Notes under the pieces: generated by a model
Database searches by the model: none
Seen by the model: the letters and a program-made list of their open reading frames with translations, nothing else
What the model was told of the DNA's origin: nothing
Virus genome (UHGV): UHGV-0042415
Reading direction: 5' to 3' (one strand)
Source: a virus
DNA: 35,864 nucleotides
Shown here: piece by piece, positions 1 through 35,864 of the stretch
Position numbering within the stretch: position 1 is the stretch's first letter
How the letters are laid out: each line of letters opens with the position of its first letter
Translations under genes and position numbers: made by a program

Positions 1-49
1 GATCTATACAACGCCATTTGAATCTATTGTCACTTTTTATCGCCACTTT

Positions 50-1051
50 TTACCCTCTATTGTCAAAAGGGTTCAATTCAACAGCAGCCTCTAAATGACC
101 TGGAGCAAAATGCGCATAACGCATAGTCATTTTTATATCGCTATGCCCCAGTATTTTTTGCAACACAAGAATATTTCCGCCCCGCATCATAAAATGACTG
201 GCAAACGTGTGACGTAGCACATGAGTTAATTGCCCATCAGGAAGCTCGATCTTCGCTCTCTTAATTGCAGCGTCAAAAGCCTCATAACATGGTGAAAATA
301 GCGCTCCTCGTTTTTTAGGAAGCATAGCCTGCAATTGAGGTGAAATCGGTACAGTGCGGTTCTTCTTTCCTTTAGTTTTGACAAATGTGATTCGACCGGG
401 CAGTACTTGAGATTGTTTTAATCCTTCTGCTTCACTCCACCGAGCACCAGTCGCAAGCCCAATACGAACAACAACCCCCAAATCTTTATTCCGTGACTCA
501 TCACACGCAATCAGAAGGCGTTCAATCTCATCTACATACAGAAACGCCAGTTCCTTTTCTTCCTCACGAAACTTGCGAATACCAGTCAGGGGGTTTTCAC
601 CAGACCACTCTCCAAGGCGCTTCAGTTCGGCAAAAACAGCATGTAGATATGACTGCTCACGATTAACAGTTGCTTCACTAAGTTTCTTCTTCCCCTTTGG
701 ATTCCATTCACCTGATAATCGCCGCTCCCTGTAGGTGGCAAACATATTTTTATCAAATTGAGAAGCAAACGGATCACCTAACCTAGAACAAATCGCCTCG
801 AGTTTAGCCCTTCGCTCTTCACCGGAAGACAGTGTTTTACCGTACATATCAAACCAGCGAGCAACCAACTCGGAAAGGTGGGGGCCAGAATCATCCTGAA
901 ACTCGCTCCCCAAATTACTATTCATTAAACGGCGCTCATAAGAGAGCGCCTCACCCTTAGTCGCAAACTGTTTACGAATACGCTTTCCCGATGCTCCATA
1001 CGGGTAACACTCGCAAAGCCATTTACCAGTAGGTAGTCTTCGAACACTCAT
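50..1051 (-). CDS. int: Tyrosine site-specific integrase (P2 Int-like)
   Basis: 333 aa; C-terminal catalytic region HVLRHTFASHFMMRGGNILVLQKILGHSDIKMTMRYAHF (HxxR...Y tyrosine recombinase signature); sits at the prophage edge downstream of the repressor on the same strand. Confidence 0.93.
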   Translation of the reverse strand: MSVRRLPTGKWLCECYPYGASGKRIRKQFATKGEALSYERRLMNSNLGSEFQDDSGPHLSELVARWFDMYGKTLSSGEERRAKLEAICSRLGDPFASQFDKNMFATYRERRLSGEWNPKGKKKLSEATVNREQSYLHAVFAELKRLGEWSGENPLTGIRKFREEEKELAFLYVDEIERLLIACDESRNKDLGVVVRIGLATGARWSEAEGLKQSQVLPGRITFVKTKGKKNRTVPISPQLQAMLPKKRGALFSPCYEAFDAAIKRAKIELPDGQLTHVLRHTFASHFMMRGGNILVLQKILGHSDIKMTMRYAHFAPGHLEAAVELNPFDNRG

Positions 1052-1056
1052 TCTAA

Positions 1057-1443
1057 TTAAGACTTAATCCATCCCATCATCAACATCAGAGATACCGCCG
1101 TATTAGAAACAGACTGATTTTGATATACTTTTCTATTCTTTTTTTTATCTGCGAAAGGCTCAAAGGCCATATCAAGTTGTTTAGTCAATTCCTCTGCCAA
1201 CAATTTGAGGTCATCCATATTTTTAACTTGTGTAGACAATTCTGGTGTAAGTCTTCCTTGATTATAAAGTACAGCTATAAAGTCAGCCGAGGTAGCCAAT
1301 TTGTTTTTATAAGATGCCTTTTGCCACTCAAGGGCGTTTGCCTTATGTAATGTTCCACCTTCATACCATTCAGAGGCATACCCATGAGATGCAAAAACAA
1401 ACAAGATATAAAAAAGGACTAATTTTAAATAATTACGCTGCAT
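1057..1443 (-). CDS. Exported protein of unknown function (cargo)
   Basis: 128 aa; N-terminal signal-peptide-like MQRNYLKLVLFYILFVFASHGYA; visibly AT-rich; 5 bp from int. Confidence 0.65.
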   Translation of the reverse strand: MQRNYLKLVLFYILFVFASHGYASEWYEGGTLHKANALEWQKASYKNKLATSADFIAVLYNQGRLTPELSTQVKNMDDLKLLAEELTKQLDMAFEPFADKKKNRKVYQNQSVSNTAVSLMLMMGWIKS

Positions 1444-1474
1444 ATCATATTTCCTTGCATGTTATTTAACGTAT

Positions 1475-2122
1475 TTACACAAAATAAATTAAAAATGTAA
1501 TCACCATACCCAAAATGAGTCCAACAATGAACACAATCAAAAATTCTTTAGTATATTCTGTTAATAGTTCACTAATGCAGTGTCTATTTTTAATATTGCC
1601 ATTGCTCTGAGATATATTTTTATTAGTCTGCTGATCTAACCACGACAATGCAGATTGCAACTGAGAACGAGTAAGATCGTTTAAACGGCCTGTACCGAAA
1701 TTGATATGGCAATATCGAAGAAGTTTTTGTCTAATTTCATTACTTTCACTGTTGCGAAGAAGGAGGCTTACAAGTAATTTACAGGCGTCATGATCCTTGT
1801 GTCGGTCAAGCATCGCATTGAGAAAGCTAATTGCGGTTGGATACTGATTCACCGTCATCTTATCGACACTATCAACACCGATTTCAGCATGAAGTTTACG
1901 CCAAACAACAAACGATTCTTCCTTGCTGGCATCAACAATCTTGTCAACCAACAACTTCAGTTGATGTCGCTGAGCCTTAACTAATGGGCGCTCATCAGGC
2001 CTACCAGAAGGGATTGCAATATTGACTGTATGCCGATCATCATATCGCTCTATCTGAATATTCTTTTCGTGGTAATCACGCCCAGCAACGCGATTGTCTG
2101 AACCGTTTGAGTTGACCGCCAT
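1475..2122 (-). CDS. Tail-anchored membrane protein of unknown function (cargo)
   Basis: 215 aa; single C-terminal hydrophobic segment EFLIVFIVGLILGMVITFLIYFV, remainder soluble; AT-rich; starts 18 bp after the repressor stop on the same strand. Confidence 0.7.
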   Translation of the reverse strand: MAVNSNGSDNRVAGRDYHEKNIQIERYDDRHTVNIAIPSGRPDERPLVKAQRHQLKLLVDKIVDASKEESFVVWRKLHAEIGVDSVDKMTVNQYPTAISFLNAMLDRHKDHDACKLLVSLLLRNSESNEIRQKLLRYCHINFGTGRLNDLTRSQLQSALSWLDQQTNKNISQSNGNIKNRHCISELLTEYTKEFLIVFIVGLILGMVITFLIYFV

Positions 2123-2140
2123 GTCACCTCCCTGCTAGAG

Positions 2141-2554
2141 CTAACCCTTAGTTTCGTTATAGTCACGACCAGCAATACGATGGCCCTTGCCAGAAGCTCT
2201 TATTGTACCTGGAGCCAAACTACCAGCGGTCAAGGCTGCCAAAGCCGCCGCCTTAACAGCCAAAGGTGCAGAGCGATATATTTTAATTAGCTCAATCTCA
2301 TCTTCAGTGGCATTAGGGATGCCATGTGCACGACTACCAGAAAGTATGTAATAGACATCTACTCCGCAGCGCCTTCCCAAGAGATTCAGCATAGCTGCAT
2401 CCGGTGTAGTCACCCCTCTTTCATACTTCCCCCAAGTCTTTGTAGAAACTTCAAAAATAGACGCCATATCATCCTGAGTCATGCCAGTTTTCTCTCGTTC
2501 CTCCCGTAATCGACGTCCAATAATGACACTTAATTCCTCTTTTTCTGTTGACAT
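2141..2554 (-). CDS. HTH (XRE/Cro-C1 type) immunity repressor
   Basis: 137 aa; N-terminal HTH region LSVIIGRRLREEREKTGMTQDDMASIFEVSTKTWGKYERG; divergent from the early operon; same orientation as int as in P2 C-int. Confidence 0.8.
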   Translation of the reverse strand: MSTEKEELSVIIGRRLREEREKTGMTQDDMASIFEVSTKTWGKYERGVTTPDAAMLNLLGRRCGVDVYYILSGSRAHGIPNATEDEIELIKIYRSAPLAVKAAALAALTAGSLAPGTIRASGKGHRIAGRDYNETKG

Positions 2555-2613
2555 AGGAAGTTTTGTTCCCTAAAGTAATTTCACGTGCAATTAGATGATC
2601 ACAATGTACCACT

Positions 2614-2820
2614 ATGAATCAAGTTAGTCACGACACCAAGTCACGCATTCCGCGTAATACCGCCACAGGTCCAAGACTGGCACTTAGGCTGTCCCTCGAG
2701 GAGCGAGCCATCATTGATGAAATGGCCGCCAAAGAACAACGCTCATCCTCTAACATGGCGCGCATGATCTTCCTTCGAGGCCTGGAGCTGACCCAGAAAG
2801 AACAAAACAAATCTTCCTGA
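2614..2820 (+). CDS. Putative ribbon-helix-helix (Arc/CopG-like) small regulator, Cro-like position
   Basis: 68 aa; RLALRLSLEERAIIDEMAAKEQRSSSNMARMIFLRGLE resembles an RHH beta-strand plus helices; first rightward ORF opposite the repressor; no clear Shine-Dalgarno, so start uncertain. Confidence 0.5.
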   Translation: MNQVSHDTKSRIPRNTATGPRLALRLSLEERAIIDEMAAKEQRSSSNMARMIFLRGLELTQKEQNKSS

Positions 2821-2836
2821 TCAGGAGGTTAGTGGG

Positions 2837-3040
2837 ATGTCAGGTATAACCATCAATATCAATGTGAATGCCCCCTATGTATCCCTGCAGAAATATGCAG
2901 AGATAACAGGTATCCCTCTTAATACATGCAAAAAGATGTTGGCTGACGGTCGAATTATTATCCGACCAAAACGCGCCAAAATGGAAAAGCCAGAAGTAAA
3001 CCTTGTGGCAATGCTGAAAGACGCTATCGCTAACAGTTAA
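2837..3040 (+). CDS. Cox/Apl-like small HTH DNA-binding protein (putative excisionase or early regulator)
   Basis: 67 aa; strong SD (caggagg) upstream; HTH-like YVSLQKYAEITGIPLNTCKKMLADGRI resembles P2 Cox/AlpA-type proteins. Confidence 0.6.
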   Translation: MSGITININVNAPYVSLQKYAEITGIPLNTCKKMLADGRIIIRPKRAKMEKPEVNLVAMLKDAIANS

Positions 3041-3046
3041 AACAAC

Positions 3047-3409
3047 ATGAGCATCGCTATGAATAGAAATGCCACCTCCTCACGTTCTAAATACCGCAAC
3101 GGGGCGGAACGCCATGCTAACCGTTTCGCTACCAGTGCATCACGCAGCAGCTCTCGCTACAGCCTGAGCGAAACACACGCAACACCGGATGGCCACGCTG
3201 TAAAACAAATCGGCGAGCATGCCTGGCTGATTGAGAAAGCTGGAATCGTGGTCCATAAATGCCCACGCAATCCGTTTACCGGAAACCGCATTTTTGCATT
3301 GAGCTGCGGCGACAATCAATTCGGGCTGGATTTCACATTATACGAAGCACTTCGTACGGTTGATCGTCTGCTTCGCGGGCAAAGTTTTATTAAACAGGCT
3401 GATTTATAA
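3047..3409 (+). CDS. Hypothetical early protein
   Basis: 120 aa ORF in the early operon; no recognisable domain. Confidence 0.55.
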   Translation: MSIAMNRNATSSRSKYRNGAERHANRFATSASRSSSRYSLSETHATPDGHAVKQIGEHAWLIEKAGIVVHKCPRNPFTGNRIFALSCGDNQFGLDFTLYEALRTVDRLLRGQSFIKQADL

Positions 3410-3419
3410 CAGGTGAGTT

Positions 3420-3707
3420 ATGACCAAAGAGCATACACAAAGTGTATTTATCCGTTTTATTGATTTTCGCGGTGAACTGTTATTACGCGCATCCGCTATT
3501 GATGGAGTGGCTCCGGCGGGTAAAAACGGAGCCGACGAAGCCACTTACGTTTATCTGAACGGCACGCGACTGCTTGTGGAACTTCCGTACCAGACCGTAC
3601 GAGAAATCATTAGTGGAGCTGAAAAGGCACGCCAGGCTAATGGCGATGAACCTTATATCGAAATTATTTGTATGGATTCAGAAGCAGAAATTCAGAAAGC
3701 AGATTAA
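3420..3707 (+). CDS. Hypothetical early protein
   Basis: 95 aa; SD aggtgag upstream; tightly packed in operon. Confidence 0.6.
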   Translation: MTKEHTQSVFIRFIDFRGELLLRASAIDGVAPAGKNGADEATYVYLNGTRLLVELPYQTVREIISGAEKARQANGDEPYIEIICMDSEAEIQKAD

Positions 3708-3718
3708 AGGGCGTTGCG

Positions 3719-3961
3719 ATGGGCAAAGAATATAAAACTCTCATTAACAAAGCACTTGAGCGTTTTTATTTTCGCTTAAGTGCATCAGGCGCTCATGCTG
3801 AACGTGCAGCCCGTGACTCATTGACCAGGGCAATCCGGAGTCTGTATGACGTGGCTTTTTACGCTGATGATCTGGATGCACTTAACGAACTTTCCGAGCT
3901 GATCTGTGCCGCAGAATGCGGGGAACATATTGAACCGTATAAGCTGGGGAATATTGCATGA
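3719..3961 (+). CDS. Hypothetical early protein
   Basis: About 80 aa from the internal ATG at 3719, which avoids overlap with the upstream gene. Confidence 0.5.
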   Translation: MGKEYKTLINKALERFYFRLSASGAHAERAARDSLTRAIRSLYDVAFYADDLDALNELSELICAAECGEHIEPYKLGNIA

Positions 3962-4071
3962 GTATATTTATCTCATGGCTTGTTCTGATTATTTCGGTGG
4001 CCTGCGCCATTGGGATTATGCGAATTATTCATTCAGTAAAAAAGATTGAACGCTTTTTCACTGGCGAATAA
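3958..4071 (+). CDS. Small hydrophobic peptide (37 aa), possible small membrane protein
   Basis: MSIFISWLVLIISVACAIGIMRIIHSVKKIERFFTGE; ATGA overlap with the upstream stop; below the ORF-track length cutoff. Confidence 0.35.
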   Translation: MSIFISWLVLIISVACAIGIMRIIHSVKKIERFFTGE

Positions 4072-4157
4072 CAGAGCAAATAAAACCACAGGTTAAATAA
4101 GAAAATGTAAAAACAATCCGCATTCGCGGAGGTATTCGCACACGCCAAGGAGGCGTA

Positions 4158-4361
4158 ATGGCAATTAAGCATTTTCCTGTCGTTCGTTTTACCTCCAGAG
4201 GACGTGAATACGAAGTCGACGAACGCCTGATTACCACAATCGACAAACACCGTTCAGAAAAGGATGCACATCACATCTATCTCACTGACGGCACTTACTT
4301 CTGCGCCACGAATGTGGTGCGGGTGAACCTTATCCGACAGGTACAGGAGTCACGCAGATGA
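4158..4361 (+). CDS. Hypothetical early protein
   Basis: 67 aa; strong SD (aaggagg) upstream. Confidence 0.6.
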   Translation: MAIKHFPVVRFTSRGREYEVDERLITTIDKHRSEKDAHHIYLTDGTYFCATNVVRVNLIRQVQESRR

Positions 4362-4603
4362 CCATTCTGGACTATATCGCCGCCAATCCGGGGTGTAGCG
4401 GTGGAGAAATCGCCGCAGCACTGAATACCCCAACCACAGCCATTAATGCGGAGTTACGCCGACTCTGGCGCAGCGGTTCAGTCATAAGAAAAGAGCGCAA
4501 AACAGGCGGTCGCTTTTCTTACCAGATAAACCCGATGCCGTTCGGGTGCGGCAATCCACTTACCAACATGTTTAACCAGCTACTGAAGGAGGCCAGAGCA
4601 TGA
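4358..4603 (+). CDS. Small putative winged-helix DNA-binding protein
   Basis: 81 aa; ILDYIAANPGCSGGEIAAALNTPTTAINAELRRL resembles a winged-HTH; overlapping start and stop with neighbours. Confidence 0.55.
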   Translation: MTILDYIAANPGCSGGEIAAALNTPTTAINAELRRLWRSGSVIRKERKTGGRFSYQINPMPFGCGNPLTNMFNQLLKEARA

Positions 4604-4899
4604 GCGCCATCAACCACCAGGAATTACGCGAACTGGCGATTGACCTGCAACGAATGGCAACGCATCAAAAATTACTGGCGTTTCGCGCAATGCTCTCGCC
4701 GTCTGCCGTGCTGGCACTGCTGGATGAGCTGGAGCACGCCAGAACCATGTCTCCAGCCATTCGCCTGGCGCTCCATCATGAAATCGCTGATTTCTGCGCT
4801 CCACTGGGTTCGCCTGGTGAACCAGAAACGCCGGAAGCAATGCAACGAGAGCTACTGCAACGCATCGACAAGGTTTTTGATTTCTTCCTTAACCAGTAA
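4600..4899 (+). CDS. Hypothetical early protein (Ead/Ea22-like features)
   Basis: 99 aa; helical, LLDELE-type motif; SD ggagg upstream. Confidence 0.55.
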   Translation: MSAINHQELRELAIDLQRMATHQKLLAFRAMLSPSAVLALLDELEHARTMSPAIRLALHHEIADFCAPLGSPGEPETPEAMQRELLQRIDKVFDFFLNQ

Positions 4900-4910
4900 A
4901 GGACCGCGAT

Positions 4911-5114
4911 ATGAACAAAAAGACCTGGTTTCGCGCATACATGTGGGCGCTGGTATGCGTCCTCGTTTCTCTCATTCTGTATGCAGGACTACTCCCCCGA
5001 ATGATTTCATCAGACAGCTCCTTCTTGGTATTGCTGGGCATTTTCATTGCCATGCTGTACCCGGCAGGCGTTGTTCGCCTTTTCAGTAAGTACATCAAGG
5101 AAATCAAACAATGA
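4911..5114 (+). CDS. Small two-TM membrane protein, likely partner of the downstream SPFH protein
   Basis: 67 aa; two hydrophobic segments (WALVCVLVSLILYAGLL, FLVLLGIFIAMLYPAGVV); stop overlaps the SPFH gene start (ATGA). Confidence 0.6.
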   Translation: MNKKTWFRAYMWALVCVLVSLILYAGLLPRMISSDSSFLVLLGIFIAMLYPAGVVRLFSKYIKEIKQ

Positions 5115-5941
5115 AGAAACTCAAACTCTTTCAGATTATCCCGCTTTTTGCCGCCATCCTGCTGGTTGGTTGCGATCGCGTTGAGCCAGGTAATGTGGGC
5201 ATCAAAGTCAACAAACTGGGCGACGACAAAGGCGTCGGTGAAGTGGTTGGCGTTGGCCGCTACTGGACAGGCTGGAATACAGAGGTTTACATCTTCCCGA
5301 CCTTCAAACAAATGAAGACCTACGATGAGCCGTTCAGCTTTCAGATGAGTGACGGCACAACCATCGGCTATCACATCGGTGTGGCCTACAAGGTTGATCC
5401 ATCCAAAGTTACTACAGTGTTTCAGACCTACCGCAAAGGCGTGGACGACATTACCGACACTGACCTGCGCCAGAAGATCGCCGATGCACTCAACCGACTG
5501 GCCAGCAAAATGACCACCGATAAATTCATCGACGGTGGCAAGTCTGAACTGCTGGATTCAGCACTTAAAGATATTCAGGAAGAGATGACCCCCATCGGTA
5601 TTCAGGTCATGAGCCTCTCTTATGTCGGTAAACCGGAATATCCGCCAACCGTTATCGACAGCATTAACGCCAAAGTCACGGCAAACCAGAAAACCCTGCA
5701 ACGCGAACAGGAAGTCAAGCAACGCGAAGCAGAAGCCAACATGTTGCGCGCAGAAGCTGCCGGACAGGCTGATGCCATTCGCACAAAAGCCCAGGCTGAA
5801 GCCGACGCCATTCGTTTACGCGGTGAAGCTCTGCGCCAGAATCCCGGCGTTATGGAGCTGGAAGCAATCAACAAATGGAACGGCACGCTGCCGCAATACA
5901 TGACCAGCAATACCGCTGTTCCGTTTGTTCCGGTGAAGTAA
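5111..5941 (+). CDS. SPFH/band-7 (prohibitin/HflC-like) domain lipoprotein
   Basis: 276 aa; lipoprotein signal with lipobox LLVGC; SPFH-like core followed by an A/E/Q-rich coiled-coil tail (QREQEVKQREAEANMLRAEAAGQADAIRTKAQAEADAIRLRGEAL). Confidence 0.7.
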   Translation: MKKLKLFQIIPLFAAILLVGCDRVEPGNVGIKVNKLGDDKGVGEVVGVGRYWTGWNTEVYIFPTFKQMKTYDEPFSFQMSDGTTIGYHIGVAYKVDPSKVTTVFQTYRKGVDDITDTDLRQKIADALNRLASKMTTDKFIDGGKSELLDSALKDIQEEMTPIGIQVMSLSYVGKPEYPPTVIDSINAKVTANQKTLQREQEVKQREAEANMLRAEAAGQADAIRTKAQAEADAIRLRGEALRQNPGVMELEAINKWNGTLPQYMTSNTAVPFVPVK

Positions 5942-5947
5942 TTAAAC

Positions 5948-5991
5948 CCGGCCAGTGAAAATCGCTGGCCGGAGCAGTATCAGGATTTTTT
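5948..5991 (+). terminator. Hairpin plus T-run downstream of the SPFH gene (putative terminator)
   Basis: ccggccag-tgaaaatcg-ctggccgg perfect 8 bp stem, T6 run 14 nt downstream. Confidence 0.4.
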
Positions 5992-6308
5992 AGTATGCCG
6001 TTCTCACAAAAAAACCGCTTGCCATGCCGCAATCAGTCAGGTTACATTTCCGCTGCACCTCATAAAACGGGTGCCGGGATTGGAACCCCGCAGACTAACA
6101 GAGCGCACAACCGCGCCAGCGGTTTTTTTGTGCGTACCGTATCGCCACGTCTTTTTCGCGTCAAAATTATGGTGGGGCGTACAGGGCCAGCATCAGCTGG
6201 GCCGGGTCCTCTGTTAGCCGGTAGTTCCAACCCTGTACGTCTCACCACCCCGAGCTTGGAACCTCTGGATGGTGAGTTTTCAAAACTGACTAACAGAGAG
6301 GCCACACC

Positions 6309-6536
6309 ATGGCAAACCGCAAACAGCGCGCATACGCTGCGCGTCGTCACATCCAGACTGAAATCGACCGCAGACTTTCCCGCGCATTCCGCGTCGCTAA
6401 AATCATGCACATCAACATGCTGCATGAGCGTAGCTGCGAACTTTCAAACCTCTACTCATCCGCTGTTTTCAGCTATCTGGCGGATGATCTGCGCGAGCTT
6501 CAACAGCTCATCCAGCAGCAAAACAAACTCCATTAA
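6309..6536 (+). CDS. Hypothetical small basic protein
   Basis: 75 aa; SD gagagg upstream; preferred over the overlapping low-complexity 205 aa ORF. Confidence 0.5.
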   Translation: MANRKQRAYAARRHIQTEIDRRLSRAFRVAKIMHINMLHERSCELSNLYSSAVFSYLADDLRELQQLIQQQNKLH

Positions 6537-6608
6537 TTCCTGTTCCGGGCCTTTCCTGCACCTTGCGGCGGGAGGCCTTCGCACATCTGTAACAAGAGGA
6601 TTGCCGCA

Positions 6609-6974
6609 ATGATTCTCGCCAACGACTTTCTTGAATACCTGCTCAACACAGAACGTGATCTTGCCGCTCGCGTGCGTGATCGTTATGACATGTACCTGAA
6701 ATCCCTGCCTGTACCGCAACTCGCTGACGGAAAAATTGTTATTGATGGTCGCTACATGATTGACAGCCACGAGGGAAATTACAGGCTTTACCGCATTGAA
6801 GGTGGCACCCCGTCCGTTATTGGCATTTACCAGCGCCCATCCTCTGCAATCGTCGATGTGATTGCCGACAGCATCCGCATCACACATCGCCATGCCGACA
6901 CAGAAGACACCGTGCTGGAAATTCAGCGGCTGGCTGCCGTCTGCCGCGACACCCTGAATGGCATGACGAAGTAA
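6609..6974 (+). CDS. Hypothetical protein immediately upstream of gpA
   Basis: 121 aa; SD aagagga upstream. Confidence 0.6.
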   Translation: MILANDFLEYLLNTERDLAARVRDRYDMYLKSLPVPQLADGKIVIDGRYMIDSHEGNYRLYRIEGGTPSVIGIYQRPSSAIVDVIADSIRITHRHADTEDTVLEIQRLAAVCRDTLNGMTK

Positions 6975-6980
6975 ATCACT

Positions 6981-9779
6981 ATGACGGCAGAGTACATCAG
7001 GGACTGGCAACAGCCGCGCCACGCAGTGGGACGTGAAGGAACGGGGATCCCCGTTCCTGAATCCGCGCTTTCCTCCTGGCTGGATGCCTACCGGGCAGAG
7101 AACGAGCGCCGCCAGGAAATGGCTGATGCGGCGTTCTCCGCCACGCCGCTGGGCAACCTGATTAATAAAAGCCTGGATGCACAGGAAAAACAGGACAAAA
7201 CCATCACACTGGCAGGAGACGCCAGAAAACAGGTACGCGGTGCGGTGGATGAAGCCATGGCCTCGCTGCGCCTGCTGCCGTCCTATCTGCGCGATCCGCT
7301 TATTCGCCACCTCTCCTTCCTGCGCAAAAAACAGGAAGCCGATCGCCGGAAAGGCAAAAAGAGCTGGCAGGCTGAACGCTACGCGCGCGGAACCCTGCGC
7401 AAAATATTCGAACGTCTGGACCGCACCGACCACCGCTGGCTGACACCGGGTTATCGCTCCCTTGCCGGACGCGAACGCCTGGATGATTTGCTTTACCTGC
7501 CGCAGCTCAACAAGCACCAGATACAGACGCTGGCCACCATGACGGCGGCGATGTTCAGCAGCACCTTCGAAAAACTCTGCGATGGCTTTGGCGCGACTGA
7601 TGGCGAGCTGACCATGGAGGTAACGCTGAAGGCGTATCAGATGCTGGCCCGCATGGCGTTACACCTGCACGCCATGCCTCCGCATTATGACGCACTGACA
7701 ACAGACAAAGACCGGAGGAACGAACCGGACACGGAGTTGCTGCCGGGCGCAATCCTTCGCCTGACCTGTGCGGAATGGTGGAAACGCAAACTGTGGCTGT
7801 TACGTTGCGAGTGGCGGGAAGAACAACTCCGCGCCGCCTGTCTGGTTTCCAGAAAAACATCGCCCTATCTGAGCCAGGACGCGTTAAGCGAGTTTCGCGC
7901 ACAGCGCGAGAAAACACGCGATTTCCTGAAAAGTTTCATGCTGGAAAACGAAGACGGGTTCACGATTGATCTCGAGACGGTGTATTACGCGGGAGTAAGT
8001 AATCCGGTTCATCGTAAGGCAGAAATGATGGCCACCATGAAGGGGCTGGAACTTCTGGCCGAAGCCCGTGGCGACAAAGCGGTGTTTCTGACTGTCACCT
8101 GCCCGTCAAAATACCACGCCACAACAGAGAACGGTCATCCGAATCCCAAATGGAACGGGGCCACCATGCGCGACTCCAGCGATTACCTGGTTAACACGTT
8201 TTTTGCGGCGGTCCGCAAGAAACTGAACCGCGACGGCCTGCGCTGGTATGGCATCCGCACGGTGGAGCCTCACCATGACGGCACCGTGCACTGGCATATG
8301 ATGGTCTTTGCTCATCCGGAAGAAATCGACACCATTGTGTCCCACACCCGCGATATTGCCATTCAGGAAGATCGTCACGAGCTGGGTGATGATATTACCC
8401 CACGCTTTAAGGCGGAGTACGTCGACGGCTCAAAAGGCACACCGACCAGCTACATCGCCACCTACATCGGGAAAAACCTGGACAGCCGTGCCGTGGATGG
8501 CATCGACCCGAAAACGGGCAAGCCACGCGTTGACCACGAAACCGGAAAATCAATGGCCGAGAGCGTGGAACGCGCCATCGGCTGGGCGCGCCTTCACCGG
8601 GTCCGCCAGTTCCAGTTCTTTGGTATCCCCTCCCGTCAGGTGTGGCGTGAACTGCGCCGCCTTGCCAGCCAGATGGCTCGCAACCCGGAAGGACCGCAAC
8701 GGCTGAAGGATGACGCAATGGACGCGGTTCTTGCTTCCGCTGATGCCGGATGTTTTGCCACCTACATAGAGAAACAGGGCGGCGTACTTGTTCCACGCAA
8801 GGACTACCTGATTCGCACCGCCTACGACCTCGCAGATGAGCTGAACGATTACGGTGAACAGAGCGTACAGATTTACGGGATCTGGTCACCGCTCATCGGG
8901 GAGTCTTCCCGCGTATGCACGCATCCGGACAACTGGAAGCTGGTAAGACGCAAACCGGAAGCGGAAGACAGCGCCCGCGAAAATGGTTTTGACCTTCAGG
9001 GCGGCCCTGCCGCCCCTTGGACTCGTGGCAATAACTGTCCCCGTGTACAGGAAACGGACAACAACGGGACAGAACAGCCGGAAGAACGGCCAGCACCGTG
9101 GCCGCAGCTTCCTGACGGCGTTGACGTGAATGAATGGATGCGCTCACTGAAACGGCACGAACGCCGGGCGCTGATGCGTTCGCTGCGTGACAAACAGGCA
9201 AAAAACAGCAGTGATGAAATGCAGAACTGGACACAGAGCCGCAAACAGCCACAGCCTTTGCCTGATAACCACGAGTTACTCGCTAAAGAATGGCGGGAGT
9301 CTGCTGAATCTCTCGGCCTGCATATCGGTGAACAGCAGGTGCAGCACCTGTTACGGGGCGGCAGTCTGTACGTTGACGGCAGCATCATTGCACCGCAGGG
9401 ATTTGAAATTGTACGCAAACCGGATACCCGCCAGGACAGCCGAATCACGCAGCTCTGGCAACGCCTGAGCCGTAATCACGGCGTAAGCAGCACGGAGATC
9501 CGCCATAACCCGGTCGCCAGCTATCTGGAACAGCTGGGGGCATCAGACCCTGAAGCCGCCGCACGCCTGGCATCCACACTTCAGCAGGACCAGAACACCA
9601 TGAAAACACCCGTTACCGTGCTTTCTGACATGCTGCGCGCCATCCGCGACGCAGAGCACGCACAGAGAATCAGTGAAACCACTGAACGCGCCCGCCGCAA
9701 AGCAGACCTGCTGCGGGGTGGCCTGACCAGTGGAAACAAAAAAACAGACAGAAACGGGACTCACAAATCCCGTAAATGA
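6981..9779 (+). CDS. A: Rolling-circle replication initiator (P2 gpA-like endonuclease)
   Basis: 932 aa; HUH-type motif VHWHMMVF and paired catalytic tyrosines YIATYIGK as in P2 A-family initiators; long Q/R/E-rich C-terminal extension. Confidence 0.88.
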   Translation: MTAEYIRDWQQPRHAVGREGTGIPVPESALSSWLDAYRAENERRQEMADAAFSATPLGNLINKSLDAQEKQDKTITLAGDARKQVRGAVDEAMASLRLLPSYLRDPLIRHLSFLRKKQEADRRKGKKSWQAERYARGTLRKIFERLDRTDHRWLTPGYRSLAGRERLDDLLYLPQLNKHQIQTLATMTAAMFSSTFEKLCDGFGATDGELTMEVTLKAYQMLARMALHLHAMPPHYDALTTDKDRRNEPDTELLPGAILRLTCAEWWKRKLWLLRCEWREEQLRAACLVSRKTSPYLSQDALSEFRAQREKTRDFLKSFMLENEDGFTIDLETVYYAGVSNPVHRKAEMMATMKGLELLAEARGDKAVFLTVTCPSKYHATTENGHPNPKWNGATMRDSSDYLVNTFFAAVRKKLNRDGLRWYGIRTVEPHHDGTVHWHMMVFAHPEEIDTIVSHTRDIAIQEDRHELGDDITPRFKAEYVDGSKGTPTSYIATYIGKNLDSRAVDGIDPKTGKPRVDHETGKSMAESVERAIGWARLHRVRQFQFFGIPSRQVWRELRRLASQMARNPEGPQRLKDDAMDAVLASADAGCFATYIEKQGGVLVPRKDYLIRTAYDLADELNDYGEQSVQIYGIWSPLIGESSRVCTHPDNWKLVRRKPEAEDSARENGFDLQGGPAAPWTRGNNCPRVQETDNNGTEQPEERPAPWPQLPDGVDVNEWMRSLKRHERRALMRSLRDKQAKNSSDEMQNWTQSRKQPQPLPDNHELLAKEWRESAESLGLHIGEQQVQHLLRGGSLYVDGSIIAPQGFEIVRKPDTRQDSRITQLWQRLSRNHGVSSTEIRHNPVASYLEQLGASDPEAAARLASTLQQDQNTMKTPVTVLSDMLRAIRDAEHAQRISETTERARRKADLLRGGLTSGNKKTDRNGTHKSRK

Positions 9780-9880
9780 GCAAAAAACGTGCCGCGATAT
9801 ATGAAGCGCGCACAAAACAGGCAAAAGCGGGATTTAAAAATCCTGTAACCGATTAATTAATCAACATAAGGAAAAGCGAC

Positions 9881-10840
9881 ATGAAAATTTGTATCGACGA
9901 CGGCTCCACCAACATCAAGCTGGCATGGACTGAGAACGGCGAACGCCGCAACGCCATCAGCCCGAACAGCTTCAAGTCGGAATGGTCTGCGCCGTTCGGT
10001 GGCACGCAGCCCGCGAACTACATGCTTGATGGCGTGCGCTATGGTTTTGATCCGGTCAGCGATCGCTTTGTCCAGACGACCGACACGCAATACCAGTACA
10101 GCGATGTGAATATAATTGCCATTCATCACGCGCTGGTCAAATCAGGCATCACACCACAGGAAGTGGATGTGGTTGTCACCCTGCCACTGAGCGAGTATTT
10201 CGATACAAACGCACAGCCGGACATGGCCAACATCAACCGCAAAAAAGCGAACGTCATGCGCCCGGTGGAGTACCAGAACGGCGAAGCATTCACTATCCGT
10301 AACGTACGGGTTATGCCTGAATCCATTCCGGCTGGCTTTAAGGCACTGGCTGACATGAGTCCGTTTGAATCCCTGCTGATTGTGGATTTGGGCGGAACCA
10401 CGCTGGATGTGGCAAAGGTTCAGGGGCAACTGGCAGGTATCAGCCAGGTGTTTTGCGATCCACACGTGGGCGTTTCTCTGATGGCCGATGCCGTACTGTC
10501 GGTGATGGCCACTAACGGTATGCGCACCAGTCACCACATCGCCAATACCATTATCGAACATCGCCATGATGAAGCCTGGCTGCGCCAGCACATCCACAAT
10601 GACGCGCATTACGCCAGCCTGATGGCGGTAATTCGTGAAAAGGAAGAAACACTGAAACAACGCGTGATCCGCGCGCTGGCGGGTTTTTCGGGTTACGGGC
10701 GGGTGATGGTTGTCGGTGGAGGGGCGGAGATTGTGGCACCCGCTATCCGCGAAGCCTGCGGAGTTAATGCGACTTTCATCGCGGACGGGGTGCCACAGTT
10801 TGCTCTGGTTAATGGGCTGTACGCAATGGACAAGGAGTAA
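9881..10840 (+). CDS. parM: ParM/StbA-like actin-fold segregation ATPase
   Basis: 319 aa; N-terminus MKICIDDGSTNIKLAW closely matches plasmid R1 ParM (MLVFIDDGSTNIKLQW); phosphate-2 motif LIVDLGGTTLDVA; same length as ParM. Confidence 0.85.
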   Translation: MKICIDDGSTNIKLAWTENGERRNAISPNSFKSEWSAPFGGTQPANYMLDGVRYGFDPVSDRFVQTTDTQYQYSDVNIIAIHHALVKSGITPQEVDVVVTLPLSEYFDTNAQPDMANINRKKANVMRPVEYQNGEAFTIRNVRVMPESIPAGFKALADMSPFESLLIVDLGGTTLDVAKVQGQLAGISQVFCDPHVGVSLMADAVLSVMATNGMRTSHHIANTIIEHRHDEAWLRQHIHNDAHYASLMAVIREKEETLKQRVIRALAGFSGYGRVMVVGGGAEIVAPAIREACGVNATFIADGVPQFALVNGLYAMDKE

Positions 10841-10844
10841 ACCA

Positions 10845-11156
10845 ATGACGACTCCAACCAGACGGATAAGTTTCTATCTGAAGCCCACCGCCGTCAAGAA
10901 CGAAGGAGAAGCATGCGCCTGGCTGGACAGCCTTACACCAGAAGCCCGCAAAAGCGGCCAACGCGTGGCTTTTCTGGCCGGGCTGGCACTTCTGAAAATG
11001 AATCCGGCAGAGGCTTATCGACTGGCTGCATGGGCTGGTGATGAAGCGTTATCAGTGACACAAACCAGGACAGAACGCCCCGCATCACAGCCAGTATCAA
11101 CCGCACAGATAACCAGTCAGATGGCCGGAAATATCCGGGCGTTATTTCCTGAATAA
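10845..11156 (+). CDS. parR: ParR-like small DNA-binding adaptor protein
   Basis: 103 aa from the ATG at 10845 with SD aggag; RRISFYLKP...AFLAGLALLKMNP...IRALFPE resembles R1 ParR (RTIAFKLNP...AALTAGLALY...LRSLFPKE); directly follows parM. Confidence 0.65.
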   Translation: MTTPTRRISFYLKPTAVKNEGEACAWLDSLTPEARKSGQRVAFLAGLALLKMNPAEAYRLAAWAGDEALSVTQTRTERPASQPVSTAQITSQMAGNIRALFPE

Positions 11157-11219
11157 CACAACATCAGGGCGAGTTCGCCCTGCTCTCCACCTCAGAACAT
11201 AAACAAGGAGAACGACTTA

Positions 11220-11603
11220 ATGAGCGAAATCAACTATCAGGCATTACGTGAACGTTATTCACCTGTGCCAGTACCGAAATGCCCTATTTGCGGCGAGGAA
11301 ATGTCAATTCAGCGAATATCTGGAGCACAGGTTGTTTATGCCTGCTCCGGTTATGGTGATGATGGAGATTTCAAAATTGGTCGAACTCTTGCCGACGAAC
11401 ATTATGAAAAATCACGCGTAACAGTGTTGGATGTCGGGGATCCTGAAGTATTGGCGCTACTTGATTGGCTGGAAACCAAAGACAACCGAATCGCTGAACT
11501 GGAAAAAATCGCCACTGACTATGCACTTAAATTCCAGAAAGCACAGGACGCATTAAAGTACGCCGCTTTGCTGCATAGCAGGACAGCGCAGCTAAAATAC
11601 TAA
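11220..11603 (+). CDS. Hypothetical protein with N-terminal Cys cluster and helical C-terminus
   Basis: 127 aa; CPICGEEM...YACSGYGDDGD; SD aaggag upstream. Confidence 0.6.
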   Translation: MSEINYQALRERYSPVPVPKCPICGEEMSIQRISGAQVVYACSGYGDDGDFKIGRTLADEHYEKSRVTVLDVGDPEVLALLDWLETKDNRIAELEKIATDYALKFQKAQDALKYAALLHSRTAQLKY

Positions 11604-11693
11604 CTTAAAGCGGAAGATTAATACATGGTGAGTCGGGGTAATTTGTTTTTATCCCGACAAATAAACAAAAAAGTGGACTATCTCTGTAGTATC

Positions 11694-12224
11694 TTATTCA
11701 GCATCGTCTCGTGCAGTCTGTGCATACGTCACAACAACGCCCAATGCATTAGTTTTCTTTTCAACATAGATAATATTGTCATATTCATAGTTACCATACG
11801 GATAGCAAATAAGAATATTTTTATGCAGTTCGGGATCATCAACAAACGCTCCGGAACAGCTTCTTGAACTACCAGATGTATACTCATACGGTGCAACATA
11901 TGATGATGTTACTCCTGGTAAAAAATAAGTCACCATCATAAGAGGGATAATCAGGAATATCCCTGTAAGAATGCAAGAGCCAGCATAAACCTTCAGGTAT
12001 TCCGACAGTCCTTTCCAGCCACTTTGCTTCACTACCCCCCTCTTCACCAGAAACAAGGAGAAGAAAAAGGACATACCCATACTACACAAGATGTAATAAT
12101 TGGATATACGCGAATTAAGATATGTAATCCTGTAGATATCTGCCCTCCACCAGTAAAAGAGGAAAATAATCCCTAGCACTGAAACAGTCATGCAAATCAA
12201 ATAAGGATATGAATCTTTCTTCAT
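11694..12224 (-). CDS. Three-TM inner-membrane protein with soluble C-terminal domain (AT-rich cargo)
   Basis: 176 aa; hydrophobic segments YLICMTVSVLGIIFLFYWW, YILCSMGMSFFFSLFLV, CILTGIFLIIPLMMVTYFL; strongly AT-rich gene on the strand opposite its neighbours. Confidence 0.7.
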   Translation of the reverse strand: MKKDSYPYLICMTVSVLGIIFLFYWWRADIYRITYLNSRISNYYILCSMGMSFFFSLFLVKRGVVKQSGWKGLSEYLKVYAGSCILTGIFLIIPLMMVTYFLPGVTSSYVAPYEYTSGSSRSCSGAFVDDPELHKNILICYPYGNYEYDNIIYVEKKTNALGVVVTYAQTARDDAE

Positions 12225-12828
12225 GTCTTGCGCTCATTAAAATTTCCCTGCTACGAACAAATTTACCATCCGTTTTTTGCGCAGAAAACAGCACGATGCA
12301 CACTGCACGATAGTGCACAAATTTGCACAATTTTTTTGAACGACTTTTTCCCCTTCCGGCCCGTATAGCGGCTGGATCCGTCAAGGATCCGTGCGTGCAC
12401 AAAAAAACGCGCTTTTTCTGCGCGCAGGTGACGGGGGAACAGCCCGCGTTTCAGGGGGTAAATAGCATTCCCTGAACGATGTCGCAGCGACACAACAGAA
12501 TGGCTGTATCGCTCACGCTGAGCGTGAAAAATACGTAAGGGGTTCTGATTTGATGGGGTGAAAGGTAAGGCCGTCAAATCGCAATGAGACGGCGAGAACA
12601 TGCTGTCAGCTCGATGGGATTGCGTAAGAGTCTGGCCATCGATGATGGCGATAAGTTGGAAGACGTCGTGAAATTATCTGATTGATACGGGTGCTGGAGA
12701 GTCGGGGCATAAATTTTTTATGCCCCGGCGAAGCAGCAGACAAGCGAAGCGCGTCAGTGATGCGGCACCTTGCCGACCACACTCCATAAGTGCAAAATAC
12801 GAGCAAAGAAATCAATGGAGGCTGTTTT

Positions 12829-13353
12829 ATGGTCATTAATTACAAGCAGTTACGAGAAAAACGAGAGCAGGTAAAGGAAAGTTTTCGCCGCAATGAAGAT
12901 CTGACCCCGCTTGTACACCTTGCCCAGGGAATTGTTGATGCTTATGAAATCTCTCTGGAGCTGCCATCACAGACATGGACGGATAGCGACGGTAATCGCC
13001 AGCATTACGTTTCATGCGGACTGGAAACAACTGAAGGGTTTCGCAGAATGCCTTTATCTCAGATTCCTGCCGCTACCCCCAAAGCAAGGGGCGGCAATGA
13101 TGAGCGAAAACTGATTTTTAGCATTGAGACAGTGGTTGACGACACACCTGGCGAAGTCGCGTTCGTGCATACTCCTCTTTCGATCGCAATGTATAACGAT
13201 GAAATACAGGTTCGCGTTAATAATAATATCGTGCCACTTAAAGAAGGTAATTCACCCTACACCACCGTTTGTGAAGCCATTCAATATTACGTTCTCTCTG
13301 AAATTGATAATCTCAAGCCTGACGGCACCCAGAAAATGGTTCAACTCTGGTAA
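12829..13353 (+). CDS. Hypothetical soluble protein between the putative cos region and the portal gene
   Basis: 174 aa from the ATG at 12829 with SD ggagg (the ORF track starts at an upstream GTG); followed by its own terminator. Confidence 0.6.
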   Translation: MVINYKQLREKREQVKESFRRNEDLTPLVHLAQGIVDAYEISLELPSQTWTDSDGNRQHYVSCGLETTEGFRRMPLSQIPAATPKARGGNDERKLIFSIETVVDDTPGEVAFVHTPLSIAMYNDEIQVRVNNNIVPLKEGNSPYTTVCEAIQYYVLSEIDNLKPDGTQKMVQLW

Positions 13354-13359
13354 TAAGGA

Positions 13360-13384
13360 CAGCCCCATCACGGGGCTGTTTTTT
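13360..13384 (+). terminator. Rho-independent terminator
   Basis: cagcccc-atcac-ggggctg stem followed by TTTTTT; overlaps the portal stop codon. Confidence 0.7.
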
Positions 13385-14414
13385 CATCAAGAAGTGCATA
13401 AGAGTTAAAACGGATCACCTCTTCGCCAAGCCAGTCATTGATGTGCTTCATGGCCTCCATGACGGGCATCAGCTCGTTAATTGCGTAAACCCGCGCGGCC
13501 TTCTCCACATCACCAAACGCACTTTTTTCACCCGGCATCGCCCCCATCAGTTGCGGCGGAACGCGGTGCGCAGCCAGCACATCATCACGGGATGCCGCCT
13601 TAACATTCATGAACTCATCCTTTGCGGTGATCTGCTGGAACGGCAAAATTTGCACCCCCTCTTTGCCCCCGTTGGGCGCATGAATGAGCACGTTTTTAAA
13701 CGCACCACCACCACGTGCCCCCTGTAGCGTTTCTTTCAGGGAGTCCATGCTTTCGCGGTTTACCTGCGCTGCACCGATGTAGATGATGCACCCGGCGTGG
13801 GATCCGTTGTCGTAATACAGTTTTCTGAACATGTCCGCCGAATGAGACAGGCTGGCCGAGAGTAATGCGCCAAGATATTCCGGCATGCCGTAAATTTCCT
13901 GGTTAATGTCAGGATTCATCAGGTGGCACACTTTACCAGGGCGAAACTGAAACGCATCCTTGCCATCCTGCACATACCACCATGATTCAAGATCGCTTCC
14001 GCGTCGCATGTATTTCGCCAGGGCGTGCCGTAATTTAAGCGGTTCGCCGAGCATATTGCTCCGAAGCTCAAGGAATGCGTTACCGAACACAAACCAGTCC
14101 AGCGCCAGCGCCGAGAAATCCTGCCGGGAAAGCAGCGGGTGCGGAATGTAGCAACCGAGCAATACATTACGCTTAAAGTAAAGCGCAGACTGATGCCAGG
14201 ACGTTTGCCGGGCAGCTCTTGCCAGACCGTACCAGTCCACCGGGGTTTCATACCACCGCCCGTTATCAGCACAGTACATGTTGTCCAGCAGGTCATGCCC
14301 GGTCAGGCGATAAGGACCATCAAATGTGAATGCACTGAGCGATGATTCTTTCCTGAGCGCATCAGCGAGATCAATGCGTGAACTCATGCGCACTTTTTTA
14401 TTTTTTCTGCTCAT
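13368..14414 (-). CDS. Q: Portal protein (P2 gpQ-like)
   Basis: 348 aa; size and sequence resemble P2 Q; 1-nt overlap with the terminase gene; leftward orientation as in P2. Confidence 0.9.
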   Translation of the reverse strand: MSRKNKKVRMSSRIDLADALRKESSLSAFTFDGPYRLTGHDLLDNMYCADNGRWYETPVDWYGLARAARQTSWHQSALYFKRNVLLGCYIPHPLLSRQDFSALALDWFVFGNAFLELRSNMLGEPLKLRHALAKYMRRGSDLESWWYVQDGKDAFQFRPGKVCHLMNPDINQEIYGMPEYLGALLSASLSHSADMFRKLYYDNGSHAGCIIYIGAAQVNRESMDSLKETLQGARGGGAFKNVLIHAPNGGKEGVQILPFQQITAKDEFMNVKAASRDDVLAAHRVPPQLMGAMPGEKSAFGDVEKAARVYAINELMPVMEAMKHINDWLGEEVIRFNSYALLDEKTAP

Positions 14415-16165
14415 CAGAACTCCATAACCGTGAAACGCTCGTTTTCTCCTTCGCCGCCAATCGGTTCGTTAATGACAGCAAGCATGGTTGCCCACGCAAG
14501 GTCGCCGTGGCTGATCCCCCTCGCGCGGTCCGTTTCGTAAGTGATAAAGCCGCCCGGTGTTTTCACCTTACGCACGGCGTTAAAGGCCGCGACCAGCTCG
14601 CGTTCGGCGCGATCGTATTCCCACCGCCCGGCACGCATTATTTGCAGCATTTTCAGTACCAGCGACCGTTTTGATGACAGCGTGAAGGTGTACGGAATAG
14701 CAGCAGGGAAAAACCGTTTCACTATCTGATAAACAGCCTCCCCGTTCCCGCCCGTCACATCAATGCCGATGTGTTCCACGTTGTAGCGACACGTGAACTC
14801 TTCAATGACTCTGGCCTGTTCTTCAAACTCCAGCCCCTGAACGCGTCGCGTCTCCACCGTTCGAAAACGGCCTCCAGGAACAGCCGGAGGAACCACTACG
14901 GACACAGCGCCGCTGTCGCCGTTTCCACTGCTGCCGTTTGCGTCATACCCAATCCATACCGGACGATTCCCCATCGGGCGGGGAGCAAAAGGTTTCCAGT
15001 CTTTCCAGTCGTCGTATCCGTCAACACCGCAGCCAATCAGTATATTCAGGTTAAATGCCGATTCCCCTTCGCGGACAAACTCACACATATAGAGATTGCG
15101 GAACTCGTCTTCGGTGTTTTCATCACGAATTTCGTCAATATCGGTGTGTTTCCAGCCGTGATTAACCACATCTTCCAGCGTGACAATTTGCCGCCACGTC
15201 CGGTCAGGGCAGATAAGCCCGTTATGCAGCGTTTTCCAGTCCACAGAAAAACGCTGACGTTTATGCGTGGCCTTTTTCTCGTTCCAGCGGTCGCCGTTCC
15301 AGTAGGCGTATGCCTCGTGCGTTTCGGTGGATGGCGTGGAGAAGTAGGTGCGCCGCAGTCCGCTGAGGGTTGCCATAGCGCCAGCCACCTTGCGCAGTTC
15401 AGCAAAGCGACTGACCCAGAAAAATTCATCAAAATAAAAATTGCCCGTGTAGGACTGTGCCGTCGCAGCAGAAGTACCAAGAAAATGCAGCTCTGCGCCG
15501 TTGGAGAGGATGATTTTATCGCCCCCTTTCAGCTCCACATCAACTTCAGATGCAGCCTTCTGAATAATGCTTTTAAACTGGAACGCCTGACGACGCGACG
15601 CAGACAAAAAAATCTGGTTACGCTGGTAAGGTTGCGCCACATCGTCACGCAGCGCCATCAGCAGTGCTTCCTGTGCAAAATACCAGGTCGCCCCAATCTG
15701 TCGGGATTTCAGGATCATCCTGTTACGTATCCCGGCTTCACTGCAAAGGGTCAGGGAGTCAAACCAGCCCCGCTGATGCCACTCCAGCCTGCTGATGATT
15801 TTTTCCCGCAGTGCGGCAATCTGCTCCGGCGTGAAATGATTTTTAAGTTTTTTCGCCCGGCCTTTCTTTCCTGTGGCCGTCGCATCCGGCTGGCCATCAT
15901 GCAGTTTTTTAAGCTGCCGGGTCAGCAGGTCTATTTCCTTAAAGTCACCGCCTGTTTTATTCTGTTTTTCAGTAAGCTGGATGAGGCGCGCATCGATGGA
16001 CTGCGTGACACGCTGCACGGGTGGCGTTTCATCCCACTGGTCGCGTTTTTTCCACGCATAAATCGTGTTCGGGTTTATTCCCATCAGACGTGATATTTCT
16101 GCGGGCGGATAACCCTGCCAGTAAAGTTGCCGCGCACGCTGGCGCACAAAAGCGTCCTGAATCAT
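14414..16165 (-). CDS. P: Terminase large (ATPase) subunit (P2 gpP-like)
   Basis: 583 aa; divergent from the O-N-M-L operon as in P2. Confidence 0.9.
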   Translation of the reverse strand: MIQDAFVRQRARQLYWQGYPPAEISRLMGINPNTIYAWKKRDQWDETPPVQRVTQSIDARLIQLTEKQNKTGGDFKEIDLLTRQLKKLHDGQPDATATGKKGRAKKLKNHFTPEQIAALREKIISRLEWHQRGWFDSLTLCSEAGIRNRMILKSRQIGATWYFAQEALLMALRDDVAQPYQRNQIFLSASRRQAFQFKSIIQKAASEVDVELKGGDKIILSNGAELHFLGTSAATAQSYTGNFYFDEFFWVSRFAELRKVAGAMATLSGLRRTYFSTPSTETHEAYAYWNGDRWNEKKATHKRQRFSVDWKTLHNGLICPDRTWRQIVTLEDVVNHGWKHTDIDEIRDENTEDEFRNLYMCEFVREGESAFNLNILIGCGVDGYDDWKDWKPFAPRPMGNRPVWIGYDANGSSGNGDSGAVSVVVPPAVPGGRFRTVETRRVQGLEFEEQARVIEEFTCRYNVEHIGIDVTGGNGEAVYQIVKRFFPAAIPYTFTLSSKRSLVLKMLQIMRAGRWEYDRAERELVAAFNAVRKVKTPGGFITYETDRARGISHGDLAWATMLAVINEPIGGEGENERFTVMEF

Positions 16166-16319
16166 TGCTCCCCCTGAGTAATTACAGGAAGATTACCCGC
16201 GCGCGAAACCGTTCTCCTTAACCCCCTGTTCTGGCCGTTTTCTTACAACAAAAGCCCTTTGTATCAGCCTGTTACGCTTTGCCATCATGACTGAAGAACC
16301 AGTCAGAGGGGCAAAAACT

Positions 16320-17156
16320 ATGGCTAATGAAAAAAAGACATCCCGCAAAAAGTTTCGCGTGGCTGTCTCCGGATCAACTGTTGATGGCCGCGAAATCAGT
16401 CCGGTACATCTGCGTGAAGCCGCCGAGAACTTCAACCCGGATGTTTACGCTGCCCGCGTGAACGTTGAGCACTATCTCTCGCCATGCCCGTCAAGCGAAT
16501 TTTCCGCAATGGGCGATGTCACCGCGCTGAGTACGGAAGATATTACGGAAGGCCCGCTGGCCGGACGTACTGCGCTGTATGCAGAAATCGAACCGACCGA
16601 GCGCATGAAGCAGCTTGTCGCTGACGGCAAGAAAATCTATTCCAGTATCGAACTGCACCCGCAGTTCTCCGTTAACGGGCGCGCCTATCTGGTCGGGCTG
16701 GCGATGACCGACACCCCGGCAAGCCTGGGCACTGAGCGCCTGAAATTCACGGCACAGCAACGTCAGGCGGTGATGACGTTCAACAGTGTCCAGGGTGAAG
16801 CACCGCTTATCTCCGAAGCCATCGAGTCTGAAATCATCGAAATGGCAGAACAACGCCAGGAAGAAGGCACCCAGTGGTTTAACCGCGTAATGGGGATTAT
16901 TGGCCGTGGCCGCAAAGCGGATGACGCCAGTTTCTCCCGCATTCAGGAAGCGGTGGAAGGCGTCGCAACGTCACAGGCCGACATTATCGACCGTTTTAAT
17001 GTGCTGGAAACCCGCCATCAGCAGGACCGCCAGAAAATCACGTCACTGACCACAGAGCTGACAGCACTGAAGGAAAAACTGCGCACGCAGGACGGCGATC
17101 CGCAGAACCGCTTCACCGCAACGGGCGCAGCCTCCGACCAGCTGGCTGACTTCTGA
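16320..17156 (+). CDS. O: Capsid scaffolding protein (P2 gpO-like)
   Basis: Start at the ATG matching the P2 gpO N-terminus (MANEKK...FRVAVSGSTVDGREIS versus P2 MAKK...FRIGVEGDTCDGRVIS). Confidence 0.88.
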   Translation: MANEKKTSRKKFRVAVSGSTVDGREISPVHLREAAENFNPDVYAARVNVEHYLSPCPSSEFSAMGDVTALSTEDITEGPLAGRTALYAEIEPTERMKQLVADGKKIYSSIELHPQFSVNGRAYLVGLAMTDTPASLGTERLKFTAQQRQAVMTFNSVQGEAPLISEAIESEIIEMAEQRQEEGTQWFNRVMGIIGRGRKADDASFSRIQEAVEGVATSQADIIDRFNVLETRHQQDRQKITSLTTELTALKEKLRTQDGDPQNRFTATGAASDQLADF

Positions 17157-17179
17157 TAAGACAAAGGAGCAAATTTTTT

Positions 17180-18232
17180 ATGAATCTGGTGATGTCAGAT
17201 ATTACCCGCAACAAGCTGGGTTGCTATATGGCGCAGCAGGCGTCGCTTAACAATATCCCGGTTTCCGCACTGGTATCGCGATTTACCGTGGAACCCTCGG
17301 TACAGCAGCGTTTTGAAAACGCCTCAAAGGAAAGCACCGAATTTACAAAAAGAATTAACGTGATCGGCGTGACCGACCAGAAAGGCGAAAAAATCCTCCC
17401 GGATACCACCGGGCCGATTGCGCGCACGAATACCAGTTATGACGGCACAAAACGCCGTAACCCGAATAACGTGGTTGATCTGAAAAACCGCAAATACCAG
17501 TGCGAACAGGTGAACTACGACACGTTTATTTCATATCCGCAGCTTGATGCCTGGGCGGCACACCCTGATTTTCAGTCCCGCATCAGCGCACAGATTGCCC
17601 GACAGGTGGCACTTGACCGCATCATGATCGGTTTCAACGGCACGTCTCACGCGGATGAGTCTAACTTCAGCACCAACAAGTTGCTTCAGGACGTTAACGT
17701 GGGCTGGCTGGAGCACATCAGAACCGACGCCAGCGAACGCGTTATGAATGACGTGACGCTGACCTCCCGTAACATGGACAACACCGTGGCGCACGCGGGT
17801 AAGTATGCGAACGCTGATGCACTGGTACAGGACGCGCGCTCATCCCTGCTGGATGAATGGCACAAGGAAGCTGACGACCTCGTGGTGATTATGGGGCGCA
17901 ACCTGTTTAACTCGCTGCGTCTGCCCGTGCTGAACAGCATCAGCGGCCAGAATCCCAATGCGGAATTACTCGCCGGGCAGCTCATTCTGTCATCGCGCAC
18001 CATTGGCGGGCTGGGCGTGTTCCTTGCGCCGTTCTTCCCGGATTCAACGATGCTGATCACCTCGTTCAACAACCTGTCGATTTACTGGCAGAAAGGTTCA
18101 ATGCGTCGTCTGATGAAAGACGAACCGGAATACAACCGCATCGCCACCTACCAGTCCATCAATGACGCTTATGTCGTTGAAGACTATGGCAAGTGCGCGA
18201 TGGTCACTGGCCTGAAGTTCGCCGACAGCTAA
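17180..18232 (+). CDS. N: Major capsid protein (P2 gpN-like)
   Basis: 350 aa; FTVEPSV...ECDQINYD...MLITSFNNLSIYW align with remembered P2 gpN; SD aaggag upstream. Confidence 0.92.
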   Translation: MNLVMSDITRNKLGCYMAQQASLNNIPVSALVSRFTVEPSVQQRFENASKESTEFTKRINVIGVTDQKGEKILPDTTGPIARTNTSYDGTKRRNPNNVVDLKNRKYQCEQVNYDTFISYPQLDAWAAHPDFQSRISAQIARQVALDRIMIGFNGTSHADESNFSTNKLLQDVNVGWLEHIRTDASERVMNDVTLTSRNMDNTVAHAGKYANADALVQDARSSLLDEWHKEADDLVVIMGRNLFNSLRLPVLNSISGQNPNAELLAGQLILSSRTIGGLGVFLAPFFPDSTMLITSFNNLSIYWQKGSMRRLMKDEPEYNRIATYQSINDAYVVEDYGKCAMVTGLKFADS

Positions 18233-18277
18233 TCAACTCACGGCGGGCATCATGCCCGCCTGTAACGGAGAGAAAGA

Positions 18278-19078
18278 ATGATTACTCCTGCACAGCAACA
18301 CTGGCAGAACGTGATGGCACAGCGCGCAGGCCGGGCGAATGAAGGCGTGGACCACGCCGCGCGTACCGCGCATGAAGAGGTGCTGTATCGTCTGCGTCTG
18401 GCACAGGCCCGGCTTAAGGGCGTACAGGCAAGAAGCGCGAAAGCCGCCATCAAAAAAGAGTTGTTGCCGGATTTTTCCGGCTGGATTGAGGGAACGCTGG
18501 AGGCTGACGGCGGGCAGCAGGACGAAGTGATTGCCACGCTGATGGTGTGGGCGATTGACTGCGGCGATCTTCCGCTTGCGCTGCGTATTGGTGCGTATGT
18601 GGTCCGTCACAACCTCATCATGCCGGATAACTTTGGCCGTACTGCTGCCACGGTACTGACCGAAGAAATCTGCAACCCGGTACTGACGCAGGCCGGGACG
18701 GATGCCGACGCGGATTTGTCCACCTTTATCGAACCACTGGACACACTTTGGGAAATTGTCGCCAACCAGGATATGCCGGACGAAGTGCGCGCCAAATTAT
18801 GCAAGGCGTGCGCCTTTGCCCGTCGTGGTCTGACCGATGCAGACAACATGGCCTTATCACTGAAGCTGCTGCGCGAAGCGATGCACCTGAACCCGAACGC
18901 AGGTGTGAAACGCGAGATTGCAACCCTTTCCCGCGCCCTGAAAAAAGCCGATTCCGCAGCCGCACCAGAAGACGCCAGCGCACAGCAGACGCAGGACGAA
19001 AGCAGCAAAAGTAAAAAGACAACGCGGAAGCCTGCAACACGAAAAACCACCGCGACGCAGAAGGCGAAGCGCGGTTAA
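18278..19078 (+). CDS. M: Terminase small/endonuclease subunit (P2 gpM-like)
   Basis: 266 aa; position after N; basic C-terminal tail. Confidence 0.85.
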   Translation: MITPAQQHWQNVMAQRAGRANEGVDHAARTAHEEVLYRLRLAQARLKGVQARSAKAAIKKELLPDFSGWIEGTLEADGGQQDEVIATLMVWAIDCGDLPLALRIGAYVVRHNLIMPDNFGRTAATVLTEEICNPVLTQAGTDADADLSTFIEPLDTLWEIVANQDMPDEVRAKLCKACAFARRGLTDADNMALSLKLLREAMHLNPNAGVKREIATLSRALKKADSAAAPEDASAQQTQDESSKSKKTTRKPATRKTTATQKAKRG

Positions 19079-19170
19079 CGACTGACCCCGTCAGCGGGCG
19101 GCGTGCGCGGTGTTCCGGTTTGACTCCGTGACCGTTTACACCGCGCACCCACCGCCCGATTTTTTCAGGA

Positions 19171-19674
19171 GTGAACCCCATGAGTATGGTTGCCAGAACC
19201 AACCCCGGCCCCGCAGAGGACGACATCACCGATACCGATGATGGTGATACCCGTATTTCAGCGGGCGCATTCTGGCCGGATATTGTGCTGCGTGAGCTGC
19301 GTCTGGCGATACGACTGCCGGGCCGTGTGACCACCTCCCGCCTGCTGCATACCGCCACCGGGGCCGTGGCACACGTTACCCGCGAGCTGGAAGCGTGGCA
19401 GCAGGAACAACAGGCGGCTGGCCATCAGACGCTGGCCGATGTTCCGGCACCCGTAATTAACGGAGAAAGCGTCAATCTCTGGCACTGGCGCAATGCCGTT
19501 TATACCGCCACACGCGCCCTGATTCTGGAGCGTTACCGCGATGCGGACACAACGGATAAGGGCGACCGCCGCGCGGACGCACTGGATATACAGACATCGG
19601 ATTTGTGGCGCGATGTGAGCTGGGCCATCTCTGACATTCTGCGCCGCCCGCGAATCTTTGCGGAGTTGTGCTGA
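19171..19674 (+). CDS. L: Head completion/stabilisation protein (P2 gpL-like)
   Basis: 167 aa; position and size match P2 L. Confidence 0.85.
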   Translation: MNPMSMVARTNPGPAEDDITDTDDGDTRISAGAFWPDIVLRELRLAIRLPGRVTTSRLLHTATGAVAHVTRELEAWQQEQQAAGHQTLADVPAPVINGESVNLWHWRNAVYTATRALILERYRDADTTDKGDRRADALDIQTSDLWRDVSWAISDILRRPRIFAELC

Positions 19675-19874
19675 TGAAAGTGAAGGCACTGGAAGGCGAC
19701 ACCGTGGATTCGCTCTGTTTCCGGTACTACGGCACGACGCAGGGCGTCACCGAAAAGGTGCTGGATGCCAACCCCGGACTCTGTCAGCAGGTATTTCTGG
19801 ACGCCGGGCAGGAAGTGGAGATGCCGGAGCCGGAGAAGAAGAAACGAGAAATGATTCAGTTGTGGGGGGAGTAG
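19674..19874 (+). CDS. X: Tail protein X (P2 gpX-like)
   Basis: MKVKALEGDTVDSLCFRYYGTTQGVTEKVLDANPGL matches the P2 gpX pattern (MKTFALQGDTLDAICVRYYGRTEGVVETVLAANPGL); ATG overlaps the L stop. Confidence 0.88.
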   Translation: MKVKALEGDTVDSLCFRYYGTTQGVTEKVLDANPGLCQQVFLDAGQEVEMPEPEKKKREMIQLWGE

Positions 19875-19876
19875 CA

Positions 19877-20200
19877 GTGAGCACCATTCAAACAGGGATC
19901 ACAGAGCAGGTTATTGCGTGGCTCTTTGACCACCTGCCAACGGTGTATGCAGTAGGCGCGGCGGTCAGCATTTCCGCGCTGATGAGTCTTTATGACGGAC
20001 GAACACTGGTTCAGACCGTAACGGGATCGCTGGCGTGCGGCGTTCTTGCCATGGCCGTGGCCGGGTCGTTGCGCTTCTTCGGAGTTCCTGAGGATGCCGT
20101 GACGTTTTTCGGCGCATCTATCGGTTTTATGGGTGCAGAGAAAGCACGCGACAAGGTTATTGCGGCCTTTAATCGCAGGGTGAAGGAGAAGGACGAATGA
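19877..20200 (+). CDS. Putative holin
   Basis: About 107 aa from a GTG directly after the X stop; two to three hydrophobic segments and a charged C-terminus (RRVKEKDE); immediately upstream of the endolysin. Confidence 0.6.
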   Translation: MSTIQTGITEQVIAWLFDHLPTVYAVGAAVSISALMSLYDGRTLVQTVTGSLACGVLAMAVAGSLRFFGVPEDAVTFFGASIGFMGAEKARDKVIAAFNRRVKEKDE

Positions 20201-20589
20201 GCGACACATTTAAATTCAGCAGCCGGAGCGAAAAGAATTTACAGGGTGTAAATCCTGATCTGGTGAAAGTGACCCGACGGGCACTGGAAATCTCGGAAGT
20301 GGATTTTGGTATCACCGAAGGATTGCGCAGCCGTTACCGCCAGAAGCAACTTGTGGCCACAGGTAAGAGCCAGACCATGAACAGCCGCCACCTTACGGGG
20401 CATGCCGTGGATGTTGTGGCGTATGTCGGCAGCCAGGTGTCATGGGAATGGCCGCTGTACGAAAAAATCGCAGCAGCATTCAGACAGGCCAGCCGGGAGC
20501 TGAATATTCCGGTGGAATGGGGCGGCGACTGGAAGACCCTGAAAGACGGACCGCATTTTCAGTTACCACACGGAGCCTATCCGGCATGA
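20197..20589 (+). CDS. Endolysin, peptidase M15 (L-alanyl-D-glutamate endopeptidase/VanY-like) type
   Basis: 130 aa; zinc-site-like SRHLTGHAVDVVAY; sits between holin and spanins. Confidence 0.8.
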   Translation: MSDTFKFSSRSEKNLQGVNPDLVKVTRRALEISEVDFGITEGLRSRYRQKQLVATGKSQTMNSRHLTGHAVDVVAYVGSQVSWEWPLYEKIAAAFRQASRELNIPVEWGGDWKTLKDGPHFQLPHGAYPA

Positions 20590-20993
20590 AGCTCTGGCCC
20601 ACGCTTGGCGTCGCTTTCCTTCTGATTGCCGGATGGGGAACATCCATGCGTCTGTCGTGGTCGCTGGGCCGGGAGAACGCCAGAAACGAAGCGCAGGCCA
20701 GCACCCTGAAAAGTACCGCCGACACCCTGAATATCATCAGCGCCGGGGTACAGGATATGCAGCAGGTGCTGGCGCAACTCCGCGTGGAAAATCAGCAACG
20801 CAATCAGGACGGAGAGGTAAGACGTGAACAGCTACGCAACGATATTGCAAAAGATGAATGCGCCCACGCTTTGCCTGACGCTCGTTTTACTGACAGGCTG
20901 CGCAGGCACGCAGAACGCGCCACTGCCAGCGCCGTCAGTCCGGCTTATACCGCAGACGCTGACCATTCCGGTAACGCCGCCCCCCTTCCCTGA
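20586..20993 (+). CDS. i-spanin (Rz/LysB-like)
   Basis: 135 aa; N-terminal TM LWPTLGVAFLLIAGWG, coiled-coil periplasmic part; ATGA overlap with the endolysin stop. Confidence 0.75.
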   Translation: MKLWPTLGVAFLLIAGWGTSMRLSWSLGRENARNEAQASTLKSTADTLNIISAGVQDMQQVLAQLRVENQQRNQDGEVRREQLRNDIAKDECAHALPDARFTDRLRRHAERATASAVSPAYTADADHSGNAAPLP

Positions 20994-21144
20994 CCCTCCC
21001 ACATGGGGAAATCTCGGTATATGGGGCGACCGCCTTCTGGATGCACTGGAAACCTGTAACGCGGATAAACGGGCCATTGAATTACTGGAACAGCGCAGGC
21101 TGCAACGACTGAACAACGAGGACAACAACCATGCTGAAAACTGA
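20854..21144 (+). CDS. o-spanin lipoprotein (Rz1/LysC-like), overlapping the i-spanin in another frame
   Basis: Lipobox LLTGC, proline-rich mature part (PVTPPPFPDPP); starts inside the Rz gene and extends past it as in P2 lysB/lysC; start codon uncertain (20824 or 20854). Confidence 0.7.
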   Translation: MNAPTLCLTLVLLTGCAGTQNAPLPAPSVRLIPQTLTIPVTPPPFPDPPTWGNLGIWGDRLLDALETCNADKRAIELLEQRRLQRLNNEDNNHAEN

Positions 21145-21598
21145 TTCCCTGCGTGAAGCCATGACCCGTTCATGCCGATGGTGTCAGGCCAACCCGGAAA
21201 AATTCACCATTTTCGTGGAGAGCGGCAACATTGAAACGACAGGAGAAACCCCATCGTTTGTTTACCGCTATCAGATGGTGATGTTTGTCATGGATTACGC
21301 CGGGGAGCTGGATGACCTCACGCTGCCGCTGCTGGCGTGGTTATCCGAAAATCAGCCACAGTTGTTGCTCAACCCTGAGCGTAATCAGGACATCAAATTC
21401 TCCGCCGTTATCAATGACGATGACAGCGCCGACCTCCTGTTTACGCTCCCCCTGCGGGAACGCGTTCGCATCACGCGCAACAGTCAGGGCACACCGCAGG
21501 CAGAACACCTGCCGGAGCCAAAACCCCGTCTGCCCTCTTCCGAAGGCGACTGGTCGCATGTATTCCAGGATGTGACGTGGGGTGAAAGCGATGGATAA
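21131..21598 (+). CDS. R: Tail completion protein (P2 gpR-like)
   Basis: 155 aa; position after the lysis cassette. Confidence 0.8.
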   Translation: MLKTDSLREAMTRSCRWCQANPEKFTIFVESGNIETTGETPSFVYRYQMVMFVMDYAGELDDLTLPLLAWLSENQPQLLLNPERNQDIKFSAVINDDDSADLLFTLPLRERVRITRNSQGTPQAEHLPEPKPRLPSSEGDWSHVFQDVTWGESDG

Positions 21599-22226
21599 GG
21601 CATTCACCCGCGTGGATGAAACCTTTGAGGCCATCCGCAACAGCCTGAATCAGCAGGCCATCAATAACATCGCCAGAAAGCTGGCACAGGATTTACGCCG
21701 CGCCCAGCAGGCGCGTATCCGGTCACAGAAAGCGCCGGACGGGACCGCGTGGACACCACGCAGACGCCGCGTAACCCGGATACAGGAACGCATTCGCTTT
21801 ATCTGGAATAACGAAGCACGCACGCTGAAAAACTGGCATCACGACACGGGGAAATACGGGCGAACCATTACCGGGTGGGATGAGGATAAAAACAATATCC
21901 GCACGTTTTACCGGGATGACATCGACCGTTTTCTGGAAATACGCACCCGGCGCATCAACCAGGACAGCACAAAGCGCGTCCCCATGTTCGTAAAACTGCG
22001 CACCGCCCGCTACCTGAAAGCCCGTGCAGATGCTTCCGGTGTGACGGTGGGTTACAGCGGCGTGGCCGCACGTATTGCCCGCGTTCATCAGTTCGGTGAG
22101 CGCGATCAGGTTGCGCCGGGCATTTTCACCGATTACCCGGTACGTGAGCTGCTGGGTATCAGCCAGGCAGATGAGCGCCTGATTTATAACACGGTGCTGG
22201 GCCGGATTGCGGAGGCTGTACGGTGA
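21582..22226 (+). CDS. S: Tail completion protein (P2 gpS-like)
   Basis: About 211 to 214 aa; position between R and V. Confidence 0.8.
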   Translation: MKAMDKAFTRVDETFEAIRNSLNQQAINNIARKLAQDLRRAQQARIRSQKAPDGTAWTPRRRRVTRIQERIRFIWNNEARTLKNWHHDTGKYGRTITGWDEDKNNIRTFYRDDIDRFLEIRTRRINQDSTKRVPMFVKLRTARYLKARADASGVTVGYSGVAARIARVHQFGERDQVAPGIFTDYPVRELLGISQADERLIYNTVLGRIAEAVR

Positions 22227-22804
22227 GCGCAGAACTCATGCGACTGCTGAGCAATATCATCCGCACCGGGATCATCTCTGAAGTTGATGAGAAGTCCTGG
22301 CGCGTGCGCGTTCGCAGCGGCGAACTGGAAACAGGATGGTTGCGCTGGAACACCACGCGCGCGGGAGCCTTCAATGTGTGGCTGCCGCCATCACCAGGCG
22401 AACAGGTGGTAATTGCCTGCATTGGCGGCAACCCGGAAACCGCCATGATAATTGGCAGCCTGTGGAGTGATGCCAGTCCGGCCCCCGGAAAAAGCCTGAA
22501 AGAAATCGTGGTCAGTGCGCCGGATGGCGCGGTGTTCCGCTACGACGCGGACGCAGGCGCACTGAGCGCCAGCGGCATGAAAACAGCCACCCTGCAGGCA
22601 TCCGTCAGCGTGACACTGGATACGCCCGTCGTGGAATGCACAGACCTTCTGAGAACGGCGACGCTTGACGTCACAAAAGGGGGAAAGATGAGCGGCAATA
22701 TCACGCACAGCGGCGGCGATTTCACCTCAAACGGCATCACAGTGCATACGCATAAGCACGGTGGTGTTAAAGGTGGCAGCGATTCGACAGGAGGCCCGCA
22801 GTGA
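22223..22804 (+). CDS. V: Baseplate spike/assembly protein (P2 gpV-like)
   Basis: 193 aa; overlapping starts and stops with S and W. Confidence 0.85.
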   Translation: MSAELMRLLSNIIRTGIISEVDEKSWRVRVRSGELETGWLRWNTTRAGAFNVWLPPSPGEQVVIACIGGNPETAMIIGSLWSDASPAPGKSLKEIVVSAPDGAVFRYDADAGALSASGMKTATLQASVSVTLDTPVVECTDLLRTATLDVTKGGKMSGNITHSGGDFTSNGITVHTHKHGGVKGGSDSTGGPQ

Positions 22805-23151
22805 CAACCCGCTACACAGGAATGAACCCGGACGGGACGGGAAACCTGAACGATATGGACCACCTGAAACAGTCAGTCAGGGACATCCTGACCACCCCGC
22901 TGGCAAGCCGGGTTATGCGACGGGAATATGGCAGCCTTGTGCCTGATTTGATTGACGAACCCATGAATAACACCACGCGTCTGCAATGCATGAGTGCTGC
23001 CGTGATTGCACTGACACGATGGGAACCCCGCATTGCCCTGGATGCCATCGATGTTGTCTGGAAAGCAGGAGGCCGCGCTGGGGTGACGCTGTCGGGCACT
23101 GTCATGCAGACCATGCAGAATGTTGAATTAACCATCACGCTGAGAGAGTAA
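22801..23151 (+). CDS. W: Baseplate wedge protein (P2 gpW, T4 gp25-like)
   Basis: 116 aa; size and position. Confidence 0.85.
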   Translation: MTTRYTGMNPDGTGNLNDMDHLKQSVRDILTTPLASRVMRREYGSLVPDLIDEPMNNTTRLQCMSAAVIALTRWEPRIALDAIDVVWKAGGRAGVTLSGTVMQTMQNVELTITLRE

Positions 23152-23154
23152 ATC

Positions 23155-24051
23155 ATGCCTGCCGTTGACCTTTCCCAGTTACCGGAACCCGCCATCATAG
23201 CGGAGCCTGACTTTGAGGCAATTCTGGCTGACACAGAGGCCATGATGATTGCGTCCTATCCTGCCGAACAGCGTGAAGCCGTCTCCGCCGCGCTGGAGCT
23301 GGAATCGGAACCCCTGAACGTTATCGCTCAAACCATGTCTTTTCGTGAAATGCTGTTACGCCAGCGGGTTAACGAGGGGGCACGCGCCTGCATGTTAAGC
23401 CACAGCGCCGGAACAGACCTGGACAACCTCGCGGGCAATATGAACACAAAGCGCCTGGTTATCACTCCGGCAACGGATACCACCGACGCGGTGATGGAGA
23501 GCGACACCTCGCTGAGACTGCGGGCGCAGCGGGCGTACGACGGCCTGAGTGTTGCTGGCCCGTCAGGTGCATACGAGTATTTTGCCCGCAGCGCCAGCGG
23601 TCTGGTGCGTGATGCGCGGGCCATCAGTCCGTCTCCGGCCTGTGTGACGGTTTCCATCCTGTCCACTGAAGGCGACGGCACAGCAACGGAGGCGTTGCTT
23701 AATACCGTTCGCGCCGTTCTGAATGCAGAGGATACCCGCCCGGTGGCCGACCGCCTGACCGTACAGAGCGCCAGAATCGTGACATGGCGGCTGAATGCAA
23801 AACTGTACTTTTACCCCGGTCCGGAATCCGAACCTATTCTGGCGGCGGCTGAATCGTCGTTCAGGAAGTGGCTGGCTGAGCAGGGGCTTATCGGTCAGGA
23901 CGTGGCGTTGTCCGCCATTGCTGCCGCACTGCATGTGCACGGTGTGCAACGCGTGGAGATAATCGAACCCACACAGAATATGGCCATCAGCGACATACAG
24001 GCGGCGCGCTGTGAGTCATTCACCATCAGCGAAGGTGGGCGTAATGAGTAA
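23155..24051 (+). CDS. J: Baseplate wedge protein (P2 gpJ-like)
   Basis: 298 aa; position and size. Confidence 0.88.
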   Translation: MPAVDLSQLPEPAIIAEPDFEAILADTEAMMIASYPAEQREAVSAALELESEPLNVIAQTMSFREMLLRQRVNEGARACMLSHSAGTDLDNLAGNMNTKRLVITPATDTTDAVMESDTSLRLRAQRAYDGLSVAGPSGAYEYFARSASGLVRDARAISPSPACVTVSILSTEGDGTATEALLNTVRAVLNAEDTRPVADRLTVQSARIVTWRLNAKLYFYPGPESEPILAAAESSFRKWLAEQGLIGQDVALSAIAAALHVHGVQRVEIIEPTQNMAISDIQAARCESFTISEGGRNE

Positions 24052-24652
24052 TTCACTGTTACCGCCATCAGCCAGCAGTTTCATGCGTTGCGCCGAAGCT
24101 GTCGGAGCGCGCATTACAGACATCCCGGTAGACCTCAACACGCTGTGGTCACCGGACACCTGCCCGGTGCATCTGCTGCCTTATCTCGCCTGGGCATTTT
24201 CCGTTGACCGCTGGGATCGCAACTGGCCGGAAGAGACAAAGCGACAGGTGATTCGTGATGCATGGCTGATACACCGACACAAAGGGACCATCAGCGCACT
24301 GCGAAGAGCCGTGGAGCCTCTCGGCTACCTGATTGAAGTAAAGGAGTGGTGGCAACTCAACGAGGAGCCGGGAACATTTCGCATTGTTGTCGGAGTACTT
24401 GATCAGGGCATCACCGATGAAATGTATCAGGAACTTGAGCGCCTTATTGCGGATGCAAAACCAGTAAGTCGCCATCTGACGGGGCTGGCGATCAGCCTGA
24501 GTGTGAACGGAAAGATTTTCGTTGGTACGGGATGCTATCACGGCGATGCCCTGACGGTTTATCCCTACACCCCGGAGTCCATTATTGTCGAAGGGGATTA
24601 TTTCCCTGCCCCGGCCATTCATTTAATTGATAATCTGAGAGTAAACCCATGA
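24044..24652 (+). CDS. I: Baseplate protein (P2 gpI-like)
   Basis: About 202 aa from the ATG at 24044, overlapping the J stop. Confidence 0.82.
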   Translation: MSNSLLPPSASSFMRCAEAVGARITDIPVDLNTLWSPDTCPVHLLPYLAWAFSVDRWDRNWPEETKRQVIRDAWLIHRHKGTISALRRAVEPLGYLIEVKEWWQLNEEPGTFRIVVGVLDQGITDEMYQELERLIADAKPVSRHLTGLAISLSVNGKIFVGTGCYHGDALTVYPYTPESIIVEGDYFPAPAIHLIDNLRVNP

Positions 24653-25974
24653 CATCAAAATACTATGCCATACTGACCAGCCAGGGCGCAGCAAGGCTGG
24701 CAAACGCGACCATGCTCGGCAGCAAGCTGAATCTGACGCAAATGGCCGTGGGTGATGCAAACGGCATATTACCAACGCCAGATCCGACACAAACCAGACT
24801 GATTAACCAGAAACGCATTGCTCCGCTGAATATGCTGGATATCGACCCCTCTAATCCGGGCCAGATTATTGCGGAACAAATCATTCCTGAAAATGAAGGA
24901 GGTTTCTGGATCCGTGAGATTGGTCTTTACGATGATGAAGGGATCCTTATTGCAGTGGCGAACTGCCCGGAAACCTACAAACCACGATTGCAGGAAGGGA
25001 GTGGTCGTACACAGACCATCCGAATGCTCCTTATTGTCAGCAATACAGAGTCTGTCACACTGAAAATTGACCCGTCAGTAGTCCTGGCAACCCGCAAATA
25101 TGTGGACGACAGGATGTCTGGTGCATCCTTGCAACTGGACAAATTAATAGAGAAACACATCAATGCAGAGGATCCGCATACCCAATATGCCCACAAAGAA
25201 TCCCCGGCGTTTAGCGGCACCCCGACTGCACCAACTGCGGATAAAGCGGATAACAGCAATAAGCTGGCCACGACAAAATTTGTAAAAGGGGCAATCGCTG
25301 ATCTGCAGTCAAAATTAGATAATAACCAGCCCGTTGACTGCTATACAAAAGCCGAATCAGATACCAGGTATCCGGATTCAGGAAGTGTTGCATACCTGAC
25401 GAAAAGTACAATTCAGCGTTTTCAGGGAAGTATTGAAGTCAGGGATATTTTCAGTATCTACACATTAAATGATGTAAACGGTCTCAGGCTCGAACCGGGA
25501 CTAAAAAATAACATTGGACTGAAACGCAGAGGAAAATGGACTTATTACAGCTTCCCGGATAAGGATGGGGAGCTGGCATTAAAATCTGATTTAACTTCGC
25601 TTCTGGACGGTCTGGACATATATCCTGTGGGAGCACCACTTCCCTGGCCATTAGCCACACCGCCATCGGGTTACTTAATCTGTAACGGACAGCGATTTAA
25701 CCCGTCCACCTACCCCGGGCTGGCTTCTGCCTATCCAGGTGGTGTCCTGCCGGATTTGCGCGGTGAATTTATTCGTGGCTGGGATAATGGTCGTGGTGTG
25801 GATACAGGAAGACGCATCCTCAGTCAGCAATTCGGCAATACCCCAGTTATGGATTATGAATATCCGGTAGGCAGTGGTTTTTCGGTAACGATTCGCACTG
25901 TAGGAAATGATGAAGGTGCAAATGAAACGCGTCCGCGAAATATCGCTTTTTTATATATCGTGAGGGCTAAATAA
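24649..25974 (+). CDS. H: Tail fibre protein (P2 gpH-like)
   Basis: 441 aa; conserved-looking N-terminal region then divergent C-terminal receptor-binding part; followed by the fibre assembly gene. Confidence 0.85.
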   Translation: MTSKYYAILTSQGAARLANATMLGSKLNLTQMAVGDANGILPTPDPTQTRLINQKRIAPLNMLDIDPSNPGQIIAEQIIPENEGGFWIREIGLYDDEGILIAVANCPETYKPRLQEGSGRTQTIRMLLIVSNTESVTLKIDPSVVLATRKYVDDRMSGASLQLDKLIEKHINAEDPHTQYAHKESPAFSGTPTAPTADKADNSNKLATTKFVKGAIADLQSKLDNNQPVDCYTKAESDTRYPDSGSVAYLTKSTIQRFQGSIEVRDIFSIYTLNDVNGLRLEPGLKNNIGLKRRGKWTYYSFPDKDGELALKSDLTSLLDGLDIYPVGAPLPWPLATPPSGYLICNGQRFNPSTYPGLASAYPGGVLPDLRGEFIRGWDNGRGVDTGRRILSQQFGNTPVMDYEYPVGSGFSVTIRTVGNDEGANETRPRNIAFLYIVRAK

Positions 25975-26594
25975 TGCAAAAATATAACGTCAATATTCAG
26001 GAAGGAAAAATTGGTGAGAACGGTCTGGCCAGCGTGGCCGGATGGGTTAAGTGCTACCTTGCTAATCCTGTAACACGCGAATACATGGGGTCCACCATGG
26101 AATATGTCATGTTCGATGTGTCCCTGTCAGAAGGTGCATATCTGGATGAACCTCAGTTACCAGTAAAAGCCAGTCAGGCGGTTCGACGCACGGAAGATGG
26201 AACAGCCTGGGAAATTGTCGACGATTATCGTGGGATGGAAGCCTTTAATACACAAACCAGAGAGTCCGTAACCATTAATTTTATTGGTCCATTGCCCGAA
26301 ATATTAACAATGCACAAACCCACAAGCGAATTTGACAGATGGGATGGCCATCGCTGGGTGGAGGACAAAGAAGCAGCCAGAAAAGCCAGGATTGATGCTG
26401 TCAGAAAACACAAAGCAGCGTTATCAGAAGAAGCGGAAACACGCATCGCTCAGCTTGAGCGAAAAGTTCGTCTGGAACTTGCATCAGATGAAGAAAAAGA
26501 ACTGCTGAAAGCATGGGAAATCTACACAATAAAACTCGATGATATCAATCCTGAAATAACAACGGATATTAAACTGCCGGAGAAGCCAGAATAA
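25974..26594 (+). CDS. G: Tail fibre assembly chaperone (P2 gpG-like)
   Basis: 206 aa; 1-nt overlap with the H stop. Confidence 0.8.
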   Translation: MQKYNVNIQEGKIGENGLASVAGWVKCYLANPVTREYMGSTMEYVMFDVSLSEGAYLDEPQLPVKASQAVRRTEDGTAWEIVDDYRGMEAFNTQTRESVTINFIGPLPEILTMHKPTSEFDRWDGHRWVEDKEAARKARIDAVRKHKAALSEEAETRIAQLERKVRLELASDEEKELLKAWEIYTIKLDDINPEITTDIKLPEKPE

Positions 26595-26611
26595 TTAATG
26601 TTTCCGGCAAT

Positions 26612-26663
26612 CTGTCGGATAACCGGATAAAACCAGCCCCGGCAATTCCGACAGTTTCTTTTT
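26612..26663 (+). terminator. Hairpin plus T-run terminator after G
   Basis: ctgtcgga ... tccgacag 8 bp stem followed by tttcttttt; lies between convergent G and U. Confidence 0.55.
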
Positions 26664-26713
26664 ATAAAAACTTACCGCTGTGACCAGACTGGTTATCAGC
26701 GGTTCACTTCATA

Positions 26714-27208
26714 TCAGAACAGTGCTTTAACTGAACTTGTCGTATTATTCAGGGATGTGGTCACTTTTCCCTTTAGCTCTGACACCATATCGCTGAATGA
26801 GGAGGACTGAAGGCGTTCCCGCAGATCTTCGTCGCATCGCTCCAGCGTCAGGGAAAATTCTATTTTCTTCGCTTTCCCGTAGCGATCTAACTCAGAACGG
26901 GTCGTATTCGTTTCGGTCAGAACATACATGCCATAAATATGTCCGACACCATCAATCAGAGGCCAGGGTCGCCCTGTATACGCCTGTGTGGTCAGCAGCG
27001 ACAGTGACACTTCGCCACCTGTAATTTCAGGATAAAGCACGCCGGAAAGAACGATGCGATCATCACCTGCACCGATATACTGCCAGCTTGCAGAACGGTT
27101 AACGCGTTCATTTTTCACATGCCGCCAGCTTTTGTTTTGCTGCAACTGCTGATGCGGCAATGTGCGCAACTCAAAAACAAACATACCGTAAATCATCATC
27201 ATGACCAT
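26714..27208 (-). CDS. U: Tail protein U (P2 gpU-like)
   Basis: 164 aa; GMFVF..LPHQ...GVLYPEITGG...WPLIDGVGHIYGMYV matches remembered P2 gpU; on the minus strand. Confidence 0.88.
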   Translation of the reverse strand: MVMMMIYGMFVFELRTLPHQQLQQNKSWRHVKNERVNRSASWQYIGAGDDRIVLSGVLYPEITGGEVSLSLLTTQAYTGRPWPLIDGVGHIYGMYVLTETNTTRSELDRYGKAKKIEFSLTLERCDEDLRERLQSSSFSDMVSELKGKVTTSLNNTTSSVKALF

Positions 27209-27214
27209 GAATCC

Positions 27215-30052
27215 TTAATCTTTATCGTAAAAACGGCCACGTCCGGCACGGTCACGTCGTTCCATTTCTGTCCTGACCATTTCACCGACCAGTTTCGCCA
27301 GTTCGCGGGGATTCTGCGTAACAACGTTATGCAGATGAACATGAATTTCACCACCAAATCCGGAGGCAACAGGCTCCCGGTTACGGGGAGGAGCAGGAAC
27401 AGATGCCACTGGCGATCGTATGGCCTCCGCCACCGGGCGGGAGCTGGCAGCAACAACAGGGACCAGCGCCGGAGGCAGCGGAGCCGGGACCACGGGTGTG
27501 ATATTGATTGCGGGGGCAGGCTTACTGACCTGCGCAATCTTCCGCTCCTGCCACTCCCCACGAACGGCAAGTGCGCGTGGCAGGTTCTTAAAGACAATAT
27601 CGCCGGGGCCAATGCGTTTTTTCGTCTCATCAACCAGCTTACCTGTGTTATCAGCAATTTTGCTGAGTCTGCGTTGCGTACCGGTATTGCTGTCTGTGAG
27701 CGGTTTGTTGTCTTTGGGTTTATCGCCTCCGGTGCCATTTTCCGCTGGCTTCGGCGGATTGATTTTCGCCAGATCCCCCTGAAGCAAGGCAACCTTATCC
27801 TGAAGAATGGCCGCACGCTGTGCGTCTTCGATTTTCTTTCTCGCCCTTTCCGCTTCATCCGGAAGCACACCGAGCTTTTCAAGTATCCACGCCAGCGTAT
27901 CCAGCAGCATTTTTGCAGGCGTCAGAACAAGCTGTAGCGCACCACCAAGAACGTTACCAAATACCTCGCCAGCACTGGTGCACTTATCCAGTGTTTCCTT
28001 GCTGGACTCCATCGGTGACAGCAGCGATTTAAACCAGTTAAACACCTGGCTGATCCCGCTTCCGATTATGTCAAAAACAGGGCCAAACCGTTCAAAGGTT
28101 TCACGCAGCGGAGCCAGCTTTTCCATAATTCCGCTGAACACCCCGGCAAAAAATGCCTTAATCGGGTCCCAGTATTTCCAGATGAGAACCGCCGCAGCCA
28201 CAAGTGCAGCAGCAACCAGACCAACCGGACTGAACAGCGTCCCGAGAGCACCGCCCAGCAAAGAGACGGAACCCGTCACCATTCCCCATAGTGCAGGCAA
28301 CACCCTGACAACATTCATGGAACTGGTCAGAAGAGAAAAACCAAGACGCAACGTGGCCAGCTTCCCGTAAAGCACCCCAACAACCAGCGATAACGAGCCT
28401 ACGGTTGCTGTCATTGCCAGCAGCGCACCGCCTGCAATCAGCAACTGGCGCGTCAGTACCGGATGGGCCTGTGCCAGCGCCGTCACCTTTGTGACCACAC
28501 GCGTGAGCCACTGTGTGACAGAACGCAGCGGCCCATCAATCAGATCACTGATGCGAATACGCAGCCCTTCCCATGCGCTGCCGAGTGATTTCAGGTCGCC
28601 GTCAAGGTTGTCGGCCATAACCTTTGCTGTACGCTCTGCCTCACCGCGCGCAGCTTCAAGCTCTTTTCTCAGTTTGGGTAAGGAACCGTTACCCGCCGCA
28701 TCAACGAGCGCCATAAACGATGTGAAAGCCTCTTCTCCGGCAATGTCCTTAAAGAACGATACCCGGTCAACTTCCCCGTATTTGCGGGTGGCTTTATAAA
28801 GGTCGGCCAGCACATTCTCCATCGGGCGCATTTTGCCGTTCGCGTCAGAGACGGCCACACCCAGTTCTTTCAAAGCATCAGCGGTTGCCTTTGGCTGTGT
28901 TACCAGACGAGCCAGGCTGGCACGCATTGCCGTCCCGGCATCACTCCCCCTGATCCCCATATTCGCCAGCACACCCGCCATTGCTGCGGCCTGCTCCAGC
29001 GATATTCCCAGCTTGCCCGCCACCGGACCTGCATATTTCATGGTTTCACCCAGTGCGCGAAGGTCAGTGTTGGTTCGGGTAAACGCTGCGGTGAGTGTGT
29101 CACCGACCCGGTCCATCTGGTCAGCAGAAAGGCCGAACTGCGTCAGGATATTTGAGCCAATATCCGCCGTCTCGCCGAGGTCCATACCGCCAGCCGTTGC
29201 CATGTTCAGCACGCCGGGAAGCGCAGCCTGAATGGCTTCTGGTGTGAAGCCAGCCATTGCCAGAAAGCTCTGTCCACTGGCGGCATCGCCTGCGGTGAAC
29301 TGTGTTTCAGAGCCAAGTTTTAACGCCTGCTCACGCAGCGCCTTAAACTGCGGGCTGTTTTTGTCGATTCGCGTCAGTGCCTGAACGCGGGACATCTCTT
29401 TCCCGAACCCGATGGCAGGCTGTAAAAAACGCCCGGCAGCATAGCCGCCAGCCGCTGCCGCGCCAATTGCCAGCGCACCACCCGTTTTCAGTTTTCCCGC
29501 TGTTTCCTGCGCGCGCGAATACCGCTCACGCGCCCGTGTTACACGCGCAAGCGCCTGCCGTTCGCGTTCAAGCTGGTTGTTGTATTGTTCGGTGCGTCTG
29601 ATGGCCTGCTGGATGGTGTTATCGCTACCTGTCAGGGAAATGCCGTGGCGTTTCAGCTCTCCGCCAAGTTCCCGCATTTTCTGAATTTCCCGTGTGCGCG
29701 ATTCGTTCAGGCGTTCAAGCCGGGTGCTTAACTGCTGCATCAGCTTTTGTTGTTTTTCGCTGAGCACTGTCCCCGAGCGTTGTAACTGTTGAAGGGCGTT
29801 AAGCTGGCGTCGTGCTTTCACGATGCCCGCATCCGCTTTACTGACAGCGTCACGGGCGCGCTCAAATGAACGCGCCTGACGCTCAAGATTTTTGATCGCC
29901 CCCTGCGTTCGCTGGATGGAGTCACCAAACTGTCCCATCAGACGGCGGGCGCTTTCGACAGGCCGGGTCAGCCTGTCAACGGCGCTGAAAGCGACCCGGA
30001 TATCAAGAGTCTTCATTGTCTGCATTCCCGCTGCGAAGTGCCGCCCGCTCAC
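27215..30052 (-). CDS. T: Tail tape measure protein (P2 gpT-like)
   Basis: 945 aa; coiled-coil N-terminal half, Ala/Gly-rich hydrophobic central segments; follows E/E'. Confidence 0.92.
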   Translation of the reverse strand: MSGRHFAAGMQTMKTLDIRVAFSAVDRLTRPVESARRLMGQFGDSIQRTQGAIKNLERQARSFERARDAVSKADAGIVKARRQLNALQQLQRSGTVLSEKQQKLMQQLSTRLERLNESRTREIQKMRELGGELKRHGISLTGSDNTIQQAIRRTEQYNNQLERERQALARVTRARERYSRAQETAGKLKTGGALAIGAAAAGGYAAGRFLQPAIGFGKEMSRVQALTRIDKNSPQFKALREQALKLGSETQFTAGDAASGQSFLAMAGFTPEAIQAALPGVLNMATAGGMDLGETADIGSNILTQFGLSADQMDRVGDTLTAAFTRTNTDLRALGETMKYAGPVAGKLGISLEQAAAMAGVLANMGIRGSDAGTAMRASLARLVTQPKATADALKELGVAVSDANGKMRPMENVLADLYKATRKYGEVDRVSFFKDIAGEEAFTSFMALVDAAGNGSLPKLRKELEAARGEAERTAKVMADNLDGDLKSLGSAWEGLRIRISDLIDGPLRSVTQWLTRVVTKVTALAQAHPVLTRQLLIAGGALLAMTATVGSLSLVVGVLYGKLATLRLGFSLLTSSMNVVRVLPALWGMVTGSVSLLGGALGTLFSPVGLVAAALVAAAVLIWKYWDPIKAFFAGVFSGIMEKLAPLRETFERFGPVFDIIGSGISQVFNWFKSLLSPMESSKETLDKCTSAGEVFGNVLGGALQLVLTPAKMLLDTLAWILEKLGVLPDEAERARKKIEDAQRAAILQDKVALLQGDLAKINPPKPAENGTGGDKPKDNKPLTDSNTGTQRRLSKIADNTGKLVDETKKRIGPGDIVFKNLPRALAVRGEWQERKIAQVSKPAPAINITPVVPAPLPPALVPVVAASSRPVAEAIRSPVASVPAPPRNREPVASGFGGEIHVHLHNVVTQNPRELAKLVGEMVRTEMERRDRAGRGRFYDKD

Positions 30053-30532
30053 GCCAGCTAACCACTTCGCCGGGCGTCATCATGAAGATTTCGGCGGGCG
30101 ACCAGTTAAAAATAACGGCAATATCTGCCACAAAGTCTTCTATGTGCTCAAAGCACAAAACTGTGATCAGGCTTCCGTCGCCTGTTCGTTCTTCCCGCCA
30201 GAGTCCGCACCGCTCAAAAAATTTACGGCAACCACGCATAACTGAATAAAGTCACGGGATGCCATTTTTTTGATCGTCACTTCATCCAGTCGCGGTGATG
30301 TCACGCGTGACAGCAGCGTAAACATGGATTCCGCTTTCAGATTCAGCACATCAGACAGCGACAAATCTCGCAGAGATCCAGCCTGCTCAATAGCCCCGGT
30401 GATCTCCACAAACGTGATTTTTTCGCCGCCACGCTCAATGGGTTGGGTAAGTTTTACGCCACGCTCACTGGTTTCTTTCACAGTATCAGCAACTACCGTG
30501 TTTTCGGTATCGATGTTTTTCGTCTCTTTCAT
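30003..30532 (-). CDS. Tail assembly chaperone E+E' (programmed -1 frameshift product)
   Basis: Slippery heptamer TTTTTTG on the minus strand (plus-strand 30215..30221) joins the E frame to the overlapping ORF 30003..30239, as in the P2 E/E' and lambda G/GT arrangement. Confidence 0.7.
30167..30532 (-). CDS. E: Tail assembly chaperone E (P2 gpE-like)
   Basis: 121 aa; contains the TTTTTTG slippery site near its 3' end. Confidence 0.85.
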   Translation of the reverse strand: MKETKNIDTENTVVADTVKETSERGVKLTQPIERGGEKITFVEITGAIEQAGSLRDLSLSDVLNLKAESMFTLLSRVTSPRLDEVTIKKMASRDFIQLCVVAVNFLSGADSGGKNEQATEA

Positions 30533-30586
30533 CAGGAAACTCCTTTCAGTCAGAGGCGACGCACTGCGCCGCCTGCATATTACTTA

Positions 30587-31099
30587 TCAGCCAAGCCCAA
30601 GTGCGGAACGGATGCGATCGGGCACAATGTCCTTACCGTCCTTCCGGTAAATGAAGTTCAGCAGGTCAATCTCCCACAACGGACGATCGTTAACGCTCAG
30701 CTTGTAGTAGGTGTTTTTAATGGCGTAAGTGTGCGACGTGGCTTCGCCCTGCTTGGCTTCCCCCATATCAATTTCCGTCACACGTCCGCGCATTTCGACT
30801 TCATACAGGTCGCTTTCTGCATCGGTGTAGTATTCGCCCGCAAAACGCAGCAGCGTGCCGTCAATCGTGCCGCCATACTTAAGGAACAGCTCACGAACTG
30901 CGCCCCCCATGACAAAGCTCGCATCAAGCGCGGAGTCGTCCAGACCGAGATCAATACTTACCGCGCCCATCATGCCACCACCCCGGTAGCTGTCGGTTTT
31001 GCGCGTCAGTTTAGGCAGGGTGACAGACGTCACCTTACCCACTTCGTTTTCACCATCCACAAACAGCGTAAAAAAGCGAAGATGTTTTGGTACAGCCAT
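30587..31099 (-). CDS. FII: Tail tube protein (P2 gpFII-like)
   Basis: 170 aa; directly downstream of the sheath gene. Confidence 0.88.
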   Translation of the reverse strand: MAVPKHLRFFTLFVDGENEVGKVTSVTLPKLTRKTDSYRGGGMMGAVSIDLGLDDSALDASFVMGGAVRELFLKYGGTIDGTLLRFAGEYYTDAESDLYEVEMRGRVTEIDMGEAKQGEATSHTYAIKNTYYKLSVNDRPLWEIDLLNFIYRKDGKDIVPDRIRSALGLG

Positions 31100-32283
31100 C
31101 AGGCACCTCCCAGAACCGCAAATGCGGGTCCAAAGAATTCATCAGTAAACGACTGGTAAAGTTCCATGTCTTCCAGTGGAGGAGCTGGCGTATATTTGTA
31201 GCGAATACGCACCCGCCCCTGACGTAAATCCGTGGTGCCGTTATCCACCACGTCATACCAGCACGACGCCCCAATCAGTTTCCCGGCAGTAACCAGTGAA
31301 TCCAGTTTTGCCCTGACGGCACTGATAACATCCTTCACATTCACGGGTGTTAATGGGCTGTCAATGGTTTCAAACTGCGCTTCCGCAATCGTGTCAGCCA
31401 GGACCTGTGCGGTACGGGTATACACCTCAAAGATGTAGGCTTTTGTTTCCGGTGTGCGGTTGCCCCAGAAGCGGAACCCGTTGCGACGAATAATGGTCGT
31501 GATTTCCTGGTTGTTGAGGCTGTTGGCATCACTGTCTTCGGCCTGCAACGACCAGAACACATGTCTGGACATTCCCAGCACATTTTTAACCGGAACGTTG
31601 GACAGCGATTTGTGCCAGCCCTGCTCATGGTCAATGTACGCACGAAGGCCGCACGCATAGGCAGGCGCGGGGAACACTTCGTTTTTGCCACTTTTCGGGT
31701 TCCAGGCGATGAAGTCCGGCCATAAGAGCATCACCTCACGTTCGTTGAATTTCTGGCGGTAGGTAATTGCCTCAGCCATCGTGTTACAGCCGTGACATGA
31801 GGCATACACAAACGCGCGCAGTTTACCCGCAATCACGCACAGGGATTTTGTTACCGCCTCCGTGTCCAGCTCCGGCGCGGCCAGAATACGCGGACGGTAT
31901 CCGATGCTTTCCTCCTGCTCTGCAACAAGCAGCGCATACATCCCCGTATAGCTGCCGTCAGATTCAGAACCACCGATAACCAGTTGATCCTGCGTCTTAC
32001 CGCCCTCTTCTTTGTGTTCAGCCACGCGAACGACGATCACCTTTGTGCTCACCTGGTCTGCGATAGCCTTAAGCGCACGATAAAGCGTCCCCGTTGTTCC
32101 GCATTTTCCCAGCACGTCATTGACGCGGGTCAGCAGTGTGGGCTTGTTCAGCGGGAACAGCTTCGCGTCCGCATCATCCGCCGTTGCCACGATACCGATA
32201 ACACTGGAATCAACATCGTTAATCGCTGTTACCAGGTCGGTATTTTCCGTAACACGGGCACCATGAAAACGAGTTTCACTCAT
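31099..32283 (-). CDS. FI: Tail sheath protein (P2 gpFI-like)
   Basis: 394 aa; TLSNV...IRRNGFRFWGNRT...YTRTAQVLADTIAEA...YTPAPPLE match remembered P2 FI. Confidence 0.92.
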   Translation of the reverse strand: MSETRFHGARVTENTDLVTAINDVDSSVIGIVATADDADAKLFPLNKPTLLTRVNDVLGKCGTTGTLYRALKAIADQVSTKVIVVRVAEHKEEGGKTQDQLVIGGSESDGSYTGMYALLVAEQEESIGYRPRILAAPELDTEAVTKSLCVIAGKLRAFVYASCHGCNTMAEAITYRQKFNEREVMLLWPDFIAWNPKSGKNEVFPAPAYACGLRAYIDHEQGWHKSLSNVPVKNVLGMSRHVFWSLQAEDSDANSLNNQEITTIIRRNGFRFWGNRTPETKAYIFEVYTRTAQVLADTIAEAQFETIDSPLTPVNVKDVISAVRAKLDSLVTAGKLIGASCWYDVVDNGTTDLRQGRVRIRYKYTPAPPLEDMELYQSFTDEFFGPAFAVLGGA

Positions 32284-32440
32284 AGCTTCAGCCCCTTGTA
32301 TCCGTTAAATGATTAGGCAACAATCATCACCCACCACGCGCGTAATCTCACCCCTGCGCCATTCTCCCGCCACGGCGACAACAAAAAGCAGTAACCCCCT
32401 CCGCACGCACATGCGACCATGCCGCACAGGGAGGGAACAG

Positions 32441-33550
32441 ATGACCGACACCACCATGCAATTGCTCAGTCAGGGCACAGACCCTGTAAAAATGCCGGAT
32501 TTTGATATTCTCGCGGAGGGTAAAACGCTGTCAGGCGTGGCAGAGCGCCTGATGAGCCTGTCACTGACCGACAACCGTGGATTTGAGGCGGACCAGCTCA
32601 CCATCACGCTGGATGATGCGGATGGTCAGTTGCAGCTACCGCCACGGGGCGCGCGCCTGACGGTTCTCATTGGCTGGAAAGGAGAACCGCTGACAGAAAA
32701 AGGCACTTACATTGTTGATGAAATCGCTCACGAAGGACCGCCGGACAGGCTGACTGTTTCAGCCAGAAGCGCAGATTTTCGGGATGAATTTAACGTTAAA
32801 CGTGAGGTGTCCTGGCATGATGTGACCGTTGAGCGTGTGGTATCCGCCATCGCTCATCGGTACGGTCTGAAACCACAAATCAGCGAAATACTGATGGATA
32901 TTGAAATCGACCACGCCGACCAGACCGAAGAAAGCGACATGTCCTTCCTTACGCGCATGGCGGAAATGCTGGGCGCAATCACCACGGTAAAAAGCGGTAA
33001 TCTGTTATTCATCATGCCTGGCGGTGGCGTGAACGCACAGGGCCAGCCGTTGCCCTCATTCGCCATCACACGCAGCAGTGGCGATCGCCATCAGTTCCGC
33101 ATTGCTGACCGCGAAGCGTATACGGGGGTACGCGCTTACTGGCTTGATCTTAATTACGGGAAAAAGAAAAAAGTCAGCGTGAAACGCCGCAAACCGCCAA
33201 AACCCAAAAAGGAGAAAAGCAGCAGCCGTGAAGGTGATTATATGGAAGGCGCGGAAGGCAATGTGTTTGTGTTACGCAAGACTTATCAGAACGAGCAGGC
33301 AGCAAGACGCGCAGCGGCGGCGAAGTGGCAGCAGCTACAACGCGGAGCCGCATCATTCTCCATCACGCTGGCACGTGGACGAGCAGAACTCTACCCCGAA
33401 ATGCATGGCACGGTAACAGGATTTAAAAGCGAGATTGATAATCAGGACTGGATTATTGCAAAAGCCGAGCACACCATTGATAACAGTGGTTTTACCACAC
33501 AGCTTGAGCTTGAAGCAAAAATCCCGGAATGGATAGCAGAAACAGAGTGA
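32441..33550 (+). CDS. D: Tail protein D (P2 gpD-like)
   Basis: Start at the ATG at 32441 with SD gggaggg; LTDNRGFEADQLTITLDDADGQ...LPPRG...VDEI.H.GPPD...RSADF matches P2 gpD; lysine-rich internal linker. Confidence 0.9.
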   Translation: MTDTTMQLLSQGTDPVKMPDFDILAEGKTLSGVAERLMSLSLTDNRGFEADQLTITLDDADGQLQLPPRGARLTVLIGWKGEPLTEKGTYIVDEIAHEGPPDRLTVSARSADFRDEFNVKREVSWHDVTVERVVSAIAHRYGLKPQISEILMDIEIDHADQTEESDMSFLTRMAEMLGAITTVKSGNLLFIMPGGGVNAQGQPLPSFAITRSSGDRHQFRIADREAYTGVRAYWLDLNYGKKKKVSVKRRKPPKPKKEKSSSREGDYMEGAEGNVFVLRKTYQNEQAARRAAAAKWQQLQRGAASFSITLARGRAELYPEMHGTVTGFKSEIDNQDWIIAKAEHTIDNSGFTTQLELEAKIPEWIAETE

Positions 33551-33676
33551 ACAACCTCGACGTTTTACTTAATATACAATAGCCTTCTGGACACGGTAAG
33601 GCAAGAACAAGGGTAAAAGATCCTTTACTGTCAGAGTTACAGGTTATACCTGTAAGCAAAAACAAAGGCATATATT

Positions 33677-34435
33677 ATGTTCAGTTTATTTTCGTTAACT
33701 GCCGGAGCAAATGTGCGCTGGCATGATTTACCTGGTAAAGGTATTCCTGTTGTTTTTATTCATGGGCTTGGCTGTTCCTCTTCTTATGAATATCCACGGG
33801 TTGTTGCAGATCCTGCATTTGGTGGACAACGAGCGATATTGATAGATCTCCCTGGATATGGATTCAGTGATAAGCCTAAAGGATTCGATTACAGCATATC
33901 CCATCAAGCTAAAGTTGTTATTGAAGTAGTAGAAACCTTAAATCTCTCACAGTTCCATATTTATGGTCACAGTATGGGGGGAAGTATTGCGATTGAAGTG
34001 GCCAGACAACTACATGAGAGAACAAGAAAGCTTGTGGTTTCTGAGCCTAATTTTCACTCTGGTGGAGGTACCTATAGCCGTAAGATAATAGAGAAACCAG
34101 AAGCAGAGTTTATTTCGCATATATATAATGAATTACTGGAGTGTGAAACATCCCCATGGAAAGGTGAACTCCAGAATGCAGCCCCATGGGCAATATGGCG
34201 AGGAGCCAAAAGTCTGGTTGATGGAACCACTCCATCATGGAGAGATATATTCCTTAATCTGCCCTGTTCACGTACACTAATTTTTGGCGAACAATCATTG
34301 CCAGACAATGATTTCCAGCAAATAAAAGAATCTGGAATATCTGTTGCAATAGTGCCAAACGCTGGACACTCCATGTCATGGGAAAATCCATCAGCACTGG
34401 CCTCAATTTTACATACAGAATTTTATAGAAAGTAA
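33677..34435 (+). CDS. Alpha/beta-hydrolase fold protein (putative esterase/lipase), AT-rich moron
   Basis: 252 aa; HG oxyanion motif (VVFIHGLG), nucleophile elbow GHSMGG, C-terminal His in AGHSMSW; markedly AT-rich with AT-rich flanks. Confidence 0.75.
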   Translation: MFSLFSLTAGANVRWHDLPGKGIPVVFIHGLGCSSSYEYPRVVADPAFGGQRAILIDLPGYGFSDKPKGFDYSISHQAKVVIEVVETLNLSQFHIYGHSMGGSIAIEVARQLHERTRKLVVSEPNFHSGGGTYSRKIIEKPEAEFISHIYNELLECETSPWKGELQNAAPWAIWRGAKSLVDGTTPSWRDIFLNLPCSRTLIFGEQSLPDNDFQQIKESGISVAIVPNAGHSMSWENPSALASILHTEFYRK

Positions 34436-34480
34436 AATAACCTATACATAGATATTGTTTCCACCAACATCATATTATCA

Positions 34481-34512
34481 AAGAGCAGGGCAAATTTACC
34501 TCCTGCTCTTTT
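34481..34512 (+). terminator. Hairpin terminator after the hydrolase gene
   Basis: aagagcagg-(11 nt loop)-cctgctctt followed by tt. Confidence 0.5.
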
Positions 34513-34788
34513 ACTCAAATTAGATGATTTTATAGCACACATTTTATGAAATATTTAAAATCTATAAACTTATAAGAACATTTTTTATCAAAACACATAC
34601 ATAATGAACAATCTCTTTTATCATAATTAGTAAATTATCACTTGATAATAAATGACATACTAAATATGCATCAGGGTTAATTTTTATTAATAGATAAACG
34701 TCCATGCCTCAATCTGACCTGATTGTTGATTGGCATATTCACTAGTACAATTTAAAATCACGATAGCAGCACATTAAGGGAGGTCGCT

Positions 34789-35049
34789 ATGTTTCGTTGT
34801 CCGCTTTGTGGCGCATCTGCCCGTATCCGCACCAGTCGTCCGGAAAATGATTCAAACACCGTGCGGCAAAAGTATTACCAGTGTAACAACCTGGAATGCG
34901 GCGTATGCTTCTCAACACTGGAAGCTTTCCATAAATTCACATCAAAACACGCCTCCGGCGTTCACTCTTCAGAAGGTATCCCGTGGCATGAGCTGCCAGC
35001 TTCACACAGGGGAAACAATCAGATGAGTTTGCCTTTACCTCAGAATTAA
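34789..35049 (+). CDS. ogr: Zinc-finger late gene transcriptional activator (Ogr/Delta family)
   Basis: 86 aa; MFRCPLCGASARIRTSR...YYQCNNLECGVCF matches the P2 Ogr Cys4 finger (MFHCPLCQHAAHARTSR...YHQCQNVNCSATF); SD aagggagg upstream. Confidence 0.9.
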   Translation: MFRCPLCGASARIRTSRPENDSNTVRQKYYQCNNLECGVCFSTLEAFHKFTSKHASGVHSSEGIPWHELPASHRGNNQMSLPLPQN

Positions 35050-35238
35050 CAGGCAGAATTGCCGGAGTAACAAAAAAGCGATAGATTACGTGCGGGTGCC
35101 TTTCGGCTGATGGTCGGAGGGAATACCCGAAGGCCGGATGTGGAAAGGCCCCGGAAAACATTTCTGTTTAACCGAGGCCCTAACCCGTCAACCTAGCAAG
35201 TGATAGGTTAGCGCCTCTCCAACAAAGGAGCAAGCGCT

Positions 35239-35379
35239 ATGTCGCAAAAATCGCTTACGGCCATCACGTTCTGCGTGACGGTAATCCTCATCATCTGGAT
35301 GCTGCACGGTTCGCTGTGTGAAATACGGATGAGCTTCTGGGGAGCGGAGTTTGCGGCGTTCTTACAGTGTAAGCAGTAA
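35239..35379 (+). CDS. hok: Hok/Gef-family type I toxin (small membrane toxin)
   Basis: 46 aa MSQKSLTAITFCVTVILIIWMLHGSLCEIRMSFWGAEFAAFLQCKQ; TM helix followed by the family signature SLCEI...AAF; SD aaggag upstream; stable hairpin gacgggga-ggcaac-tccccgtc downstream; too short for the ORF track. Confidence 0.8.
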   Translation: MSQKSLTAITFCVTVILIIWMLHGSLCEIRMSFWGAEFAAFLQCKQ

Positions 35380-35568
35380 GGAAACCGCGACGGGGAGGCA
35401 ACTCCCCGTCAATCGGTTGCCAGGGTAAGGCCGATAAGGCACCCTATCTCATAGGCATGAATAACAACCCCACAGCGTAAAAACTGCGGGATTTCTTTTT
35501 GGGACTCTCACTAGCTAGTGAGCTGTTAACTGCACATAATGCTCGCACAACAAATCATTTAAAAGAGA

Positions 35569-35850
35569 TTACTCAGCATTCTCCTGCTTCCATTGCCGGA
35601 TCATTTCATCGGTAACATCACTTTCATAACATACCACGTCATACCCTCCAGTACGGCTATATGCACTGCGTCCACCACATCTACTACCATTCCTTGCATG
35701 ATTATACGGACACGCACAATTGCCTGGATAAGATTCAATGGATTCTTTAATTATTTCTTTCTTGATCTGAGCGTCTGACTTTCCTGTTGCTGCATACCCA
35801 CTAAAAGATACCAAACACAGGCAGATTGCCATTAATAAACCACATCGCAT
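35569..35850 (-). CDS. Small exported cysteine-containing protein of unknown function (possibly host flank)
   Basis: 93 aa; signal-peptide-like MRCGLLMAICLCLVSFSGYA; AT-rich; lies right of ogr and hok. Confidence 0.55.
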   Translation of the reverse strand: MRCGLLMAICLCLVSFSGYAATGKSDAQIKKEIIKESIESYPGNCACPYNHARNGSRCGGRSAYSRTGGYDVVCYESDVTDEMIRQWKQENAE

Positions 35851-35864
35851 ACCGATACACTCTA

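What the first reader, a model, noticed from the sequence alone, without database searches (positions are those of the whole stretch)
1057..2140. Two AT-rich cargo genes inserted inside the repressor-int lysogeny operon: tail-anchored membrane protein plus exported protein
In P2 the repressor C and int are adjacent and co-transcribed. Here two extra same-strand genes sit between them with gaps of only 18, 31 and 5 bp, so they should be expressed in the lysogen from the repressor promoter. Both are visibly AT-richer than the flanking phage genes. One product has a single C-terminal TM anchor, the other a cleavable-looking signal peptide, and neither has a domain I recognise. This position and topology is what lysogen-expressed superinfection-exclusion or abortive-infection modules look like (compare lambda rexAB/sieB), so this is a prime candidate for an uncharacterised exclusion or defence pair.
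Basis: partly seen in the sequence, partly recalled or inferred. Interest (0 to 1): 0.65.

Follow-up and report, generated by a model that had tools for sequence, protein, structure and literature searches.

The report
Repressor's membrane partner plus swappable cargo
Of the two genes between this prophage's repressor and integrase, one is a conserved membrane-anchored partner of the repressor that starts with the same short peptide the repressor ends with, which suggests an undescribed way of controlling phage dormancy, and the other is ordinary swappable cargo.

Summary
The genes, gaps (18/31/5 bp) and topologies are real, but the two genes are not a pair and only one is cargo.

ORF215 (1475-2122) is a Pfam Flk_N, tail-anchored, cytoplasm-facing membrane protein. 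Its N-terminus (…SDNRVAGRDYHE…) repeats the C-terminal tail of the repressor just upstream (…KGHRIAGRDYNE…).
- The shared peptide is kept in Enterobacterales P2-like prophages, Pseudomonas phage B3, a Ralstonia phage and Burkholderia KS5.
- It diverges in step in both partners.
- In an IMG/VR sample, 32 of 32 prophages whose repressor has the tail carry the Flk_N gene. None of 19 with a sister repressor lacking the tail do.

ORF215 is therefore part of the immunity module. It most likely binds the repressor tail, or competes with it for a common binding site, at the inner membrane. That mechanism is inferred.

ORF128 (1057-1443), together with the last 50 codons of ORF215, forms an AT-rich cassette (GC 0.32).
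- ORF128 is a small exported all-alpha protein.
- It is one of many alternative genes in the repressor–int slot, with or without Flk_N.
- Homologues also sit in a P4-like satellite and a Mu-like phage.
- Its function is unknown. It has no PADLOC hit and no confident fold match.

The defence-pair reading is not supported. The repressor/partner motif pairing appears undescribed.

The parts
2141..2554 (-). Immunity repressor, 137 aa. It has an N-terminal HTH_XRE domain (residues 12-66), an Ala-rich helix (…KAAALAALTAG…) and a C-terminal tail.
   Evidence: Pfam HTH_31/HTH_19/HTH_3. Of the 120 closest homologues, 115 end with …SG.GNR[VI]AGRD[YF][NH]E.KK.
2144..2209 (-). Repressor C-terminal tail GTIRASGKGHRIAGRDYNETKG, which carries the shared peptide motif.
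   Evidence: Translation. Local alignment to the ORF215 N-terminus scores 53, against a shuffle mean of 17 and maximum of 43 in 5000 shuffles. These two copies are the only [AS]G[RQ]D[YFIL] matches in all six frames of the window.
1475..2122 (-). ORF215, a tail-anchored inner-membrane protein that faces the cytoplasm, of the Flk_N family. It is the conserved partner of the repressor.
   Evidence: Pfam PF27202 Flk_N by precomputed annotation. phrog_5825 E 7e-86. NCBIfam Flk partial match. Conserved synteny repressor -> Flk_N in more than 40 loci.
2063..2116 (-). N-terminal motif of ORF215, VNSNGSDNRVAGRDYHEK, a copy of the repressor tail. The model gives it low confidence (pLDDT below 50 for residues 1-12 and 14-22).
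   Evidence: Translation. The AF2 model has pLDDT below 50 for residues 1-12 and 14-22. The motif columns G7, N10, R11, D16 and E19 are invariant in 22 homologues. The two DNA copies differ at 6 of 27 bases, 4 of them synonymous.
1607..1990 (-). Helical Flk_N core of ORF215 (about residues 45-172), made of two similar three-helix modules.
1478..1543 (-). C-terminal transmembrane tail anchor of ORF215, FLIVFIVGLILGMVITFLIYFV.
   Evidence: Hydropathy and translation. Short hydrophobic C-termini are present in all family members.
1057..1627 (-). AT-rich exchangeable cassette (GC 0.32). It comprises the linker and TM codons of ORF215 plus ORF128.
   Evidence: Composition. Megablast homology to other E. 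coli prophages stops near window position 1626-1629. The same cassette is 91% identical in L027, behind a 70%-identical Flk_N core, and there ORF128 is frameshifted.
1057..1443 (-). ORF128, an exported small all-alpha protein with a WYEGGTLH motif. It is variable cargo of the repressor-int slot.
   Evidence: phrog_23065 E 2e-41. 37 homologues with signal peptide, lipobox or zinc-ribbon+TM anchors. AF2 pLDDT 90. Present in 14 of 80 related IMG/VR loci, with or without Flk_N.
50..1051 (-). Tyrosine integrase, the last gene of the leftward string.
   Evidence: Pfam Int_N plus Phage_integrase.
2614..3040 (+). Divergent early genes, shown for context: an Arc-like ORF (2614-2820) and a Cox-like ORF (2837-3040).
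   Evidence: ORFs. The names are taken from the annotation of the homologous region of phage 520873.

Best explanation
The interval holds two unrelated things.

(1) ORF215 belongs to the phage's immunity module.
- It is a tail-anchored inner-membrane protein whose Flk_N helical domain and low-confidence (probably flexible) N-terminus face the cytoplasm.
- Its N-terminus carries the same ~17-residue peptide (S-G-x-x-N-R-V-A-G-R-D-Y-x-E) that ends the repressor encoded 18 bp upstream.
- Shown here: the peptide is conserved in both proteins, it diverges in concert in both, and the repressor tail and the membrane partner are strictly present together or absent together.
- Inferred: the two proteins meet through this peptide. 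This could be by tail-to-tail pairing, or because both tails fit the same binding site on the partner or on a host factor such as a membrane protease.
- Either way, the membrane protein would hold, buffer or release part of the repressor pool at the inner membrane and so tune maintenance or induction of lysogeny.

(2) ORF128 is independent cargo.
- ORF128 plus the anchor-coding end of ORF215 is an AT-rich cassette that recombines in and out of the repressor-int slot.
- ORF128 is an exported small helical protein.
- Its role is unknown. A lysogenic-conversion or envelope-level exclusion function is the most likely guess.
For: Motif identity and significance.

Conservation of the tail: 115 of 120 repressor homologues carry it.

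The pairing is seen in many hosts and phage types:
- E. coli (4 types), Klebsiella, Erwinia, Kosakonia, Rosenbergiella, Izhakiella, Mixta, Enterobacter, Salmonella, Yersinia and Pectobacterium.
- A metagenomic relative with a 31%-identical Flk_N protein.
- Pseudomonas phage B3 ORF18/ORF20, where the partner is a two-TM protein without the Flk_N core.
- Ralstonia phage YO107_2, which has two membrane partners.
- Burkholderia phage KS5 gp11/gp12.

Concerted divergence: Ralstonia and Burkholderia tails score 42 and 39 against their own partner, 15-25 against foreign partners and 14-26 against foreign repressor tails.

Co-occurrence: tail and Flk_N together in 32 of 32 loci (14 distinct repressors). 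Sister repressors with a similar HTH domain but a different tail have Flk_N in 0 of 19 loci (13 distinct).

Selection acts on the peptide, not the DNA: 4 of the 6 base differences between the two copies are synonymous.

ORF128 as cargo.
Against: - No interaction was tested, and a two-chain structure prediction could not be run.
- The AF2 monomer model gives low confidence for the motif and does not dock it on the helical core.
- Co-inheritance of adjacent segments alone could produce the co-occurrence, although not the sequence mimicry.
- B3 ORF20 lacks the Flk_N core, so that core cannot be the universal receptor of the tail.
- Two loci (L072, L073) have an Flk_N gene behind a repressor whose tail similarity is not significant.
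- Placing an anti-repressor in the repressor's own operon is unusual for phages.
Confidence: 0.55

Rival explanations
1. Decoy or competitor for a host protease or adaptor. The repressor tail is a degradation or recognition tag, for example for FtsH, ClpXP or Lon. The membrane protein displays the same tag on a flexible cytoplasmic N-terminus. It therefore competes with the repressor, or targets it in trans, and sets repressor half-life without binding it directly.
For: - The same peptide sits on a low-confidence terminus in ORF215 and at the extreme C-terminus of the repressor.
- The membrane anchor plus the motif is the common denominator, even where the Flk_N core is missing in B3.
- In the P2-like phage 186, CII is degraded by the membrane proteases FtsH and RseP (PMC7708051, abstract listed).
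- From my own knowledge: the C-terminus of the Mu repressor controls ClpXP degradation, and lambda CIII protects CII by competing for FtsH.
Against: - The motif diverges in concert within lineages whose host proteases are highly conserved. That fits partner-partner recognition better than a host receptor.
- No known degron resembles it.
- Nothing was tested.
Confidence: 0.15
2. Templated (amyloid-like) signalling module used for exclusion or abortive infection. As in Bab/Agp and other BASS pairs, the motif shared by adjacent gene products passes an activated, aggregated state from one protein to the other. The signal could run from a disturbed repressor to a membrane-damaging ORF215, or from a membrane sensor to the repressor.
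For: - The layout is that of amyloid signalling motif pairs: C-terminus of one product, N-terminus of the neighbour's product, about 20 residues, rich in G, N and S with alternating hydrophobic residues.
- One partner is membrane-bound.
- The Ralstonia phage has the motif on three adjacent proteins.
Against: - The partners are not an NLR-type sensor and a Bell/HeLo-type effector.
- The motif has invariant charged residues (R, D, E).
- There is no PADLOC hit.
- Amyloid formation was not tested.
- AF2 predicts no confident beta structure for the motif.
Confidence: 0.12
3. Flk mimic. ORF215 acts like chromosomal Flk ('Fluke') on the flagellar type III export gate (FlhA-C), changing motility or FlgM secretion of the lysogen as a form of lysogenic conversion.
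For: - Homology of residues 41-172 to Flk residues 25-155 (NCBIfam E 1.5e-14; Pfam Flk_N).
- The same tail-anchored topology.
- Flk binds FlhA-C in a two-hybrid assay.
Against: - The score of 54 bits is far below the Flk equivalog cut-off of 353.
- ORF215 is only about 25-28% identical to Flk-length proteins of 336-408 aa (P0192, P0198, P0202), and the two of these read (P0192, P0198) lack the N-terminal motif.
- This reading does not explain the peptide shared with the repressor, or partners without the Flk_N core.
Confidence: 0.08
4. One reading: ORF215 and ORF128 together form a lysogen-expressed superinfection-exclusion or abortive-infection pair, comparable to RexAB.
For: - Same-strand tight packing downstream of the repressor.
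- One partner is in the membrane and the other is exported.
- The slot also holds defence-like cargo in relatives.
Against: - The two genes are inherited independently. ORF128 homologues occur without Flk_N in at least 11 loci, and once between the repressor and Flk_N. Flk_N occurs with other cargo or none.
- ORF128 is frameshifted in L027 while ORF215 is intact.
- There are no PADLOC hits.
Confidence: 0.05
5. The shared peptide is a functionless relic of a duplication or of a recombination junction between the two genes.
For: The two copies lie only 87 nt apart and in the same frame in the window.
Against: - The peptide is conserved across phages of Enterobacterales, Pseudomonas, Ralstonia and Burkholderia, while the surrounding sequence diverges to about 30% identity.
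- The copies differ at synonymous sites.
- Spacers in other loci are 9, 15, 17, 18 and 22 nt, so the frame is not conserved.
Confidence: 0.03

Closest known systems
Flk / RflH ('Fluke') of Salmonella and E. coli (Pfam Flk_N, NCBIfam PRK10715)
   Same: - The helical N-terminal domain is homologous.
- Both are cytoplasm-facing proteins held in the inner membrane by a C-terminal tail anchor.
- Flk works by binding a partner at the membrane, FlhA-C.
   Different: - ORF215 is 215 aa; Flk is 333 aa.
- Its score is far below the equivalog cut-off.
- It is prophage-encoded inside the repressor operon.
- It carries an N-terminal peptide copied from the repressor tail, which the two Flk-length proteins read here lack.
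- No link to flagella has been shown.
Phage anti-repressors and repressor-sequestering proteins (Tum of 186, Ant of P22, Qtip of VP882)
   Same: They would act on the immunity repressor by protein-protein contact. Qtip sequesters its repressor (bioRxiv 2019.12.16.877910, listed). There is a weak sequence match to phrog_245 'anti-repressor Ant' (E 1.7e-4).
   Different: - Known anti-repressors are soluble.
- They are expressed from separately controlled promoters only on an inducing signal.
- They do not mimic the repressor's own tail.
- ORF215 is membrane-anchored and sits in the repressor operon.
Amyloid signalling motif pairs of adjacent genes (BASS; Bab/Agp of E. coli prophage hotspots)
   Same: A short motif is shared by the C-terminus of one product and the N-terminus of the neighbouring gene's product, in prophage context, with one membrane-directed partner.
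   Different: - Here the partners are an HTH repressor and an Flk_N protein, not an NLR or TPR sensor and a Bell-type pore former.
- The motif contains invariant charged residues.
- No evidence of fibril formation exists.
immR-immA-int operon of ICEBs1 and phi105-like elements (from my own knowledge)
   Same: The gene order is the same: repressor, then a regulator of that repressor, then integrase, in one leftward operon.
   Different: ImmA is a soluble metalloprotease that cleaves ImmR. ORF215 has no protease motif and is membrane-anchored.
Accessory-gene ('moron') hotspots of P2-like phages and P4-like satellites
   Same: - ORF128 and its cassette behave like hotspot cargo: deviant GC and variable occupancy.
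- The same gene family turns up in a P4-like satellite beside an AbiJ-like gene and in a Mu-like phage near a TIR gene.
   Different: - To my knowledge the repressor-int slot is not one of the classical P2 hotspots (the old and tin/Z-fun positions).
- ORF128 matches no known defence family.

Membership tests
Pfam Flk_N (PF27202) domain family | Significant match to the Flk_N profile | tested here: met
   The identical-sequence cluster P0001 and all 120 listed homologues carry precomputed PF27202, named Flk_N. The local Pfam copy lacks this model, so it gave no hit.
Flk / RflH equivalog (NCBIfam PRK10715) | Full-length match above the curated cut-off (353 bits) | tested here: not met
   54 bits, E 1.5e-14, covering only profile positions 25-155 of 339.
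Flk / RflH equivalog (NCBIfam PRK10715) | Cytoplasmic protein with a single C-terminal membrane anchor | tested here: met
   The only hydrophobic segment is residues 194-215, at the C-terminus.
Flk / RflH equivalog (NCBIfam PRK10715) | Holds the flagellar T3SS in early-secretion mode and binds FlhA-C | not testable with these tools
   Needs genetics or a two-hybrid assay.
Two-gene superinfection-exclusion / Abi pair (RexAB-like) | The two genes are inherited and conserved together | tested here: not met
   ORF128 homologues occur in Flk_N-less prophages, and Flk_N genes occur with other cargo or none.
Two-gene superinfection-exclusion / Abi pair (RexAB-like) | Similarity to a described defence protein | tested here: not met
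   Neither protein hits any PADLOC model at E up to 1.
Two-gene superinfection-exclusion / Abi pair (RexAB-like) | Protection phenotype in the lysogen | not testable with these tools
   Needs a phage challenge experiment.
Amyloid signalling motif pair (BASS-type) | A motif of about 20 residues shared by the C-terminus of one product and the N-terminus of the adjacent gene's product | tested here: met
Amyloid signalling motif pair (BASS-type) | The partners are an NLR/STAND-type (or similar) sensor and a Bell/HeLo-type membrane effector | tested here: not met
   Here the partners are an HTH_XRE repressor and an Flk_N protein.
Amyloid signalling motif pair (BASS-type) | The motif forms amyloid or prion-like assemblies | not testable with these tools
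   AF2 gives only low-confidence structure for the motif. Fibril and foci assays are needed.
Phage anti-repressor | Binds and inactivates the cognate repressor | not testable with these tools
   This is inferred only from the shared, co-diverging peptide and strict co-occurrence.
Phage anti-repressor | Expressed from a separately controlled promoter, not together with the repressor | tested here: not met
   The gene lies 18 bp downstream of the repressor on the same strand, with its own Shine-Dalgarno sequence and no terminator-like site between them.
Phage accessory-gene (moron) cargo, applied to ORF128 | Variable presence at a fixed slot, deviant base composition, and occurrence in unrelated mobile elements | tested here: met
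HdeA / YmgD / Tai4-Rap1a-like periplasmic all-alpha fold, applied to ORF128 | Confident structural superposition | tested here: inconclusive

The most novel reading that the evidence does not exclude
The shared peptide is a self-templating (amyloid-like or beta-zipper) signalling element that couples the state of a membrane-anchored sensor to the phage repressor. Clustering of the membrane partners, for example on envelope damage or superinfection, would nucleate co-assembly of repressor tails. That would pull the repressor off the DNA and induce the prophage, or conversely would arm a membrane effector when the repressor is attacked. This would extend amyloid-type signal transduction from NLR/cell-death systems to the lysis-lysogeny switch of P2-like and B3-like phages.
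Probability: 0.12. Interest if true: 0.88.

Novelty: new variant of a known kind. Interest (0 to 1): 0.62.

Why it matters
P2-type prophages are very common in enterobacterial genomes. This lineage alone is present in 516 of 5426 complete E. coli genomes, including the O26 strains that make up most of the listed hits. How most of them are induced is poorly understood.

- **A testable handle.** A membrane-anchored protein that copies the repressor's own tail, and is inherited strictly with that tail, gives a concrete way to study how envelope or membrane state could feed into the lysogeny switch.
- **Generality.** The same arrangement in Pseudomonas B3, Ralstonia and Burkholderia phages suggests a general, overlooked module.
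- **Origin of Flk.** It also suggests where the poorly understood flagellar regulator Flk may come from.
- **Annotation rule.** In these prophages the first gene after the repressor is core, and only what lies between it and int is cargo. That slot is a place to look for new defence or conversion genes such as BRCT-WYL, TM-WYL and ORF128-type proteins.

Tried and rejected
- **Local Pfam scan.** It gave no real hit for either protein. The Flk_N model is newer than the local copy and was seen only through precomputed annotation.
- **PADLOC.** No hit.
- **Sequence search of solved structures.** Nothing significant for either family.
- **Foldseek against the PDB for ORF128.** Nothing. The afdb50 library was unavailable.
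- **The search for related loci with diverse Flk_N alignments.** It failed for lack of a conserved stretch. The close alignment returned only 9 genome loci.
- **A natural repressor-Flk_N fusion.** phrog_17822 hits both proteins. However, no fusion appeared among 85 Flk_N representatives or the 120 listed repressor homologues.
- **Stop-codon read-through joining the two in-frame genes.** Rejected. The window spacer has two in-frame TAG codons, and spacers elsewhere are 9, 15, 17, 18 or 22 nt.
- **A DNA-level repeat or recombination junction.** Rejected, because the copies differ mostly at synonymous sites.
- **Motif sharing in L072/L073.** Not significant (984 of 3000 shuffles reach the observed score), so it is not counted as support.
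- **Position-by-position covariation (Y/F, N/H) within Enterobacterales.** No clear pattern by eye, so none is claimed.
- **Literature searches.** Searches for Flk plus prophage, Xuanwuvirus, B3 ORF18/20, and membrane-anchored anti-repressor found no description of this pairing. The KS5 paper annotates gp12 only as 'membrane protein'.
Full report
**1. What is there**

The window is a P2-like prophage (Peduoviridae; the nearest deposited phage is Escherichia phage 520873, genus Xuanwuvirus). It sits next to yecA in mouse-derived E. coli strains.

On the minus strand lie four ORFs:
- an HTH_XRE repressor, 2141-2554;
- ORF215, 1475-2122;
- ORF128, 1057-1443;
- a tyrosine integrase, 50-1051.

They are separated by 18, 31 and 5 bp. 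Both middle genes have Shine-Dalgarno sequences. No terminator-like site lies in the gaps between the genes. ORF215 has one hydrophobic segment at its very C-terminus. ORF128 begins with a signal-peptide-like sequence.

**2. Composition**

- It runs from 1057 to 1627, with GC 0.32 against 0.52 for the whole window.
- It contains ORF128 and only the last 153 nt of ORF215, which encode the linker and anchor (GC 0.255).
- The first 495 nt of ORF215 have GC 0.43, like int (0.45) and the repressor (0.46).

Homology to other E. coli prophages stops at the same point, near window position 1626-1629. In another E. coli prophage (L027) the same cassette is 91% identical behind a Flk_N core that is only 70% identical. 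There ORF128 carries a frameshift. The cassette, including the anchor codons, is thus an exchangeable unit.

**3. ORF215 is not cargo**

Its family (phrog_5825; Pfam PF27202 Flk_N) has 187 database hits, and the 120 listed are proteins of about 180-230 aa from Enterobacterales.

Every locus examined has the order repressor, then Flk_N, then a variable region, then int, inside a P2-like prophage. This holds in four E. coli types, Klebsiella, Erwinia, Kosakonia, Rosenbergiella, Izhakiella, Mixta, Enterobacter, Salmonella, Yersinia and Pectobacterium.

The variable region differs between loci:
- It is empty in Yersinia.
- Elsewhere it holds DUF2511/YebY, BRCT-WYL, TM-WYL, a PDC-S48-like protein, or unknown secreted or membrane proteins.
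- Cargo can also sit between the repressor and Flk_N, as in Erwinia, Pectobacterium and L039.

**4. The key observation: a shared peptide**

The repressor ends …ASGKGHRIAGRDYNETKG, and ORF215 begins MAVNSNGSDNRVAGRDYHEK….
- The local alignment scores 53. In 5000 shuffles the mean is 17 and the maximum 43.
- These are the only two occurrences of the motif in all six frames of the window.
- The two DNA copies differ at 6 of 27 bases, 4 of them synonymous. What is conserved is the peptide, not the DNA.
- Among the 120 closest repressor homologues, 115 end with …[IV][NS]V[ST]G.GNR[VI]AGRD[YF][NH]E.KK, although their HTH domains diverge to about 45% identity.
- In the Flk_N proteins the motif residues G7, N10, R11, D16 and E19 are invariant.
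- The motif persists in relatives down to about 26% identity.

**5. The pairing extends beyond this lineage and beyond the Flk_N fold**

| Phage or locus | Repressor tail | Partner N-terminus | Partner type |
|---|---|---|---|
| Metagenomic locus L026 (31%-identical Flk_N) | …VSGSGNRTAGENYHEKE | …VEGDQNRVAGRDYLE | Flk_N |
| Pseudomonas phage B3 (transposable), ORF18/ORF20 | …ISVTGDGNRTAGRDFHERKE | …IEVTGSNNIVAGRDFIE | two-TM protein with no Flk_N core beyond the first helix |
| Ralstonia phage YO107_2 | …TGDIFGRDLV… | …VGDVAGRDII… and …VGQVAGRDII… | two successive membrane proteins |
| Burkholderia phage KS5, gp11/gp12 | …QNFEGASIGQQVTGDV… | …QKFDGEIGQVAGGDV… | 'membrane protein'; 11 of 5000 shuffles reach the observed score |

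A score matrix shows concerted divergence. The Ralstonia and Burkholderia repressor tails match their own partner (scores 42 and 39) far better than they match foreign partners (15-25) or even foreign repressor tails (14-26). The common denominators are the peptide and a membrane anchor.

**6. A natural control**

An IMG/VR scan with the repressor alignment returned 80 loci. Repressors bearing the tail are followed by an Flk_N gene in 32 of 32 evaluable loci, representing 14 distinct repressor sequences.

A sister group of repressors has a very similar HTH domain, 51-57% identical to the window's over residues 1-101. That is closer than some tail-bearing repressors. Its tail is different (…LNIQAVGDAFAQSKP…). 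These repressors have no Flk_N gene in 0 of 19 loci (13 distinct sequences), although int follows.

Two loci (L072, L073) have an Flk_N gene behind a divergent tail whose similarity is not significant. The unit of inheritance is therefore the repressor tail together with the Flk_N core, which recombines against different HTH domains on one side and different anchor-plus-cargo cassettes on the other.

**7. Structure of ORF215**

The AF2 model has a mean pLDDT of 76.5.
- Residues 1-12 and 14-22 have pLDDT below 50.
- A weak hairpin spans residues 22-36.
- A confident helical core covers about residues 45-172.
- It is followed by a variable linker and the TM helix.

The one characterised relative, Flk ('Fluke'), is a tail-anchored cytoplasmic inhibitor of the flagellar export switch. 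It interacts with FlhA-C in a two-hybrid assay (PMC13344023). The two Flk-length representatives whose sequences were read (P0192, P0198) lack the N-terminal motif.

**8. Mechanism**

Shown:
- the two proteins share a conserved peptide;
- the peptide diverges in concert in both;
- the repressor tail and the membrane partner are strictly present together or absent together;
- topology places the motif in the cytoplasm on a membrane-tethered protein.

Inferred:
- The peptides mediate contact between the two proteins, or make them rivals for one binding site.
- The membrane protein would then sequester, buffer or release repressor at the inner membrane and tune the lysogeny switch.

I rate this at 0.55. 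A protease-decoy version (0.15) and an amyloid-like templating version (0.12) are variants that differ in what recognises the peptide. The gene layout copies that of BASS motif pairs such as Bab/Agp. However, the partner domains differ and the motif carries invariant charges. A Flk-like action on flagellar export (0.08) does not explain the shared peptide.

**9. ORF128**

There are 37 homologues. They share an invariant WYEGGTLH…W…LAT..DF core behind a signal peptide, a lipobox, or a zinc-ribbon plus TM anchor. The domain is therefore extracytoplasmic.

- The AF2 model is confident (pLDDT 90) and all-alpha.
- Foldseek against the PDB finds nothing. The fold assignment is inconclusive.

Homologues occur in 14 of the 80 related IMG/VR loci. 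They appear in prophages with and without Flk_N, and once between the repressor and Flk_N. Others lie in a P4-like satellite beside an AbiJ-like gene and in a Mu-like phage near a TIR gene. ORF128 is mobile cargo and independent of ORF215. Its role is unknown; envelope-level exclusion, effector immunity or stress protection are possibilities.

**10. Verdict**

The interpretation as a cargo 'defence pair' is not supported as a pair, although the slot is a real accessory-gene hotspot. What the region does reveal is a widespread two-part immunity module that I could not find described. It is a repressor with a C-terminal tail plus a membrane-anchored partner displaying the same peptide. I file it as a new variant of repressor-modulating systems, with a minority chance of being something more unusual.

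Noticed in passing
window 33677-34435 (+), AT-rich block about 34200-34800: This is the second lowest-GC block of the window (GC 0.27-0.32). It overlaps a 252-aa ORF with a GHSMGG motif that resembles the active-site motif of alpha/beta-hydrolases. The ORF lies between a long late-gene ORF (32309-33550) and an 86-aa cysteine-rich ORF (34789-35049). It looks like another cargo slot.
   Followed up: no
L046-L071 and L077 (IMG/VR loci), repressor at 3001-3369: A sister lineage of P2-like prophages has repressors whose HTH domain is 51-57% identical to the window's. They end …LNIQAVGDAFAQSKP… instead of the AGRDY tail, and they have no Flk_N gene. The same cargo families (YebY, TM-WYL, a 180-aa secreted protein, ORF128-type) fill their repressor-int slot.
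   Followed up: partly
L029 (Pseudomonas phage B3) 2486-3489; L111 (Burkholderia phage KS5) 122-1407; L030 (Ralstonia phage YO107_2) about 2100-3681: In these phages the repressor tail and the N-terminus of the next membrane protein share lineage-specific versions of the same peptide. The Ralstonia phage has two such membrane proteins in a row. B3 ORF20 lacks the Flk_N core.
   Followed up: partly
L068 3962-4632: A 73-aa chimeric ORF joins an integrase N-terminal fragment to an Flk_N-type 'YPIF…' membrane anchor, directly upstream of an ORF128 homologue, in a prophage without Flk_N. This suggests that the anchor-plus-cargo cassette moved as one piece.
   Followed up: no
L001 (Escherichia phage 520873) 1039-3065: This is the only deposited phage genome in the INPHARED collection that carries this Flk_N gene. 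There the gene is broken into fragments of 55 and 115 aa, and the integrase is split in two. The record looks like a decaying prophage.
   Followed up: partly
L019 (Candidatus Symbiopectobacterium) 3605-6010: In this symbiont genome the repressor tail has decayed (AGNNFHENKK), the Flk_N gene has lost its N-terminal motif, and the integrase is fragmented. The whole module appears to be decaying.
   Followed up: no
L005 4647-5513, L014 4635-5513, L022 4594-5298, L025 5208-5852, L047 3973-4638: The repressor-int slot repeatedly holds BRCT-WYL or TM-anchored WYL-domain proteins. In L009 it holds a protein that partly matches the candidate defence model PDC-S48. These are possible uncharacterised defence or sensor genes.
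   Followed up: partly

Follow-up and report, generated by a model that had tools for sequence, protein, structure and literature searches.

When the window (the whole 35,864-nt stretch of the virus genome UHGV-0042415) was compared with its close relatives, two adjacent early genes stood out as an inserted cassette. By this comparison the pair is a clean 1.1-kb insertion, newly found here, without counterpart in close Xuanwuvirus relatives or in P2. Our preferred reading, to which we give nearly but not quite an even chance, is that this mobile early cassette would provide a lipid-anchored periplasmic SPFH cage together with a dedicated partner protein, and that the two would insulate a patch of the inner membrane. 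The features concerned, all on the + strand, are the following.

4900..6004, + strand, accessory cassette (two genes and a 3' stem-loop), an insertion relative to close relatives
4900..4903, + strand, Shine-Dalgarno sequence AGGA of the small gene, 7 nt 5' of its ATG (from sequence)
4911..5114, + strand, small membrane-protein gene (67-aa ORF, phrog_1130 family)
5097..5103, + strand, Shine-Dalgarno sequence AAGGAAA of the SPFH gene, within the 3' end of the small gene (from sequence)
5111..5114, + strand, ATGA stop/start overlap of both genes (from sequence)
5111..5941, + strand, SPFH lipoprotein gene (276-aa ORF, Pfam PF01145, phrog_200)
5948..5972, + strand, perfect 11-bp stem-loop directly after the SPFH stop codon (RNA fold)

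The layout agreed with the original prediction, which had described a 67-aa protein with two transmembrane helices whose stop overlaps the start of a 276-aa lipoprotein gene. The TGA stop of the small gene (5112-5114) shares bases with the ATG of the SPFH gene (5111-5113), and this ATGA overlap suggests translational coupling of the two genes. An overlap or a gap of a few bases between partner and SPFH genes was seen again in relatives. Judged from sequence, both ORFs are real genes and not chance ORFs, since both match PHROG families and the same arrangement recurs in phages of several bacterial classes. The position in the early operon was likewise borne out; both genes are part of the rightward early operon, 3' of the Pe-like promoter (2548-2576) and of the Arc-like and Cox-like genes. 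A simple consensus scan, which leaves expression in a lysogen possible, found nothing like a promoter from 3772 to 6019, an interval that takes in the start of the cassette (4900).

The stem-loop at 5948-5972 folds with -22.4 kcal/mol (z=-3.8 against shuffles). Despite this strong hairpin, no intrinsic terminator was called after the SPFH gene by a consensus terminator scan. A U6 run is found at 5986-5991, 13 nt 3' of the stem-loop and not adjacent to it, so the structure departs from a canonical intrinsic terminator. The hairpin may form the 3' end of the cassette or stabilise the mRNA.

In the Xuanwuvirus phages P884B11 and vB_EcoM-569R5, homology stops at 4899 and resumes at 6005, with a spacer of about 18 bp in place of the cassette. 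Citrobacter phage Shae_phiSM carries another gene at the cassette site, and P2 is without the pair, as had been expected of a non-canonical P2 gene. The pair is therefore present or absent between otherwise collinear relatives, which is one mark of a moron. Escherichia phage P88 (NC_026014; Peduoviridae, Xuanwuvirus) has the same pair in the same position (gp11/gp12), with 97.9 % DNA identity over 4911-5941 and proteins that are 98.5 % and 99.3 % identical. The pairs show no difference of substance, while the immunity region of the window is unlike that of P88. As gp11 and gp12 are annotated as 'membrane protein' and 'lipoprotein / putative SPFH domain protein' and the families are listed as PHROG 1130 and 200, the pair itself is already catalogued and is not new. 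No published function of gp11/gp12 was found in the literature searched.

The lipobox and the SPFH core of the predicted lipoprotein were both confirmed. Its signal sequence (MKKLKLFQIIPLFAAILLVGC; signal peptide 1-20) has a basic n-region (MKKLK), a hydrophobic core and a lipobox (L-V-G-C, pattern [LVI][ASTVI][GAS]C) that ends in Cys21 and is followed by Asp22 at +2. Across 11 diverse homologues the lipobox Cys hardly varies. When the +2 residue was counted in the enterobacterial subfamily, D was found in 103 and Y in 23 of the 134 proteins with a lipobox, and E, S, N or T occupy this position in some relatives. By the +2 rule of E. coli, Asp at this position predicts retention in the inner membrane, although the Arg found here at +3 might make this signal weaker. 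The Arg and the variability of +2 in some relatives both count against the proposal.

The Pfam Band_7/SPFH family (PF01145) matched residues 23-209 over profile positions 2-176 of 176, with an E-value of 5.7e-31 and 108.4 bits against a cutoff of 23.6 bits, and phrog_200 was matched with an E-value of 3.6e-112 (profile HMM). The AlphaFold2 monomer (mean pLDDT 78) agreed with an SPFH alpha/beta core followed by one continuous helix (179-243). These 65 residues fall in an A/E/Q/R-rich stretch, in line with the long A/E/Q-rich coiled coil predicted originally. The alignment behind the model was shallow (31 sequences, 65-92 % identity) because the homologue search with a diverse profile went down only to 62 % identity. 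The C-terminus (258-276) was modelled with pLDDT below 50; a C-terminal motif, I-N-K-W-N-G-x-L-P (253-261), is conserved, and K255, W256, G258 and P261 are invariant in 11 diverse phage homologues.

When the model was searched with Foldseek, the best matches were HflC/HflK (7vhq), prohibitin (8rrh) and erlin, with E-values of about 1e-13, and all of these are cage-formers. A probability of 1.00 was obtained for HflC/K, prohibitin, erlin, stomatin, QmcA, flotillin and MVP. A profile search of PDB gave PHB2 (7.7e-10), HflK (2.5e-8), HflC (6e-8) and QmcA (3.5e-7), and stomatin with only 0.007. In sequence and in predicted fold, prohibitin, HflK/C and erlin are thus the closest to the SPFH lipoprotein. 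With E. coli HflK/HflC, its top structural and sequence neighbours, it shares the SPFH fold with a long helix and the predicted periplasmic orientation. However, HflK and HflC are two paralogous SPFH subunits with N-terminal transmembrane anchors, whereas the phage has one SPFH gene and a lipid anchor, and identity in structural alignments is only 17-18 %. HflK/C have a transmembrane helix, which the lipoprotein lacks; this is a point against the proposal. An assignment as an HflK/HflC orthologue was rejected, as the scores with NCBIfam TIGR01933, TIGR01932, NF008181 and NF008259 (25.7, 23.5, 20.7 and 18.8 bits) were far under the equivalog cutoffs (134.4, 159.4, 660 and 427). Prohibitin PHB1/PHB2 and erlin-1/2 resemble it in length (about 270-300 aa) and in the architecture of SPFH domain, helix and C-terminal cap, but they are eukaryotic, transmembrane-anchored hetero-oligomers with about 14-19 % identity.

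The small membrane partner that the original prediction expected is genuine and conserved, although not of the NfeD/YqiJ type. A hydropathy scan placed TM1 at 10-28 and TM2 at 37-55, with a short predicted periplasmic loop (P29-R-M-I-S-S-D-S-S) between them. The C-terminal tail is basic and K/R residues at both termini imply an N-in/C-in topology. The protein matched phrog_1130 (E=1.3e-22; profile HMM), as did 11 of 13 partners from diverse phages. These 13 proteins (65-84 aa) consist of the hairpin only; in their alignment Pro29 never varies and Ser33 and Gly43 hardly do, and a loop motif, Pro-x-L-[IV]-S, is common to the family. Neither NfeD (PF01957), even at E-values up to 1, nor another significant Pfam family, holin families included, was found in any of the 13. 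An NfeD/YqiJ-type partner was therefore rejected. A search with the partner profile in 1.84 billion representatives returned 15 significant clusters, a number that cannot gauge the breadth of the family because the partner is too short and hydrophobic. As far as conservation of sequence and gene order indicates, the partner is a conserved family of its own, whose gene directly precedes that of the SPFH protein in both virulent and temperate phages of Proteobacteria.

The gene order resembles the SPFH-NfeD operons (E. coli QmcA-YbbJ and YqiK-YqiJ, and Pyrococcus stomatin-STOPP), in which an SPFH gene also adjoins a co-oriented small membrane-protein gene and is co-transcribed with it. QmcA was matched structurally (8z5g, E=1.4e-8; Foldseek). 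In contrast to these operons, the phage partner has no NfeD/OB-fold or protease domain, and the phage SPFH protein is a predicted periplasmic lipoprotein. QmcA faces the cytoplasm and is anchored by a transmembrane segment.

The partner also has the architecture of a class II holin (small, two transmembrane helices, N-in/C-in, basic tail). The cage could serve as a buffer against membrane stress, or hold a holin-like small protein in check, and so keep the membrane energised until programmed lysis, an accessory role in envelope stability or lysis timing that we consider quite unlikely. A parallel is the Kayvirus pair MbpV/MbpS (Staphylococcus phage K group), in which a small membrane-protein gene is directly upstream of an SPFH gene. 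MbpS is a tblastn homologue of the phage SPFH lipoprotein with about 25 % identity. The mbpV/mbpS genes lie between endolysin and transglycosylase, and MbpV is said to resemble holins (PMC7150955). Bacterial SPFH proteins have also been connected with stress tolerance. Kayvirus differs, however, in its Gram-positive host, in an MbpS with a transmembrane anchor and no lipobox, and in the location of the pair in the lysis region, and MbpV (102 aa) has one transmembrane helix and no loop motif. The pair of the window is in the early operon, distant from the late lysis genes. A class II holin or pinholin was rejected for the partner on the same ground and for want of a holin Pfam match, despite the similar architecture.

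Diverse homologues of the pair came from tblastn of a phage collection and from a species-level genome scan, whereas a search of viral contigs (with the protein as query, then with a diverse alignment) returned only near-identical E. coli prophages. Phages of Klebsiella, Erwinia, Salmonella, Pseudomonas, Burkholderia and Ruegeria carry the partner gene directly before the SPFH gene, and the same order is seen in P1-like phage-plasmids and in Stx/phiP27 phages. Among strictly virulent phages, the pair occurs in N4-like Klebsiella/Erwinia phages, in Vequintavirinae and in a Ruegeria phage; Kayvirus and phiCbK-like phages have SPFH homologues that are more distant. Chromosomal versions outside prophages adjoin gyrB in five genomes of Sphingomonadaceae (four Sphingomonas and one Stakelama). 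When the partner HMM was applied to 80 species genomes, a partner was found at 8 of 9 loci with identity of at least 40 % and at 6 of 9 loci with 33-40 %. A natural in-frame fusion of partner and SPFH protein (P0001; 347 aa) has a compatible topology. The association fades below 33 % identity (8 of 62 loci with the same HMM), and in one Shigella locus (L176) the SPFH gene stands alone; both observations go against the proposal.

This distribution bears on the role first suggested for the pair, the tuning of FtsH-dependent decisions between lysis and lysogeny. The phage SPFH protein would mimic or perturb HflK/C, alter the action of FtsH on regulators of the CII/CIII type and so set the lysogenisation frequency. 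Its nearest characterised relatives, HflK/C and the prohibitins, do cage FtsH-type proteases, its predicted periplasmic orientation is that of HflK/C, and it is an early gene like lambda cIII. The idea is not new to genome papers, as it was voiced for the SPFH gene of a Pseudomonas satellite prophage (PMC4936722). However, the occurrence of the pair in strictly virulent phages and at chromosomal non-prophage loci makes a lysogeny-specific role unlikely as a general function. The distant homologues in Kayvirus and phiCbK-like phages, the core chromosomal versions and the failed HflK/HflC equivalog cutoffs speak against it as well, and the pair is dispensable in close relatives with the same immunity and early genes. 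For the window, too, we regard such a tuner as distinctly unlikely.

A role in superinfection exclusion would suit virulent and temperate phages alike. The inner-membrane partner and the periplasmic scaffold would stop DNA entry of a secondary phage, as T4 Imm and Sp do. T4 Imm is small, lies in the inner membrane and has two transmembrane helices; the likeness is a functional analogy only, between early, non-essential phage envelope proteins. The pair is indeed an early pair of envelope proteins in a variable accessory cassette at a cargo site, and PHROG places the partner in the category 'moron, auxiliary metabolic gene and host takeover'. In PhiSH19, moreover, the SPFH gene adjoins an annotated superinfection exclusion gene (PMC3220722). 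However, when the proteins were compared with the known and candidate defence systems of PADLOC-DB 2.0, the SPFH lipoprotein gave no match and the partner only a 14-bit match (E=0.0078) over 21 residues. As the early operon is repressed and an own promoter was not detected, the pair would not protect a lysogen. The homologues in a chromosomal housekeeping context also fit poorly, and an experimental report of exclusion was not found in the literature searched. Exclusion is, in our judgement, unlikely. The pair was also rejected as a known anti-phage defence system, since no PADLOC family was matched.

The same early position speaks against expression in lysogens, as would be needed if the lipoprotein served, after lysogenic conversion, as a surface or virulence factor directed at the animal host. 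The precedent is PM0222 of Pasteurella multocida, an HflK/C-like SPFH superfamily protein from a prophage island that is a TLR1/2 agonist on outer-membrane vesicles (PMC9872710), and any triacylated lipoprotein is a possible TLR2 ligand. But Asp at +2 argues against targeting to the outer membrane or to vesicles, and the family is common in virulent environmental phages; we consider this reading highly improbable.

The cage reading, which we prefer, may be set out in steps. The prophage is P2-like and of the P88 type, and its early, Cox-led operon appears to carry the two genes as an optional cassette that moves horizontally. During lytic growth the early transcript would give rise to both proteins together, and both would be off in the repressed lysogen. 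The lipoprotein is predicted to be exported and lipidated at Cys21, with Asp at +2 keeping it in the inner membrane on the periplasmic side. There, as every structurally solved full-length SPFH protein does, it would assemble into a closed ring or cage, by way of the long helix and the conserved C-terminus. The partner would sit inside the enclosed membrane patch and use its conserved periplasmic loop to touch the cage. As a likely result, a patch of the host inner membrane, and any protein enclosed in it, would be insulated during infection. FtsH would be the leading candidate for such a protein, because HflK/C and the prohibitins, the closest characterised relatives, all cage FtsH-type proteases; a caged FtsH would point to a general role at the time of infection and not to a lysogeny switch.

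Over the past twenty years, genome papers have remarked on SPFH genes in phages, whose role continues to be called unclear (PMC1524935, 2006; PMC13239085, 2026). No functional study of a phage-encoded SPFH protein (superinfection exclusion, anti-phage activity or abortive infection) was found in the literature searched. The present cassette offers a tractable E. coli model: the prophage is P2-like and inducible, the 1.1-kb unit is dispensable, and there are natural, isogenic-like relatives without it. A dedicated and conserved two-helix partner, often left unannotated, travels with the SPFH gene, so both genes should be treated as a unit in a functional study. More broadly, and still rather unlikely, phages and some bacteria may share an SPFH system of a distinct and so far undescribed type. 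Its prohibitin-like cage would be lipid-anchored and face the periplasm, with a minimal two-helix partner in place of NfeD, and phages would use it early to imprison or shield a specific machine of the host inner membrane (FtsH, or a DNA-entry or secretion component). If this were true, phages would have a 'cage' effector that acts at the membrane and has a defined target in the host. Identification of the enclosed protein would show what a virus gains from an SPFH membrane compartment and could illuminate the chromosomal homologues.

The two overlapping ORFs of the original prediction, a small membrane protein followed by an SPFH lipoprotein, were both present in the window. Their features are as follows.

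4911..5114, plus strand: small partner ORF, 67 aa
5111..5941, plus strand: SPFH lipoprotein ORF, 276 aa
5111-5114, plus strand: ATGA overlap of the partner TGA and the SPFH-gene ATG, read from the sequence
5097-5103, plus strand: Shine-Dalgarno AAGGAAA of the SPFH gene, read from the sequence
7 nt before the partner ATG, plus strand: Shine-Dalgarno AGGA of the partner gene, read from the sequence

The SPFH assignment is solid, as residues 23-209 matched Pfam Band_7/SPFH with 108 bits (E=5.7e-31) against a cutoff of 23.6 bits. In PHROGs, the protein matched phrog_200 ('lipoprotein', E=3.6e-112) and its partner phrog_1130 ('membrane protein; moron, auxiliary metabolic gene and host takeover', E=1.3e-22). 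The NCBIfam HflC/HflK models matched the SPFH protein only below threshold (23-26 bits vs cutoffs of 134-159), and a PADLOC search of the pair gave no meaningful match. The lipoprotein call also held, since the N-terminus MKKLKLFQIIPLFAAILLVGC-D is a lipoprotein signal peptide with the lipobox LVGC, Cys21 and Asp at +2. Asp at this position is the classical inner-membrane retention signal for E. coli lipoproteins; Arg at +3 of the window protein might weaken it. Among 134 proteins of the enterobacterial subfamily with a lipobox, the +2 residue was Asp in 103 and Tyr in 23; according to Seydel et al. in 1999, aromatic residues reportedly can retain a lipoprotein too. In a hydropathy scan the partner showed TM segments at 10-28 and 37-55, and because Lys/Arg occur at both termini it is predicted to be a hairpin of N-in/C-in topology whose periplasmic loop is short.

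An AlphaFold2 model of the SPFH protein (31 sequences in the input alignment; mean pLDDT 78, pTM 0.58) showed an SPFH alpha/beta core together with one unbroken helix spanning 179-243; confidence was low at the C-terminus. When it was compared with the PDB using Foldseek, only SPFH cage-formers were found at probability 1.00, with HflC/HflK (7vhq), prohibitin (8rrh) and erlin at the top (all ~1e-13), followed by stomatin, QmcA-YbbJ, flotillin and major vault protein. A profile built from 11 diverse phage SPFH homologues was also searched against the PDB and matched PHB2 (7.7e-10), HflK (2.5e-8), HflC (6e-8) and QmcA (3.5e-7), as well as PHB1 and erlin, with Pyrococcus stomatin at just 0.007. 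Because the PHB2, HflK and HflC matches far outscore stomatin, the phage family is nearest to the prohibitin/HflKC/erlin branch. A C-terminal motif, K-W-x-G-x-x-P, was invariant in all 11 homologues. The monomer model leaves this stretch disordered, which would be expected if it folded only on assembly.

The pair region shares 97.9 % DNA identity with Escherichia phage P88 (Peduoviridae, Xuanwuvirus), in which gp11 is a 'membrane protein' and gp12 a 'lipoprotein' (RefSeq) or 'putative SPFH domain protein' (GenBank). Window 4600-6320 is 100 % identical to the E. coli M8 chromosome, and the full P2-type configuration was found in 145 of 5,426 complete E. coli genomes. The landmarks around the pair are listed below.

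2141..2554, minus strand: repressor gene at the start of the early region, divergent from the promoter-like site
2548-2576, rightward early operon: promoter-like TTGACA-17-TAAAGT, from a consensus scan
5948-5972, plus strand: perfect 11-bp hairpin in the cassette (-22.4 kcal/mol, z=-3.8), with a U6 run 13 nt after it
6981..9779: replication gene A, further downstream of the pair

The early-operon placement was borne out: the promoter-like site is followed by Arc-like, Cox-like, DUF4761, DUF4754, winged-helix and Ead/Ea22-like genes, then the pair, and gene A lies beyond. Because of this position and because the consensus scan found no promoter-like site in 3772-6019, the pair would most simply be early lytic genes, silent in the lysogen. 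No such genes occur between cox and A in P2, and the pair is indeed not canonical for that phage. In two close Xuanwuvirus relatives, P884B11 and vB_EcoM-569R5, the match to the window extends to 4899, where the Ea22-like gene stops, and continues from 6005, with ~18 bp between the two flanks, so that 4900-6004 is an accessory cassette made up of the pair and the 11-bp hairpin. The pair is therefore absent from these two close relatives and is not a universal core gene; in Citrobacter phage Shae_phiSM, this position is occupied by an unrelated gene annotated 'DNA binding protein'.

Directly downstream of the cassette lie an isrK Hfq-binding sRNA (6055-6129, plus strand; Rfam 72 bits, gathering 50) and a C4 antisense RNA (6165-6252, plus strand; 78 bits, gathering 45), along with a promoter-like site (6019-6048), a hairpin with a T-run (6109-6124) and a 75-aa 'Derepression protein family' ORF (6309-6536, plus strand; PF25738). 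The features of window 6019-6536 resemble an antirepressor module under RNA control, of the P1/P7 immI or Gifsy-1 isrK type, within the early operon of a P2-like phage. A 205-aa ORF (5995-6612, plus strand; 'transcriptional regulator' in relatives, e.g. P884B11 gp51) and P88 gp13 (62 aa, minus strand, window ~6060-6248) both overlap the isrK and C4 RNA genes and are probably annotation artefacts. The immunity region (2141-3040) differs from that of P88: its minus strand encodes a 137-aa HTH_31-type repressor, and its plus strand an Arc-like repressor at 2614-2820 followed by a Cox-like excisionase/repressor at 2837-3040. Between integrase and repressor, two minus-strand genes (1057-2122; 128 aa, phrog_23065 and 215 aa, phrog_5825) had no PADLOC or Pfam match and form a possible cargo or defence slot, whereas in P88 the C repressor lies directly at that site. 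Just after gene A, a full-length ParM, an actin-like segregation protein, is encoded (9881-10840, plus strand; StbA_N and ParM C-terminal domain, E=3.7e-82), and the next gene is annotated as partition protein in P88; a plasmid-type partition system is unusual in an integrating P2-like prophage. A 252-aa ORF (33677-34435, plus strand) with a weak esterase/lipase match (phrog_789, E=1.8e-19) adjoins a tail gene (32309-33550) and may be cargo or have a receptor-modifying function.

When tblastn was applied, SPFH homologues were found in 765 phage records, including Stx2/phiP27 lambdoid phages, P1-like phage-plasmids, N4-like phages of Klebsiella, Erwinia and Enterobacter, Vequintavirinae, temperate phages of Pseudomonas and Burkholderia, phiCbK-like Caulobacter phages and Staphylococcus Kayvirus. 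Twelve diverse loci were retrieved (L082-L092 and phiP27) and upstream ORFs were translated in 11 (L082-L092); nine of these had a 65-84-aa two-TM protein directly upstream of the SPFH gene, mostly overlapping its start. The annotated upstream ORF of phi1026b is 102 aa, Kayvirus has a 102-aa protein with one TM helix, phiCbK-like phages one with three TM helices, and the phiEa104 locus no membrane partner. In Vequintavirinae Hena1 (Erwinia; L083 2341-2514) and SalP219 (Salmonella; L084 2320-2484), an extra soluble ORF of 54-57 aa (MLLNF/LKA...), which is conserved in both phages, separates the two genes. Loci of the phiP27 and P1 types encode a 78-aa partner homologue, unannotated in several records (phiP27, L257; a P1 variant, L091; RCS47), where the tblastn annotation under the match was 'none'; the SPFH protein still bears its older product name, 'putative serine protease', apparently a legacy misnomer.

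When 13 partners were aligned, TM1 ended in an invariant Pro, after which came a loop x-[LM]-[IV]-S-[AS]-x-[DS]-[ST]; TM2 contained a conserved Gly. Of the 13 proteins, phrog_1130 matched 11. The predicted small membrane partner thus stood as a conserved upstream protein, but an NfeD/YqiJ identity for it did not: none of the 13 matched NfeD or any Pfam family significantly, and NfeD was rejected. The database protein P0001 (347 aa, 8 member sequences) is an in-frame partner-SPFH lipoprotein fusion. It arises because an A7 run, across which the genes of the Stx/phiP27/P1-type version overlap by 20 nt (L091 2940-2966, P1-variant MH445380), is one base shorter. P0001 reflects either an error in sequencing or a natural fusion prone to slippage; with an N-in/C-in hairpin ahead of a signal peptide, its topology is compatible.

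One genome per species was scanned, which gave 80 loci. The partner HMM, built from the 13-sequence alignment (to which four of the tested loci supplied sequences), matched an upstream ORF in 8 of 9 loci with SPFH identity of at least 40 %, 6 of 9 at 33-40 % and 8 of 62 below 33 %, the last mostly Bacteroidales, Caulobacteraceae and Acidobacteriota. Some loci are prophages, such as Pseudomonas L183, whose flanks carry an S24 repressor and an integrase; others are not. In five Sphingomonadaceae genomes (4 Sphingomonas, 1 Stakelama) gyrB follows directly after the pair, and in three Dyella species the pair adjoins a BlaR1-type M56 peptidase gene.

Several genome papers mention phage SPFH genes without a function, in T4-like phages (PMC1524935) and Vi01-like PhiSH19 (PMC3220722) among others; Kayvirus MbpV/MbpS were speculated to aid Sec-dependent export of a lytic enzyme (PMC7150955), and an HflKC/lambda CII analogy was drawn for a Pseudomonas satellite prophage (PMC4936722). 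Our literature search found no functional study of phage SPFH genes, including exclusion, anti-phage activity and abortive infection.

We propose that both proteins would be made together during lytic growth, that the lipoprotein would be tethered to the inner membrane on its periplasmic face and oligomerise into a ring or cage, and that the hairpin partner would sit within the enclosed membrane patch. To our knowledge, every solved full-length SPFH protein forms such a ring or cage. By analogy with the closest relatives, FtsH would be the leading candidate for the enclosed protein. A role specific to lysis/lysogeny is unlikely as the general function, given that virulent phages and core chromosomal loci also carry the pair. 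Possible alternatives are exclusion of superinfecting phages, stabilisation of the envelope or timing of lysis, and a lipoprotein directed at the host, as with Pasteurella PM0222 (PMC9872710); specific evidence speaks against each.

The pair is already catalogued (P88 gp11/gp12; PHROGs 1130/200) and represents a further member of a widespread family of phage accessory genes. New here are the cassette boundaries, the small partner as a conserved non-NfeD family travelling with the SPFH gene, and the existence of chromosomal counterparts. The original lysogeny-specific hypothesis is weakened. Because some loci are non-prophage chromosomal ones, for example with gyrB or M56 neighbours, the module would act on something generic in the Gram-negative envelope, not on a phage-specific target.

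Follow-up and report, generated by a model that had tools for sequence, protein, structure and literature searches.

The question raised by this locus is what occupies the ~360 bp between an SPFH gene (5111–5941) and the ATG at 6309 of the following ORF in the virus genome UHGV-0042415. The window, i.e. the whole stretch of 35,864 nucleotides that was analysed, is spanned by a complete P2-family prophage encoding an integrase, a portal protein, a terminase, a GPO scaffold, a P2-type capsid, a sheath, and a tape measure protein. The prophage repressor is a 137-aa HTH protein (2141–2554). Outside the immunity region, the identity of the window with phage P88 (Xuanwuvirus) amounts to 96.4% across 79% of the first 25 kb. 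Judged from these sequence data, the window is a P88-like P2-family prophage of the helper type, which carries head and tail genes and is not a satellite. The segment from 5990 to 6540 is 100% identical to four mouse E. coli chromosomes, in which the prophage adjoins yecA. The region in question interrupts the early operon, which runs from the cox side through genes for wHTH, Ead, and SPFH proteins and continues beyond the region with a 75-aa ORF, orf121, gpA, and ParM.

A preliminary description of this DNA had presented the region as a single structured, non-coding element with nested inverted repeats and a three-copy 9-mer, and had proposed that it is an sRNA, an attenuator, or an iteron-type operator. 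All of the elements listed there are present, and their coordinates agree with ours to within 1 nt. The analysis reported here indicates that the region is very probably an IsrK–C4 antisense-RNA immunity module, as in P1/P7 immI and P4 seqA–CI–seqC. No account of such a module for P88 or Xuanwuvirus was found in the literature that was searched. Of the complete E. coli genomes examined (n = 5426), 1243 carry DNA resembling the module plus the gene that follows it.

IsrK- and C4-type RNAs and their matching sites

An Rfam scan of the whole window, which had been suggested as a check, returned only two matches, isrK and C4, both inside the region, both full length, and both above the gathering score; a tRNA/tmRNA scan found none. 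The proposal of an sRNA or attenuator is thus supported and the RNA structure is real, but what had been taken for one structured region consists of two RNA genes, namely an IsrK-like gene with its own promoter and terminator and a C4-like gene. The RNAs, their sites, the signals, and the downstream genes described below are all on the + strand.

The IsrK-like small RNA (6055–6129; Rfam RF01394, 72.4 bits, gathering score 50, model positions 1–77 of 77) is the equivalent of P4 seqA and of the P1 a1–b1 leader. The P1-type c4-a1b1 Rfam model scores 20 bits on this upstream element, below the threshold of 46.7. The predicted fold comprises hairpin 1 (6055–6074) and hairpin 2 (6075–6090), the latter displaying in its loop site a1 (TTGGAAC, 6080–6086), which is complementary to site a' of the C4-like RNA, followed by a single-stranded linker that contains site b1 (CTAACAGAG, 6095–6103), complementary to site b'. 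The 3' end is formed by an intrinsic terminator (6109–6124 plus T7, to 6129). Upstream, a promoter-like site, TTGCCA-18-TACATT (6019–6048), is the only sigma-70-like site between 5800 and 6700; it lies just upstream of isrK model position 1, places the predicted start at ~6055, and has one variable position in 36 among P88-like relatives. By consensus matches, the RNA therefore has its own promoter and intrinsic terminator and is located directly upstream of a C4-family RNA. The distance between the two RNAs is 20–45 nt in the window and 13 other phage loci, and ~110 nt in P4. The IsrK fold by itself is thermodynamically unremarkable (z = -1.65).

The C4 antisense RNA match extends from 6165 to 6252 (Rfam RF01695, 78.5 bits, gathering score 45, model positions 1–87 of 87). 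Alignment with the annotated 77-nt c4 RNA of P1, the 5' end of which is reportedly made by RNase P processing, predicts a mature C4-like RNA of 79 nt (6171–6249). In its predicted fold, a closing stem of 16–17 bp encloses two hairpins and leaves a 3' overhang of ACC, which together with the conserved AAUUAU/GG junction is a tRNA-like feature. The closing stem corresponds to the long hairpin that had been noticed previously, with arms now placed at 6171–6186 and 6231–6249 (6230–6248 in the preliminary description). The folding and covariation checks that had been proposed there were both positive: the structure of minimum energy (-46.5 kcal/mol, z = -5.3; none of 200 shuffles was as good) is identical to that of the Rfam consensus, and in an alignment of 16 loci, 16 of the 27 consensus pairs exhibit compensatory double changes. 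Site b' (CTCTGTTAG, 6209–6217) forms the loop of hairpin 2, and site a' (GTTCCAA, 6224–6230) is a single-stranded bulge on the 3' side of this hairpin.

Matching copies of both sites recur in the mRNA that follows. Target site a2 (TTGGAAC, 6256–6262) begins 7 nt past the predicted 3' end of the C4-like RNA, and target site b2 (CTAACAGAG, 6290–6298) overlaps the Shine-Dalgarno sequence GAGAGG (6296–6301), as had been recognized previously; its end is separated by 11 nt from the ATG at 6309. Site b' is perfectly complementary to this ribosome-binding region and a' to a site located 27 nt further upstream, the matches being 9 and 7 nt long, respectively. The three copies of the 9-mer, i.e. two direct copies (6095–6103 and 6290–6298) and one inverted copy (6209–6217), are exactly those that had been reported and are the only ones in the 35.8-kb window, in which 0.16 copies are expected by chance; none of 100 shuffles reached three. 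The 7-mer is likewise restricted to 6080–6086, 6256–6262, and, in inverted orientation, 6224–6230; its copy number in the window is unremarkable (5.4 expected), and it is the clustering and arrangement of the copies that are unusual.

Two further structures were observed that lie outside the Rfam models. In the read-through RNA, the terminator stem extends across the U-tract, with 6103–6109 pairing with 6129–6135; this extension covaries, being represented by at least five stem sequences among 15 isrK-bearing loci, and is weak in F1055. In addition, the 3' strand of the stem that closes C4 (6241–6247) can alternatively pair with 6270–6276, giving a hairpin whose 8-nt loop shows a2. This hairpin folds in one version or another in 16/16 loci, with six stem variants; that of P1 is shorter and has a different apical loop. 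On the basis of these folds, the extended terminator stem and the alternative a2 hairpin may govern processing and target presentation.

The preliminary description had also counted among the nested repeats an A7CCGC element (6008–6018) complementary to GCGGT7 (6119–6129). This complementarity is real, but the repeat is situated outside the RNA fold of the module. The two elements form part of a 15-nt perfect inverted repeat, of which the left arm is CACAAAAAAACCGCT (6005–6019) and the right arm (6118–6132) coincides with the 3' half and U-tract of the IsrK intrinsic terminator. The left arm is upstream of the promoter-like site and hence outside the short RNA; its A7 tract is at about -47 to -41, which we take to be the position of the proximal UP-element subsite. 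The fold of 5990–6145 includes the A7/T7 pairing in its minimum-energy structure. Among four P88-like loci that were inspected, the repeat is conserved and shows no variation, and ten further modules (lambdoid, Uetakevirus-type, and P1-like RCS47) lack it, so that covariation offers no evidence on the A7/T7 helix. The left arm could be UP-element-like or could serve as a long-range terminator partner in transcripts arriving from upstream. An antiterminator, which would compete for the 3' half of a terminator with a 4-nt loop, is kinetically unconvincing. The A7/T7 repeat is separate from the general IsrK–C4 module.

Variation of the sites among phages

The module was compared across 16 loci, i.e. 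the window, 13 further phage loci, P1, and P4. A tandem of isrK and C4 is present in all 13 further phage loci and in P4 (isrK, 8692–8615, corresponding to the seqA region; C4, 8507–8420, corresponding to the CI RNA; both by Rfam), and P1 has a match to the c4-a1b1 model followed by C4. In 16/16 loci, complements of the C4 loop and bulge, either perfect or G.U-compatible, recur both upstream and before the ribosome-binding site of the next gene, and b2 is next to this site in every locus examined. The repeats as such are therefore conserved in related phages as three matching copies of a and b, and their sequences differ: 10 a-alleles and 14 b-alleles were found in the 16 loci, each recurring as a1/a'/a2 or b1/b'/b2. 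Phage P88 itself, for example, has the C4 alleles CAACTACAG and TTTCCAC. In three loci (F004, Ss-VASD, and F1055), b1 is unlike b2, and the change keeps a G.U pair with b'.

The specificity of this matching was quantified using an identical search procedure for own and foreign targets. Among the 16 loci, the mean helix formed with the downstream targets (a2 + b2) was 15.9 nt for own and 8.7 nt for foreign targets, and the corresponding values for the upstream targets (a1 + b1) were 14.6 and 8.3 nt. The best target was the RNA's own in 16/16 rows of both the upstream and the downstream matrix. A scan of IMG/VR with the C4 5' end yielded 110 parsable modules, 55 of them distinct, with three-way matching as in the 16 loci. 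The b' allele of the window was found in 12 IMG/VR contigs, all of which keep all six sites. With respect to cross-talk with P4-like satellites, none of these 12 contigs is P4-like and all 12 are P88-like.

Among P88-like relatives that align with the window without gaps, 45–62% of positions vary in the six sites; the corresponding values for the promoter, the terminator, and the stems of hairpin 2 are only 0–4%. At the level of sequence comparison, this pattern of variation is the signature of a specificity determinant within a conserved scaffold. No consistent association was found between epsilon allele, repressor type, and RNA allele in ~12 loci.

Predicted regulated genes and relationship to known systems

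The first gene downstream of the module (6309–6536) encodes a 75-aa protein that matches Pfam PF25738 'Derepression' with 28.4 bits (cut-off 27). In BLASTP it shares 33% identity with P4 epsilon over 51 aa (E = 6e-9), and the two proteins have reciprocal PHROG matches (3688/10016). The protein is thus homologous to P4 epsilon, a helper derepression protein or anti-repressor; the anti-repressor role is suggested by 33% identity and a Pfam score barely above the cut-off. No similarity to P1 Icd was found, and no Ant gene follows. Next are orf121 (6609–6974), presumably in the same transcription unit, for which no homology to P4 ORF151 or ORF106 was detected, and the gene for the gpA replication endonuclease (6981–9779; Pfam Phage_GPA, E = 1e-131). 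The order C4, epsilon-like gene, gpA was found in all 25 distinct P88-like loci checked, with orf121 intervening in 22, and persists even where gpA is only 51–67% identical.

The similarity to P1/P7 immI is extensive. In the P1 record, the annotated elements are the promoter P1c4 (48195–48223), a1 (48255–48261), b1 (48269–48276), the 77-nt c4 RNA (48343–48419), a2 (48423–48429), b2 (48452–48459), and the icd start (48470). The window presents the six sites in this same order, with 15 nt from a1 to b1 (14 in P1) and, as in P1, 11 nt between the end of b2 and the start codon; C4 of P1 scores 68.8 bits with the Rfam model that gives 78.5 bits in the window. Both systems have two short determinants (7 and 8–9 nt) in a bulge and a loop, the alleles of which differ among related phages (cf. 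P1/P7 heteroimmunity), and in both the regulated product opposes a repressor, a property that the epsilon homology predicts for the window. In contrast to P1, however, the upstream element of the window is isrK with its own terminator rather than of the c4-a1b1 type, the first gene is epsilon-like rather than icd, and gene A is next rather than ant, kilA, or repL. The P1/P7 arrangement of icd in first position coupled to ant1/ant2 is thus not found in the window. P1 is a plasmid prophage, whereas the phage in the window belongs to the P2 family and is integrated.

The immunity region of P4 (PLE–seqA–CI RNA–seqC–epsilon–alpha), which has been referred to as P4's IsrK-C4 system of immunity, with seqA as IsrK and CI as C4 (PMC3632133), shares with the window the isrK and C4 matches in Rfam and the matching a and b sites. 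Downstream of C4 are an epsilon homologue and then a replication gene, and in both cases the module guards entry to the replication operon. The two nevertheless differ in several respects. In P4, an Icd-like ORF directly follows b2 and epsilon begins ~190 nt later, whereas the first gene in the window is epsilon-like; P4 encodes the alpha primase-helicase and the window the rolling-circle endonuclease gpA; and P4 is a satellite, whereas the window is a complete helper-type phage whose orf121 is unrelated to P4 ORFs. Of the gene content of P4-type satellites, epsilon downstream of the CI RNA is therefore present, but instead of alpha within a set of sid, delta, and psu, the window contains Phage_GPA and P2-family structural genes.

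The third related system is that of Salmonella Gifsy-1 (IsrK–STnc1160/orf45–anrP), for which short and read-through forms of IsrK, Hfq binding of these isoforms, and a ~80-nt processed RNA, STnc1160, downstream of IsrK have been described (PMC4825925). The window shares with it the IsrK family, predicted terminated and read-through forms, and the same promoter and terminator layout, and its C4-family RNA matches STnc1160 in position and size. In Gifsy-1, however, the downstream gene is Ant-like and is reached through 'orf45', and the published model is activation by IsrK in trans. Control of an epsilon-like gene and gpA by such a module is without experimental precedent, the first gene being neither icd nor ant and the replication gene not being P4 alpha.

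Mode of action and significance

Family membership, fold, three-way complementarity with its co-variation, and gene context were computed for the window. The scheme that follows, from the transcripts and their processing to the block of translation, polarity, and an immunity phenotype, is inferred from P1/P7, P4, and Gifsy-1 (PMC8198154, PMC12197685, PMC4825925, PMC3632133), with the studies of Citron and Schuster in 1990 and of Biere et al. in 1992 as further background. Transcription would start at ~6055 from the promoter at 6019–6048, and most transcripts would end at the 6109–6129 terminator to give an IsrK RNA of ~75 nt. The read-through RNA would carry the C4 fold (6171–6249), from which RNase P together with trimming at the 3' end would release a stable RNA of ~79 nt, if the analogy to P1 and P4 holds. 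This RNA would pair with the mRNA through b' (6209–6217) and b2 (6290–6298) and through a' (6224–6230) and a2 (6256–6262), preventing 30S binding and hence translation of the 75-aa epsilon-like gene; the untranslated RNA would be terminated by Rho polarity, leaving orf121 and gpA off. Within the lysogen, silencing would operate in cis, and a superinfecting phage with matching a and b alleles would be silenced in trans. Because IsrK bears the identical sites a1 and b1, it may be either a decoy that titrates C4, corresponding to its activator role in Gifsy-1, or an additional target of C4 with feedback on read-through, corresponding to P4 seqA. The roles proposed for IsrK differ between these systems, namely a requirement for establishing immunity in P4 and activation in Gifsy-1.

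A translational block with polarity is the primary mode of action that we favour, with some reservation. C4 blocks ant expression in P1 (PMC8198154, PMC12197685), and the idea in the preliminary description that the inverted copy sequesters the ribosome-binding site of the ORF at 6309 closely approaches the established mechanism of the family, in which the b' loop pairs with b2 over the Shine-Dalgarno sequence. A less probable, though serious, competitor is an action of the P4 type, in which C4 bound to a1/b1 and a2/b2 of the nascent transcript would mainly cause premature termination, enforcing the IsrK terminator and a downstream site, and the overlap with the ribosome-binding site would be secondary. 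P4 has the same isrK and C4 pair with an epsilon homologue downstream, and its CI RNA terminates transcription through seqA and seqC, according to those passages of PMC4825925 that deal with the P4 literature. Moreover, the extended terminator stem (6103–6109/6129–6135) starts with G6103, at which b1 ends, so that C4 binding could affect this stem. Against a primary role for termination, b2 overlaps the Shine-Dalgarno sequence here and is near the ribosome-binding site in every locus examined, with 11 nt to the ATG as in P1; the position of b2 relative to this site is therefore in keeping with a block of translation as the primary effect. Both modes are compatible, as in P1 the block itself gives termination.

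The sequestration suggested in the preliminary description could operate within a single transcript, as a purely cis-acting leader or attenuator in which the inverted copy folds onto the ribosome-binding site, with no diffusible RNA and no immunity. All of the sites are indeed on one transcript, and alternative cis structures have been described for the long isrK transcript of Gifsy-1 (PMC4825925). However, in the minimum-energy folds of both 6165–6312 and 6055–6330, the C4 structure is closed, b' is looped, and no cis pairing of b' with b2 is formed, and the homologues in P1, P4, and Gifsy-1 are excised, stable RNAs (P1 record; PMC4825925). The hypervariable, reassorting a and b alleles are predicted by immunity specificity in trans and are left unexplained by a cis fold, and a purely cis-acting device is accordingly improbable. 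Sequestration by the inverted copy can thus be retained from the earlier proposal, but in the characterised homologues it is exerted by a processed, diffusible RNA and so occurs in trans as well as in cis.

Still less probable is the alternative that the repeats function as DNA, i.e. as iterons or operators that are bound by a phage protein and co-vary with its specificity. Each motif does occur as two direct copies and one inverted copy that co-vary between phages, as protein-binding sites could do. The motifs are, however, always in an unpaired loop or bulge of RNA folds that are supported by covariation, and the few mismatches between targets, including the b1/b2 differences in F004, Ss-VASD, and F1055, are G.U-compatible. 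The two motifs occupy fixed RNA-structural positions in P1, P4, lambdoid, and P2-like phages that have unrelated repressors, replication proteins, and DNA-binding proteins, and the homologues act as RNA by experiment. On these grounds, the iteron or operator reading was rejected.

The least credible reading is a protein-coding one, with the 205-aa ORF at 5995–6612 as the gene. A stop-free frame of ~205–220 codons does cross the RNAs in most P88-like loci, and it has been annotated, in LR595891 as a 'hypothetical protein' and in RefSeq as a pseudo 'ash family protein'. However, neither this ORF nor the antisense 121-aa ORF matches a Pfam or NCBIfam family, the 205-aa frame overlaps the epsilon-like gene in a different reading frame, the frame that is open relative to C4 is not the same in loci with loop indels, substitutions among relatives (76/85/111 by codon position) show no third-position bias and cluster in the six RNA sites, and the equivalent 'cI ORF' is listed in the P4 record as a 137-aa CDS, yet the immunity factor is the CI RNA (PMC4825925). 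The 205-aa ORF, the 'ash family protein' pseudo-CDS, and the antisense ORF were accordingly ruled out, and the earlier view of the region as non-coding is upheld.

The IsrK–C4 module of the window is an unannotated instance of a known regulatory system, the principle of which is unchanged by the finding, and its cargo is slightly new in combining an epsilon-like gene and gpA in a helper-type phage. A segment of ~360 bp is thereby named and given a mechanism, where GenBank and RefSeq leave a blank or mis-annotate it as protein, i.e. as an 'ash family protein', as a 205-aa hypothetical protein, or as N-terminal extensions of 'antirepressor/Rha' genes. A helper-type P2-family phage thus has the same RNA immunity device as the satellite P4 and as P1, placed before an epsilon-type anti-repressor gene and a replication gene. 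At least six b-alleles and five a-alleles exist within phages that are otherwise 95–99% identical, a diversity from which immunity groups determined by RNA are predicted among prophages that are nearly identical in other respects. As a tentative extension, the module may constitute in P88-like phages a second, RNA-encoded layer of immunity that gates their own epsilon-type anti-repressor and gene A replication; freely reassorting hypervariable determinants would then define RNA heteroimmunity groups, the extended terminator stem and the a2 hairpin would tune read-through and target presentation, and the 15-nt repeat would couple the module to transcription from the early promoter.

Predicted pairings in the IsrK- and C4-like RNAs

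The terminator hairpin of the IsrK-like RNA (6109-6124, followed by seven U residues) is predicted to gain approximately 7 bp across the U-tract in read-through RNA, through pairing of 6103-6109 with 6129-6135. The two strands of this extension, GCGCACA and UGUGCGU in the window, covary at other isrK loci (GAUACA/UGUAUC, GACACA/UGUGUC, and GUACAA/UUGUAC); the extension is weak in F1055 (locus L008) and is not included in the Rfam isrK model. In the window the extension starts at G6103, which is also the final base of b1, one of the sites in IsrK.

An alternative hairpin (6241-6276) can be formed by pairing of 6241-6247, in the 3' arm of the closing stem of the C4-like antisense RNA, with 6270-6276, and this hairpin and the C4 fold are mutually exclusive. 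A 3-bp mini-stem within it is predicted to display the mRNA target site a2 (6256-6262) in an 8-nt loop. The hairpin is possible in all 16 loci (the window, 13 phage loci, P1, and P4), with six different stem sequences, and the P1 version is shorter and has a different loop.

Module edge and public annotation

A perfect 15-nt inverted repeat (6005-6019 and 6118-6132) flanks the IsrK promoter and gene. This repeat was found only in P88-like phages, among which it is invariant. It also marks where the conserved module begins on the left; the genes upstream of this edge vary between phages.

The IsrK/C4 DNA is annotated as protein in public records, namely those of three lambdoid phages (L004, L007, and L008) and of loci L003 and L137. 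These annotations include N-terminal extensions of CDSs for an 'antirepressor', 'Rha', or a 'peptidase', which are continuous in frame with the genuine start downstream of the target site b2. Other entries are a pseudo 'ash family protein' and a hypothetical protein of 205 aa. Of all loci retrieved, LC710661 is the only record in which both ncRNAs are annotated.

Variation in the neighbouring genes

The epsilon-like gene (6309-6536; also L001-L003 and L028-L148) is a mosaic hot spot. Its products share 59-93% amino acid identity among P88-like phages, and in the same phages identity is mostly 95-99% for the adjacent orf121 and gpA. Linkage of the epsilon-like allele with the a/b RNA alleles or the repressor type was not found among the P88-like phages compared. 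In E. coli SK6988, one of four E. coli genomes matching 5990-6540 at 100% identity, the gpA replication endonuclease is marked as frameshifted by RefSeq (L136, 7492-10315).

The immunity region (1057-2554, minus strand) differs from that of P88, and P88 homology begins only at approximately 3094. This region contains a candidate repressor (2141-2554, minus strand; 137 aa, HTH_3/HTH_31), and two extra ORFs (215 aa, PHROG 5825, and 128 aa) lie between the repressor and the integrase. An SPFH/Band-7 lipoprotein gene, together with a hairpin of its own, has been inserted (5111-5972; hairpin, 5948-5972) immediately upstream of the module. This gene looks like a moron, because it occurs in a subset of P88-like phages, with 99% conservation among the carriers. 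ParM and plasmid-stability (ParR-like) genes (9881-11156) directly follow gpA in this P2-family prophage. Of 1,440 matching places in E. coli genomes, 47 lie on plasmids, suggesting a plasmid-prophage lifestyle for some relatives.

Follow-up and report, generated by a model that had tools for sequence, protein, structure and literature searches.

A conserved R1-type ParM/ParR module downstream of gpA in P88-like prophages of the P2 family

Why should a phage that integrates into the chromosome of its host carry a plasmid-type DNA-segregation module? The question is raised by the window, i.e. the whole stretch of 35,864 nucleotides (UHGV virus genome UHGV-0042415) analysed here, which is a P88-like (Xuanwuvirus) prophage of the P2 family from E. 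coli. It encodes an integrase (50-1051), and a prophage identical to it is integrated next to yecA. A preliminary description of the window placed a parM/parR pair downstream of gpA in an integrated P2-like prophage, and this location is borne out. The gpA gene (6981..9779, + strand) encodes a rolling-circle replication initiator of 932 amino acids (Pfam Phage_GPA, E=1.1e-131; phrog_91, ‘nicking at origin of replication’) and is followed on the same strand, after a gap of 101 bp, by parM; portal and terminase genes come after the module. It is confirmed that both genes exist, are conserved and have database annotations, and their role in an integrating phage is read here from sequence and by analogy. 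In the open-access literature on P88/P2-like phages and ParM/ParR only annotations, and no functional study, were found. P88 and PhiSM grow on E. coli K-12 and are therefore genetically tractable.

The parM gene (9881..10840, + strand), preceded by a ribosome-binding site (AAGGA, 9868-9872), encodes an actin-like ATPase of 319 amino acids. The protein starts with MKICIDDGSTNIKLAW and also contains SLLIVDLGGTTLDVAK, the motifs from which it had originally been called ParM. Its residues 1-157 match the Pfam family StbA_N (E=3.7e-82) and residues 159-316 the ParM C-terminal domain (E=1.3e-68), and it aligns end to end (residues 2-316) with the solved R1 ParM (1mwk, E=1.2e-92), which at 320 amino acids is, as previously noted, of nearly the same length. 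The Pfam and R1 ParM structure matches also dispose of the suggestion that the protein might be closer to another actin-fold ATPase. In an alignment of 14 phage-clade ParM sequences the phosphate-1 residues (D6, D7, G8, S9, T10 and K13), the PES residues (P146, E147 and S148), the phosphate-2 residues (D169, G171, G172, T173, T174 and D176) and the GGG residues at 279-281 are all invariant; the protein thus has the phosphate-1, phosphate-2 and adenosine motifs of the actin-fold ATPase of a type II partition system. Sequence comparisons confirm the 319-residue open reading frame as a full-length R1-type ParM. E. coli-type copies are intact in 85/85 cases, with a median dN/dS of 0.048.

The second gene, parR (10845..11156, + strand), encodes a predicted centromere-binding adaptor of 103 amino acids. 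Its start codon, ATG at 10845, is 4 nt past the parM stop codon and 8 nt past AAGGAG (10832-10837), an arrangement which indicates that translation of parR is coupled to that of parM. The TTG at 10710, given as the start of this gene in the program-made list of open reading frames, is an artefact. The expectation of a ParR-like adaptor after parM holds, as the protein belongs to PF10784 (Plasmid_stab_B, E=3.1e-23), covers the phrog_2515 ‘partition protein’ over 103/103 residues and is 32% identical to the R100 StbB/ParR over 62 amino acids (BLASTP, E=2e-8). A small adaptor encoded downstream of the ATPase, as in type II partition systems, is therefore present, and the matches confirm its assignment, on sequence grounds, to the StbB/ParR family. 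A single-sequence AlphaFold model has a pLDDT of 49.8, which is too poor for confirming the fold. Across genera the RRISFYLKP N-terminal strand, the QRxAxLAGLAL helix and the N-x4-FP C-terminal tail are kept, while the linker is hypervariable, and the median dN/dS of ParR is 0.16. Several ParR alleles with such hypervariable linkers coexist in E. coli; the N-terminal DNA-reading segment and the palindromic sites described below are identical in all of them, and there was no association between the ParR allele (103 vs 104 amino acids) and the centre of the second site (TAAA vs TCAG).

Upstream of parM there are two copies of a 35-nt direct repeat, AAAACAGACAGAAACGGGACTCACAAATCCCGTAA (9741..9775) and AAAACAGGCAAAAGCGGGATTTAAAAATCCTGTAA (9814..9848), which are 80% identical, lie 73 bp apart and straddle the gpA stop codon, such that the first copy overlaps the last gpA codons. 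Each copy holds a palindromic site of 20 bp, site 1 (ACGGGACTCACAAATCCCGT, 9754-9773) in the first and site 2 (9827-9846) in the second. The two palindromes are related, with the consensus ACGGGATT-N4-AATCCCGT in relatives; a comparison of 84 related loci shows conserved half-sites (CGGGAyT and AATCCCG) around a variable centre of 4 nt, and in most relatives site 2 is either a perfect ACGGGATTT-AA-AAATCCCGT or ACGGGATT-TCAG-AATCCCGT. The core of site 2 is GGATTTAAAAATCC, exactly at 9830-9843, where a palindrome had already been pointed out; the other palindrome and the repeat of 35 nt had been missed. The pattern CGGGA-N8-TCCYG occurs five times in the window (at three distinct sites, both strands counted) against 0.14 expected, a number attained by 0/100 shuffles. 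The third of these sites (CGGGA-N8-TCCCG, 29388-29405), which falls in the tape-measure gene, is absent from a related phage (L002) and is therefore treated as a chance occurrence.

The paired repeats are not confined to the E. coli phages. A Plesiomonas prophage (L005) has the same paired layout, with the copies 72 bp apart, and Serratia and Enterobacter have lineage-specific paired repeats with the common core ACGGGA, the ParR strand changing there from RRISF to RKISF. In two loci (L003 and L007) extra open reading frames lie between gpA and parM, yet the repeats are directly upstream of parM; the repeats travel with parM and not with gpA. The two palindromes in their 35-nt repeats are therefore likely, from sequence, to be the parC of this module. 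The parC of R1/R100 has a layout of five plus five iterons, matched in the R100 parC region by two sets of A/C-rich repeats with an 11-bp periodicity which flank a promoter core region. This is not the layout found here. The earlier remark on the absence of a clear iteron array has to be corrected all the same, as the palindrome singled out with it is the core of the second copy of the direct repeat. Those ParRs for which DNA complexes have been solved bind direct repeats, and as the sites here are palindromes, they are putative ParR-binding sites. As RNA, the palindromes fold into hairpins (z=-3.25), and in the common site-2 variant CCTG the + strand still has a G-U pair, which makes a role at the RNA level possible as well; a search of 9700-11300 against Rfam found no known RNA family.

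R1-type partition systems have their promoter inside parC, under autoregulation by ParR. A consensus scan of 9700-9880 gave no sigma-70-like promoter here, although a scan as crude as this might miss one that is regulated by ParR and active in lysogens. Neither the scan nor inspection by eye revealed, in the gap between gpA and parM, two hexamers having the key A2/T6 positions, and this gap contains no terminator-like site on the + strand. The conserved sequence ATTAATCAA was considered as a -10 element and is unconvincing, being too near the ribosome-binding site. As the genes are on the same strand with no promoter or terminator detectable between them, we infer that parMR probably shares a transcript with gpA, i.e. 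with the early replication operon.

The preliminary description regarded a partition system in such a phage as unexpected, which is overstated. The module occurs in 1308/5426 complete E. coli genomes (24%), in some of them in two or three copies, and both RefSeq and PHROGs annotate it; it is not rare. Of the 1456 copies in these genomes 1454 are chromosomal and 2 are on plasmids, whereas type II partition systems serve to stabilise low-copy extrachromosomal replicons by ATP-dependent filament pushing. ParM relatives with 54-62% identity occupy the same gpA-parM-parR-cargo-portal position in prophages of Hafnia, Plesiomonas, Serratia and Enterobacter, with one or two unrelated open reading frames between gpA and parM in Hafnia and Enterobacter. 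Altogether the position after gpA is kept in prophages of at least seven genera. Every fetched locus with a ParM of at least 54% identity (E. coli, E. albertii, Salmonella, Hafnia, Plesiomonas, Serratia and Enterobacter) has an adjacent gpA and/or portal homologue, compared with 0/14 of the fetched loci with a ParM of at most 52%, and the plasmid ParRs encoded beside ParMs of 47-52% identity have no detectable similarity to the ParR of the module. A scan of IMG/VR with the ParM alignment yielded 80 nearly identical E. coli loci, which were used for conservation and dN/dS and are uninformative on diversity; scans with single diverged ParMs added three further loci only, the Hafnia query none.

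The phage-linked ParMs form one clade (16/106 sequences), with R1 ParM outside it. The suggestion that a plasmid module had been captured is for this reason right only as an ancient event. Among phage records ParM is present in 14/14 of those with a P88-type gpA (at least 80% identity) and in only 14/384 of those with any gpA homologue, and in a collection of 50,697 phage records the only other phage with a ParM relative is the phage-plasmid D6 (47.5% identity, full length). The module is lineage-conserved backbone of the P88-like P2-family phages and not cargo. With a GC content that is that of the phage backbone and a position kept across genera, it is not a separate inserted element, as had also been considered. 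The downstream edge of the conserved module is marked by a perfect hairpin with an 8-bp stem, CAGGGCGAGTTCGCCCTG (11165..11182), just past parR and terminator-like on the - strand. Many BLAST matches to related phages end at about 11156-11182 of the window, and after about 11200 the GC content drops from 0.51-0.58 to 0.375-0.48, with low-GC variable cargo beyond. In P2-like phages the region from gpA to the portal gene carries variable cargo, anti-phage genes among it. The module shows neither of the features of such defence cargo, as its presence in the lineage is not variable and a PADLOC scan of ParM, ParR, gpA and three cargo proteins gave zero matches to defence families, which leaves a defence reading unsupported.

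The module most closely resembles the ParMRC (StbA/StbB/parC) systems of R1 and R100. ParM is of full length (319 vs 320 amino acids), has all of the nucleotide-binding motifs and shares roughly 50% identity; ParR is in the same Pfam family, the 32% identity lying in its N-terminal DNA-binding part, and has a short conserved C-terminal tail; and the candidate sites, parM and parR come in the same order. The differences are that the carrier is an integrating rolling-circle phage, in contrast to the low-copy theta plasmids R1 and R100, that the candidate centromere is a pair of palindromes and not two periodic repeat sets, that the crude consensus scan detected no promoter of its own for the phage module, that the phage ParR is shorter (103 vs 116 amino acids) and that the phage ParMs are in a separate clade. 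The StbA-type locus of D6 shares a related ParM, although D6 is a P1-like plasmid prophage of 91 kb and the P88-like phages integrate.

An actin-like protein, an adaptor and an upstream site on an integrating element, expressed on activation and acting on the excised circle, characterise a functional class with two known systems, to which the gene content and the candidate-site layout of the module correspond. The prophage CGP3 of Corynebacterium glutamicum encodes the actin-like filament protein AlpC and the adaptor AlpA (PMC4446434, PMC5539076); the adaptor binds a site, alpS, upstream of its own operon, the alp genes are induced early on excision, and efficient replication of the circular phage DNA needs AlpC and AlpA (PMC4446434). 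By analogy, AlpACS appears to be the best functional counterpart of the present module, in that an integrated prophage encodes both proteins together with an upstream site. Host phylum and phage type are unrelated, however, and AlpC is regarded as a distant actin-like protein and not an R1-type ParM. The other system is SrpMRC of the SXT/R391 integrative and conjugative elements, a type II-like partition locus which acts on the excised, rolling-circle-replicating circle of an element that is normally chromosomal (PMC4489591). The relationship of SrpM to R1 ParM is only a distant one, and no ParR domain can be recognised in SrpR, whereas the proteins encoded here are close relatives of those of R1; SXT/R391 are moreover conjugative and the P88-like prophage is viral.

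Based on these comparisons, the module is probably a complete and functional type II (ParMRC-like) DNA-segregation cassette acting on extrachromosomal circular phage DNA. ParR dimers would bind both palindromic sites through their N-terminal ribbon-helix-helix strand and capture the ends of ATP-ParM filaments with their C-terminal tail, and the growing filaments would push apart the ParR-bound circular phage genomes. If parMR is transcribed with the early replication operon, the cassette would act only on phage DNA outside the chromosome, once injected DNA has circularised or the prophage has been excised, and while gpA drives rolling-circle replication. The likely benefit would be that replicating circles are spread or positioned for efficient replication and packaging, and that both daughter cells receive a copy when division precedes integration or lysis. 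Rolling-circle replication of P2 yields monomeric circles. A more far-reaching proposal, put forward tentatively, is that the R1-type actin machine is integral to P88-like replication: ParR at a minimal two-palindrome centromere and ParM filaments might organise gpA-driven rolling-circle replication, through direct coupling to the HUH initiator, through distribution of the monomeric circles for packaging, or both, with a transient low-copy plasmid (carrier) stage possible before integration or after excision.

An alternative is that ParM and ParR mainly contact gpA, an HUH endonuclease, stimulating nicking at the origin or recruiting the replication complex to a cell site, with DNA pushing being secondary. 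There is a precedent in the R1 ParM and ParR, which bind and stimulate the relaxase TraI, also an HUH endonuclease (PMC4949242); the requirement of efficient CGP3 replication for AlpAC (PMC4446434) and the roughly 4-fold reduction in copy number of excised R391 on loss of srpM (PMC4489591) point the same way, as does the fact that parMR follows gpA in every phage locus examined. The unrelated open reading frames that split gpA from parM in Hafnia and Enterobacter do not fit so well, and as the gpA proteins beside the diverged ParMs are 29-55% identical to that of the window, against 54-62% for the ParMs, no tight co-evolution is evident. Such a helper function is unlikely to be the main one, but it is compatible with DNA segregation and not exclusive of it. 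It is quite improbable that the P88-like phages are maintained over many generations as circular low-copy episomes, with ParMRC partitioning them, instead of or alongside integration, an episomal lifestyle having been among the possibilities raised in the preliminary description. A circular ‘plasmid’ record of 34,461 bp (NZ_CP148288.1) comprises an entire P88-like genome including the integrase, a 26.8-kb Shigella record matches too, and D6 uses its StbA-type ParM as a plasmid prophage; the circular record may, however, simply stem from separate assembly of excised or packaged phage DNA. The phage-plasmid class consists of extrachromosomal prophages, usually lacking an integrase and having a plasmid replicon, and here nearly all copies are chromosomal, the prophage of the window sits beside yecA with its integrase, no plasmid-type theta replicon is evident and the published descriptions of PhiSM and P88 are of temperate phages that integrate (PMC6456863, PMC5285337).

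The proximity of the module to the variable-cargo region and the coexistence of several ParR alleles with hypervariable linkers in E. coli might suggest a device for exclusion, incompatibility or defence, in which ParR or ParMR made by the lysogen mis-handles incoming related phages or plasmids with the same centromere. This is very improbable and the proposal that competing replicons are excluded finds no support here: PADLOC has no match for ParM, ParR or their neighbours, the module is conserved backbone, two or three copies coexist in some genomes, the plasmid ParRs beside the 47-52% ParMs are not detectably similar, and, as all alleles share the N-terminal segment of ParR and the sites, no diversification of specificity is visible. 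The module could finally be an inert relic of an old recombination between plasmid and phage, passively carried, and its presence in so few of the gpA-bearing phage records does mean that P2-family phages can in general do without it. This explanation is effectively refuted by the measured purifying selection, together with the intact reading frames, the invariant catalytic residues and a position held across genera down to 54% identity.

Roughly one in four complete E. coli genomes encodes a chromosomal ‘plasmid segregation protein ParM’ which comes from this prophage family, and ParM/ParR matches are therefore poor markers of plasmid contigs in the Enterobacterales. In a whole lineage of integrating rolling-circle phages strong purifying selection maintains an actin-like segregation machine, and the transient circular phase of these phages therefore appears to need active positioning of DNA, as in CGP3 and SXT/R391. 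Were the two-palindrome element to be the centromere, this parC would be unusually small for an R1-type ParR and would inform how few sites a ParR-ParM segrosome needs. Should the actin machine prove integral to P88-like replication, the commonest ParMRC system in E. coli would be viral and not plasmid.

The window is a P88-like prophage (Xuanwuvirus, P2-family). The region examined is 100% identical to a prophage of E. coli M8, which is integrated beside yecA, and 94-99.8% identical to P884B11, P88, PhiR44_2, Citrobacter phage PhiSM and others. Two genes in the same orientation lie within 9780-11156. The 319-aa product of parM (9881-10840, + strand) matched, over its full length, the Pfam StbA_N (E = 3.7e-82) and ParM C-terminal (E = 1.3e-68) domains and phrog_691, 'partition protein' (7e-90), and its residues 2-316 aligned with the R1 plasmid ParM of known crystal structure (1mwk; E = 1.2e-92). 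The parR gene (10845-11156, + strand; 103 aa) starts at an ATG 4 nt past the parM stop and 8 nt past AAGGAG; the longer, TTG-started version in a mechanical ORF list is an artefact. ParR matched PF10784 (Plasmid_stab_B; E = 3.1e-23), covered phrog_2515 end to end and is 32% identical to R100 ParR (StbB) over its first 62 residues (E = 2e-8). These matches bear out the preliminary description, which had named a ParM, carrying an N-terminal DDGSTNIKL and a LIVDLGGTTLD motif (both are present), followed by a ParR-like adaptor; its observation of a ParM/ParR module with a palindrome is thus confirmed.

The gene order is integrase (50-1051), early operon (+ strand, from ~2800), gpA (6981-9779; 932 aa), parM, parR, a low-GC variable cargo region (11200-13400), then portal and terminase. 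The GC content of parMR (0.51-0.58) is that of the backbone and falls to 0.375-0.48 in the cargo; BLAST matches to related phages break where parR ends. The cargo encodes an Ead/Ea22-like protein (11220-11603, + strand), a predicted 176-aa membrane protein (11694-12224, - strand; phrog_1416) and a 187-aa protein (12790-13353, + strand; phrog_5091), none of them matched by PADLOC; related phages carry other genes at this position, including HicAB and a KAP NTPase. The match of gpA to Peduovirus P2 is limited to residues 77-744 (~32% identity), and its long C-terminal extension (~residues 750-932), which has no Pfam domain, ends inside the first of two repeats upstream of parM. Since a scan of the gpA-parM interval found no sigma-70-like promoter and no + strand terminator, co-transcription of parMR with gpA would be the simplest reading. 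Within the early operon, just 5' of two small ORFs and gpA, are an isrK Hfq-binding RNA (6055-6129, + strand; Rfam, 72 bits), a C4 antisense RNA (6165-6252, + strand; Rfam, 78.5 bits) and a hairpin plus T-run terminator (6109-6124). This arrangement resembles the P1 immI and Gifsy-1 isrK RNA switches and may control whether gpA and parMR are expressed.

The module is present in 1308 of 5426 complete E. coli genomes. Homologues of gpA were found in 384 of 50,697 phage records, of which only the 14 P88-like phages encode ParM; the same 14 are all those with gpA of at least 80% identity. The phage-plasmid D6 has a ParM relative at 47.5% identity. In protein searches ParM identity is stepped: at least 91% in Escherichia, 54-62% in Hafnia, Plesiomonas, Serratia and Enterobacter, and ~50% for plasmid ParMs. 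A gpA and/or P2-type portal homologue lies nearby in every fetched locus with ParM identity of at least 54%, and in 0 of 14 with 52% or less. Two ~50% ParMs, looked up from those on long chromosomal contigs, were within a conjugative element and an integrated plasmid, respectively. Neighbour-joining groups the phage-linked ParMs (16 of 106 sequences) in a single clade, with R1 ParM outside. A 226-kb contig labelled Vagococcus sp. WN89Y (NZ_JBQPOM010000071.1) carries a P88-like prophage with a ParM 98% identical to that of E. coli, most likely through contamination or a mislabelled assembly.

Among E. coli-type copies, ParM is intact at 319 aa in 85/85, with a median dN/dS of 0.048 (ParR, 0.16). 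ParR occurs as several alleles, of 103 and 104 aa, in which residues 1-14, a central helix and a C-terminal NIxxxFPE tail are common to all and the linkers are hypervariable. At some E. coli-type loci, including L009 (6965-7279), ParR alleles 53% identical stand beside ParMs 99% identical and identical upstream sites; an allele recombination breakpoint lies near parR codon 18 (~10899 in the window). The distribution, the phage-linked clade, the intact ORFs and the low dN/dS mark the module as a long-standing backbone component of the P88-like lineage that is under selection, not a recent insertion; purifying selection likewise excludes an inert relic.

A palindrome without clear iterons had been noted upstream of parM. 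The palindrome, GGATTTAAAAATCC, is indeed at 9830-9843, but a 35-nt direct repeat is present here, and the palindrome makes up the core of its second copy. Copy 1 (9741-9775; AAAACAGACAGAAACGGGACTCACAAATCCCGTAA), whose palindrome overlaps the last gpA codons, and copy 2 (9814-9848; AAAACAGGCAAAAGCGGGATTTAAAAATCCTGTAA) are 80% identical, spaced 73 bp apart (~seven helical turns), and each ends in a 20-bp palindrome. CGGGA-N8-TCCYG occurs 5 times in the window against 0.14 expected (both strands counted; three distinct sites). The third site, an exact CGGGA-N8-TCCCG (CGGGACATCTCTTTCCCG; 29388-29405) inside the tape-measure gene, is absent from a related phage, L002 (NZ_CP148288.1), and is therefore probably due to chance.

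Across 84 related loci, variation falls on the four central bases (CACA or CACG in site 1, TAAA or TCAG in site 2), between conserved half-sites with the consensus ACGGGATT...AATCCCGT. This pattern would be expected of a symmetric protein-binding site and would also suit a hairpin formed in RNA with an unconstrained loop; the predicted fold of the region is more stable than those of shuffled sequences (z = -3.25). Comparative evidence favours a link between this candidate centromere and parMR. The layout recurs in a Plesiomonas prophage, where GCGGGACAACAAAAACCCG and GCGGGACAACACTAACCCA are spaced 72 bp apart. In Hafnia, CGGGTTCATTAAATCCCA is retained and its distance to parM is unchanged; ahead of it come units rich in A and C, AAAAACGAAC / AATAAACGAAC, that look like the R100 iterons. 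Serratia and Enterobacter prophages have an inverted pair of 14-20 nt starting ACGGGAAC, 26-28 nt apart, together with a change of the ParR N-terminal strand from RRISF to RKISF. Where gpA and parM have one or two further ORFs between them (Hafnia and Enterobacter), the repeats remain beside parM. By homology the candidate parC is a predicted ParR-binding site. The R100 parC has a core region flanked on both sides by A/C-rich repeats of 11-bp periodicity, so the putative phage element is of a different, much smaller architecture.

In R1, binding by ParR, capture of filament ends and pushing by filaments are established. We infer by homology that the phage ParR binds the candidate repeats, that its C-terminal tail catches the ends of ParM filaments and that ATP-driven filament growth would push ParR-bound DNA molecules apart. 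Phages of the P2 type replicate to monomeric circles, and it is these circles that are packaged. As the carrier integrates and parMR follow the replication initiator, the substrate would most plausibly be the circular phage genome in its extrachromosomal phase. A further possibility is that parMR directly stimulate gpA: in R1, both Par proteins bind another HUH endonuclease, the relaxase TraI, and raise its activity (PMC4949242).

One circular E. coli 'plasmid' record (L002; 34,461 bp, or 34.5 kb) bears on the episomal phage-plasmid suggested in the preliminary description: it is a complete P88-like genome that includes integrase, cox, gpA, parMR and structural genes, and the circle may be a true episome or excised phage DNA. 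A stable plasmid lifestyle is, however, contradicted by the chromosomal location of 1454 of 1456 copies in complete E. coli genomes and by published accounts in which P88 and PhiSM integrate (PMC6456863, PMC5285337). The prophage also occurs on several large 'plasmid' records (228 kb to 1.4 Mb). Exclusion of competitors, likewise proposed, or defence finds no support: there are no PADLOC matches, the module is conserved as backbone, the DNA-reading part of ParR is not diversified and some genomes hold co-resident copies.

Both proteins are already named in RefSeq and PHROGs; the open-access papers searched yielded no functional work on the P88-like parMR module. Actin-like partition loci on integrating elements are a known kind of system, and two published ones, AlpC/AlpA and SrpMRC of SXT/R391 elements, are precedents for the proposed role. 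In prophage CGP3, AlpC/AlpA are induced early and bind a site 5' of their own operon, and phage DNA does not replicate efficiently without them (PMC4446434). The P88-like parMR module is a new example; it is very widespread, lends itself to experiment and has a candidate centromere of atypical form.

Follow-up and report, generated by a model that had tools for sequence, protein, structure and literature searches.

A three-helix membrane-protein gene on a foreign cassette in the cos-proximal hotspot of a P88-like prophage, a candidate superinfection exclusion gene

Results

The locus and its boundaries

The window, i.e., the whole stretch of 35,864 nt that was analysed, represents a P88-like prophage (Xuanwuvirus, P2-like). 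The locus considered here had been described in a first-pass annotation as lying between the replication and partition genes and the cos/portal region, and this is borne out by the genes on either side, gpA, ParM, and ParR to the left and the portal gene to the right (Table 1). ParM and ParR are conserved in all related loci and form the left boundary of the hotspot. The cos-region block at its right boundary is 90–92% identical in P88, Shae_phiSM, and P88_4B11 whatever cargo is carried. The cos-like site was placed by conservation across P2-like loci together with the break of the linear P88_4B11 record at about position 12349. An 18-mer, GTGACGGGGGAACAGCCC, is identical in the Salmonella (L095) and Enterobacter (L100) P2-like loci, and BLAST of the P2 cos junction against positions 12225–12800 returned 8-mers only.

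Table 1. Features of the hotspot and its flanks, in coordinates of the window.
Feature	Position	Strand	Description
gpA	6981-9779		PF05840
ParM	9881-10840	+	PF06406/PF21523
ParR/StbB	10845-11156	+	PF10784
Truncated Ead/Ea22-like gene	11220-11603	+	127 aa; residues 1-124 ancestral
Inserted cassette	11591-12302		712 bp, GC 0.38; hairpin, membrane-protein gene and upstream promoter region
Hairpin between the convergent genes	11632-11658		10-bp stem, 7-nt loop (RNAfold)
Integral membrane protein gene	11694-12224	-	176 aa; three TM helices and C-terminal beta domain with invariant C123 and C140
Putative promoter of the membrane-protein gene	12260-12288	-	35 nt before the ATG
GTGCA/TGCAC repeats	12297-12328		cos region
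Conserved cos-region block of P88-like phages	12303-12765		right hotspot boundary
Cos-like 19-mer GGTGACGGGGGAACAGCCC	12427-12445		matches P2 cos GGCGAGGCGGGGAAAGCAC at 13/19 positions (own count)
Portal	13368-14414		right of the cos region

A foreign cassette has replaced ancestral DNA

Alignment to the commonest P88-like arrangement gives breakpoints at 11590/11591 and 12302/12303, between which the cassette has replaced 258 bp of the ancestral arrangement. The GC content is 0.382 from position 11592 to 12300 and 0.386 in the membrane-protein gene, well below the 0.519 of the window overall and the 0.549 of parM-parR. Composition and breakpoints uphold the earlier view of an AT-rich island acquired horizontally; the limits then proposed for it, 11157–12240, have to be replaced by those of the alignment. 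The cassette is clearly foreign DNA. Its deviant composition and sharp insertion boundaries are two features of morons, and positions 11589–12361 are 76% identical to DNA of phage 434, mEp332, and 2B8.

Judged from the same alignment, the resident Ead/Ea22-like gene is cut off by the arrival of the cassette. The truncated gene keeps the 5' two-thirds of the resident one (124 of 196 residues), and the last three codons and the stop are supplied by the cassette. It matches PF13935 (Ead_Ea22) over profile positions 1–110 of 139 with 102.9 bits against a cutoff of 27 (E 2.8e-29). An intact 196-aa version is present in 12 of 50 related loci, and PGAP records the open reading frame as a pseudogene, "incomplete, missing C-terminus". 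What had been noted as a Cys-cluster protein is hence a truncated Ea22-like gene and not a partner of unrecognised type, and the statement that no recognisable domain is encoded here holds for the membrane protein, which has no Pfam match, but not for the Cys protein.

The hairpin between the two genes, expected from the sequence within 11630–11670, was recovered inside that interval. Its RNAfold energies are −15.4 kcal/mol on the plus strand and −10.1 kcal/mol on the minus strand. There is no U-tract on either strand, and the hairpin is missing from the terminator-like sites of the terminator scan. The stem of the 434 counterpart is kept via one compensatory change of G-C to A-T, as read from the alignment.

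The putative promoter of the membrane-protein gene consists of a −35-like TTTTCT (12288–12283), a 17-nt spacer, and an extended −10 element, TGgTAAATT (12268–12260). It is put forward on the grounds of conservation only, since a consensus promoter scan found none at the scanner thresholds. All seven homologous loci compared (E. coli, phage 434, Salmonella, and Enterobacter) have the motif TGnTAA(A/T/G)TT, and its spacing to the ATG is constant.

The membrane-protein gene is conserved

The 176-aa and 127-aa open reading frames are convergent, as first described. Relative to the 434 allele the membrane-protein gene has a dN/dS of 0.10 at a dS of 1.2, which indicates strong purifying selection, and within the product conservation is highest in the C-terminal domain (pN 0.08 vs. 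0.14). The ATG at position 12224 is the conserved start of the family, with in-frame TAA and TGA stops just upstream, and in an alignment of 30 sequences the same start Met is found in nearly all members, chromosomal ones included. PGAP labels the gene "frameshifted" in E. coli M8 (an identical record) and H3 because its reference models are N-terminally extended proteins of 200 aa; the identical 176-aa open reading frame is annotated as intact in other genomes (WP_000711113.1). Three antisense or overlapping open reading frames, an 80-aa one on the plus strand (11625–11867) and two on the minus strand (12115–12402 and 12263–12601), were treated as non-coding because each lies across the gene or the conserved non-coding block and lacks protein-like features.

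Predicted structure and topology

The AlphaFold (AF2) model, built from the 30-sequence alignment, has a pLDDT of 90 with helices at residues 6–29, 38–61, and 71–101 and five strands between residues 105 and 171, in agreement with the three TM helices and soluble tail of about 75 residues first read from the sequence. Hydropathy in a 19-residue window backs TM1 and TM3; for TM2 a sum made by hand on the same scale, not program output, gave a peak of 1.79 over residues 43–60. A strand is also formed by the loop 30–37. As all other modelled strands belong to the C-terminal domain, the loop would pair with that domain and lie on the same side of the membrane. K2/K3 and the K/R-rich loop 61–71 are found together on one side, and acidic residues outnumber basic ones in the C-terminal domain (10 D/E vs. 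5 K/R), which contains the two invariant Cys residues. This conserved domain, with both cysteines, is predicted to face the periplasm. The cytoplasmic surface in the model would then amount to some 15 residues, i.e., five at the N-terminus and a loop of about 10, and would be too small for a cytoplasmic sensor.

Invariant positions in the 30-sequence alignment are C123, C140, and G162, with W26, G104, G118, and G125 nearly so, and there is no invariant acidic or histidine set. Because the invariant positions are structural and such a set is missing, the alignment suggests a binder rather than an enzyme. A lipoprotein was also considered and rejected, as C11 is preceded by L-I, which is not a lipobox, and is not conserved.

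Sequence, profile, and fold searches

The best Pfam scores of the membrane protein are 12–14 bits against cutoffs of 27–30, so that no family is matched, and this includes SieB (PF14163), Imm, and the other Pfam membrane exclusion families. There is no NCBIfam match, the HMMs of PADLOC-DB v2.0.0 gave no family at E ≤ 1, a profile search of PDB sequences gave a sole match at E 0.2, and no fold was matched. The PADLOC check suggested earlier accordingly recognised no defence family, and homology to a housekeeping membrane protein was not found either. Residues 90–175 match the 90-position profile of phrog_1416, a cluster of unassigned function, with an E-value of 2.6e-45. PHROG 1416 is a recognised phage protein cluster that covers the C-terminal half of the membrane protein only, the likely reason being that short, mis-called open reading frames went into it. 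Eleven weak matches of residues 122–163 to P0103, a protein of 3074 aa, were set aside, as the corresponding Pfam signal is sub-threshold repeat noise. A literature search on WP_000711113, WP_000120056, WP_000711110, and mEp332 found nothing functional. In the supplementary locus table of Rousset (2022), WP_000711113 appears as "hypothetical" and carries no other label.

The slot is a variable defence hotspot

The interval between gpA and gpQ is a published defence hotspot of P2 (PMC9122126; PMC13586616), and one P2 element in five has nothing but unknown genes there (PMC13586616). The locus had been equated with the old/tin slot of P2, and this comparison stands: in P2, old and tin also lie on the minus strand and converge on the A operon, with a transcript start some 150 nt away from cosR, and the membrane-protein gene, like old/tin in P2, is the first gene inward from cos and lies on the strand opposite gpA. 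Among 51 loci selected by a ParM identity of at least 99%, the window counted, the slot holds 21 cargo types of 610–3788 bp. Cargo swapping among related prophages, including anti-phage cargo, had been anticipated and is evident both from this variability and from the recognised defence systems that relatives carry, i.e., AbiLi/AbiLii-like genes, IetA with an S8 protease (IetAS), an RmrA-like gene, and PDC-M04A (DUF3800). One Doc/Fic toxin cargo had weak PDC-S23 matches only. Of the 50 other P88-like loci, 47 lack the membrane-protein gene, among them those of P88, P88_4B11, and Shae_phiSM, all three deposited as complete phage genomes.

Relatives in prophages, lambdoid phages, and chromosomes

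Relatives occupy the same cos-proximal slot in P2-like prophages of Salmonella and Enterobacter, and the copies in these and in P88-like prophages share the same upstream element. In 434-type lambdoids a relative is found between xis and exo, on the strand opposite the pL operon. Of 5426 complete E. coli genomes, 911 (~17%) have the 434 allele, 77 that of the window, and 83 a third one; about 19% of E. coli genomes carry the gene. A genome-wide locus search with a 10-sequence alignment also turned up chromosomal singletons outside prophages that are 37–55% identical, so that the family extends beyond phage cargo. The gene has no constant partner in P88-like prophages, Salmonella and Enterobacter P2-like prophages, lambdoids, or chromosomes. 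It remains intact in decayed prophages, i.e., in O157:H7, where int is frameshifted and bet truncated, and in a remnant in strain D7. Some chromosomal copies adjoin a DUF4062-TPR STAND-like protein or a HipA fragment, and a Fic/PDC-S04 protein is encoded about 3 kb away.

Discussion

The membrane-protein gene is a sensible candidate anti-phage gene at a known hotspot, and as such not a surprise. The reading that we favour, with a probability of roughly 0.4, is that the prophage expresses an inner-membrane protein whose disulfide-bonded periplasmic domain blocks phage entry, i.e., that it acts by exclusion and not by abortive infection. It starts from gene structure, conservation, location, hotspot variability, and mobility between phage families, all of which are observed. 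The gene would be a self-contained lysogenic-conversion gene (moron) in the cos-proximal old/tin slot, transcribed in the lysogen from its own extended −10 promoter. Its product would insert in the inner membrane with a cytoplasmic N-terminus and three TM helices, and would place a beta domain, consisting of residues 103–176 and the loop 30–37 and presumably held by a disulfide bond, in the periplasm. There the domain may hinder genome delivery of incoming phages, which would amount to superinfection exclusion, and two routes are conceivable: it could bind the tail tip or ejection machinery, or it could occupy a host inner-membrane component that incoming phages need. A block of entry fits better than an abortive infection effector that senses the cytoplasm, because the protein offers almost no cytoplasmic surface and its conserved domain is predicted to be periplasmic.

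It is tempting, though somewhat doubtful, to extend this to a new single-gene exclusion family, in which three TM helices carry a small, disulfide-locked periplasmic beta-barrel (OB-like) that blocks genome entry at the inner membrane. The present protein would be its founding P2-like member, and the gene may have spread from the cos end of P2-like phages to 434-type lambdoids together with cos-flank DNA and have been retained by the host where prophages decayed and in chromosomal islets. Such retention would explain why about one in five complete E. coli genomes, O157:H7 among them, carries it.

Other explanations have to be weighed against an entry block. The gene could serve lysogenic conversion or the host envelope, for example as immunity to a membrane-targeting bacteriocin, a tailocin, or a T6SS effector, in envelope stress, or in colonisation. 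The chromosomal homologues in neighbourhoods that are neither prophage nor defence, the integrity of the gene in decayed prophages, and the build of the protein, small and polytopic with a binding domain in the periplasm, which would suit an immunity protein, all speak for this. As a comparison for such a protein we take the colicin E1/A immunity proteins, for which the Pfam scan was negative. No cognate toxin is found nearby, however, some chromosomal copies adjoin defence-like or toxin-like genes, and the gene recurs in the P2 defence hotspot and the lambdoid accessory region; we consider a host envelope function rather unlikely. Quite unlikely is a single-gene abortive infection effector, the first option of the first-pass annotation, which upon infection opens or depolarises the inner membrane so that the cell dies before phage release, as has been proposed for proteins of the SieB/RexB type. 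The same hotspot arguments apply to it, i.e., a variable slot and defence cargo in relatives, lambdoid sieB is an opposite-strand membrane gene as well (PF14163 in locus L010), and the TM proteins found in known anti-phage systems are regarded as suicide effectors (Rousset 2022). Yet there is no partner sensor in any context examined, the 15 or so cytoplasmic residues leave little for sensing intracellular phage products, the most conserved part is predicted to face the periplasm, and there is no Pfam SieB match. A pore former made constitutively from a conserved putative promoter in about 19% of E. coli genomes would moreover need tight gating, of which none was seen.

Class I holins have three TM helices. 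This likeness, and the constant cos-adjacent position in several P2-like lineages, could point to a phage life-cycle role tied to cos or lysis, such as a packaging accessory or a holin-like protein. Such a role is very unlikely and largely refuted by the patchy distribution among P88-like loci: relatives in lambdoids are far from both cos and the lysis genes, others are chromosomal, the orientation is opposite to the neighbouring early operon, and P2-type late-gene open reading frames, judged by size and order, are found elsewhere in the window, where the lysis genes are assumed to lie further to the right. For a holin in particular, both distribution and strand are unfavourable, the gene being placed between parR and cos and opposite the early operon. 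Hardly credible at all is a decaying pseudogene or spurious open reading frame, which the PGAP label in M8 and H3 might suggest; intact annotation elsewhere, the low dN/dS, the conserved start, and the confident model count against it, and the selection and alignment data refute it.

The hotspot between gpA and gpQ has a proven record of yielding new anti-phage systems, and among the unknowns there the present family is an attractive target: a single small gene under strong purifying selection that recurs in the same slot in several P2-like lineages, is shared with 434-type lambdoids, and persists in the decayed prophages of pathogenic E. coli. The mechanism is understood for few inner-membrane exclusion proteins, P22 SieA being the best case. 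If entry block is correct, a second, unrelated exclusion family with a compact periplasmic domain would offer a way to study the passage of long-tailed phages across the inner membrane. Should the gene not be anti-phage, it is still a widespread and unexplained lysogenic-conversion gene.

P22 SieA serves as the model for the proposed mechanism. It is a three-TM inner-membrane protein of 162–164 aa that alone is necessary and sufficient to block DNA injection (PMC10883804), and it shares with the present 176-aa protein a prophage-borne single gene and three predicted TM helices. This is a resemblance and not membership of one family, as hhalign of the 30-sequence profile to SieA gave a probability of 0.26% over 12 aligned columns. 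Read from sequence, SieA has its soluble stretch between the first and the two C-terminal hydrophobic segments, whereas the present protein has three TM helices first and then a 75-residue beta domain with a Cys pair. With old/tin, the lysogenic-conversion exclusion genes at the right end of P2, the present gene shares the slot between gpA and cos/gpQ, the strand, a putative transcript of its own that would start near cos, convergence with the early operon, and dispensability and variability among relatives, but Old, by annotation, is an ATPase/nuclease and Tin is soluble, and the present protein is a small polytopic membrane protein. Lambda/P22 SieB and the single-gene membrane effectors of abortive infection are similarly small and encoded by an opposite-strand membrane gene in the lambdoid early region; they differ in that PF14163 is not matched here and that the conserved domain is predicted to be periplasmic, not cytoplasmic. 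HK97 gp15, by annotation, is a superinfection exclusion moron that likewise encodes a small membrane protein and is inserted as an independent unit. No similarity to it is evident by inspection, and gp15 differs in being 62 aa long with one hydrophobic segment, as read from sequence, and in its site in the tail operon.

Cargo between parR and cos

The phage matches of the window belong to Xuanwuvirus (P88-like, Peduoviridae), and the E. coli M8 chromosome is 100% identical to positions 11100–12450, a stretch of which at least 80% is present in 62 of 5426 complete E. coli genomes. In P2, old and tin hold this same position on the minus strand, their mRNA beginning ~150 nt from cosR and converging on the A operon, and the gpA–gpQ interval is a P2 defence hotspot (PMC9122126; PMC13586616). 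The first-pass annotation had proposed an old/tin-equivalent slot with exchangeable cargo, and comparison across related prophages bears this out. From 80 IMG/VR loci with a ParM at least 99% identical, 48 could be anchored on both sides, at parR and at the cos block, as could phages P88 and Shae_phiSM; together with the window these have 21 sequence types in the interval, of 610–3788 bp. An intact Ea22-like gene alone was found in 12 loci and the window's cassette in three, while PADLOC recognised an AbiLi/AbiLii-like ATPase with Toprim, IetA with an S8 protease, an RmrA-like protein and PDC-M04A/DUF3800. Other cargo includes a Phd/Doc-type pair and two membrane-anchored single genes without PADLOC match, in the same slot and on the same strand of related prophages. 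These two are unrelated genes, memP of Shae_phiSM and the cargo of locus L053 (172 and 198 aa), whose products have an N-terminal membrane anchor; they are further candidates.

Features of the window and of comparison loci
Sequence	Feature	Position	Strand	Remark
Window	gpA replication endonuclease	6981–9779		PF05840
Window	ParM	9881–10840
Window	ParR/StbB	10845–11156
Window	127-aa ORF	11220–11603	plus
Window	176-aa ORF	11694–12224	minus	membrane gene
Window	Conserved non-coding block	between 176-aa ORF and ORF 12790–13353
Window	Extra ORF	12790–13353	plus	start 12790 or 12829
Window	Portal	13368–14414	minus
Window	Terminase	14414–16165	minus
L002 (Shae_phiSM)	memP	4148–4666
L053 (related prophage)	Cargo gene	43–639
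L115 (O157:H7 F6321)	Membrane gene	4929–5531
L116 (E. coli D7)	Homologue	4999–5529
L114 (Phytobacter)	STAND-like neighbour	2803–6510
L108 (Erwinia)	HipA fragment, Fic/PDC-S04	6525–6926, 10828–11448

A GC content of 0.37–0.40 at ~11600–12350, against 0.52 over the whole window, confirms the AT-rich island that had been noted, and the hairpin reported there was found at 11632–11658 (−15.4 kcal/mol). The limits of the island were originally set at 11157–12240; the foreign DNA actually spans 11591–12302. The commonest P88-like arrangement, in which a 196-aa Ea22-like gene is intact, matches the window before 11591 at 99.3% identity, and the match is restored past 12302. Between these points a 712-bp cassette of 38% GC stands in place of 258 bp, where that arrangement has the 3' part of the Ea22-like gene together with its hairpin. 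Such composition and sharp limits uphold the horizontal acquisition of the membrane gene. The 127-aa ORF, at first described as a Cys-cluster protein with no recognisable domain, is Ead/Ea22-like (PF13935, 102.9 bits) and is a truncation product because the cassette replaced the 3' end of the gene; PGAP also labels it a truncation.

The DNA that separates the cos-like core from the cargo promoter contains GTGCA/TGCAC (TTGTGCA) repeats spaced ~10 nt apart (window 12297–12328; upstream regions of L095, Salmonella, and L100, Enterobacter). They are conserved in E. coli, Salmonella and Enterobacter P2-like phages with any cargo, the cassette's recombination junction on the right is inside them, and they may be binding sites for terminase or an accessory factor. 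The cos block and the portal gene flank another variable slot (12766–13367). In the window, and in only 4 of 44 measurable related loci, it has a ~590-bp insertion encoding a 174–187-aa protein that is assigned to phrog_5091, a group of unknown function, and matches nothing in Pfam or PADLOC; the others have ~400 bp from cos anchor to portal gene.

Directly upstream of the hotspot this integrated P2-like prophage has a complete actin-type partition module, ParM/ParR (StbA/StbB; 9881–11156), conserved at 99% or more across the 80 loci, a puzzling feature in a phage that integrates. In gpA, seven A residues at 9738–9744, against six in P88 and E. coli H3, shift the frame of the last ~20 codons. 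The ORF here is 932 aa, compared with a 2823-nt gene of ~940 codons in relatives, and PGAP calls it frameshifted in M8; the longer run may be a true prophage lesion or an error in sequencing the homopolymer.

The membrane protein and its relatives

The 176-aa protein has no Pfam, NCBIfam or PADLOC match, and its sole family match is PHROG 1416 (function unknown; residues 90–175). A complete HMMER scan of 1.84 billion cluster representatives yielded 57 proteins; those of full length are nearly all ~170 aa with the same architecture. C123, C140 and G162 never vary in 30 members, the most distant at 25% identity, and W26, G104, G118, G125, L133, I137, G144 and K156 are nearly invariant. The three TM helices and soluble tail proposed initially agree with hydropathy and with an AlphaFold model built from 30 family members (pLDDT 90, pTM 0.76), in which helices 6–29, 38–61 and 71–101, with a short strand (34–36) in the first loop, are followed by five beta strands at 105–171. 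Structural search gave no neighbour, the best being an OB fold (E 0.05).

PGAP calls the ORF frameshifted in M8 and H3 because the 200–223-aa reference models start upstream; the identical coding sequence is intact WP_000711113.1 (176 aa) in other strains. The upstream frame in the window contains TAA and TGA stops, and an MKKxSYPYL start is common to nearly all family members, distant ones included. Compared with the phage 434 allele dS is 1.22, dN 0.12 and dN/dS 0.10, constraint being strongest in the C-terminal domain. Judged by its sequence, the ORF is a functional protein-coding gene; with this ratio, the shared start and the intact accession against it, a pseudogene is scarcely credible.

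P2-like prophages of Salmonella and Enterobacter that lack ParMR have alleles of 55–65% identity at the corresponding site, on the strand of the portal gene between it and gpA. These alleles share an extended −10 element, TGnTAA(A/T/G)TT, 35–40 nt before the ATG, and two of the loci share TTGTGCA repeats and GTGACGGGGGAACAGCCC, which resembles P2 cos. Phages 434, mEp332 and 2B8 and many lambdoid prophages have a 79% identical allele between xis and exo, opposite in strand to the pL operon; this allele occurs in 911 of 5426 complete E. coli genomes. The 434 cassette aligns to window 11589–12361 and then to 12440–12531, on the far side of the cos-like core, while ~80 bp with most of that core (12362–12439) is missing from the 434, mEp332 and 2B8 copy. 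As both P2-like cos flanks are present in a lambdoid phage, the alignment points to a P2-like genome as donor and the lambdoid lineage as recipient, and suggests that the moron came from P2-like DNA in circular or integrated form. For the cos flanks, window 12303–12361 and 12440–12531 were compared with 3779–3868 and 3864–4638 of the 434 locus, L011; within this cos remnant, the 56-aa ORF annotated in 434 as a 'putative membrane protein' is probably spurious.

One genome with the 79% allele is that of O157:H7, where the membrane gene is intact in a prophage at ybhC that has decayed, with a frameshifted int and a truncated bet. A third allele, of 78.6% nucleotide identity and present in 83 genomes, is intact in a prophage remnant near torI. 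In L115 (O157:H7 F6321) and L116 (E. coli D7) the prophages around the intact homologues are clearly decayed, their marks including frameshifted integrase, truncated bet, IS4 and pseudogenised YqaJ. Intact homologues inside decayed prophages suggest retention by the host. No P2-like genes lie within 7 kb of the alleles of 37–55% identity, which are chromosomal singletons in Citrobacter, Enterobacter, Klebsiella, Erwinia, Kosakonia and Phytobacter.

Possible function

As the gene travels alone with a conserved upstream element, it would work by itself, and its expression probably does not depend on the early operon of the phage. In the predicted topology lysines 2–3 and the K/R-rich loop 61–71 would face the cytoplasm, leaving only ~15 residues there, while loop 30–37 and the acidic C-terminal domain with its two invariant cysteines, a putative disulfide-stabilised small beta-barrel, would be periplasmic. 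On this model the invariant positions are structural rather than catalytic, and the profile is that of a membrane-anchored periplasmic binder. Because of this profile and the slot occupied, superinfection exclusion at the inner membrane is tentatively favoured (probability about 0.4). P22 SieA, of similar size and also with three TM helices (162–164 aa, sufficient alone; PMC10883804), serves as the working model, although it has no homology to this family.

An abortive-infection membrane effector appears distinctly unlikely, as there is neither a sensor nor a cytoplasmic surface, and on the model exclusion is the more likely of the two. An envelope or immunity function unrelated to phage, to which the chromosomal singletons lend support, is conceivable but on balance unlikely, and a role in the phage life cycle is very improbable. 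The earlier interpretation is thus partly supported: hotspot and horizontal acquisition hold, and defence is a candidate function only. The hotspot was already known and the protein already catalogued as hypothetical, so the gene is an uncharacterised occupant of a known kind of locus, no surprise but a good and cheap experimental target.

A few chromosomal alleles adjoin a DUF4062-TPR STAND-like protein or a HipA fragment, or have Fic/PDC-S04 ~3 kb off, which hints only weakly at an association with defence islands; others lie among ordinary genes. The Phytobacter neighbour is a 1235-aa DUF4062-TPR STAND-like protein, and the Erwinia homologue has a HipA C-terminal fragment and a Fic/PDC-S04 protein ~3 kb away.

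Follow-up and report, generated by a model that had tools for sequence, protein, structure and literature searches.

The 160 bp from position 12304 to 12463 are very probably the cos packaging site of a P88-like prophage of the P2 family, as judged from comparison with related sequences. Positions refer to the window, which is the whole stretch of viral DNA that was analysed (UHGV-0042415, 35,864 nt). An earlier note, made from the letters of the window alone, had placed cos within 12225-12828. This was borne out by positional homology with P2, P4, 186 and SEN4, by a profile search, by satellites that carry the site and by assembly scars. The rest of 12225-12828 lies outside cos: upstream DNA of a cargo gene, a lineage-specific spacer and the leader of an accessory gene (Table 1).

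Table 1. Features of the predicted cos site and its surroundings in the window.
Feature	Position	Strand	Remark
Replication gene A	6981-9779
Membrane ORF	11694-12224	minus
Cargo-specific flank	12225-12303		outside cos; lies upstream of the membrane ORF
Three TGCAC(G/A)A repeats	12304-12330	plus	exact 10-bp phase, starts 12304, 12314 and 12324; left edge of the conserved block
T7 tract	12331-12337	plus	directly after the third repeat
Central cos spacer	12338-12395	plus	length conserved, sequence differs between lineages
Proximal TGCAC and A7	12396-12407	plus	72 bp start-to-start from the third distal repeat
GC hairpin CGCGC-TTTTTCT-GCGCG	12408-12424	minus	abuts the predicted left nick
Predicted cosN, 19-nt 5' cohesive end GGTGACGGGGGAACAGCCC	12427-12445	plus	nicks within about 2 nt on either side
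Right flank of cosN, GCGTTTCAGGGGGTAAAT	12446-12463	plus	last satellite-shared part; right edge of the core
P88-lineage-specific spacer, cos to portal	12464-12757		hairpin-rich, without a conserved ORF
Inverted repeat	12692-12738		22-nt imperfect arms; perfect 10-bp core GGGGCATAAA-TTT-TTTATGCCCC (12704-12726)
Leader of the inserted accessory gene	12758-12828	plus	GGAGG ribosome-binding site at 12817-12821; absent from P88
Portal Q	13368-14414	minus
Terminase large subunit gpP	14414-16165
Terminase small subunit gpM	18278-19078

By its closest relatives, the window is a P2-family (Peduoviridae) prophage of the P88-like type, genus Xuanwuvirus. Pfam and the map of open reading frames (ORFs) showed P2-type capsid, small terminase and portal genes, and the identity to the P2 proteins was 36% for gpM, 44% for gpP and 47% for gpQ. 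A cognate P2-type terminase (gpM, PF05944, together with gpP) is encoded on the same element as the cos site. The genes are arranged in the order replication gene A, parM/parR, Ead/Ea22-like gene, membrane ORF, non-coding region, accessory ORF, portal Q and terminase P. The region 12225-12828 is the gap between two start codons, a minus-strand ATG at 12224 and a plus-strand ATG at 12829. The cos of P2-like phages is located between gpA and gpQ, beside a hotspot of variable defence genes (Rousset 2022, PMC9122126). The non-coding region of the window occupies this place, between the cargo behind gene A and portal Q, with cos and portal Q on opposite strands. The accessory ORF 12829-13353 belongs to PHROG 5091, of unknown function. 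It is regarded as an insertion, because in P88 the conserved block, which extends to about 12757, abuts the portal gene. The two flanking cargo ORFs had no match in PADLOC or Pfam, and PHROGs assigns them to families of unknown function.

The motifs that the earlier note had listed in 12225-12828 were all recovered, coordinates included, and its statement that no convincing ORF spans the region agreed with the comparison of relatives. The ORF 12584-12685 was intact in only 1 of 77 unique relatives, and the other small ORFs, including those annotated in P88, were not conserved. The variable sites had no codon-position bias (28/26/31). The covariance models of Rfam 15 gave no match at E <= 1 in 11000-14000 on either strand. 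The results showed neither a conserved ORF nor an Rfam family in the region, either of which the earlier note would have taken as evidence against its reading.

Ziermann and Calendar reportedly described a conserved core of 55 bp in the cos sites of P2, P4 and 186 in 1990. For the comparison, the records of P2, P4 and 186 were each joined right end to left end, and positions were counted from the first base of the mapped 19-nt overhang. The earlier note had proposed an alignment to the cos regions of P2, 186 and their relatives, and this alignment revealed a homologous layout. TGCAT occurs at -124/-123, -111, -101 and -29 in P2, P4 and 186; TGCAC occurs at -123, -113, -103 and -31 relative to 12427 in the window. 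The third distal repeat and the proximal copy are 72 bp apart in P2, P4, 186 and the window alike. A MAFFT alignment of 17 cos regions was almost gap-free and set GGTGACGGGGGAACAGCCC on the P2 overhang GGCGAGGCGGGGAAAGCAC. A profile HMM was then built from P2, P4, 186 and SEN4 only, whose ends are mapped or author-reported, and was used with all filters off. The search of the 35.9 kb gave one significant match, at 12310-12452 on the plus strand (E = 1.3e-7, profile positions 26-169), and the next best match had E = 0.77. The profile aligned the mapped overhangs from 12427 onwards.

The cos sites of P2, 186 and P4 have 19-nt 5' cohesive ends, GGCGAGGCGGGGAAAGCAC / GGCGTGGCGGGGAAAGCAT. The site in the window shares with them its location between the cargo after the replication gene and the portal gene, a gpM/gpP-type terminase, and its occurrence in satellites. 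The layout is also shared: a phased TGCAY triplet, a fourth copy followed by an A-run, a GC-rich segment, and a G-rich 19-mer starting GGYGA. However, the repeat core is TGCAC instead of TGCAT, 6 of the 19 overhang positions are different, the cut is 31 bp and not 29 bp away from the proximal repeat, and the central spacer has another sequence and contains a GGATCCGT tandem. The distance from the overhang to the point that abuts the portal gene is approximately 310 bp in the P88 lineage and 167 bp in P2. SEN4 has its proximal TGCAC at -29 and TGCAT/TGCAC at -111 and -101, and its sticky ends were reported by its authors as ggcgaggcgggggaacgag (PMC5261728). The overhangs of SEN4/SEN5 and of Ralstonia phage RSA1 (GGTGAGGCGGGGTCCAAC; compared by overhang alone) have the same GGYGAG...GGGG core, but their 3' halves differ.

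The window has a single set of three TGCAC in exact 10-bp phase, where chance would give 0.01, and three of the four copies of TGCACAA in the window lie within this 100 bp. By analogy, the distal triplet is a putative recognition array of the terminase small subunit. The T7 tract and a pair of repeats form a weak terminator-like hairpin on the plus strand. The central spacer contains CCCTTCCGGCCC, an imperfect inverted repeat CCGGCC/GGCTGG (12356-12375) and the tandem GGATCCGT-CAA-GGATCCGT, with its copies at 12374-12381 and 12385-12392. In many other lineages, P4 included, the spacer is GGCGCGGTCTGA... instead. The tandem is a spacer inside cos that is specific to the P88 lineage. The palindrome AAAAAAACGCGCTTTTT (12401-12417) is likewise inside cos and P88-lineage-specific; it combines the A-run that follows the proximal repeat with the GC hairpin's left arm and loop. 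P2 has a CCGCCC-N8-GGGCGG hairpin in the same place, and the Novemvirus and satellite variants lack the GC hairpin of the window. On the minus strand, from 12425 to 12407, a hairpin followed by T7 gives the pattern of an intrinsic terminator; such matches are no commoner than in shuffled sequences.

The boundaries of the site were determined from its relatives. The similarity to P88-like phages runs from 12303/12304 to approximately 12757. In the more distant Enterobacter phage phiT5282H (Novemvirus), only 12304-12448 is kept. Two short motifs, scanned against viral contigs, yielded 157 new loci with 121 distinct core sequences, and in all of them unrelated cargo lay to the left of the first conserved TGCAC. 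The cargo flank 12225-12303, which holds an 18-bp palindrome GTTTTTTGCGCAGAAAAC (12272-12289), was common only to loci with the same cargo (L032, L035 and L094). The earlier note had counted five GCAC(A/G) cores, which start at 12291, 12298, 12305, 12315 and 12325. All five are present, but only three of them lie within cos. From the divergence on the left side, the cores at 12291 and 12298 belong to this particular, variable cargo, and the repeats at 12304, 12314 and 12324 are the conserved ones.

The site is widespread. A 175-bp query (12296-12470) matched 1106 of 5426 complete E. coli genomes, approximately one in five, and nearly all matches listed begin at query position 8-9, which corresponds to 12303-12304. 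None of the 25 RefSeq matches listed has an annotated feature under the match. E. coli M8 (NZ_CP019953) matches all 175 bases of the query with 100% identity. In addition, 49 more distant loci (57-78% portal identity) were fetched through their portal protein, independently of the cos motifs. A full-length cos match was found in 46 of the 49, 200-900 bp past the portal stop and on the opposite strand; two of the other three were cut off at or just after the portal gene. The 46 loci have a common layout, with the distal repeats, the proximal TGCAC followed by an A-run, and GCGC(G)CA followed by GG(T/C)GA. Repeats 2 and 3 are conserved across them, repeat 1 is less so, and the third distal repeat is nearly always TTGCACAA. 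The TGCAC repeat core was present in almost all sampled loci.

The cos motifs are also present in three satellite loci (L105, L121 and L127), in whose available DNA neither a portal nor a terminase was matched. L121, which was examined in detail, codes for a P4-like integrase, a Toprim primase of 897 aa and another protein of the integrase family. An Ogr/Delta zinc-finger protein is encoded right beside its cos, and a P2-family capsid protein and a MazF toxin are encoded as well. L105 has a fragment that matches the P4 integrase. When L121 and L127 were aligned with the window, the common part was only 12304-12463 (TGCAC ... GTTTCAGGGGGTAAAT); the sequences are identical up to TAAAT and unrelated thereafter. 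Cos is the sole region common to P2-like phages and their satellites (PMC9122126). Because only cos is shared in this way, the functional core of cos is put at approximately 160 bp.

Within this core, GGTGACGGGGGAACAGCCC, which occurs once in the window, is likely to be the overhang, to within 2 nt, as its alignment suggests. The earlier note had pointed to a loose resemblance of this G-rich 19-mer to the P2 cohesive end, and the 19-mer does sit at the position of that end. Aligned by eye without gaps at the homologous position, GGTGACGGGGGAACAGCCC and the P2 overhang GGCGAGGCGGGGAAAGCAC are identical at 13 of 19 positions. A direct search with the P2 overhang, allowing up to 3 mismatches, gave no match; the likeness is visible only in the positional alignment. 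The sequences at the overhang position in relatives form a graded set, GGTGACGGGGGAACAGCCC, GGTGACGGGGGGCAAGCCC, GGCGACGAGGGAAGGGCGC and GGCGAGGCGGGGGAGCAAG, of which GGCGAGGCGGGGGAGCAAG is close to the P2 overhang. The nick positions are uncertain by approximately 2 nt, because the profile alignment has a gap of 2-3 nt inside the overhang and the proximal repeat is at -31 compared with -29 in P2. The overhang could thus be shorter than 19 nt, or the nicks could be shifted by approximately 2 nt.

Among 124 loci fetched via the repeat motif, the overhang region was exact in 114, cut off by the end of the locus in 4 and altered by substitutions only in 6; none had insertions or deletions. The copies that bear the overhang (approximately 120) are mostly prophage-derived. 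Two assemblies have deletions here. In the Chuche assembly, GGGAACA (12435-12441, 7 nt) is deleted; its virion origin is presumed from its record (isolated from mud), and the deletion could be a sequencing error in a G-run. In the virion-derived P88_4B11 assembly, CCCGC (12443-12447, 5 nt) is deleted, with one substitution. Other assemblies from the same study as P88_4B11 have scars inside known cos sites: P2_2H4 ends at 9|10 of the 19-nt overhang and carries transposase-adapter remnants, P2_4C9 is without 10 nt of the overhang, and Lambda_2B8 breaks at 7|8 of the lambda overhang and has a C-to-T change. No linear phage record starts at a window-type or GGTGACGGGGGGCAAGCCC-type overhang, all such records being prophage-derived; SEN4 and SEN5 are the only linear records that begin at a related overhang.

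The cut might also fall elsewhere in the same block, outside 12427-12445, either at the tandem GGATCCGTCAAGGATCCGT (12374-12392) or at 12348/12349. This is very unlikely in our estimation. The tandem is exactly 19 nt long and lies just to the right of an inverted repeat, but it is absent from the Novemvirus-type and satellite variants that retain the rest of cos. The position 12348/12349 is suggested by the linear record of P88_4B11, whose first nucleotide corresponds to 12349, 78 bp left of the predicted cut, and whose ends are contiguous; the starts of other records from that study lie in or at their cos sites. The authors of the study removed contig-end repeats and set nucleotide 1 relative to reference genomes (PMC6969025). 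Because nucleotide 1 was chosen by reference, the start of the record is not a mapped end, and the clue loses most, but not all, of its weight. Position 12350 is also among the least conserved of the block, the placement of the known overhangs by the profile speaks for 12427, and both assembly scars fall within 12435-12447 and not at 12349 or 12374. An alignment of the P2 hairpin and overhang on 12356-12400, with the tandem as the overhang, was dropped once P4, 186 and divergent relatives had been aligned.

A further explanation denies the packaging site itself and takes the GCAC cluster for repressor operators or for a centromere bound by ParR, so that the region would be regulatory. The phased direct repeats do adjoin a divergently transcribed gene, and a parM/parR pair lies 1.1-2.4 kb upstream. 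In ParMRC systems, however, parC sites are normally upstream of parM, and the repeats are not: they lie 1.1 kb downstream of parR, past two unrelated genes. P2, P4 and 186 have these phased repeats too, equally far from the cut, and they are also found in phiT5282H. No parMR is annotated in the cos-flanking stretches of P2 that were covered, in the whole P4 record or in the stretch of phiT5282H; the 186 record was covered at its ends. The repeats also stay constant while the neighbouring cargo gene changes completely between loci. From the lack of an annotated parMR in the P2, P4 and phiT5282H DNA compared and the place downstream of parR, it follows that the repeats are not ParR sites or operators of this phage's repressor, and we consider this explanation extremely improbable. 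The regulatory role that the earlier note had added to its packaging site is thus not supported: the repeats are part of the conserved cos layout, in the form TGCAT in P2, P4 and 186.

Under the preferred reading, 12304-12463 would work as a P2-type cos. In P2 and P4, the terminase acts on closed circular DNA; its cleavage at cos produces 19-nt cohesive ends, and the capsid is filled by threading of the DNA (PMC2231350). If this element behaves like P2, P4 and 186, gpM/gpP would recognise cos on the replicated phage DNA. The recognition part would be situated left of the cut, with the distal triplet and, 31 bp before the cut, the proximal TGCAC; binding of gpM to these repeats is inferred by analogy. 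The T7 and A7 tracts may bend the DNA. Both tracts, with the fixed spacing of 72 bp (approximately seven helical turns), would position the repeats relative to the cut. The top strand is predicted to be nicked between A12426 and G12427 and the bottom strand 19 nt to the right, which would leave 19-nt 5' overhangs; this cleavage position is deduced from the alignment. No solved structure was found for gpM or a relative.

The cos of lambda (cosQ-cosN-cosB) is likewise composite, with a nicking site, repeated recognition elements for the small subunit, bend-prone DNA and 5' ends. However, the sequences and the terminase proteins are unrelated, and the lambda overhang has 12 nt. With respect to the packaging genes, the repeats of this site and those of lambda are on opposite sides of the cut. 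P2 and P4 package closed circles, and lambda packages concatemers (PMC2231350). We suggest, as an idea that is rather unlikely to hold, that the TGCAY triplet and the fourth copy at a fixed 72 bp are a recognition array for the small subunit, comparable to lambda cosB, across Peduoviridae and their satellites, and that the repeat core and overhang type define packaging-specificity groups. If so, L121-like satellites would go with helpers of the P88 type, and P4 with those of the P2 type.

These results give the coordinates of the packaging site in a widespread E. coli prophage lineage and predict its cohesive end. They can be used for orienting genomes, for spotting assembly scars at phage ends, for cosmids or transducing particles with P88-type helpers, and for recognising dependent satellites. 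The conserved repeat layout is a concrete target for studying DNA recognition by P2-type terminases. In the literature searched, there was no description of a P88 cos, a Xuanwuvirus cos or the TGCAY repeat layout, and the P88 and PhiSM papers among it do not mention the site; the repeats may already be described in Ziermann and Calendar 1990.

The spacer to the right of cos contains hairpins at 12506-12534, 12547-12580, 12611-12642 and 12692-12738. Another, at 12450-12476, has the arms TTCAGGG (12450-12456) and CCCTGAA (12470-12476); its 5' arm lies in the satellite-shared flank and its 3' arm outside it. The block 12464-12757 may have a function alongside cos, as a region that terminates the P-Q late operon or stabilises its 3' end, or as a small non-coding RNA. 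We hold this to be somewhat doubtful. The folds of the two strands are much more stable than those of shuffled sequence (z = -4.1 and -4.2), and in P88 the long hairpin is 30 bp past the portal stop, which is the position of the tQ terminator in P2. However, the core of this hairpin (12704-12726) is not followed by a T-run on either strand, the Rfam models gave no match, and the block is absent from related lineages. There was almost no covariation in 64 sequences, because these are too similar to be informative. The hairpin 12611-12642 does have paired changes relative to the majority form (CGAT/ATCG versus CGGT/ACCG). Termination or stabilisation of the P-Q transcript is the most economical guess for this block. 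In addition, 12440-12531 is approximately 74% identical to the DNA just upstream of the terminator tL4 of phage 434 (E = 1e-3).

The predicted cohesive end of the window (12427-12447) carries internal deletions of 7 nt and 5 nt in two virion-derived P88-like assemblies, Chuche (L172, its virion origin assumed from the record) and P88_4B11 (L002). In records from the study of 4B11, adapter remnants were kept or bases were missing at the known cos sites of P2 and lambda. These deletions and remnants inside cos therefore indicate that public genomes of cos phages labelled as 'complete' can bear scars at their true ends.

The same cos as that of the window was present in a satellite-like element, L121 (1-12700), and also in two further IMG/VR contigs, L127 and L105. 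L121 encodes a Toprim primase of 897 aa, a P4-like integrase together with a further gene of the integrase family, a MazF toxin, an Ogr/Delta zinc-finger gene that adjoins cos, a 236-aa ORF of unknown function, and a P2-family major capsid protein (470-aa ORF) whose N-terminus appears extended. The window portal and terminase and P4 sid and psu were looked for in L121, and no match to any of them was found. Possession of a capsid gene would set a P2-dependent satellite apart from P4.

Features of the window on either side of cos and at the partition locus
Feature	Position	Annotation and setting
ParM/ParR (StbA/Plasmid_stab_B)	9881-11156	plasmid-partition pair
Cargo ORF	11694-12224	PHROG 1416, membrane protein; flanks cos
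18-bp palindrome GTTTTTTGCGCAGAAAAC	12272-12289	upstream of minus-strand membrane ORF
Cargo ORF	12829-13353	PHROG 5091; insertion between P88-type hairpin and portal stop; flanks cos

In L032, a relative with the same cargo, the counterpart of the palindrome is GTTCTTTACGTAGAAAAC. The centre changes from TGCGCA in the window to TACGTA in L032 and is palindromic in both, and the element is possibly an operator or a hairpin of the cargo gene. Right of cos, the hairpin at 12611-12642 is TCGATGG/CCATCGA in the window and CGGT.../...ACCG in the majority form of the relatives; both arms are changed and the pairing is kept. Some variants among the relatives contain G-T pairs, which would be tolerated in plus-strand RNA only. 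The stretch 12440-12531 is similar to phage 434 (L005:187-276; approximately 74% identity, E = 1e-3), where the counterpart is the pL operon segment immediately upstream of the terminator tL4. The loop GGGGTAAATAGCATT is identical, and the flanking stem has one compensatory pair. This match may be marginal.

The ParM/ParR pair is carried by a P2-like prophage that also has an integrase, and the same is true of P88. On visual inspection, the 100 bp preceding parM (9780-9880) showed no obvious iteron array. Pfam and PADLOC searches gave no match for either cargo ORF flanking cos; both ORFs are located in a known P2 defence-gene hotspot.

What the first reader, a model, noticed from the sequence alone, without database searches (positions are those of the whole stretch)
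12829..13384. Unknown 174 aa gene with its own terminator between the putative cos region and the portal gene
Canonical P2 has no gene between cos and Q that I recall. Here a well-formed gene (good SD, strong terminator at 13360..13384) occupies that slot. It is soluble, has no recognisable motif, and is oriented opposite to Q/P. Together with the membrane-protein island it may form a bipartite cargo locus flanking cos.
Basis: partly seen in the sequence, partly recalled or inferred. Interest (0 to 1): 0.45.

Follow-up and report, generated by a model that had tools for sequence, protein, structure and literature searches.

The report
Orphan prophage cargo gene beside portal
A real, well-conserved 174-residue gene of unknown function has been inserted as a self-contained unit at the end of the portal gene of a P2-like E. 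coli prophage; it lies in an already published cargo hotspot, so it is a candidate for testing, not a surprise.

Summary
Window 12829-13353 (+) is a 174-aa ORF with a GGAGG Shine-Dalgarno site and an intrinsic terminator (13357-13384). The loop of that terminator contains the stop codon of the convergent portal gene.

The window is a P88-like (Xuanwuvirus) prophage of E. coli M8. In P88 itself, a conserved 455-bp non-coding block (12303-12757) runs straight into the portal stop. Here about 610 bp are inserted at that point. Of 1146 complete E. coli genomes with this junction, 397 (35%) carry the gene, always at this site.

dN/dS is 0.09. A promoter-like element and a terminator are also present in the Salmonella ortholog, which is 63% identical.

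The protein belongs only to PHROG 5091 (unknown function). It has no Pfam, NCBIfam or PADLOC hit. A confident AF2 model finds no significant structural neighbour. Distant relatives are single genes at cargo ("moron") sites of other Enterobacterales prophages, with no constant partner gene.

The A-to-Q interval is the P2 hotspot published by Rousset et al. (2022), and their Table S5 lists this protein as "hypothetical". The membrane-protein island varies independently of the gene.

My best guess (about 0.4) is a lysogen-expressed, binding-type anti-phage protein. Its function has not been tested.

The parts
12303..12757 (.). Conserved non-coding block between the variable cargo and the portal gene. 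It is presumed to be the cos / terminase-recognition region, but the exact cos site is not mapped.
   Evidence: It is about 91-93% identical in P88-like phages, while the DNA on both sides is replaced. At least 80% of it is present in 1102 of 5426 complete E. coli genomes. The linear public record P88_4B11 opens at window 12348/12349. The Salmonella P2-like prophage keeps the same motifs.
12427..12445 (+). Candidate cohesive-end-like G-rich 19-mer, GGTGACGGGGGAACAGCCC. This is uncertain.
   Evidence: It is identical in the Salmonella relative although the flanks differ. However, its 13/19 match to the P2 cos is no better than chance in this window (12 such sites found; shuffles give about 7).
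12704..12727 (.). Conserved GC-rich hairpin (GGGGCATAAA-TTTTTT-ATGCCCC region) with no U-tract after it on either strand. In gene-less relatives it lies about 45 nt beyond the portal stop.
   Evidence: Fold of -22.2 kcal/mol, z = -5.1. Invariant in the four-phage alignment.
12758..12767 (.). Left junction of the insertion. It is a remnant of the ancestral portal stop region (TCAG-TGATGCGG here, TCAG-GATGTGG in P88).
   Evidence: Alignment with P88.
12770..12798 (+). Promoter-like element inside the inserted module: TTGCCG (12770-12775), 17 nt, CAAAAT (12793-12798). That is 8 of 12 consensus positions.
   Evidence: Read from the sequence. It is below the scanner's 9/12 threshold. CTTG(C/T)C and GCAAAATA keep the same spacing upstream of the Salmonella ortholog, while the rest of the upstream DNA has diverged. 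No transcript data are available.
12817..12821 (+). Shine-Dalgarno GGAGG, 7 nt upstream of the ATG.
   Evidence: Conserved in EC958 and PhiR44_2; GGAG in Salmonella.
12829..13353 (+). CDS of 174 aa (WP_001407222), a PHROG 5091 member of unknown function. It is soluble and mildly acidic (pI 5.0). The predicted fold is two N-terminal helices, an antiparallel beta-sheet and a C-terminal helix. T101, V102, D104, D105 and P107 (TVVDDTP, residues 101-107) at a beta-hairpin tip are invariant in alignment A5; only T101 and V102 are invariant in the wider alignment A3.
13357..13384 (+). Intrinsic terminator of the 174-aa gene. Its loop holds the portal stop codon (13368-13370), and its right arm plus T-run encode the portal's last residues (…DEKTAP*).
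   Evidence: The Salmonella ortholog has a terminator of different sequence at the same position (CAGGCCTG-TTTA-CAGGCCTG, then TTATTATTT).
13368..14414 (-). Portal gene (gpQ homologue), convergent neighbour. Its C-terminal tail is altered by the insertion (LLDEKTAP* here, LLDTQPTS* in P88).

Best explanation
The gene is a 'moron': an extra, self-contained transcription unit made of a weak sigma-70-like promoter, a Shine-Dalgarno site, one gene and an intrinsic terminator. It was inserted by illegitimate recombination into the last codons of the portal gene of a P88-like (P2-family) temperate phage. That site lies inside the known gpA-gpQ cargo hotspot, on the portal side of the conserved cos-proximal block.

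Shown here: the anatomy, the presence/absence polymorphism, purifying selection, the lack of any conserved partner gene, and that relatives are found only in prophages or temperate phages.

Inferred: the unit is transcribed from the repressed prophage, independently of the late operon it faces. Its product is a small, cytoplasmic, probably non-enzymatic alpha/beta protein. It benefits the lysogen by binding a protein (or a small ligand) of a superinfecting phage and blocking its growth. That would make it a one-protein exclusion or defence function, in the manner of P2 Tin or the Tai/Tab proteins. The conserved hairpin tip (D104/D105/P107) and the invariant aromatic residues (Y39, W50, Y60) would form the binding surface.

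Confidence is about 0.9 for 'autonomous accessory cargo gene' and about 0.4 for the anti-phage function.
For: Insertion and polymorphism:
- P88 and P88_4B11 lack the module, and their conserved block abuts the portal stop.
- 397 of 1146 E. coli genomes with this junction have the gene. All 397 copies are at this junction. The others listed are empty junctions.

Autonomy:
- It has its own terminator.
- A terminator of different sequence sits at the same place in Salmonella.
- The promoter-like hexamers are conserved in Salmonella.
- GC content is 45.5%, against 51.9% for the window and about 54% for neighbouring core genes.
- Relatives in lambdoid prophages also have a terminator just after the stop codon (three of four scanned) and one just upstream (three of four).

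Real protein: dN/dS of 0.088; the family has invariant residues.

Stand-alone gene. The neighbours differ in every context:
- next to the portal gene in E. coli and Salmonella P2-like phages;
- after gpA, beside HicB and Phd/Fic, in Trabulsiella;
- between the late antiterminator and the lysis genes in Yersinia, Morganella, Klebsiella, Xenorhabdus lircayensis and some IMG/VR contigs;
- after the lysis genes in an E. coli lambdoid prophage;
- between the tail chaperone and the tape-measure gene in a Xenorhabdus myovirus.

Temperate phages only: tblastn against 50,697 phage records finds only P88-like phages plus one other.

Hotspot precedent:
- old and tin lie in the same interval of P2.
- 6 of 8 unknown P4 loci were protective (PMC13586616).
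- Single-gene prophage defences missed by PADLOC and DefenseFinder exist at packaging-proximal moron loci, namely Tai (PMC11364771).

Against: - There are no experimental data for any family member.
- No member hits PADLOC.
- The promoter matches only 8 of 12 positions and has no expression evidence.
- In lambdoid prophages the relatives are co-oriented with the late operon, and could be late lytic genes.
- Strong purifying selection shows no arms-race signature between the two E. coli alleles compared.
- Machine-learning scores flagged only 15-32% of unknown P2 proteins as defensive (PMC13586616).
Confidence: 0.4

Rival explanations
1. It is a counter-defence protein. The small soluble product binds and inhibits a host immune effector, or sequesters an immune signalling nucleotide (a 'sponge' like Tad1/Acb2), helping the carrier phage during infection or induction.
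For: - Relatives in lambdoid prophages sit in the late region, co-oriented with the lysis and packaging genes.
- In the Morganella prophage an Acb2/Tad1-hairpin gene lies in the same late accessory region.
- It is small and mildly acidic (median pI 5.0), with invariant aromatic residues (Y39, W50, Y60) and acidic residues (D104, D105; invariant in A5) that could line a ligand pocket.
Against: - Family members were found only in prophages or temperate phages, none in virulent phages.
- Terminators on both sides insulate the gene, which fits prophage expression better than co-expression with late genes.
- The structural similarities are far below significance.
- The charge is not that of a DNA mimic.
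Confidence: 0.2
2. It is a lysogenic-conversion factor unrelated to phage conflict. Expressed from the prophage, it modulates a host process (stress response, metabolism, surface structure assembly, colonisation).
For: - It has the classic moron architecture.
- It is frequent in successful pathogenic lineages, namely ST131 (EC958, JJ1887) and O111.
- The same hotspot also carries non-defence cargo such as partition systems and cytolethal distending toxin (PMC9122126).
Against: - It has no signal peptide, no transmembrane segment and no toxin or effector domain.
- Lineage frequency may simply reflect the sampling bias of complete genomes.
- Nothing links the protein to any host pathway.
Confidence: 0.15
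3. It is an accessory factor for the phage's own life cycle, for example helping cos recognition or packaging, portal function, lysis timing or regulation. Its position beside cos and the portal gene would then be functional.
For: - It is always adjacent to the portal and the cos-proximal block in E. coli and Salmonella P2-like phages.
- Relatives lie near the lysis or packaging modules in lambdoid phages.
Against: - It is absent from 65% of otherwise near-identical junctions, and from P88, which is an inducible, plaque-forming phage (PMC6456863).
- It faces away from the late operon and has its own terminator.
- In Trabulsiella it sits after gpA, and in Xenorhabdus inside the tail genes, so its position is not constant.
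- No DNA-binding or other relevant domain is detected.
Confidence: 0.1
4. It interferes with phage satellites (P4-like elements or PICIs) that hijack the carrier phage's capsid and packaging machinery.
For: - It lies next to cos, the only region shared between P2-like helpers and P4-like satellites (PMC9122126).
- Relatives occur near the packaging modules of lambdoid phages, which I recall being hijacked by PICIs (not checked here).
Against: This is purely positional. I know of no precedent family, and nothing in the protein points to it.
Confidence: 0.04

Closest known systems
Cargo of the P2 gpA-gpQ hotspot (Rousset et al. 2022, PMC9122126), with P2 old and tin as prototypes
   Same: It lies between the replication gene A and the portal gene Q of a P2-family prophage, next to the cos region. 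It is variable among close relatives and is a non-essential accessory gene. This very protein is listed in that paper's Table S5.
   Different: - old and tin lie on the A side of cos and are transcribed in the same direction as Q. This gene lies on the portal side of the conserved block and converges on Q.
- It has no sequence similarity to Tin or to any PADLOC model.
- It was not found in the paper's table of tested systems (Table S2).
- Its activity is unknown.
Tai (tail assembly inhibition) proteins, e.g. TaiEcA of phage phi80 (He et al. 2024, PMC11364771)
   Same: Tai are single-gene prophage morons, mostly upstream of the packaging module or at cos-proximal hotspots. They are found in Enterobacterales prophages, including Yersinia frederiksenii. 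PADLOC and DefenseFinder do not detect them. They act by protein binding, not catalysis.
   Different: The family HMM finds no match in any phi80 reading frame (best E = 0.037, in an unrelated ORF). This gene is therefore not a Tai or Ati homologue by sequence. No adjacent counter-defence partner is seen. Its target and phenotype are unknown.
Morons in the sense of Juhala/Hendrix (extra genes with their own promoter and terminator, e.g. lambda bor/lom, HK97 gp15) - from my own knowledge
   Same: It is present in some genomes and exactly absent from close relatives. It is flanked by a promoter-like element and an intrinsic terminator, and has lower GC than its surroundings.
   Different: The promoter is only inferred. 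The insertion overlaps and rewrites the last codons of an essential gene (the portal gene), so the terminator doubles as portal coding sequence.
PHROG 5091
   Same: Full-length match at E = 6.8e-67. All ten distant relatives tested fall in the same PHROG.
   Different: The PHROG has no functional annotation, so membership says nothing about mechanism.

Membership tests
Moron (autonomous accessory transcription unit in a phage genome) | Present in some phages and precisely absent from close relatives | tested here: met
   Absent from P88 and P88_4B11 with clean junctions. Of 1146 E. coli junctions, 397 are occupied and the others listed are empty.
Moron (autonomous accessory transcription unit in a phage genome) | Own intrinsic terminator downstream | tested here: met
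   Hairpin 13359-13379 plus a T-run, -21.3 kcal/mol, z = -4.8. Non-homologous terminators sit at the same place in Salmonella and after three of four lambdoid relatives.
Moron (autonomous accessory transcription unit in a phage genome) | Own promoter that is active in the lysogen | tested here: inconclusive
   TTGCCG-17-CAAAAT matches 8 of 12 positions and was not called by the scanner. The hexamers and their spacing are conserved in Salmonella. No transcript data are available.
Moron (autonomous accessory transcription unit in a phage genome) | Base composition different from the surrounding core genes | tested here: met
   ORF GC is 45.5% and module GC is 46.0%, against 51.9% for the window and 53-56% for the portal and terminase region.
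P2 gpA-gpQ hotspot cargo (Rousset 2022) | Located between the replication endonuclease gene A and the portal gene Q of a P2-like prophage | tested here: met
   RefSeq annotation of the identical locus. Listed in Table S5 of PMC9122126 for NZ_CP019953.
P2 gpA-gpQ hotspot cargo (Rousset 2022) | Confers resistance to phage infection | not testable with these tools
   This needs plaque assays. The accessions were not found in the paper's table of tested systems.
Known anti-phage defence families (PADLOC-DB 2.0) | Significant match to a defence-protein HMM | tested here: not met
   No hits at E <= 1 for the protein, and none at E <= 0.1 for eight relatives.
Tai / Ati (phi80 orf63 / orf64) | Sequence homology to TaiEcA or AtiEcA | tested here: not met
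   The family HMM was run against all reading frames of phi80 with filters off. Nothing fell below E = 0.037, and that hit is in an unrelated ORF.
P2 Tin | Sequence homology to Tin | tested here: not met
   BLASTP best E = 0.096 over 24 residues.
PHROG 5091 | Full-length match to the family profile | tested here: met
   E = 6.8e-67, residues 1-168 against profile positions 1-164 of 164.
Pfam / NCBIfam curated families | Match above the curated threshold | tested here: not met
   No families at E <= 1. Ten distant relatives give only sub-threshold noise.

The most novel reading that the evidence does not exclude
PHROG 5091 is a previously unrecognised family of one-protein phage-conflict factors, either defence or counter-defence. 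It has a fold with no characterised relative. It is carried as an autonomous moron by P2-like, lambdoid and myovirus-type prophages of Enterobacterales, and is present in about 7% of complete E. coli genomes, including ST131 and O111 lineages. It would act by direct binding through its conserved hairpin tip (D104/D105/P107) and aromatic residues (Y39, W50, Y60).
Probability: 0.5. Interest if true: 0.5.

Novelty: new member of a known kind. Interest (0 to 1): 0.3.

Why it matters
If the protein blocks other phages, or blocks host immunity, it would add a compact single-gene system to the catalogue. It has an uncharacterised fold and sits in prophages of clinically dominant E. coli lineages such as ST131 and O111, which is relevant to phage-therapy host range.

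The locus also gives a clean example of how a moron is acquired. The junction shows a short shared motif with the 3' end of an essential gene. The terminator hairpin was co-opted as the portal's new C-terminal codons.

As it stands, this is one more unannotated gene in a well-described hotspot.

Tried and rejected
- P2-type cos. The 19-mer GGCGAGGCGGGGAAAGCAC is absent at up to 3 mismatches, and its 13-nt core matches no better than chance. The 13/19 match at 12427-12445 is not above chance. BLAST of the P2 cos junction against the region gave only weak hits, mostly on the reverse strand. The cos site is therefore not pinned. Two candidates remain: the opening of the P88_4B11 record at 12348/9, and the conserved G-rich 19-mer.
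- Sequence families. Pfam, NCBIfam and PADLOC returned nothing.
- PDB by sequence profile. The only hits were to de novo designed helical repeat proteins over residues 125-169. I regard them as spurious and rejected them.
- Homology to Tai/Ati of phi80 and to P2 Tin. Both were negative.
- Functional coupling with the membrane-protein island. Rejected.
- DNA-mimic idea. Rejected: the pI is about 5 and the net charge is only -3 to -12.
The narrower alignment gave 3 genome loci and 6 viral loci.
- Literature search by accession found nothing. No supplementary files of the NAR 2026 paper were held.
- Rfam found nothing in the region.

Full report
**1. What is there**

Window 12829-13353 (+) is an ATG-initiated ORF of 174 codons. 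GGAGG lies at 12817-12821, seven bases before the ATG. The mechanical ORF list offers a longer GTG start at 12790. Every relative, however, begins M-x-I-x-Y at the position of the ATG, so the ATG is the real start.

Five bases after the TAA stop there is an 8-bp G+C-rich stem (13359-13366 and 13372-13379), a 5-nt loop, and a T-run to 13384. As RNA on the + strand it folds at -21.3 kcal/mol with z = -4.8. The consensus scanner did not list it, I think because extending the stem with G-T pairs uses up the T-run.

The convergent portal gene (13368-14414, minus strand) ends inside this hairpin. Its TGA is in the loop, and its last six codons (D-E-K-T-A-P) are the right arm plus the T-run.

**2. 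Where the window comes from**

The region is 100% identical to the chromosome of E. coli M8 (NZ_CP019953). There it is part of a prophage integrated next to yecA/tyrP, with the P2 gene order: int ... A, cargo, Q, P, O, N, M, L .... RefSeq calls the gene 'hypothetical protein' WP_001407222. The closest named phages are P88-like (Xuanwuvirus, Peduoviridae).

**3. It is an insertion**

I aligned the window with P88, P88_4B11 and PhiR44_2.

- Window 12303-12757 is a conserved non-coding block.
- In P88 and P88_4B11 this block runs directly into the portal stop codon.
- In the window and in PhiR44_2 about 610 bp are intercalated.

The left junction (12758-12767) still carries a remnant of the old portal stop region. 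At the right junction, the terminator's right arm (GGGGCTGT) aligns with P88's portal codons GGGCTGGGT. The portal tail has changed from LLDTQPTS* to LLDEKTAP*. Acquisition by illegitimate recombination at a short shared motif is a reasonable inference, but it is not shown.

P2 itself has only a terminator between cosL (1-19) and Q (187-1221).

**4. Population picture**

- The conserved block is present in about 1100 of 5426 complete E. coli genomes.
- A query spanning block, gene and portal finds 1146 genomes. In 397 of them (35%) the match is continuous. Those listed among the remainder match in two pieces covering 43% of the query, which means an empty junction.
- The gene alone is also found in exactly 397 genomes. 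In E. coli it therefore occurs only at this site.
- Carriers include ST131 (EC958, JJ1887) and O111 strains.
- The collection is biased towards clinical lineages, so these percentages are not population frequencies.

**5. It is a functional gene and an autonomous unit**

- The window allele and the PhiR44_2 allele differ by 18 synonymous and 6 non-synonymous changes, giving dN/dS = 0.088.
- A Salmonella P2-like prophage has a 63%-identical ortholog in the same slot, convergent with its portal gene.
- That ortholog is followed by a terminator of unrelated sequence. Its upstream DNA is otherwise diverged, yet it keeps CTTG(C/T)C and GCAAAATA at the same spacing as the window's TTGCCG (12770-12775), 17 nt, CAAAAT (12793-12798). 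This is an 8/12 match to the sigma-70 consensus. I treat it as a probable but unproven promoter.
- The ORF has 45.5% GC, against 51.9% for the window and 53-56% for the adjacent structural genes.

**6. The protein**

- It has no Pfam, NCBIfam or PADLOC family.
- Its one match is PHROG 5091, 'unknown function', over the full length at E = 6.8e-67.
- The word-indexed search of 5.8 billion proteins finds close relatives only in E. coli, Salmonella and Trabulsiella.
- An exhaustive profile search of 1.84 billion representatives finds 85 proteins, most of them 155-180 aa and aligned end to end.
- A second profile search names further relatives' hosts as Morganella, Xenorhabdus, Yersinia and Providencia. 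All are annotated 'hypothetical'.
- All ten distant relatives tested belong to the same PHROG, and none of the eight scanned hits PADLOC.
- Invariant or nearly invariant positions are Y5, Y39, S42, L43, W50, G55, Y60, V61, F97, T101, V102, D104, D105, P107 and C148.
- The proteins are soluble and mildly acidic, with a median pI of 5.0.
- Two AlphaFold2 models (pLDDT 80 and 82, pTM 0.73 and 0.75) agree on the fold: two N-terminal helices, an antiparallel sheet whose central hairpin tip carries the TVVDDTP motif, and a C-terminal helix.
- Foldseek against the PDB and BFVD finds nothing significant.
- The fold gives no hint of an enzyme and only a weak hint of a protein-binding module.

**7. Context of relatives**

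There is no conserved neighbour.

- P2-like phages. The gene sits next to the portal in E. coli and Salmonella. In Trabulsiella it sits immediately after gpA, followed by HicB and Phd/Fic genes.
- Lambdoid prophages and IMG/VR contigs. It usually lies between the late antiterminator and the holin. This is so in Yersinia, Morganella, Klebsiella, Xenorhabdus lircayensis and three viral contigs. In two cases it lies after the lysis cassette, upstream of the terminase where that gene was identified. It is always co-oriented with the late genes.
- Xenorhabdus bovienii and one viral contig. It lies between the tail chaperone and the tape-measure gene of a myovirus-type prophage.
- Of four lambdoid relatives scanned, three have an intrinsic terminator right after the stop codon and three have one just upstream. 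That is the same insulated-unit layout.
- Among 50,697 deposited phage genomes, only P88-like phages and one other E. coli phage carry a family member. I found none in a virulent phage.

**8. Relation to what is known**

The interval between gpA and gpQ is the cos-proximal hotspot of P2-like phages described by Rousset et al. (2022). They found 1,650 gene arrangements in 18,150 loci. About a quarter of P2-like phages carry the ParM/StbA partition module seen here (PMC9122126).

[quoted passage not shown] The ST131 arrangement with WP_000236495 appears at least 167 times in the stored part of the table. None of the accessions was found in their table of cloned systems.

A 2026 survey reports that 19% of P2-like elements lack recognisable defence genes but have unknown genes at the main locus. 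Machine-learning scores flag 15-32% of unknown P2 proteins as defensive (PMC13586616).

The gene is therefore catalogued but uncharacterised. The nuance added here is that it occupies its own fixed sub-slot on the portal side of the conserved block, separate from the variable cargo on the A side.

**9. The 'bipartite locus' idea**

Physically, two variable segments do flank the conserved block. They assort independently:

- O121:H19 prophages have the same Ea22-remnant and membrane-gene island but an empty portal junction.
- EC958 has the gene with a different island, DUF4760 plus a hypothetical protein.
- An O111:H8 strain has the gene with no island gene annotated.

There is no evidence of functional coupling.

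**10. Mechanism**

Shown: an autonomous, selectively maintained, partner-less accessory gene of temperate phages, sitting at cargo sites.

Inferred: it is expressed from the prophage, and it acts by binding rather than by catalysis.

My preferred reading (about 0.4) is a one-protein exclusion or defence function against other phages. This would be analogous in logic to P2 Tin, which lies in the same interval. It would also parallel the Tai proteins, which are single-gene prophage morons near packaging modules. Tai proteins are invisible to PADLOC and DefenseFinder and act by binding tail components (PMC11364771). The gene is not a sequence homologue of Tai/Ati or of Tin.

Rivals are counter-defence (0.2), a host-directed conversion factor (0.15), a life-cycle accessory (0.1) and anti-satellite interference (0.04). 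None can be excluded by computation.

**11. cos**

- The P2 19-mer is absent.
- The best P2-like 19-mer in the block (12427-12445) scores no better than chance, although it is identical in the Salmonella relative.
- One public linear record of a relative opens at window 12348/12349.

Whichever is right, the gene lies between the conserved block and the portal gene.

**12. Verdict**

The finding is real, and it is correctly described as an accessory gene in a slot that P2 and most relatives leave empty. It is an ordinary member of a known kind (a moron in the published P2 hotspot) whose function is unknown. It is worth a plaque-assay test but is not surprising. Interest 0.3.

Noticed in passing
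window 6055-6129 (+) and 6165-6252 (+): Rfam matches above the gathering score to isrK Hfq-binding RNA (72.4 bits) and C4 antisense RNA (78.5 bits), side by side in the early region of the prophage.
   Followed up: no
window 6981-9804 (+), 11220-11591 (+), 11694-12269 (-): RefSeq annotation of the identical M8 locus marks three genes as damaged: the replication endonuclease gpA as frameshifted, the Ea22-like gene as truncated, and the membrane-protein gene as frameshifted. This particular prophage may be decaying, even though the 174-aa gene is intact.
   Followed up: no
window ~11606-12361: The low-GC (37-40%) membrane-protein island is about 76% identical at DNA level to a 'putative membrane protein' segment of the lambdoid phages 434, mEp332 and 2B8. 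This indicates exchange of cargo between lambdoid and P2-like phages. It has no PADLOC hit.
   Followed up: partly
window 9881-10840 (+) and 10845-11156 (+): A ParM/StbA plus ParR-like (Plasmid_stab_B) partition module lies directly after gpA. Rousset et al. report it in about a quarter of P2-like phages and suggest plasmid-like maintenance.
   Followed up: no
window 13368-13388 (-): The portal protein's C-terminal residues differ between prophages with the gene (…LLDEKTAP*) and without it (…LLDTQPTS* in P88). In carriers these codons are the terminator hairpin of the inserted gene. Whether this alters portal function is unknown.
   Followed up: partly
window 12313-12328 (+) and 12407-12425 (-): There are two further terminator-like hairpins inside the conserved block: GTGCACAAATTTGCAC followed by T7 on the + strand, and GCGCGCAGAAAAAGCGCGT followed by T7 on the - strand. 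They would insulate the cos-proximal block from transcription coming from either side.
   Followed up: no
L012 9159-9395 (Morganella prophage): An Acb2/Tad1-hairpin (anti-CBASS/anti-Thoeris sponge) gene sits after the lysis cassette of the same lambdoid prophage that carries a PHROG 5091 relative between the antiterminator and the holin.
   Followed up: no
L017 6738-8053 (Trabulsiella P2-like prophage): Here the PHROG 5091 relative lies immediately after gpA. It is followed by a HicB antitoxin-like gene and a Phd/YefM-Fic pair, which is a different arrangement of the same hotspot.
   Followed up: no
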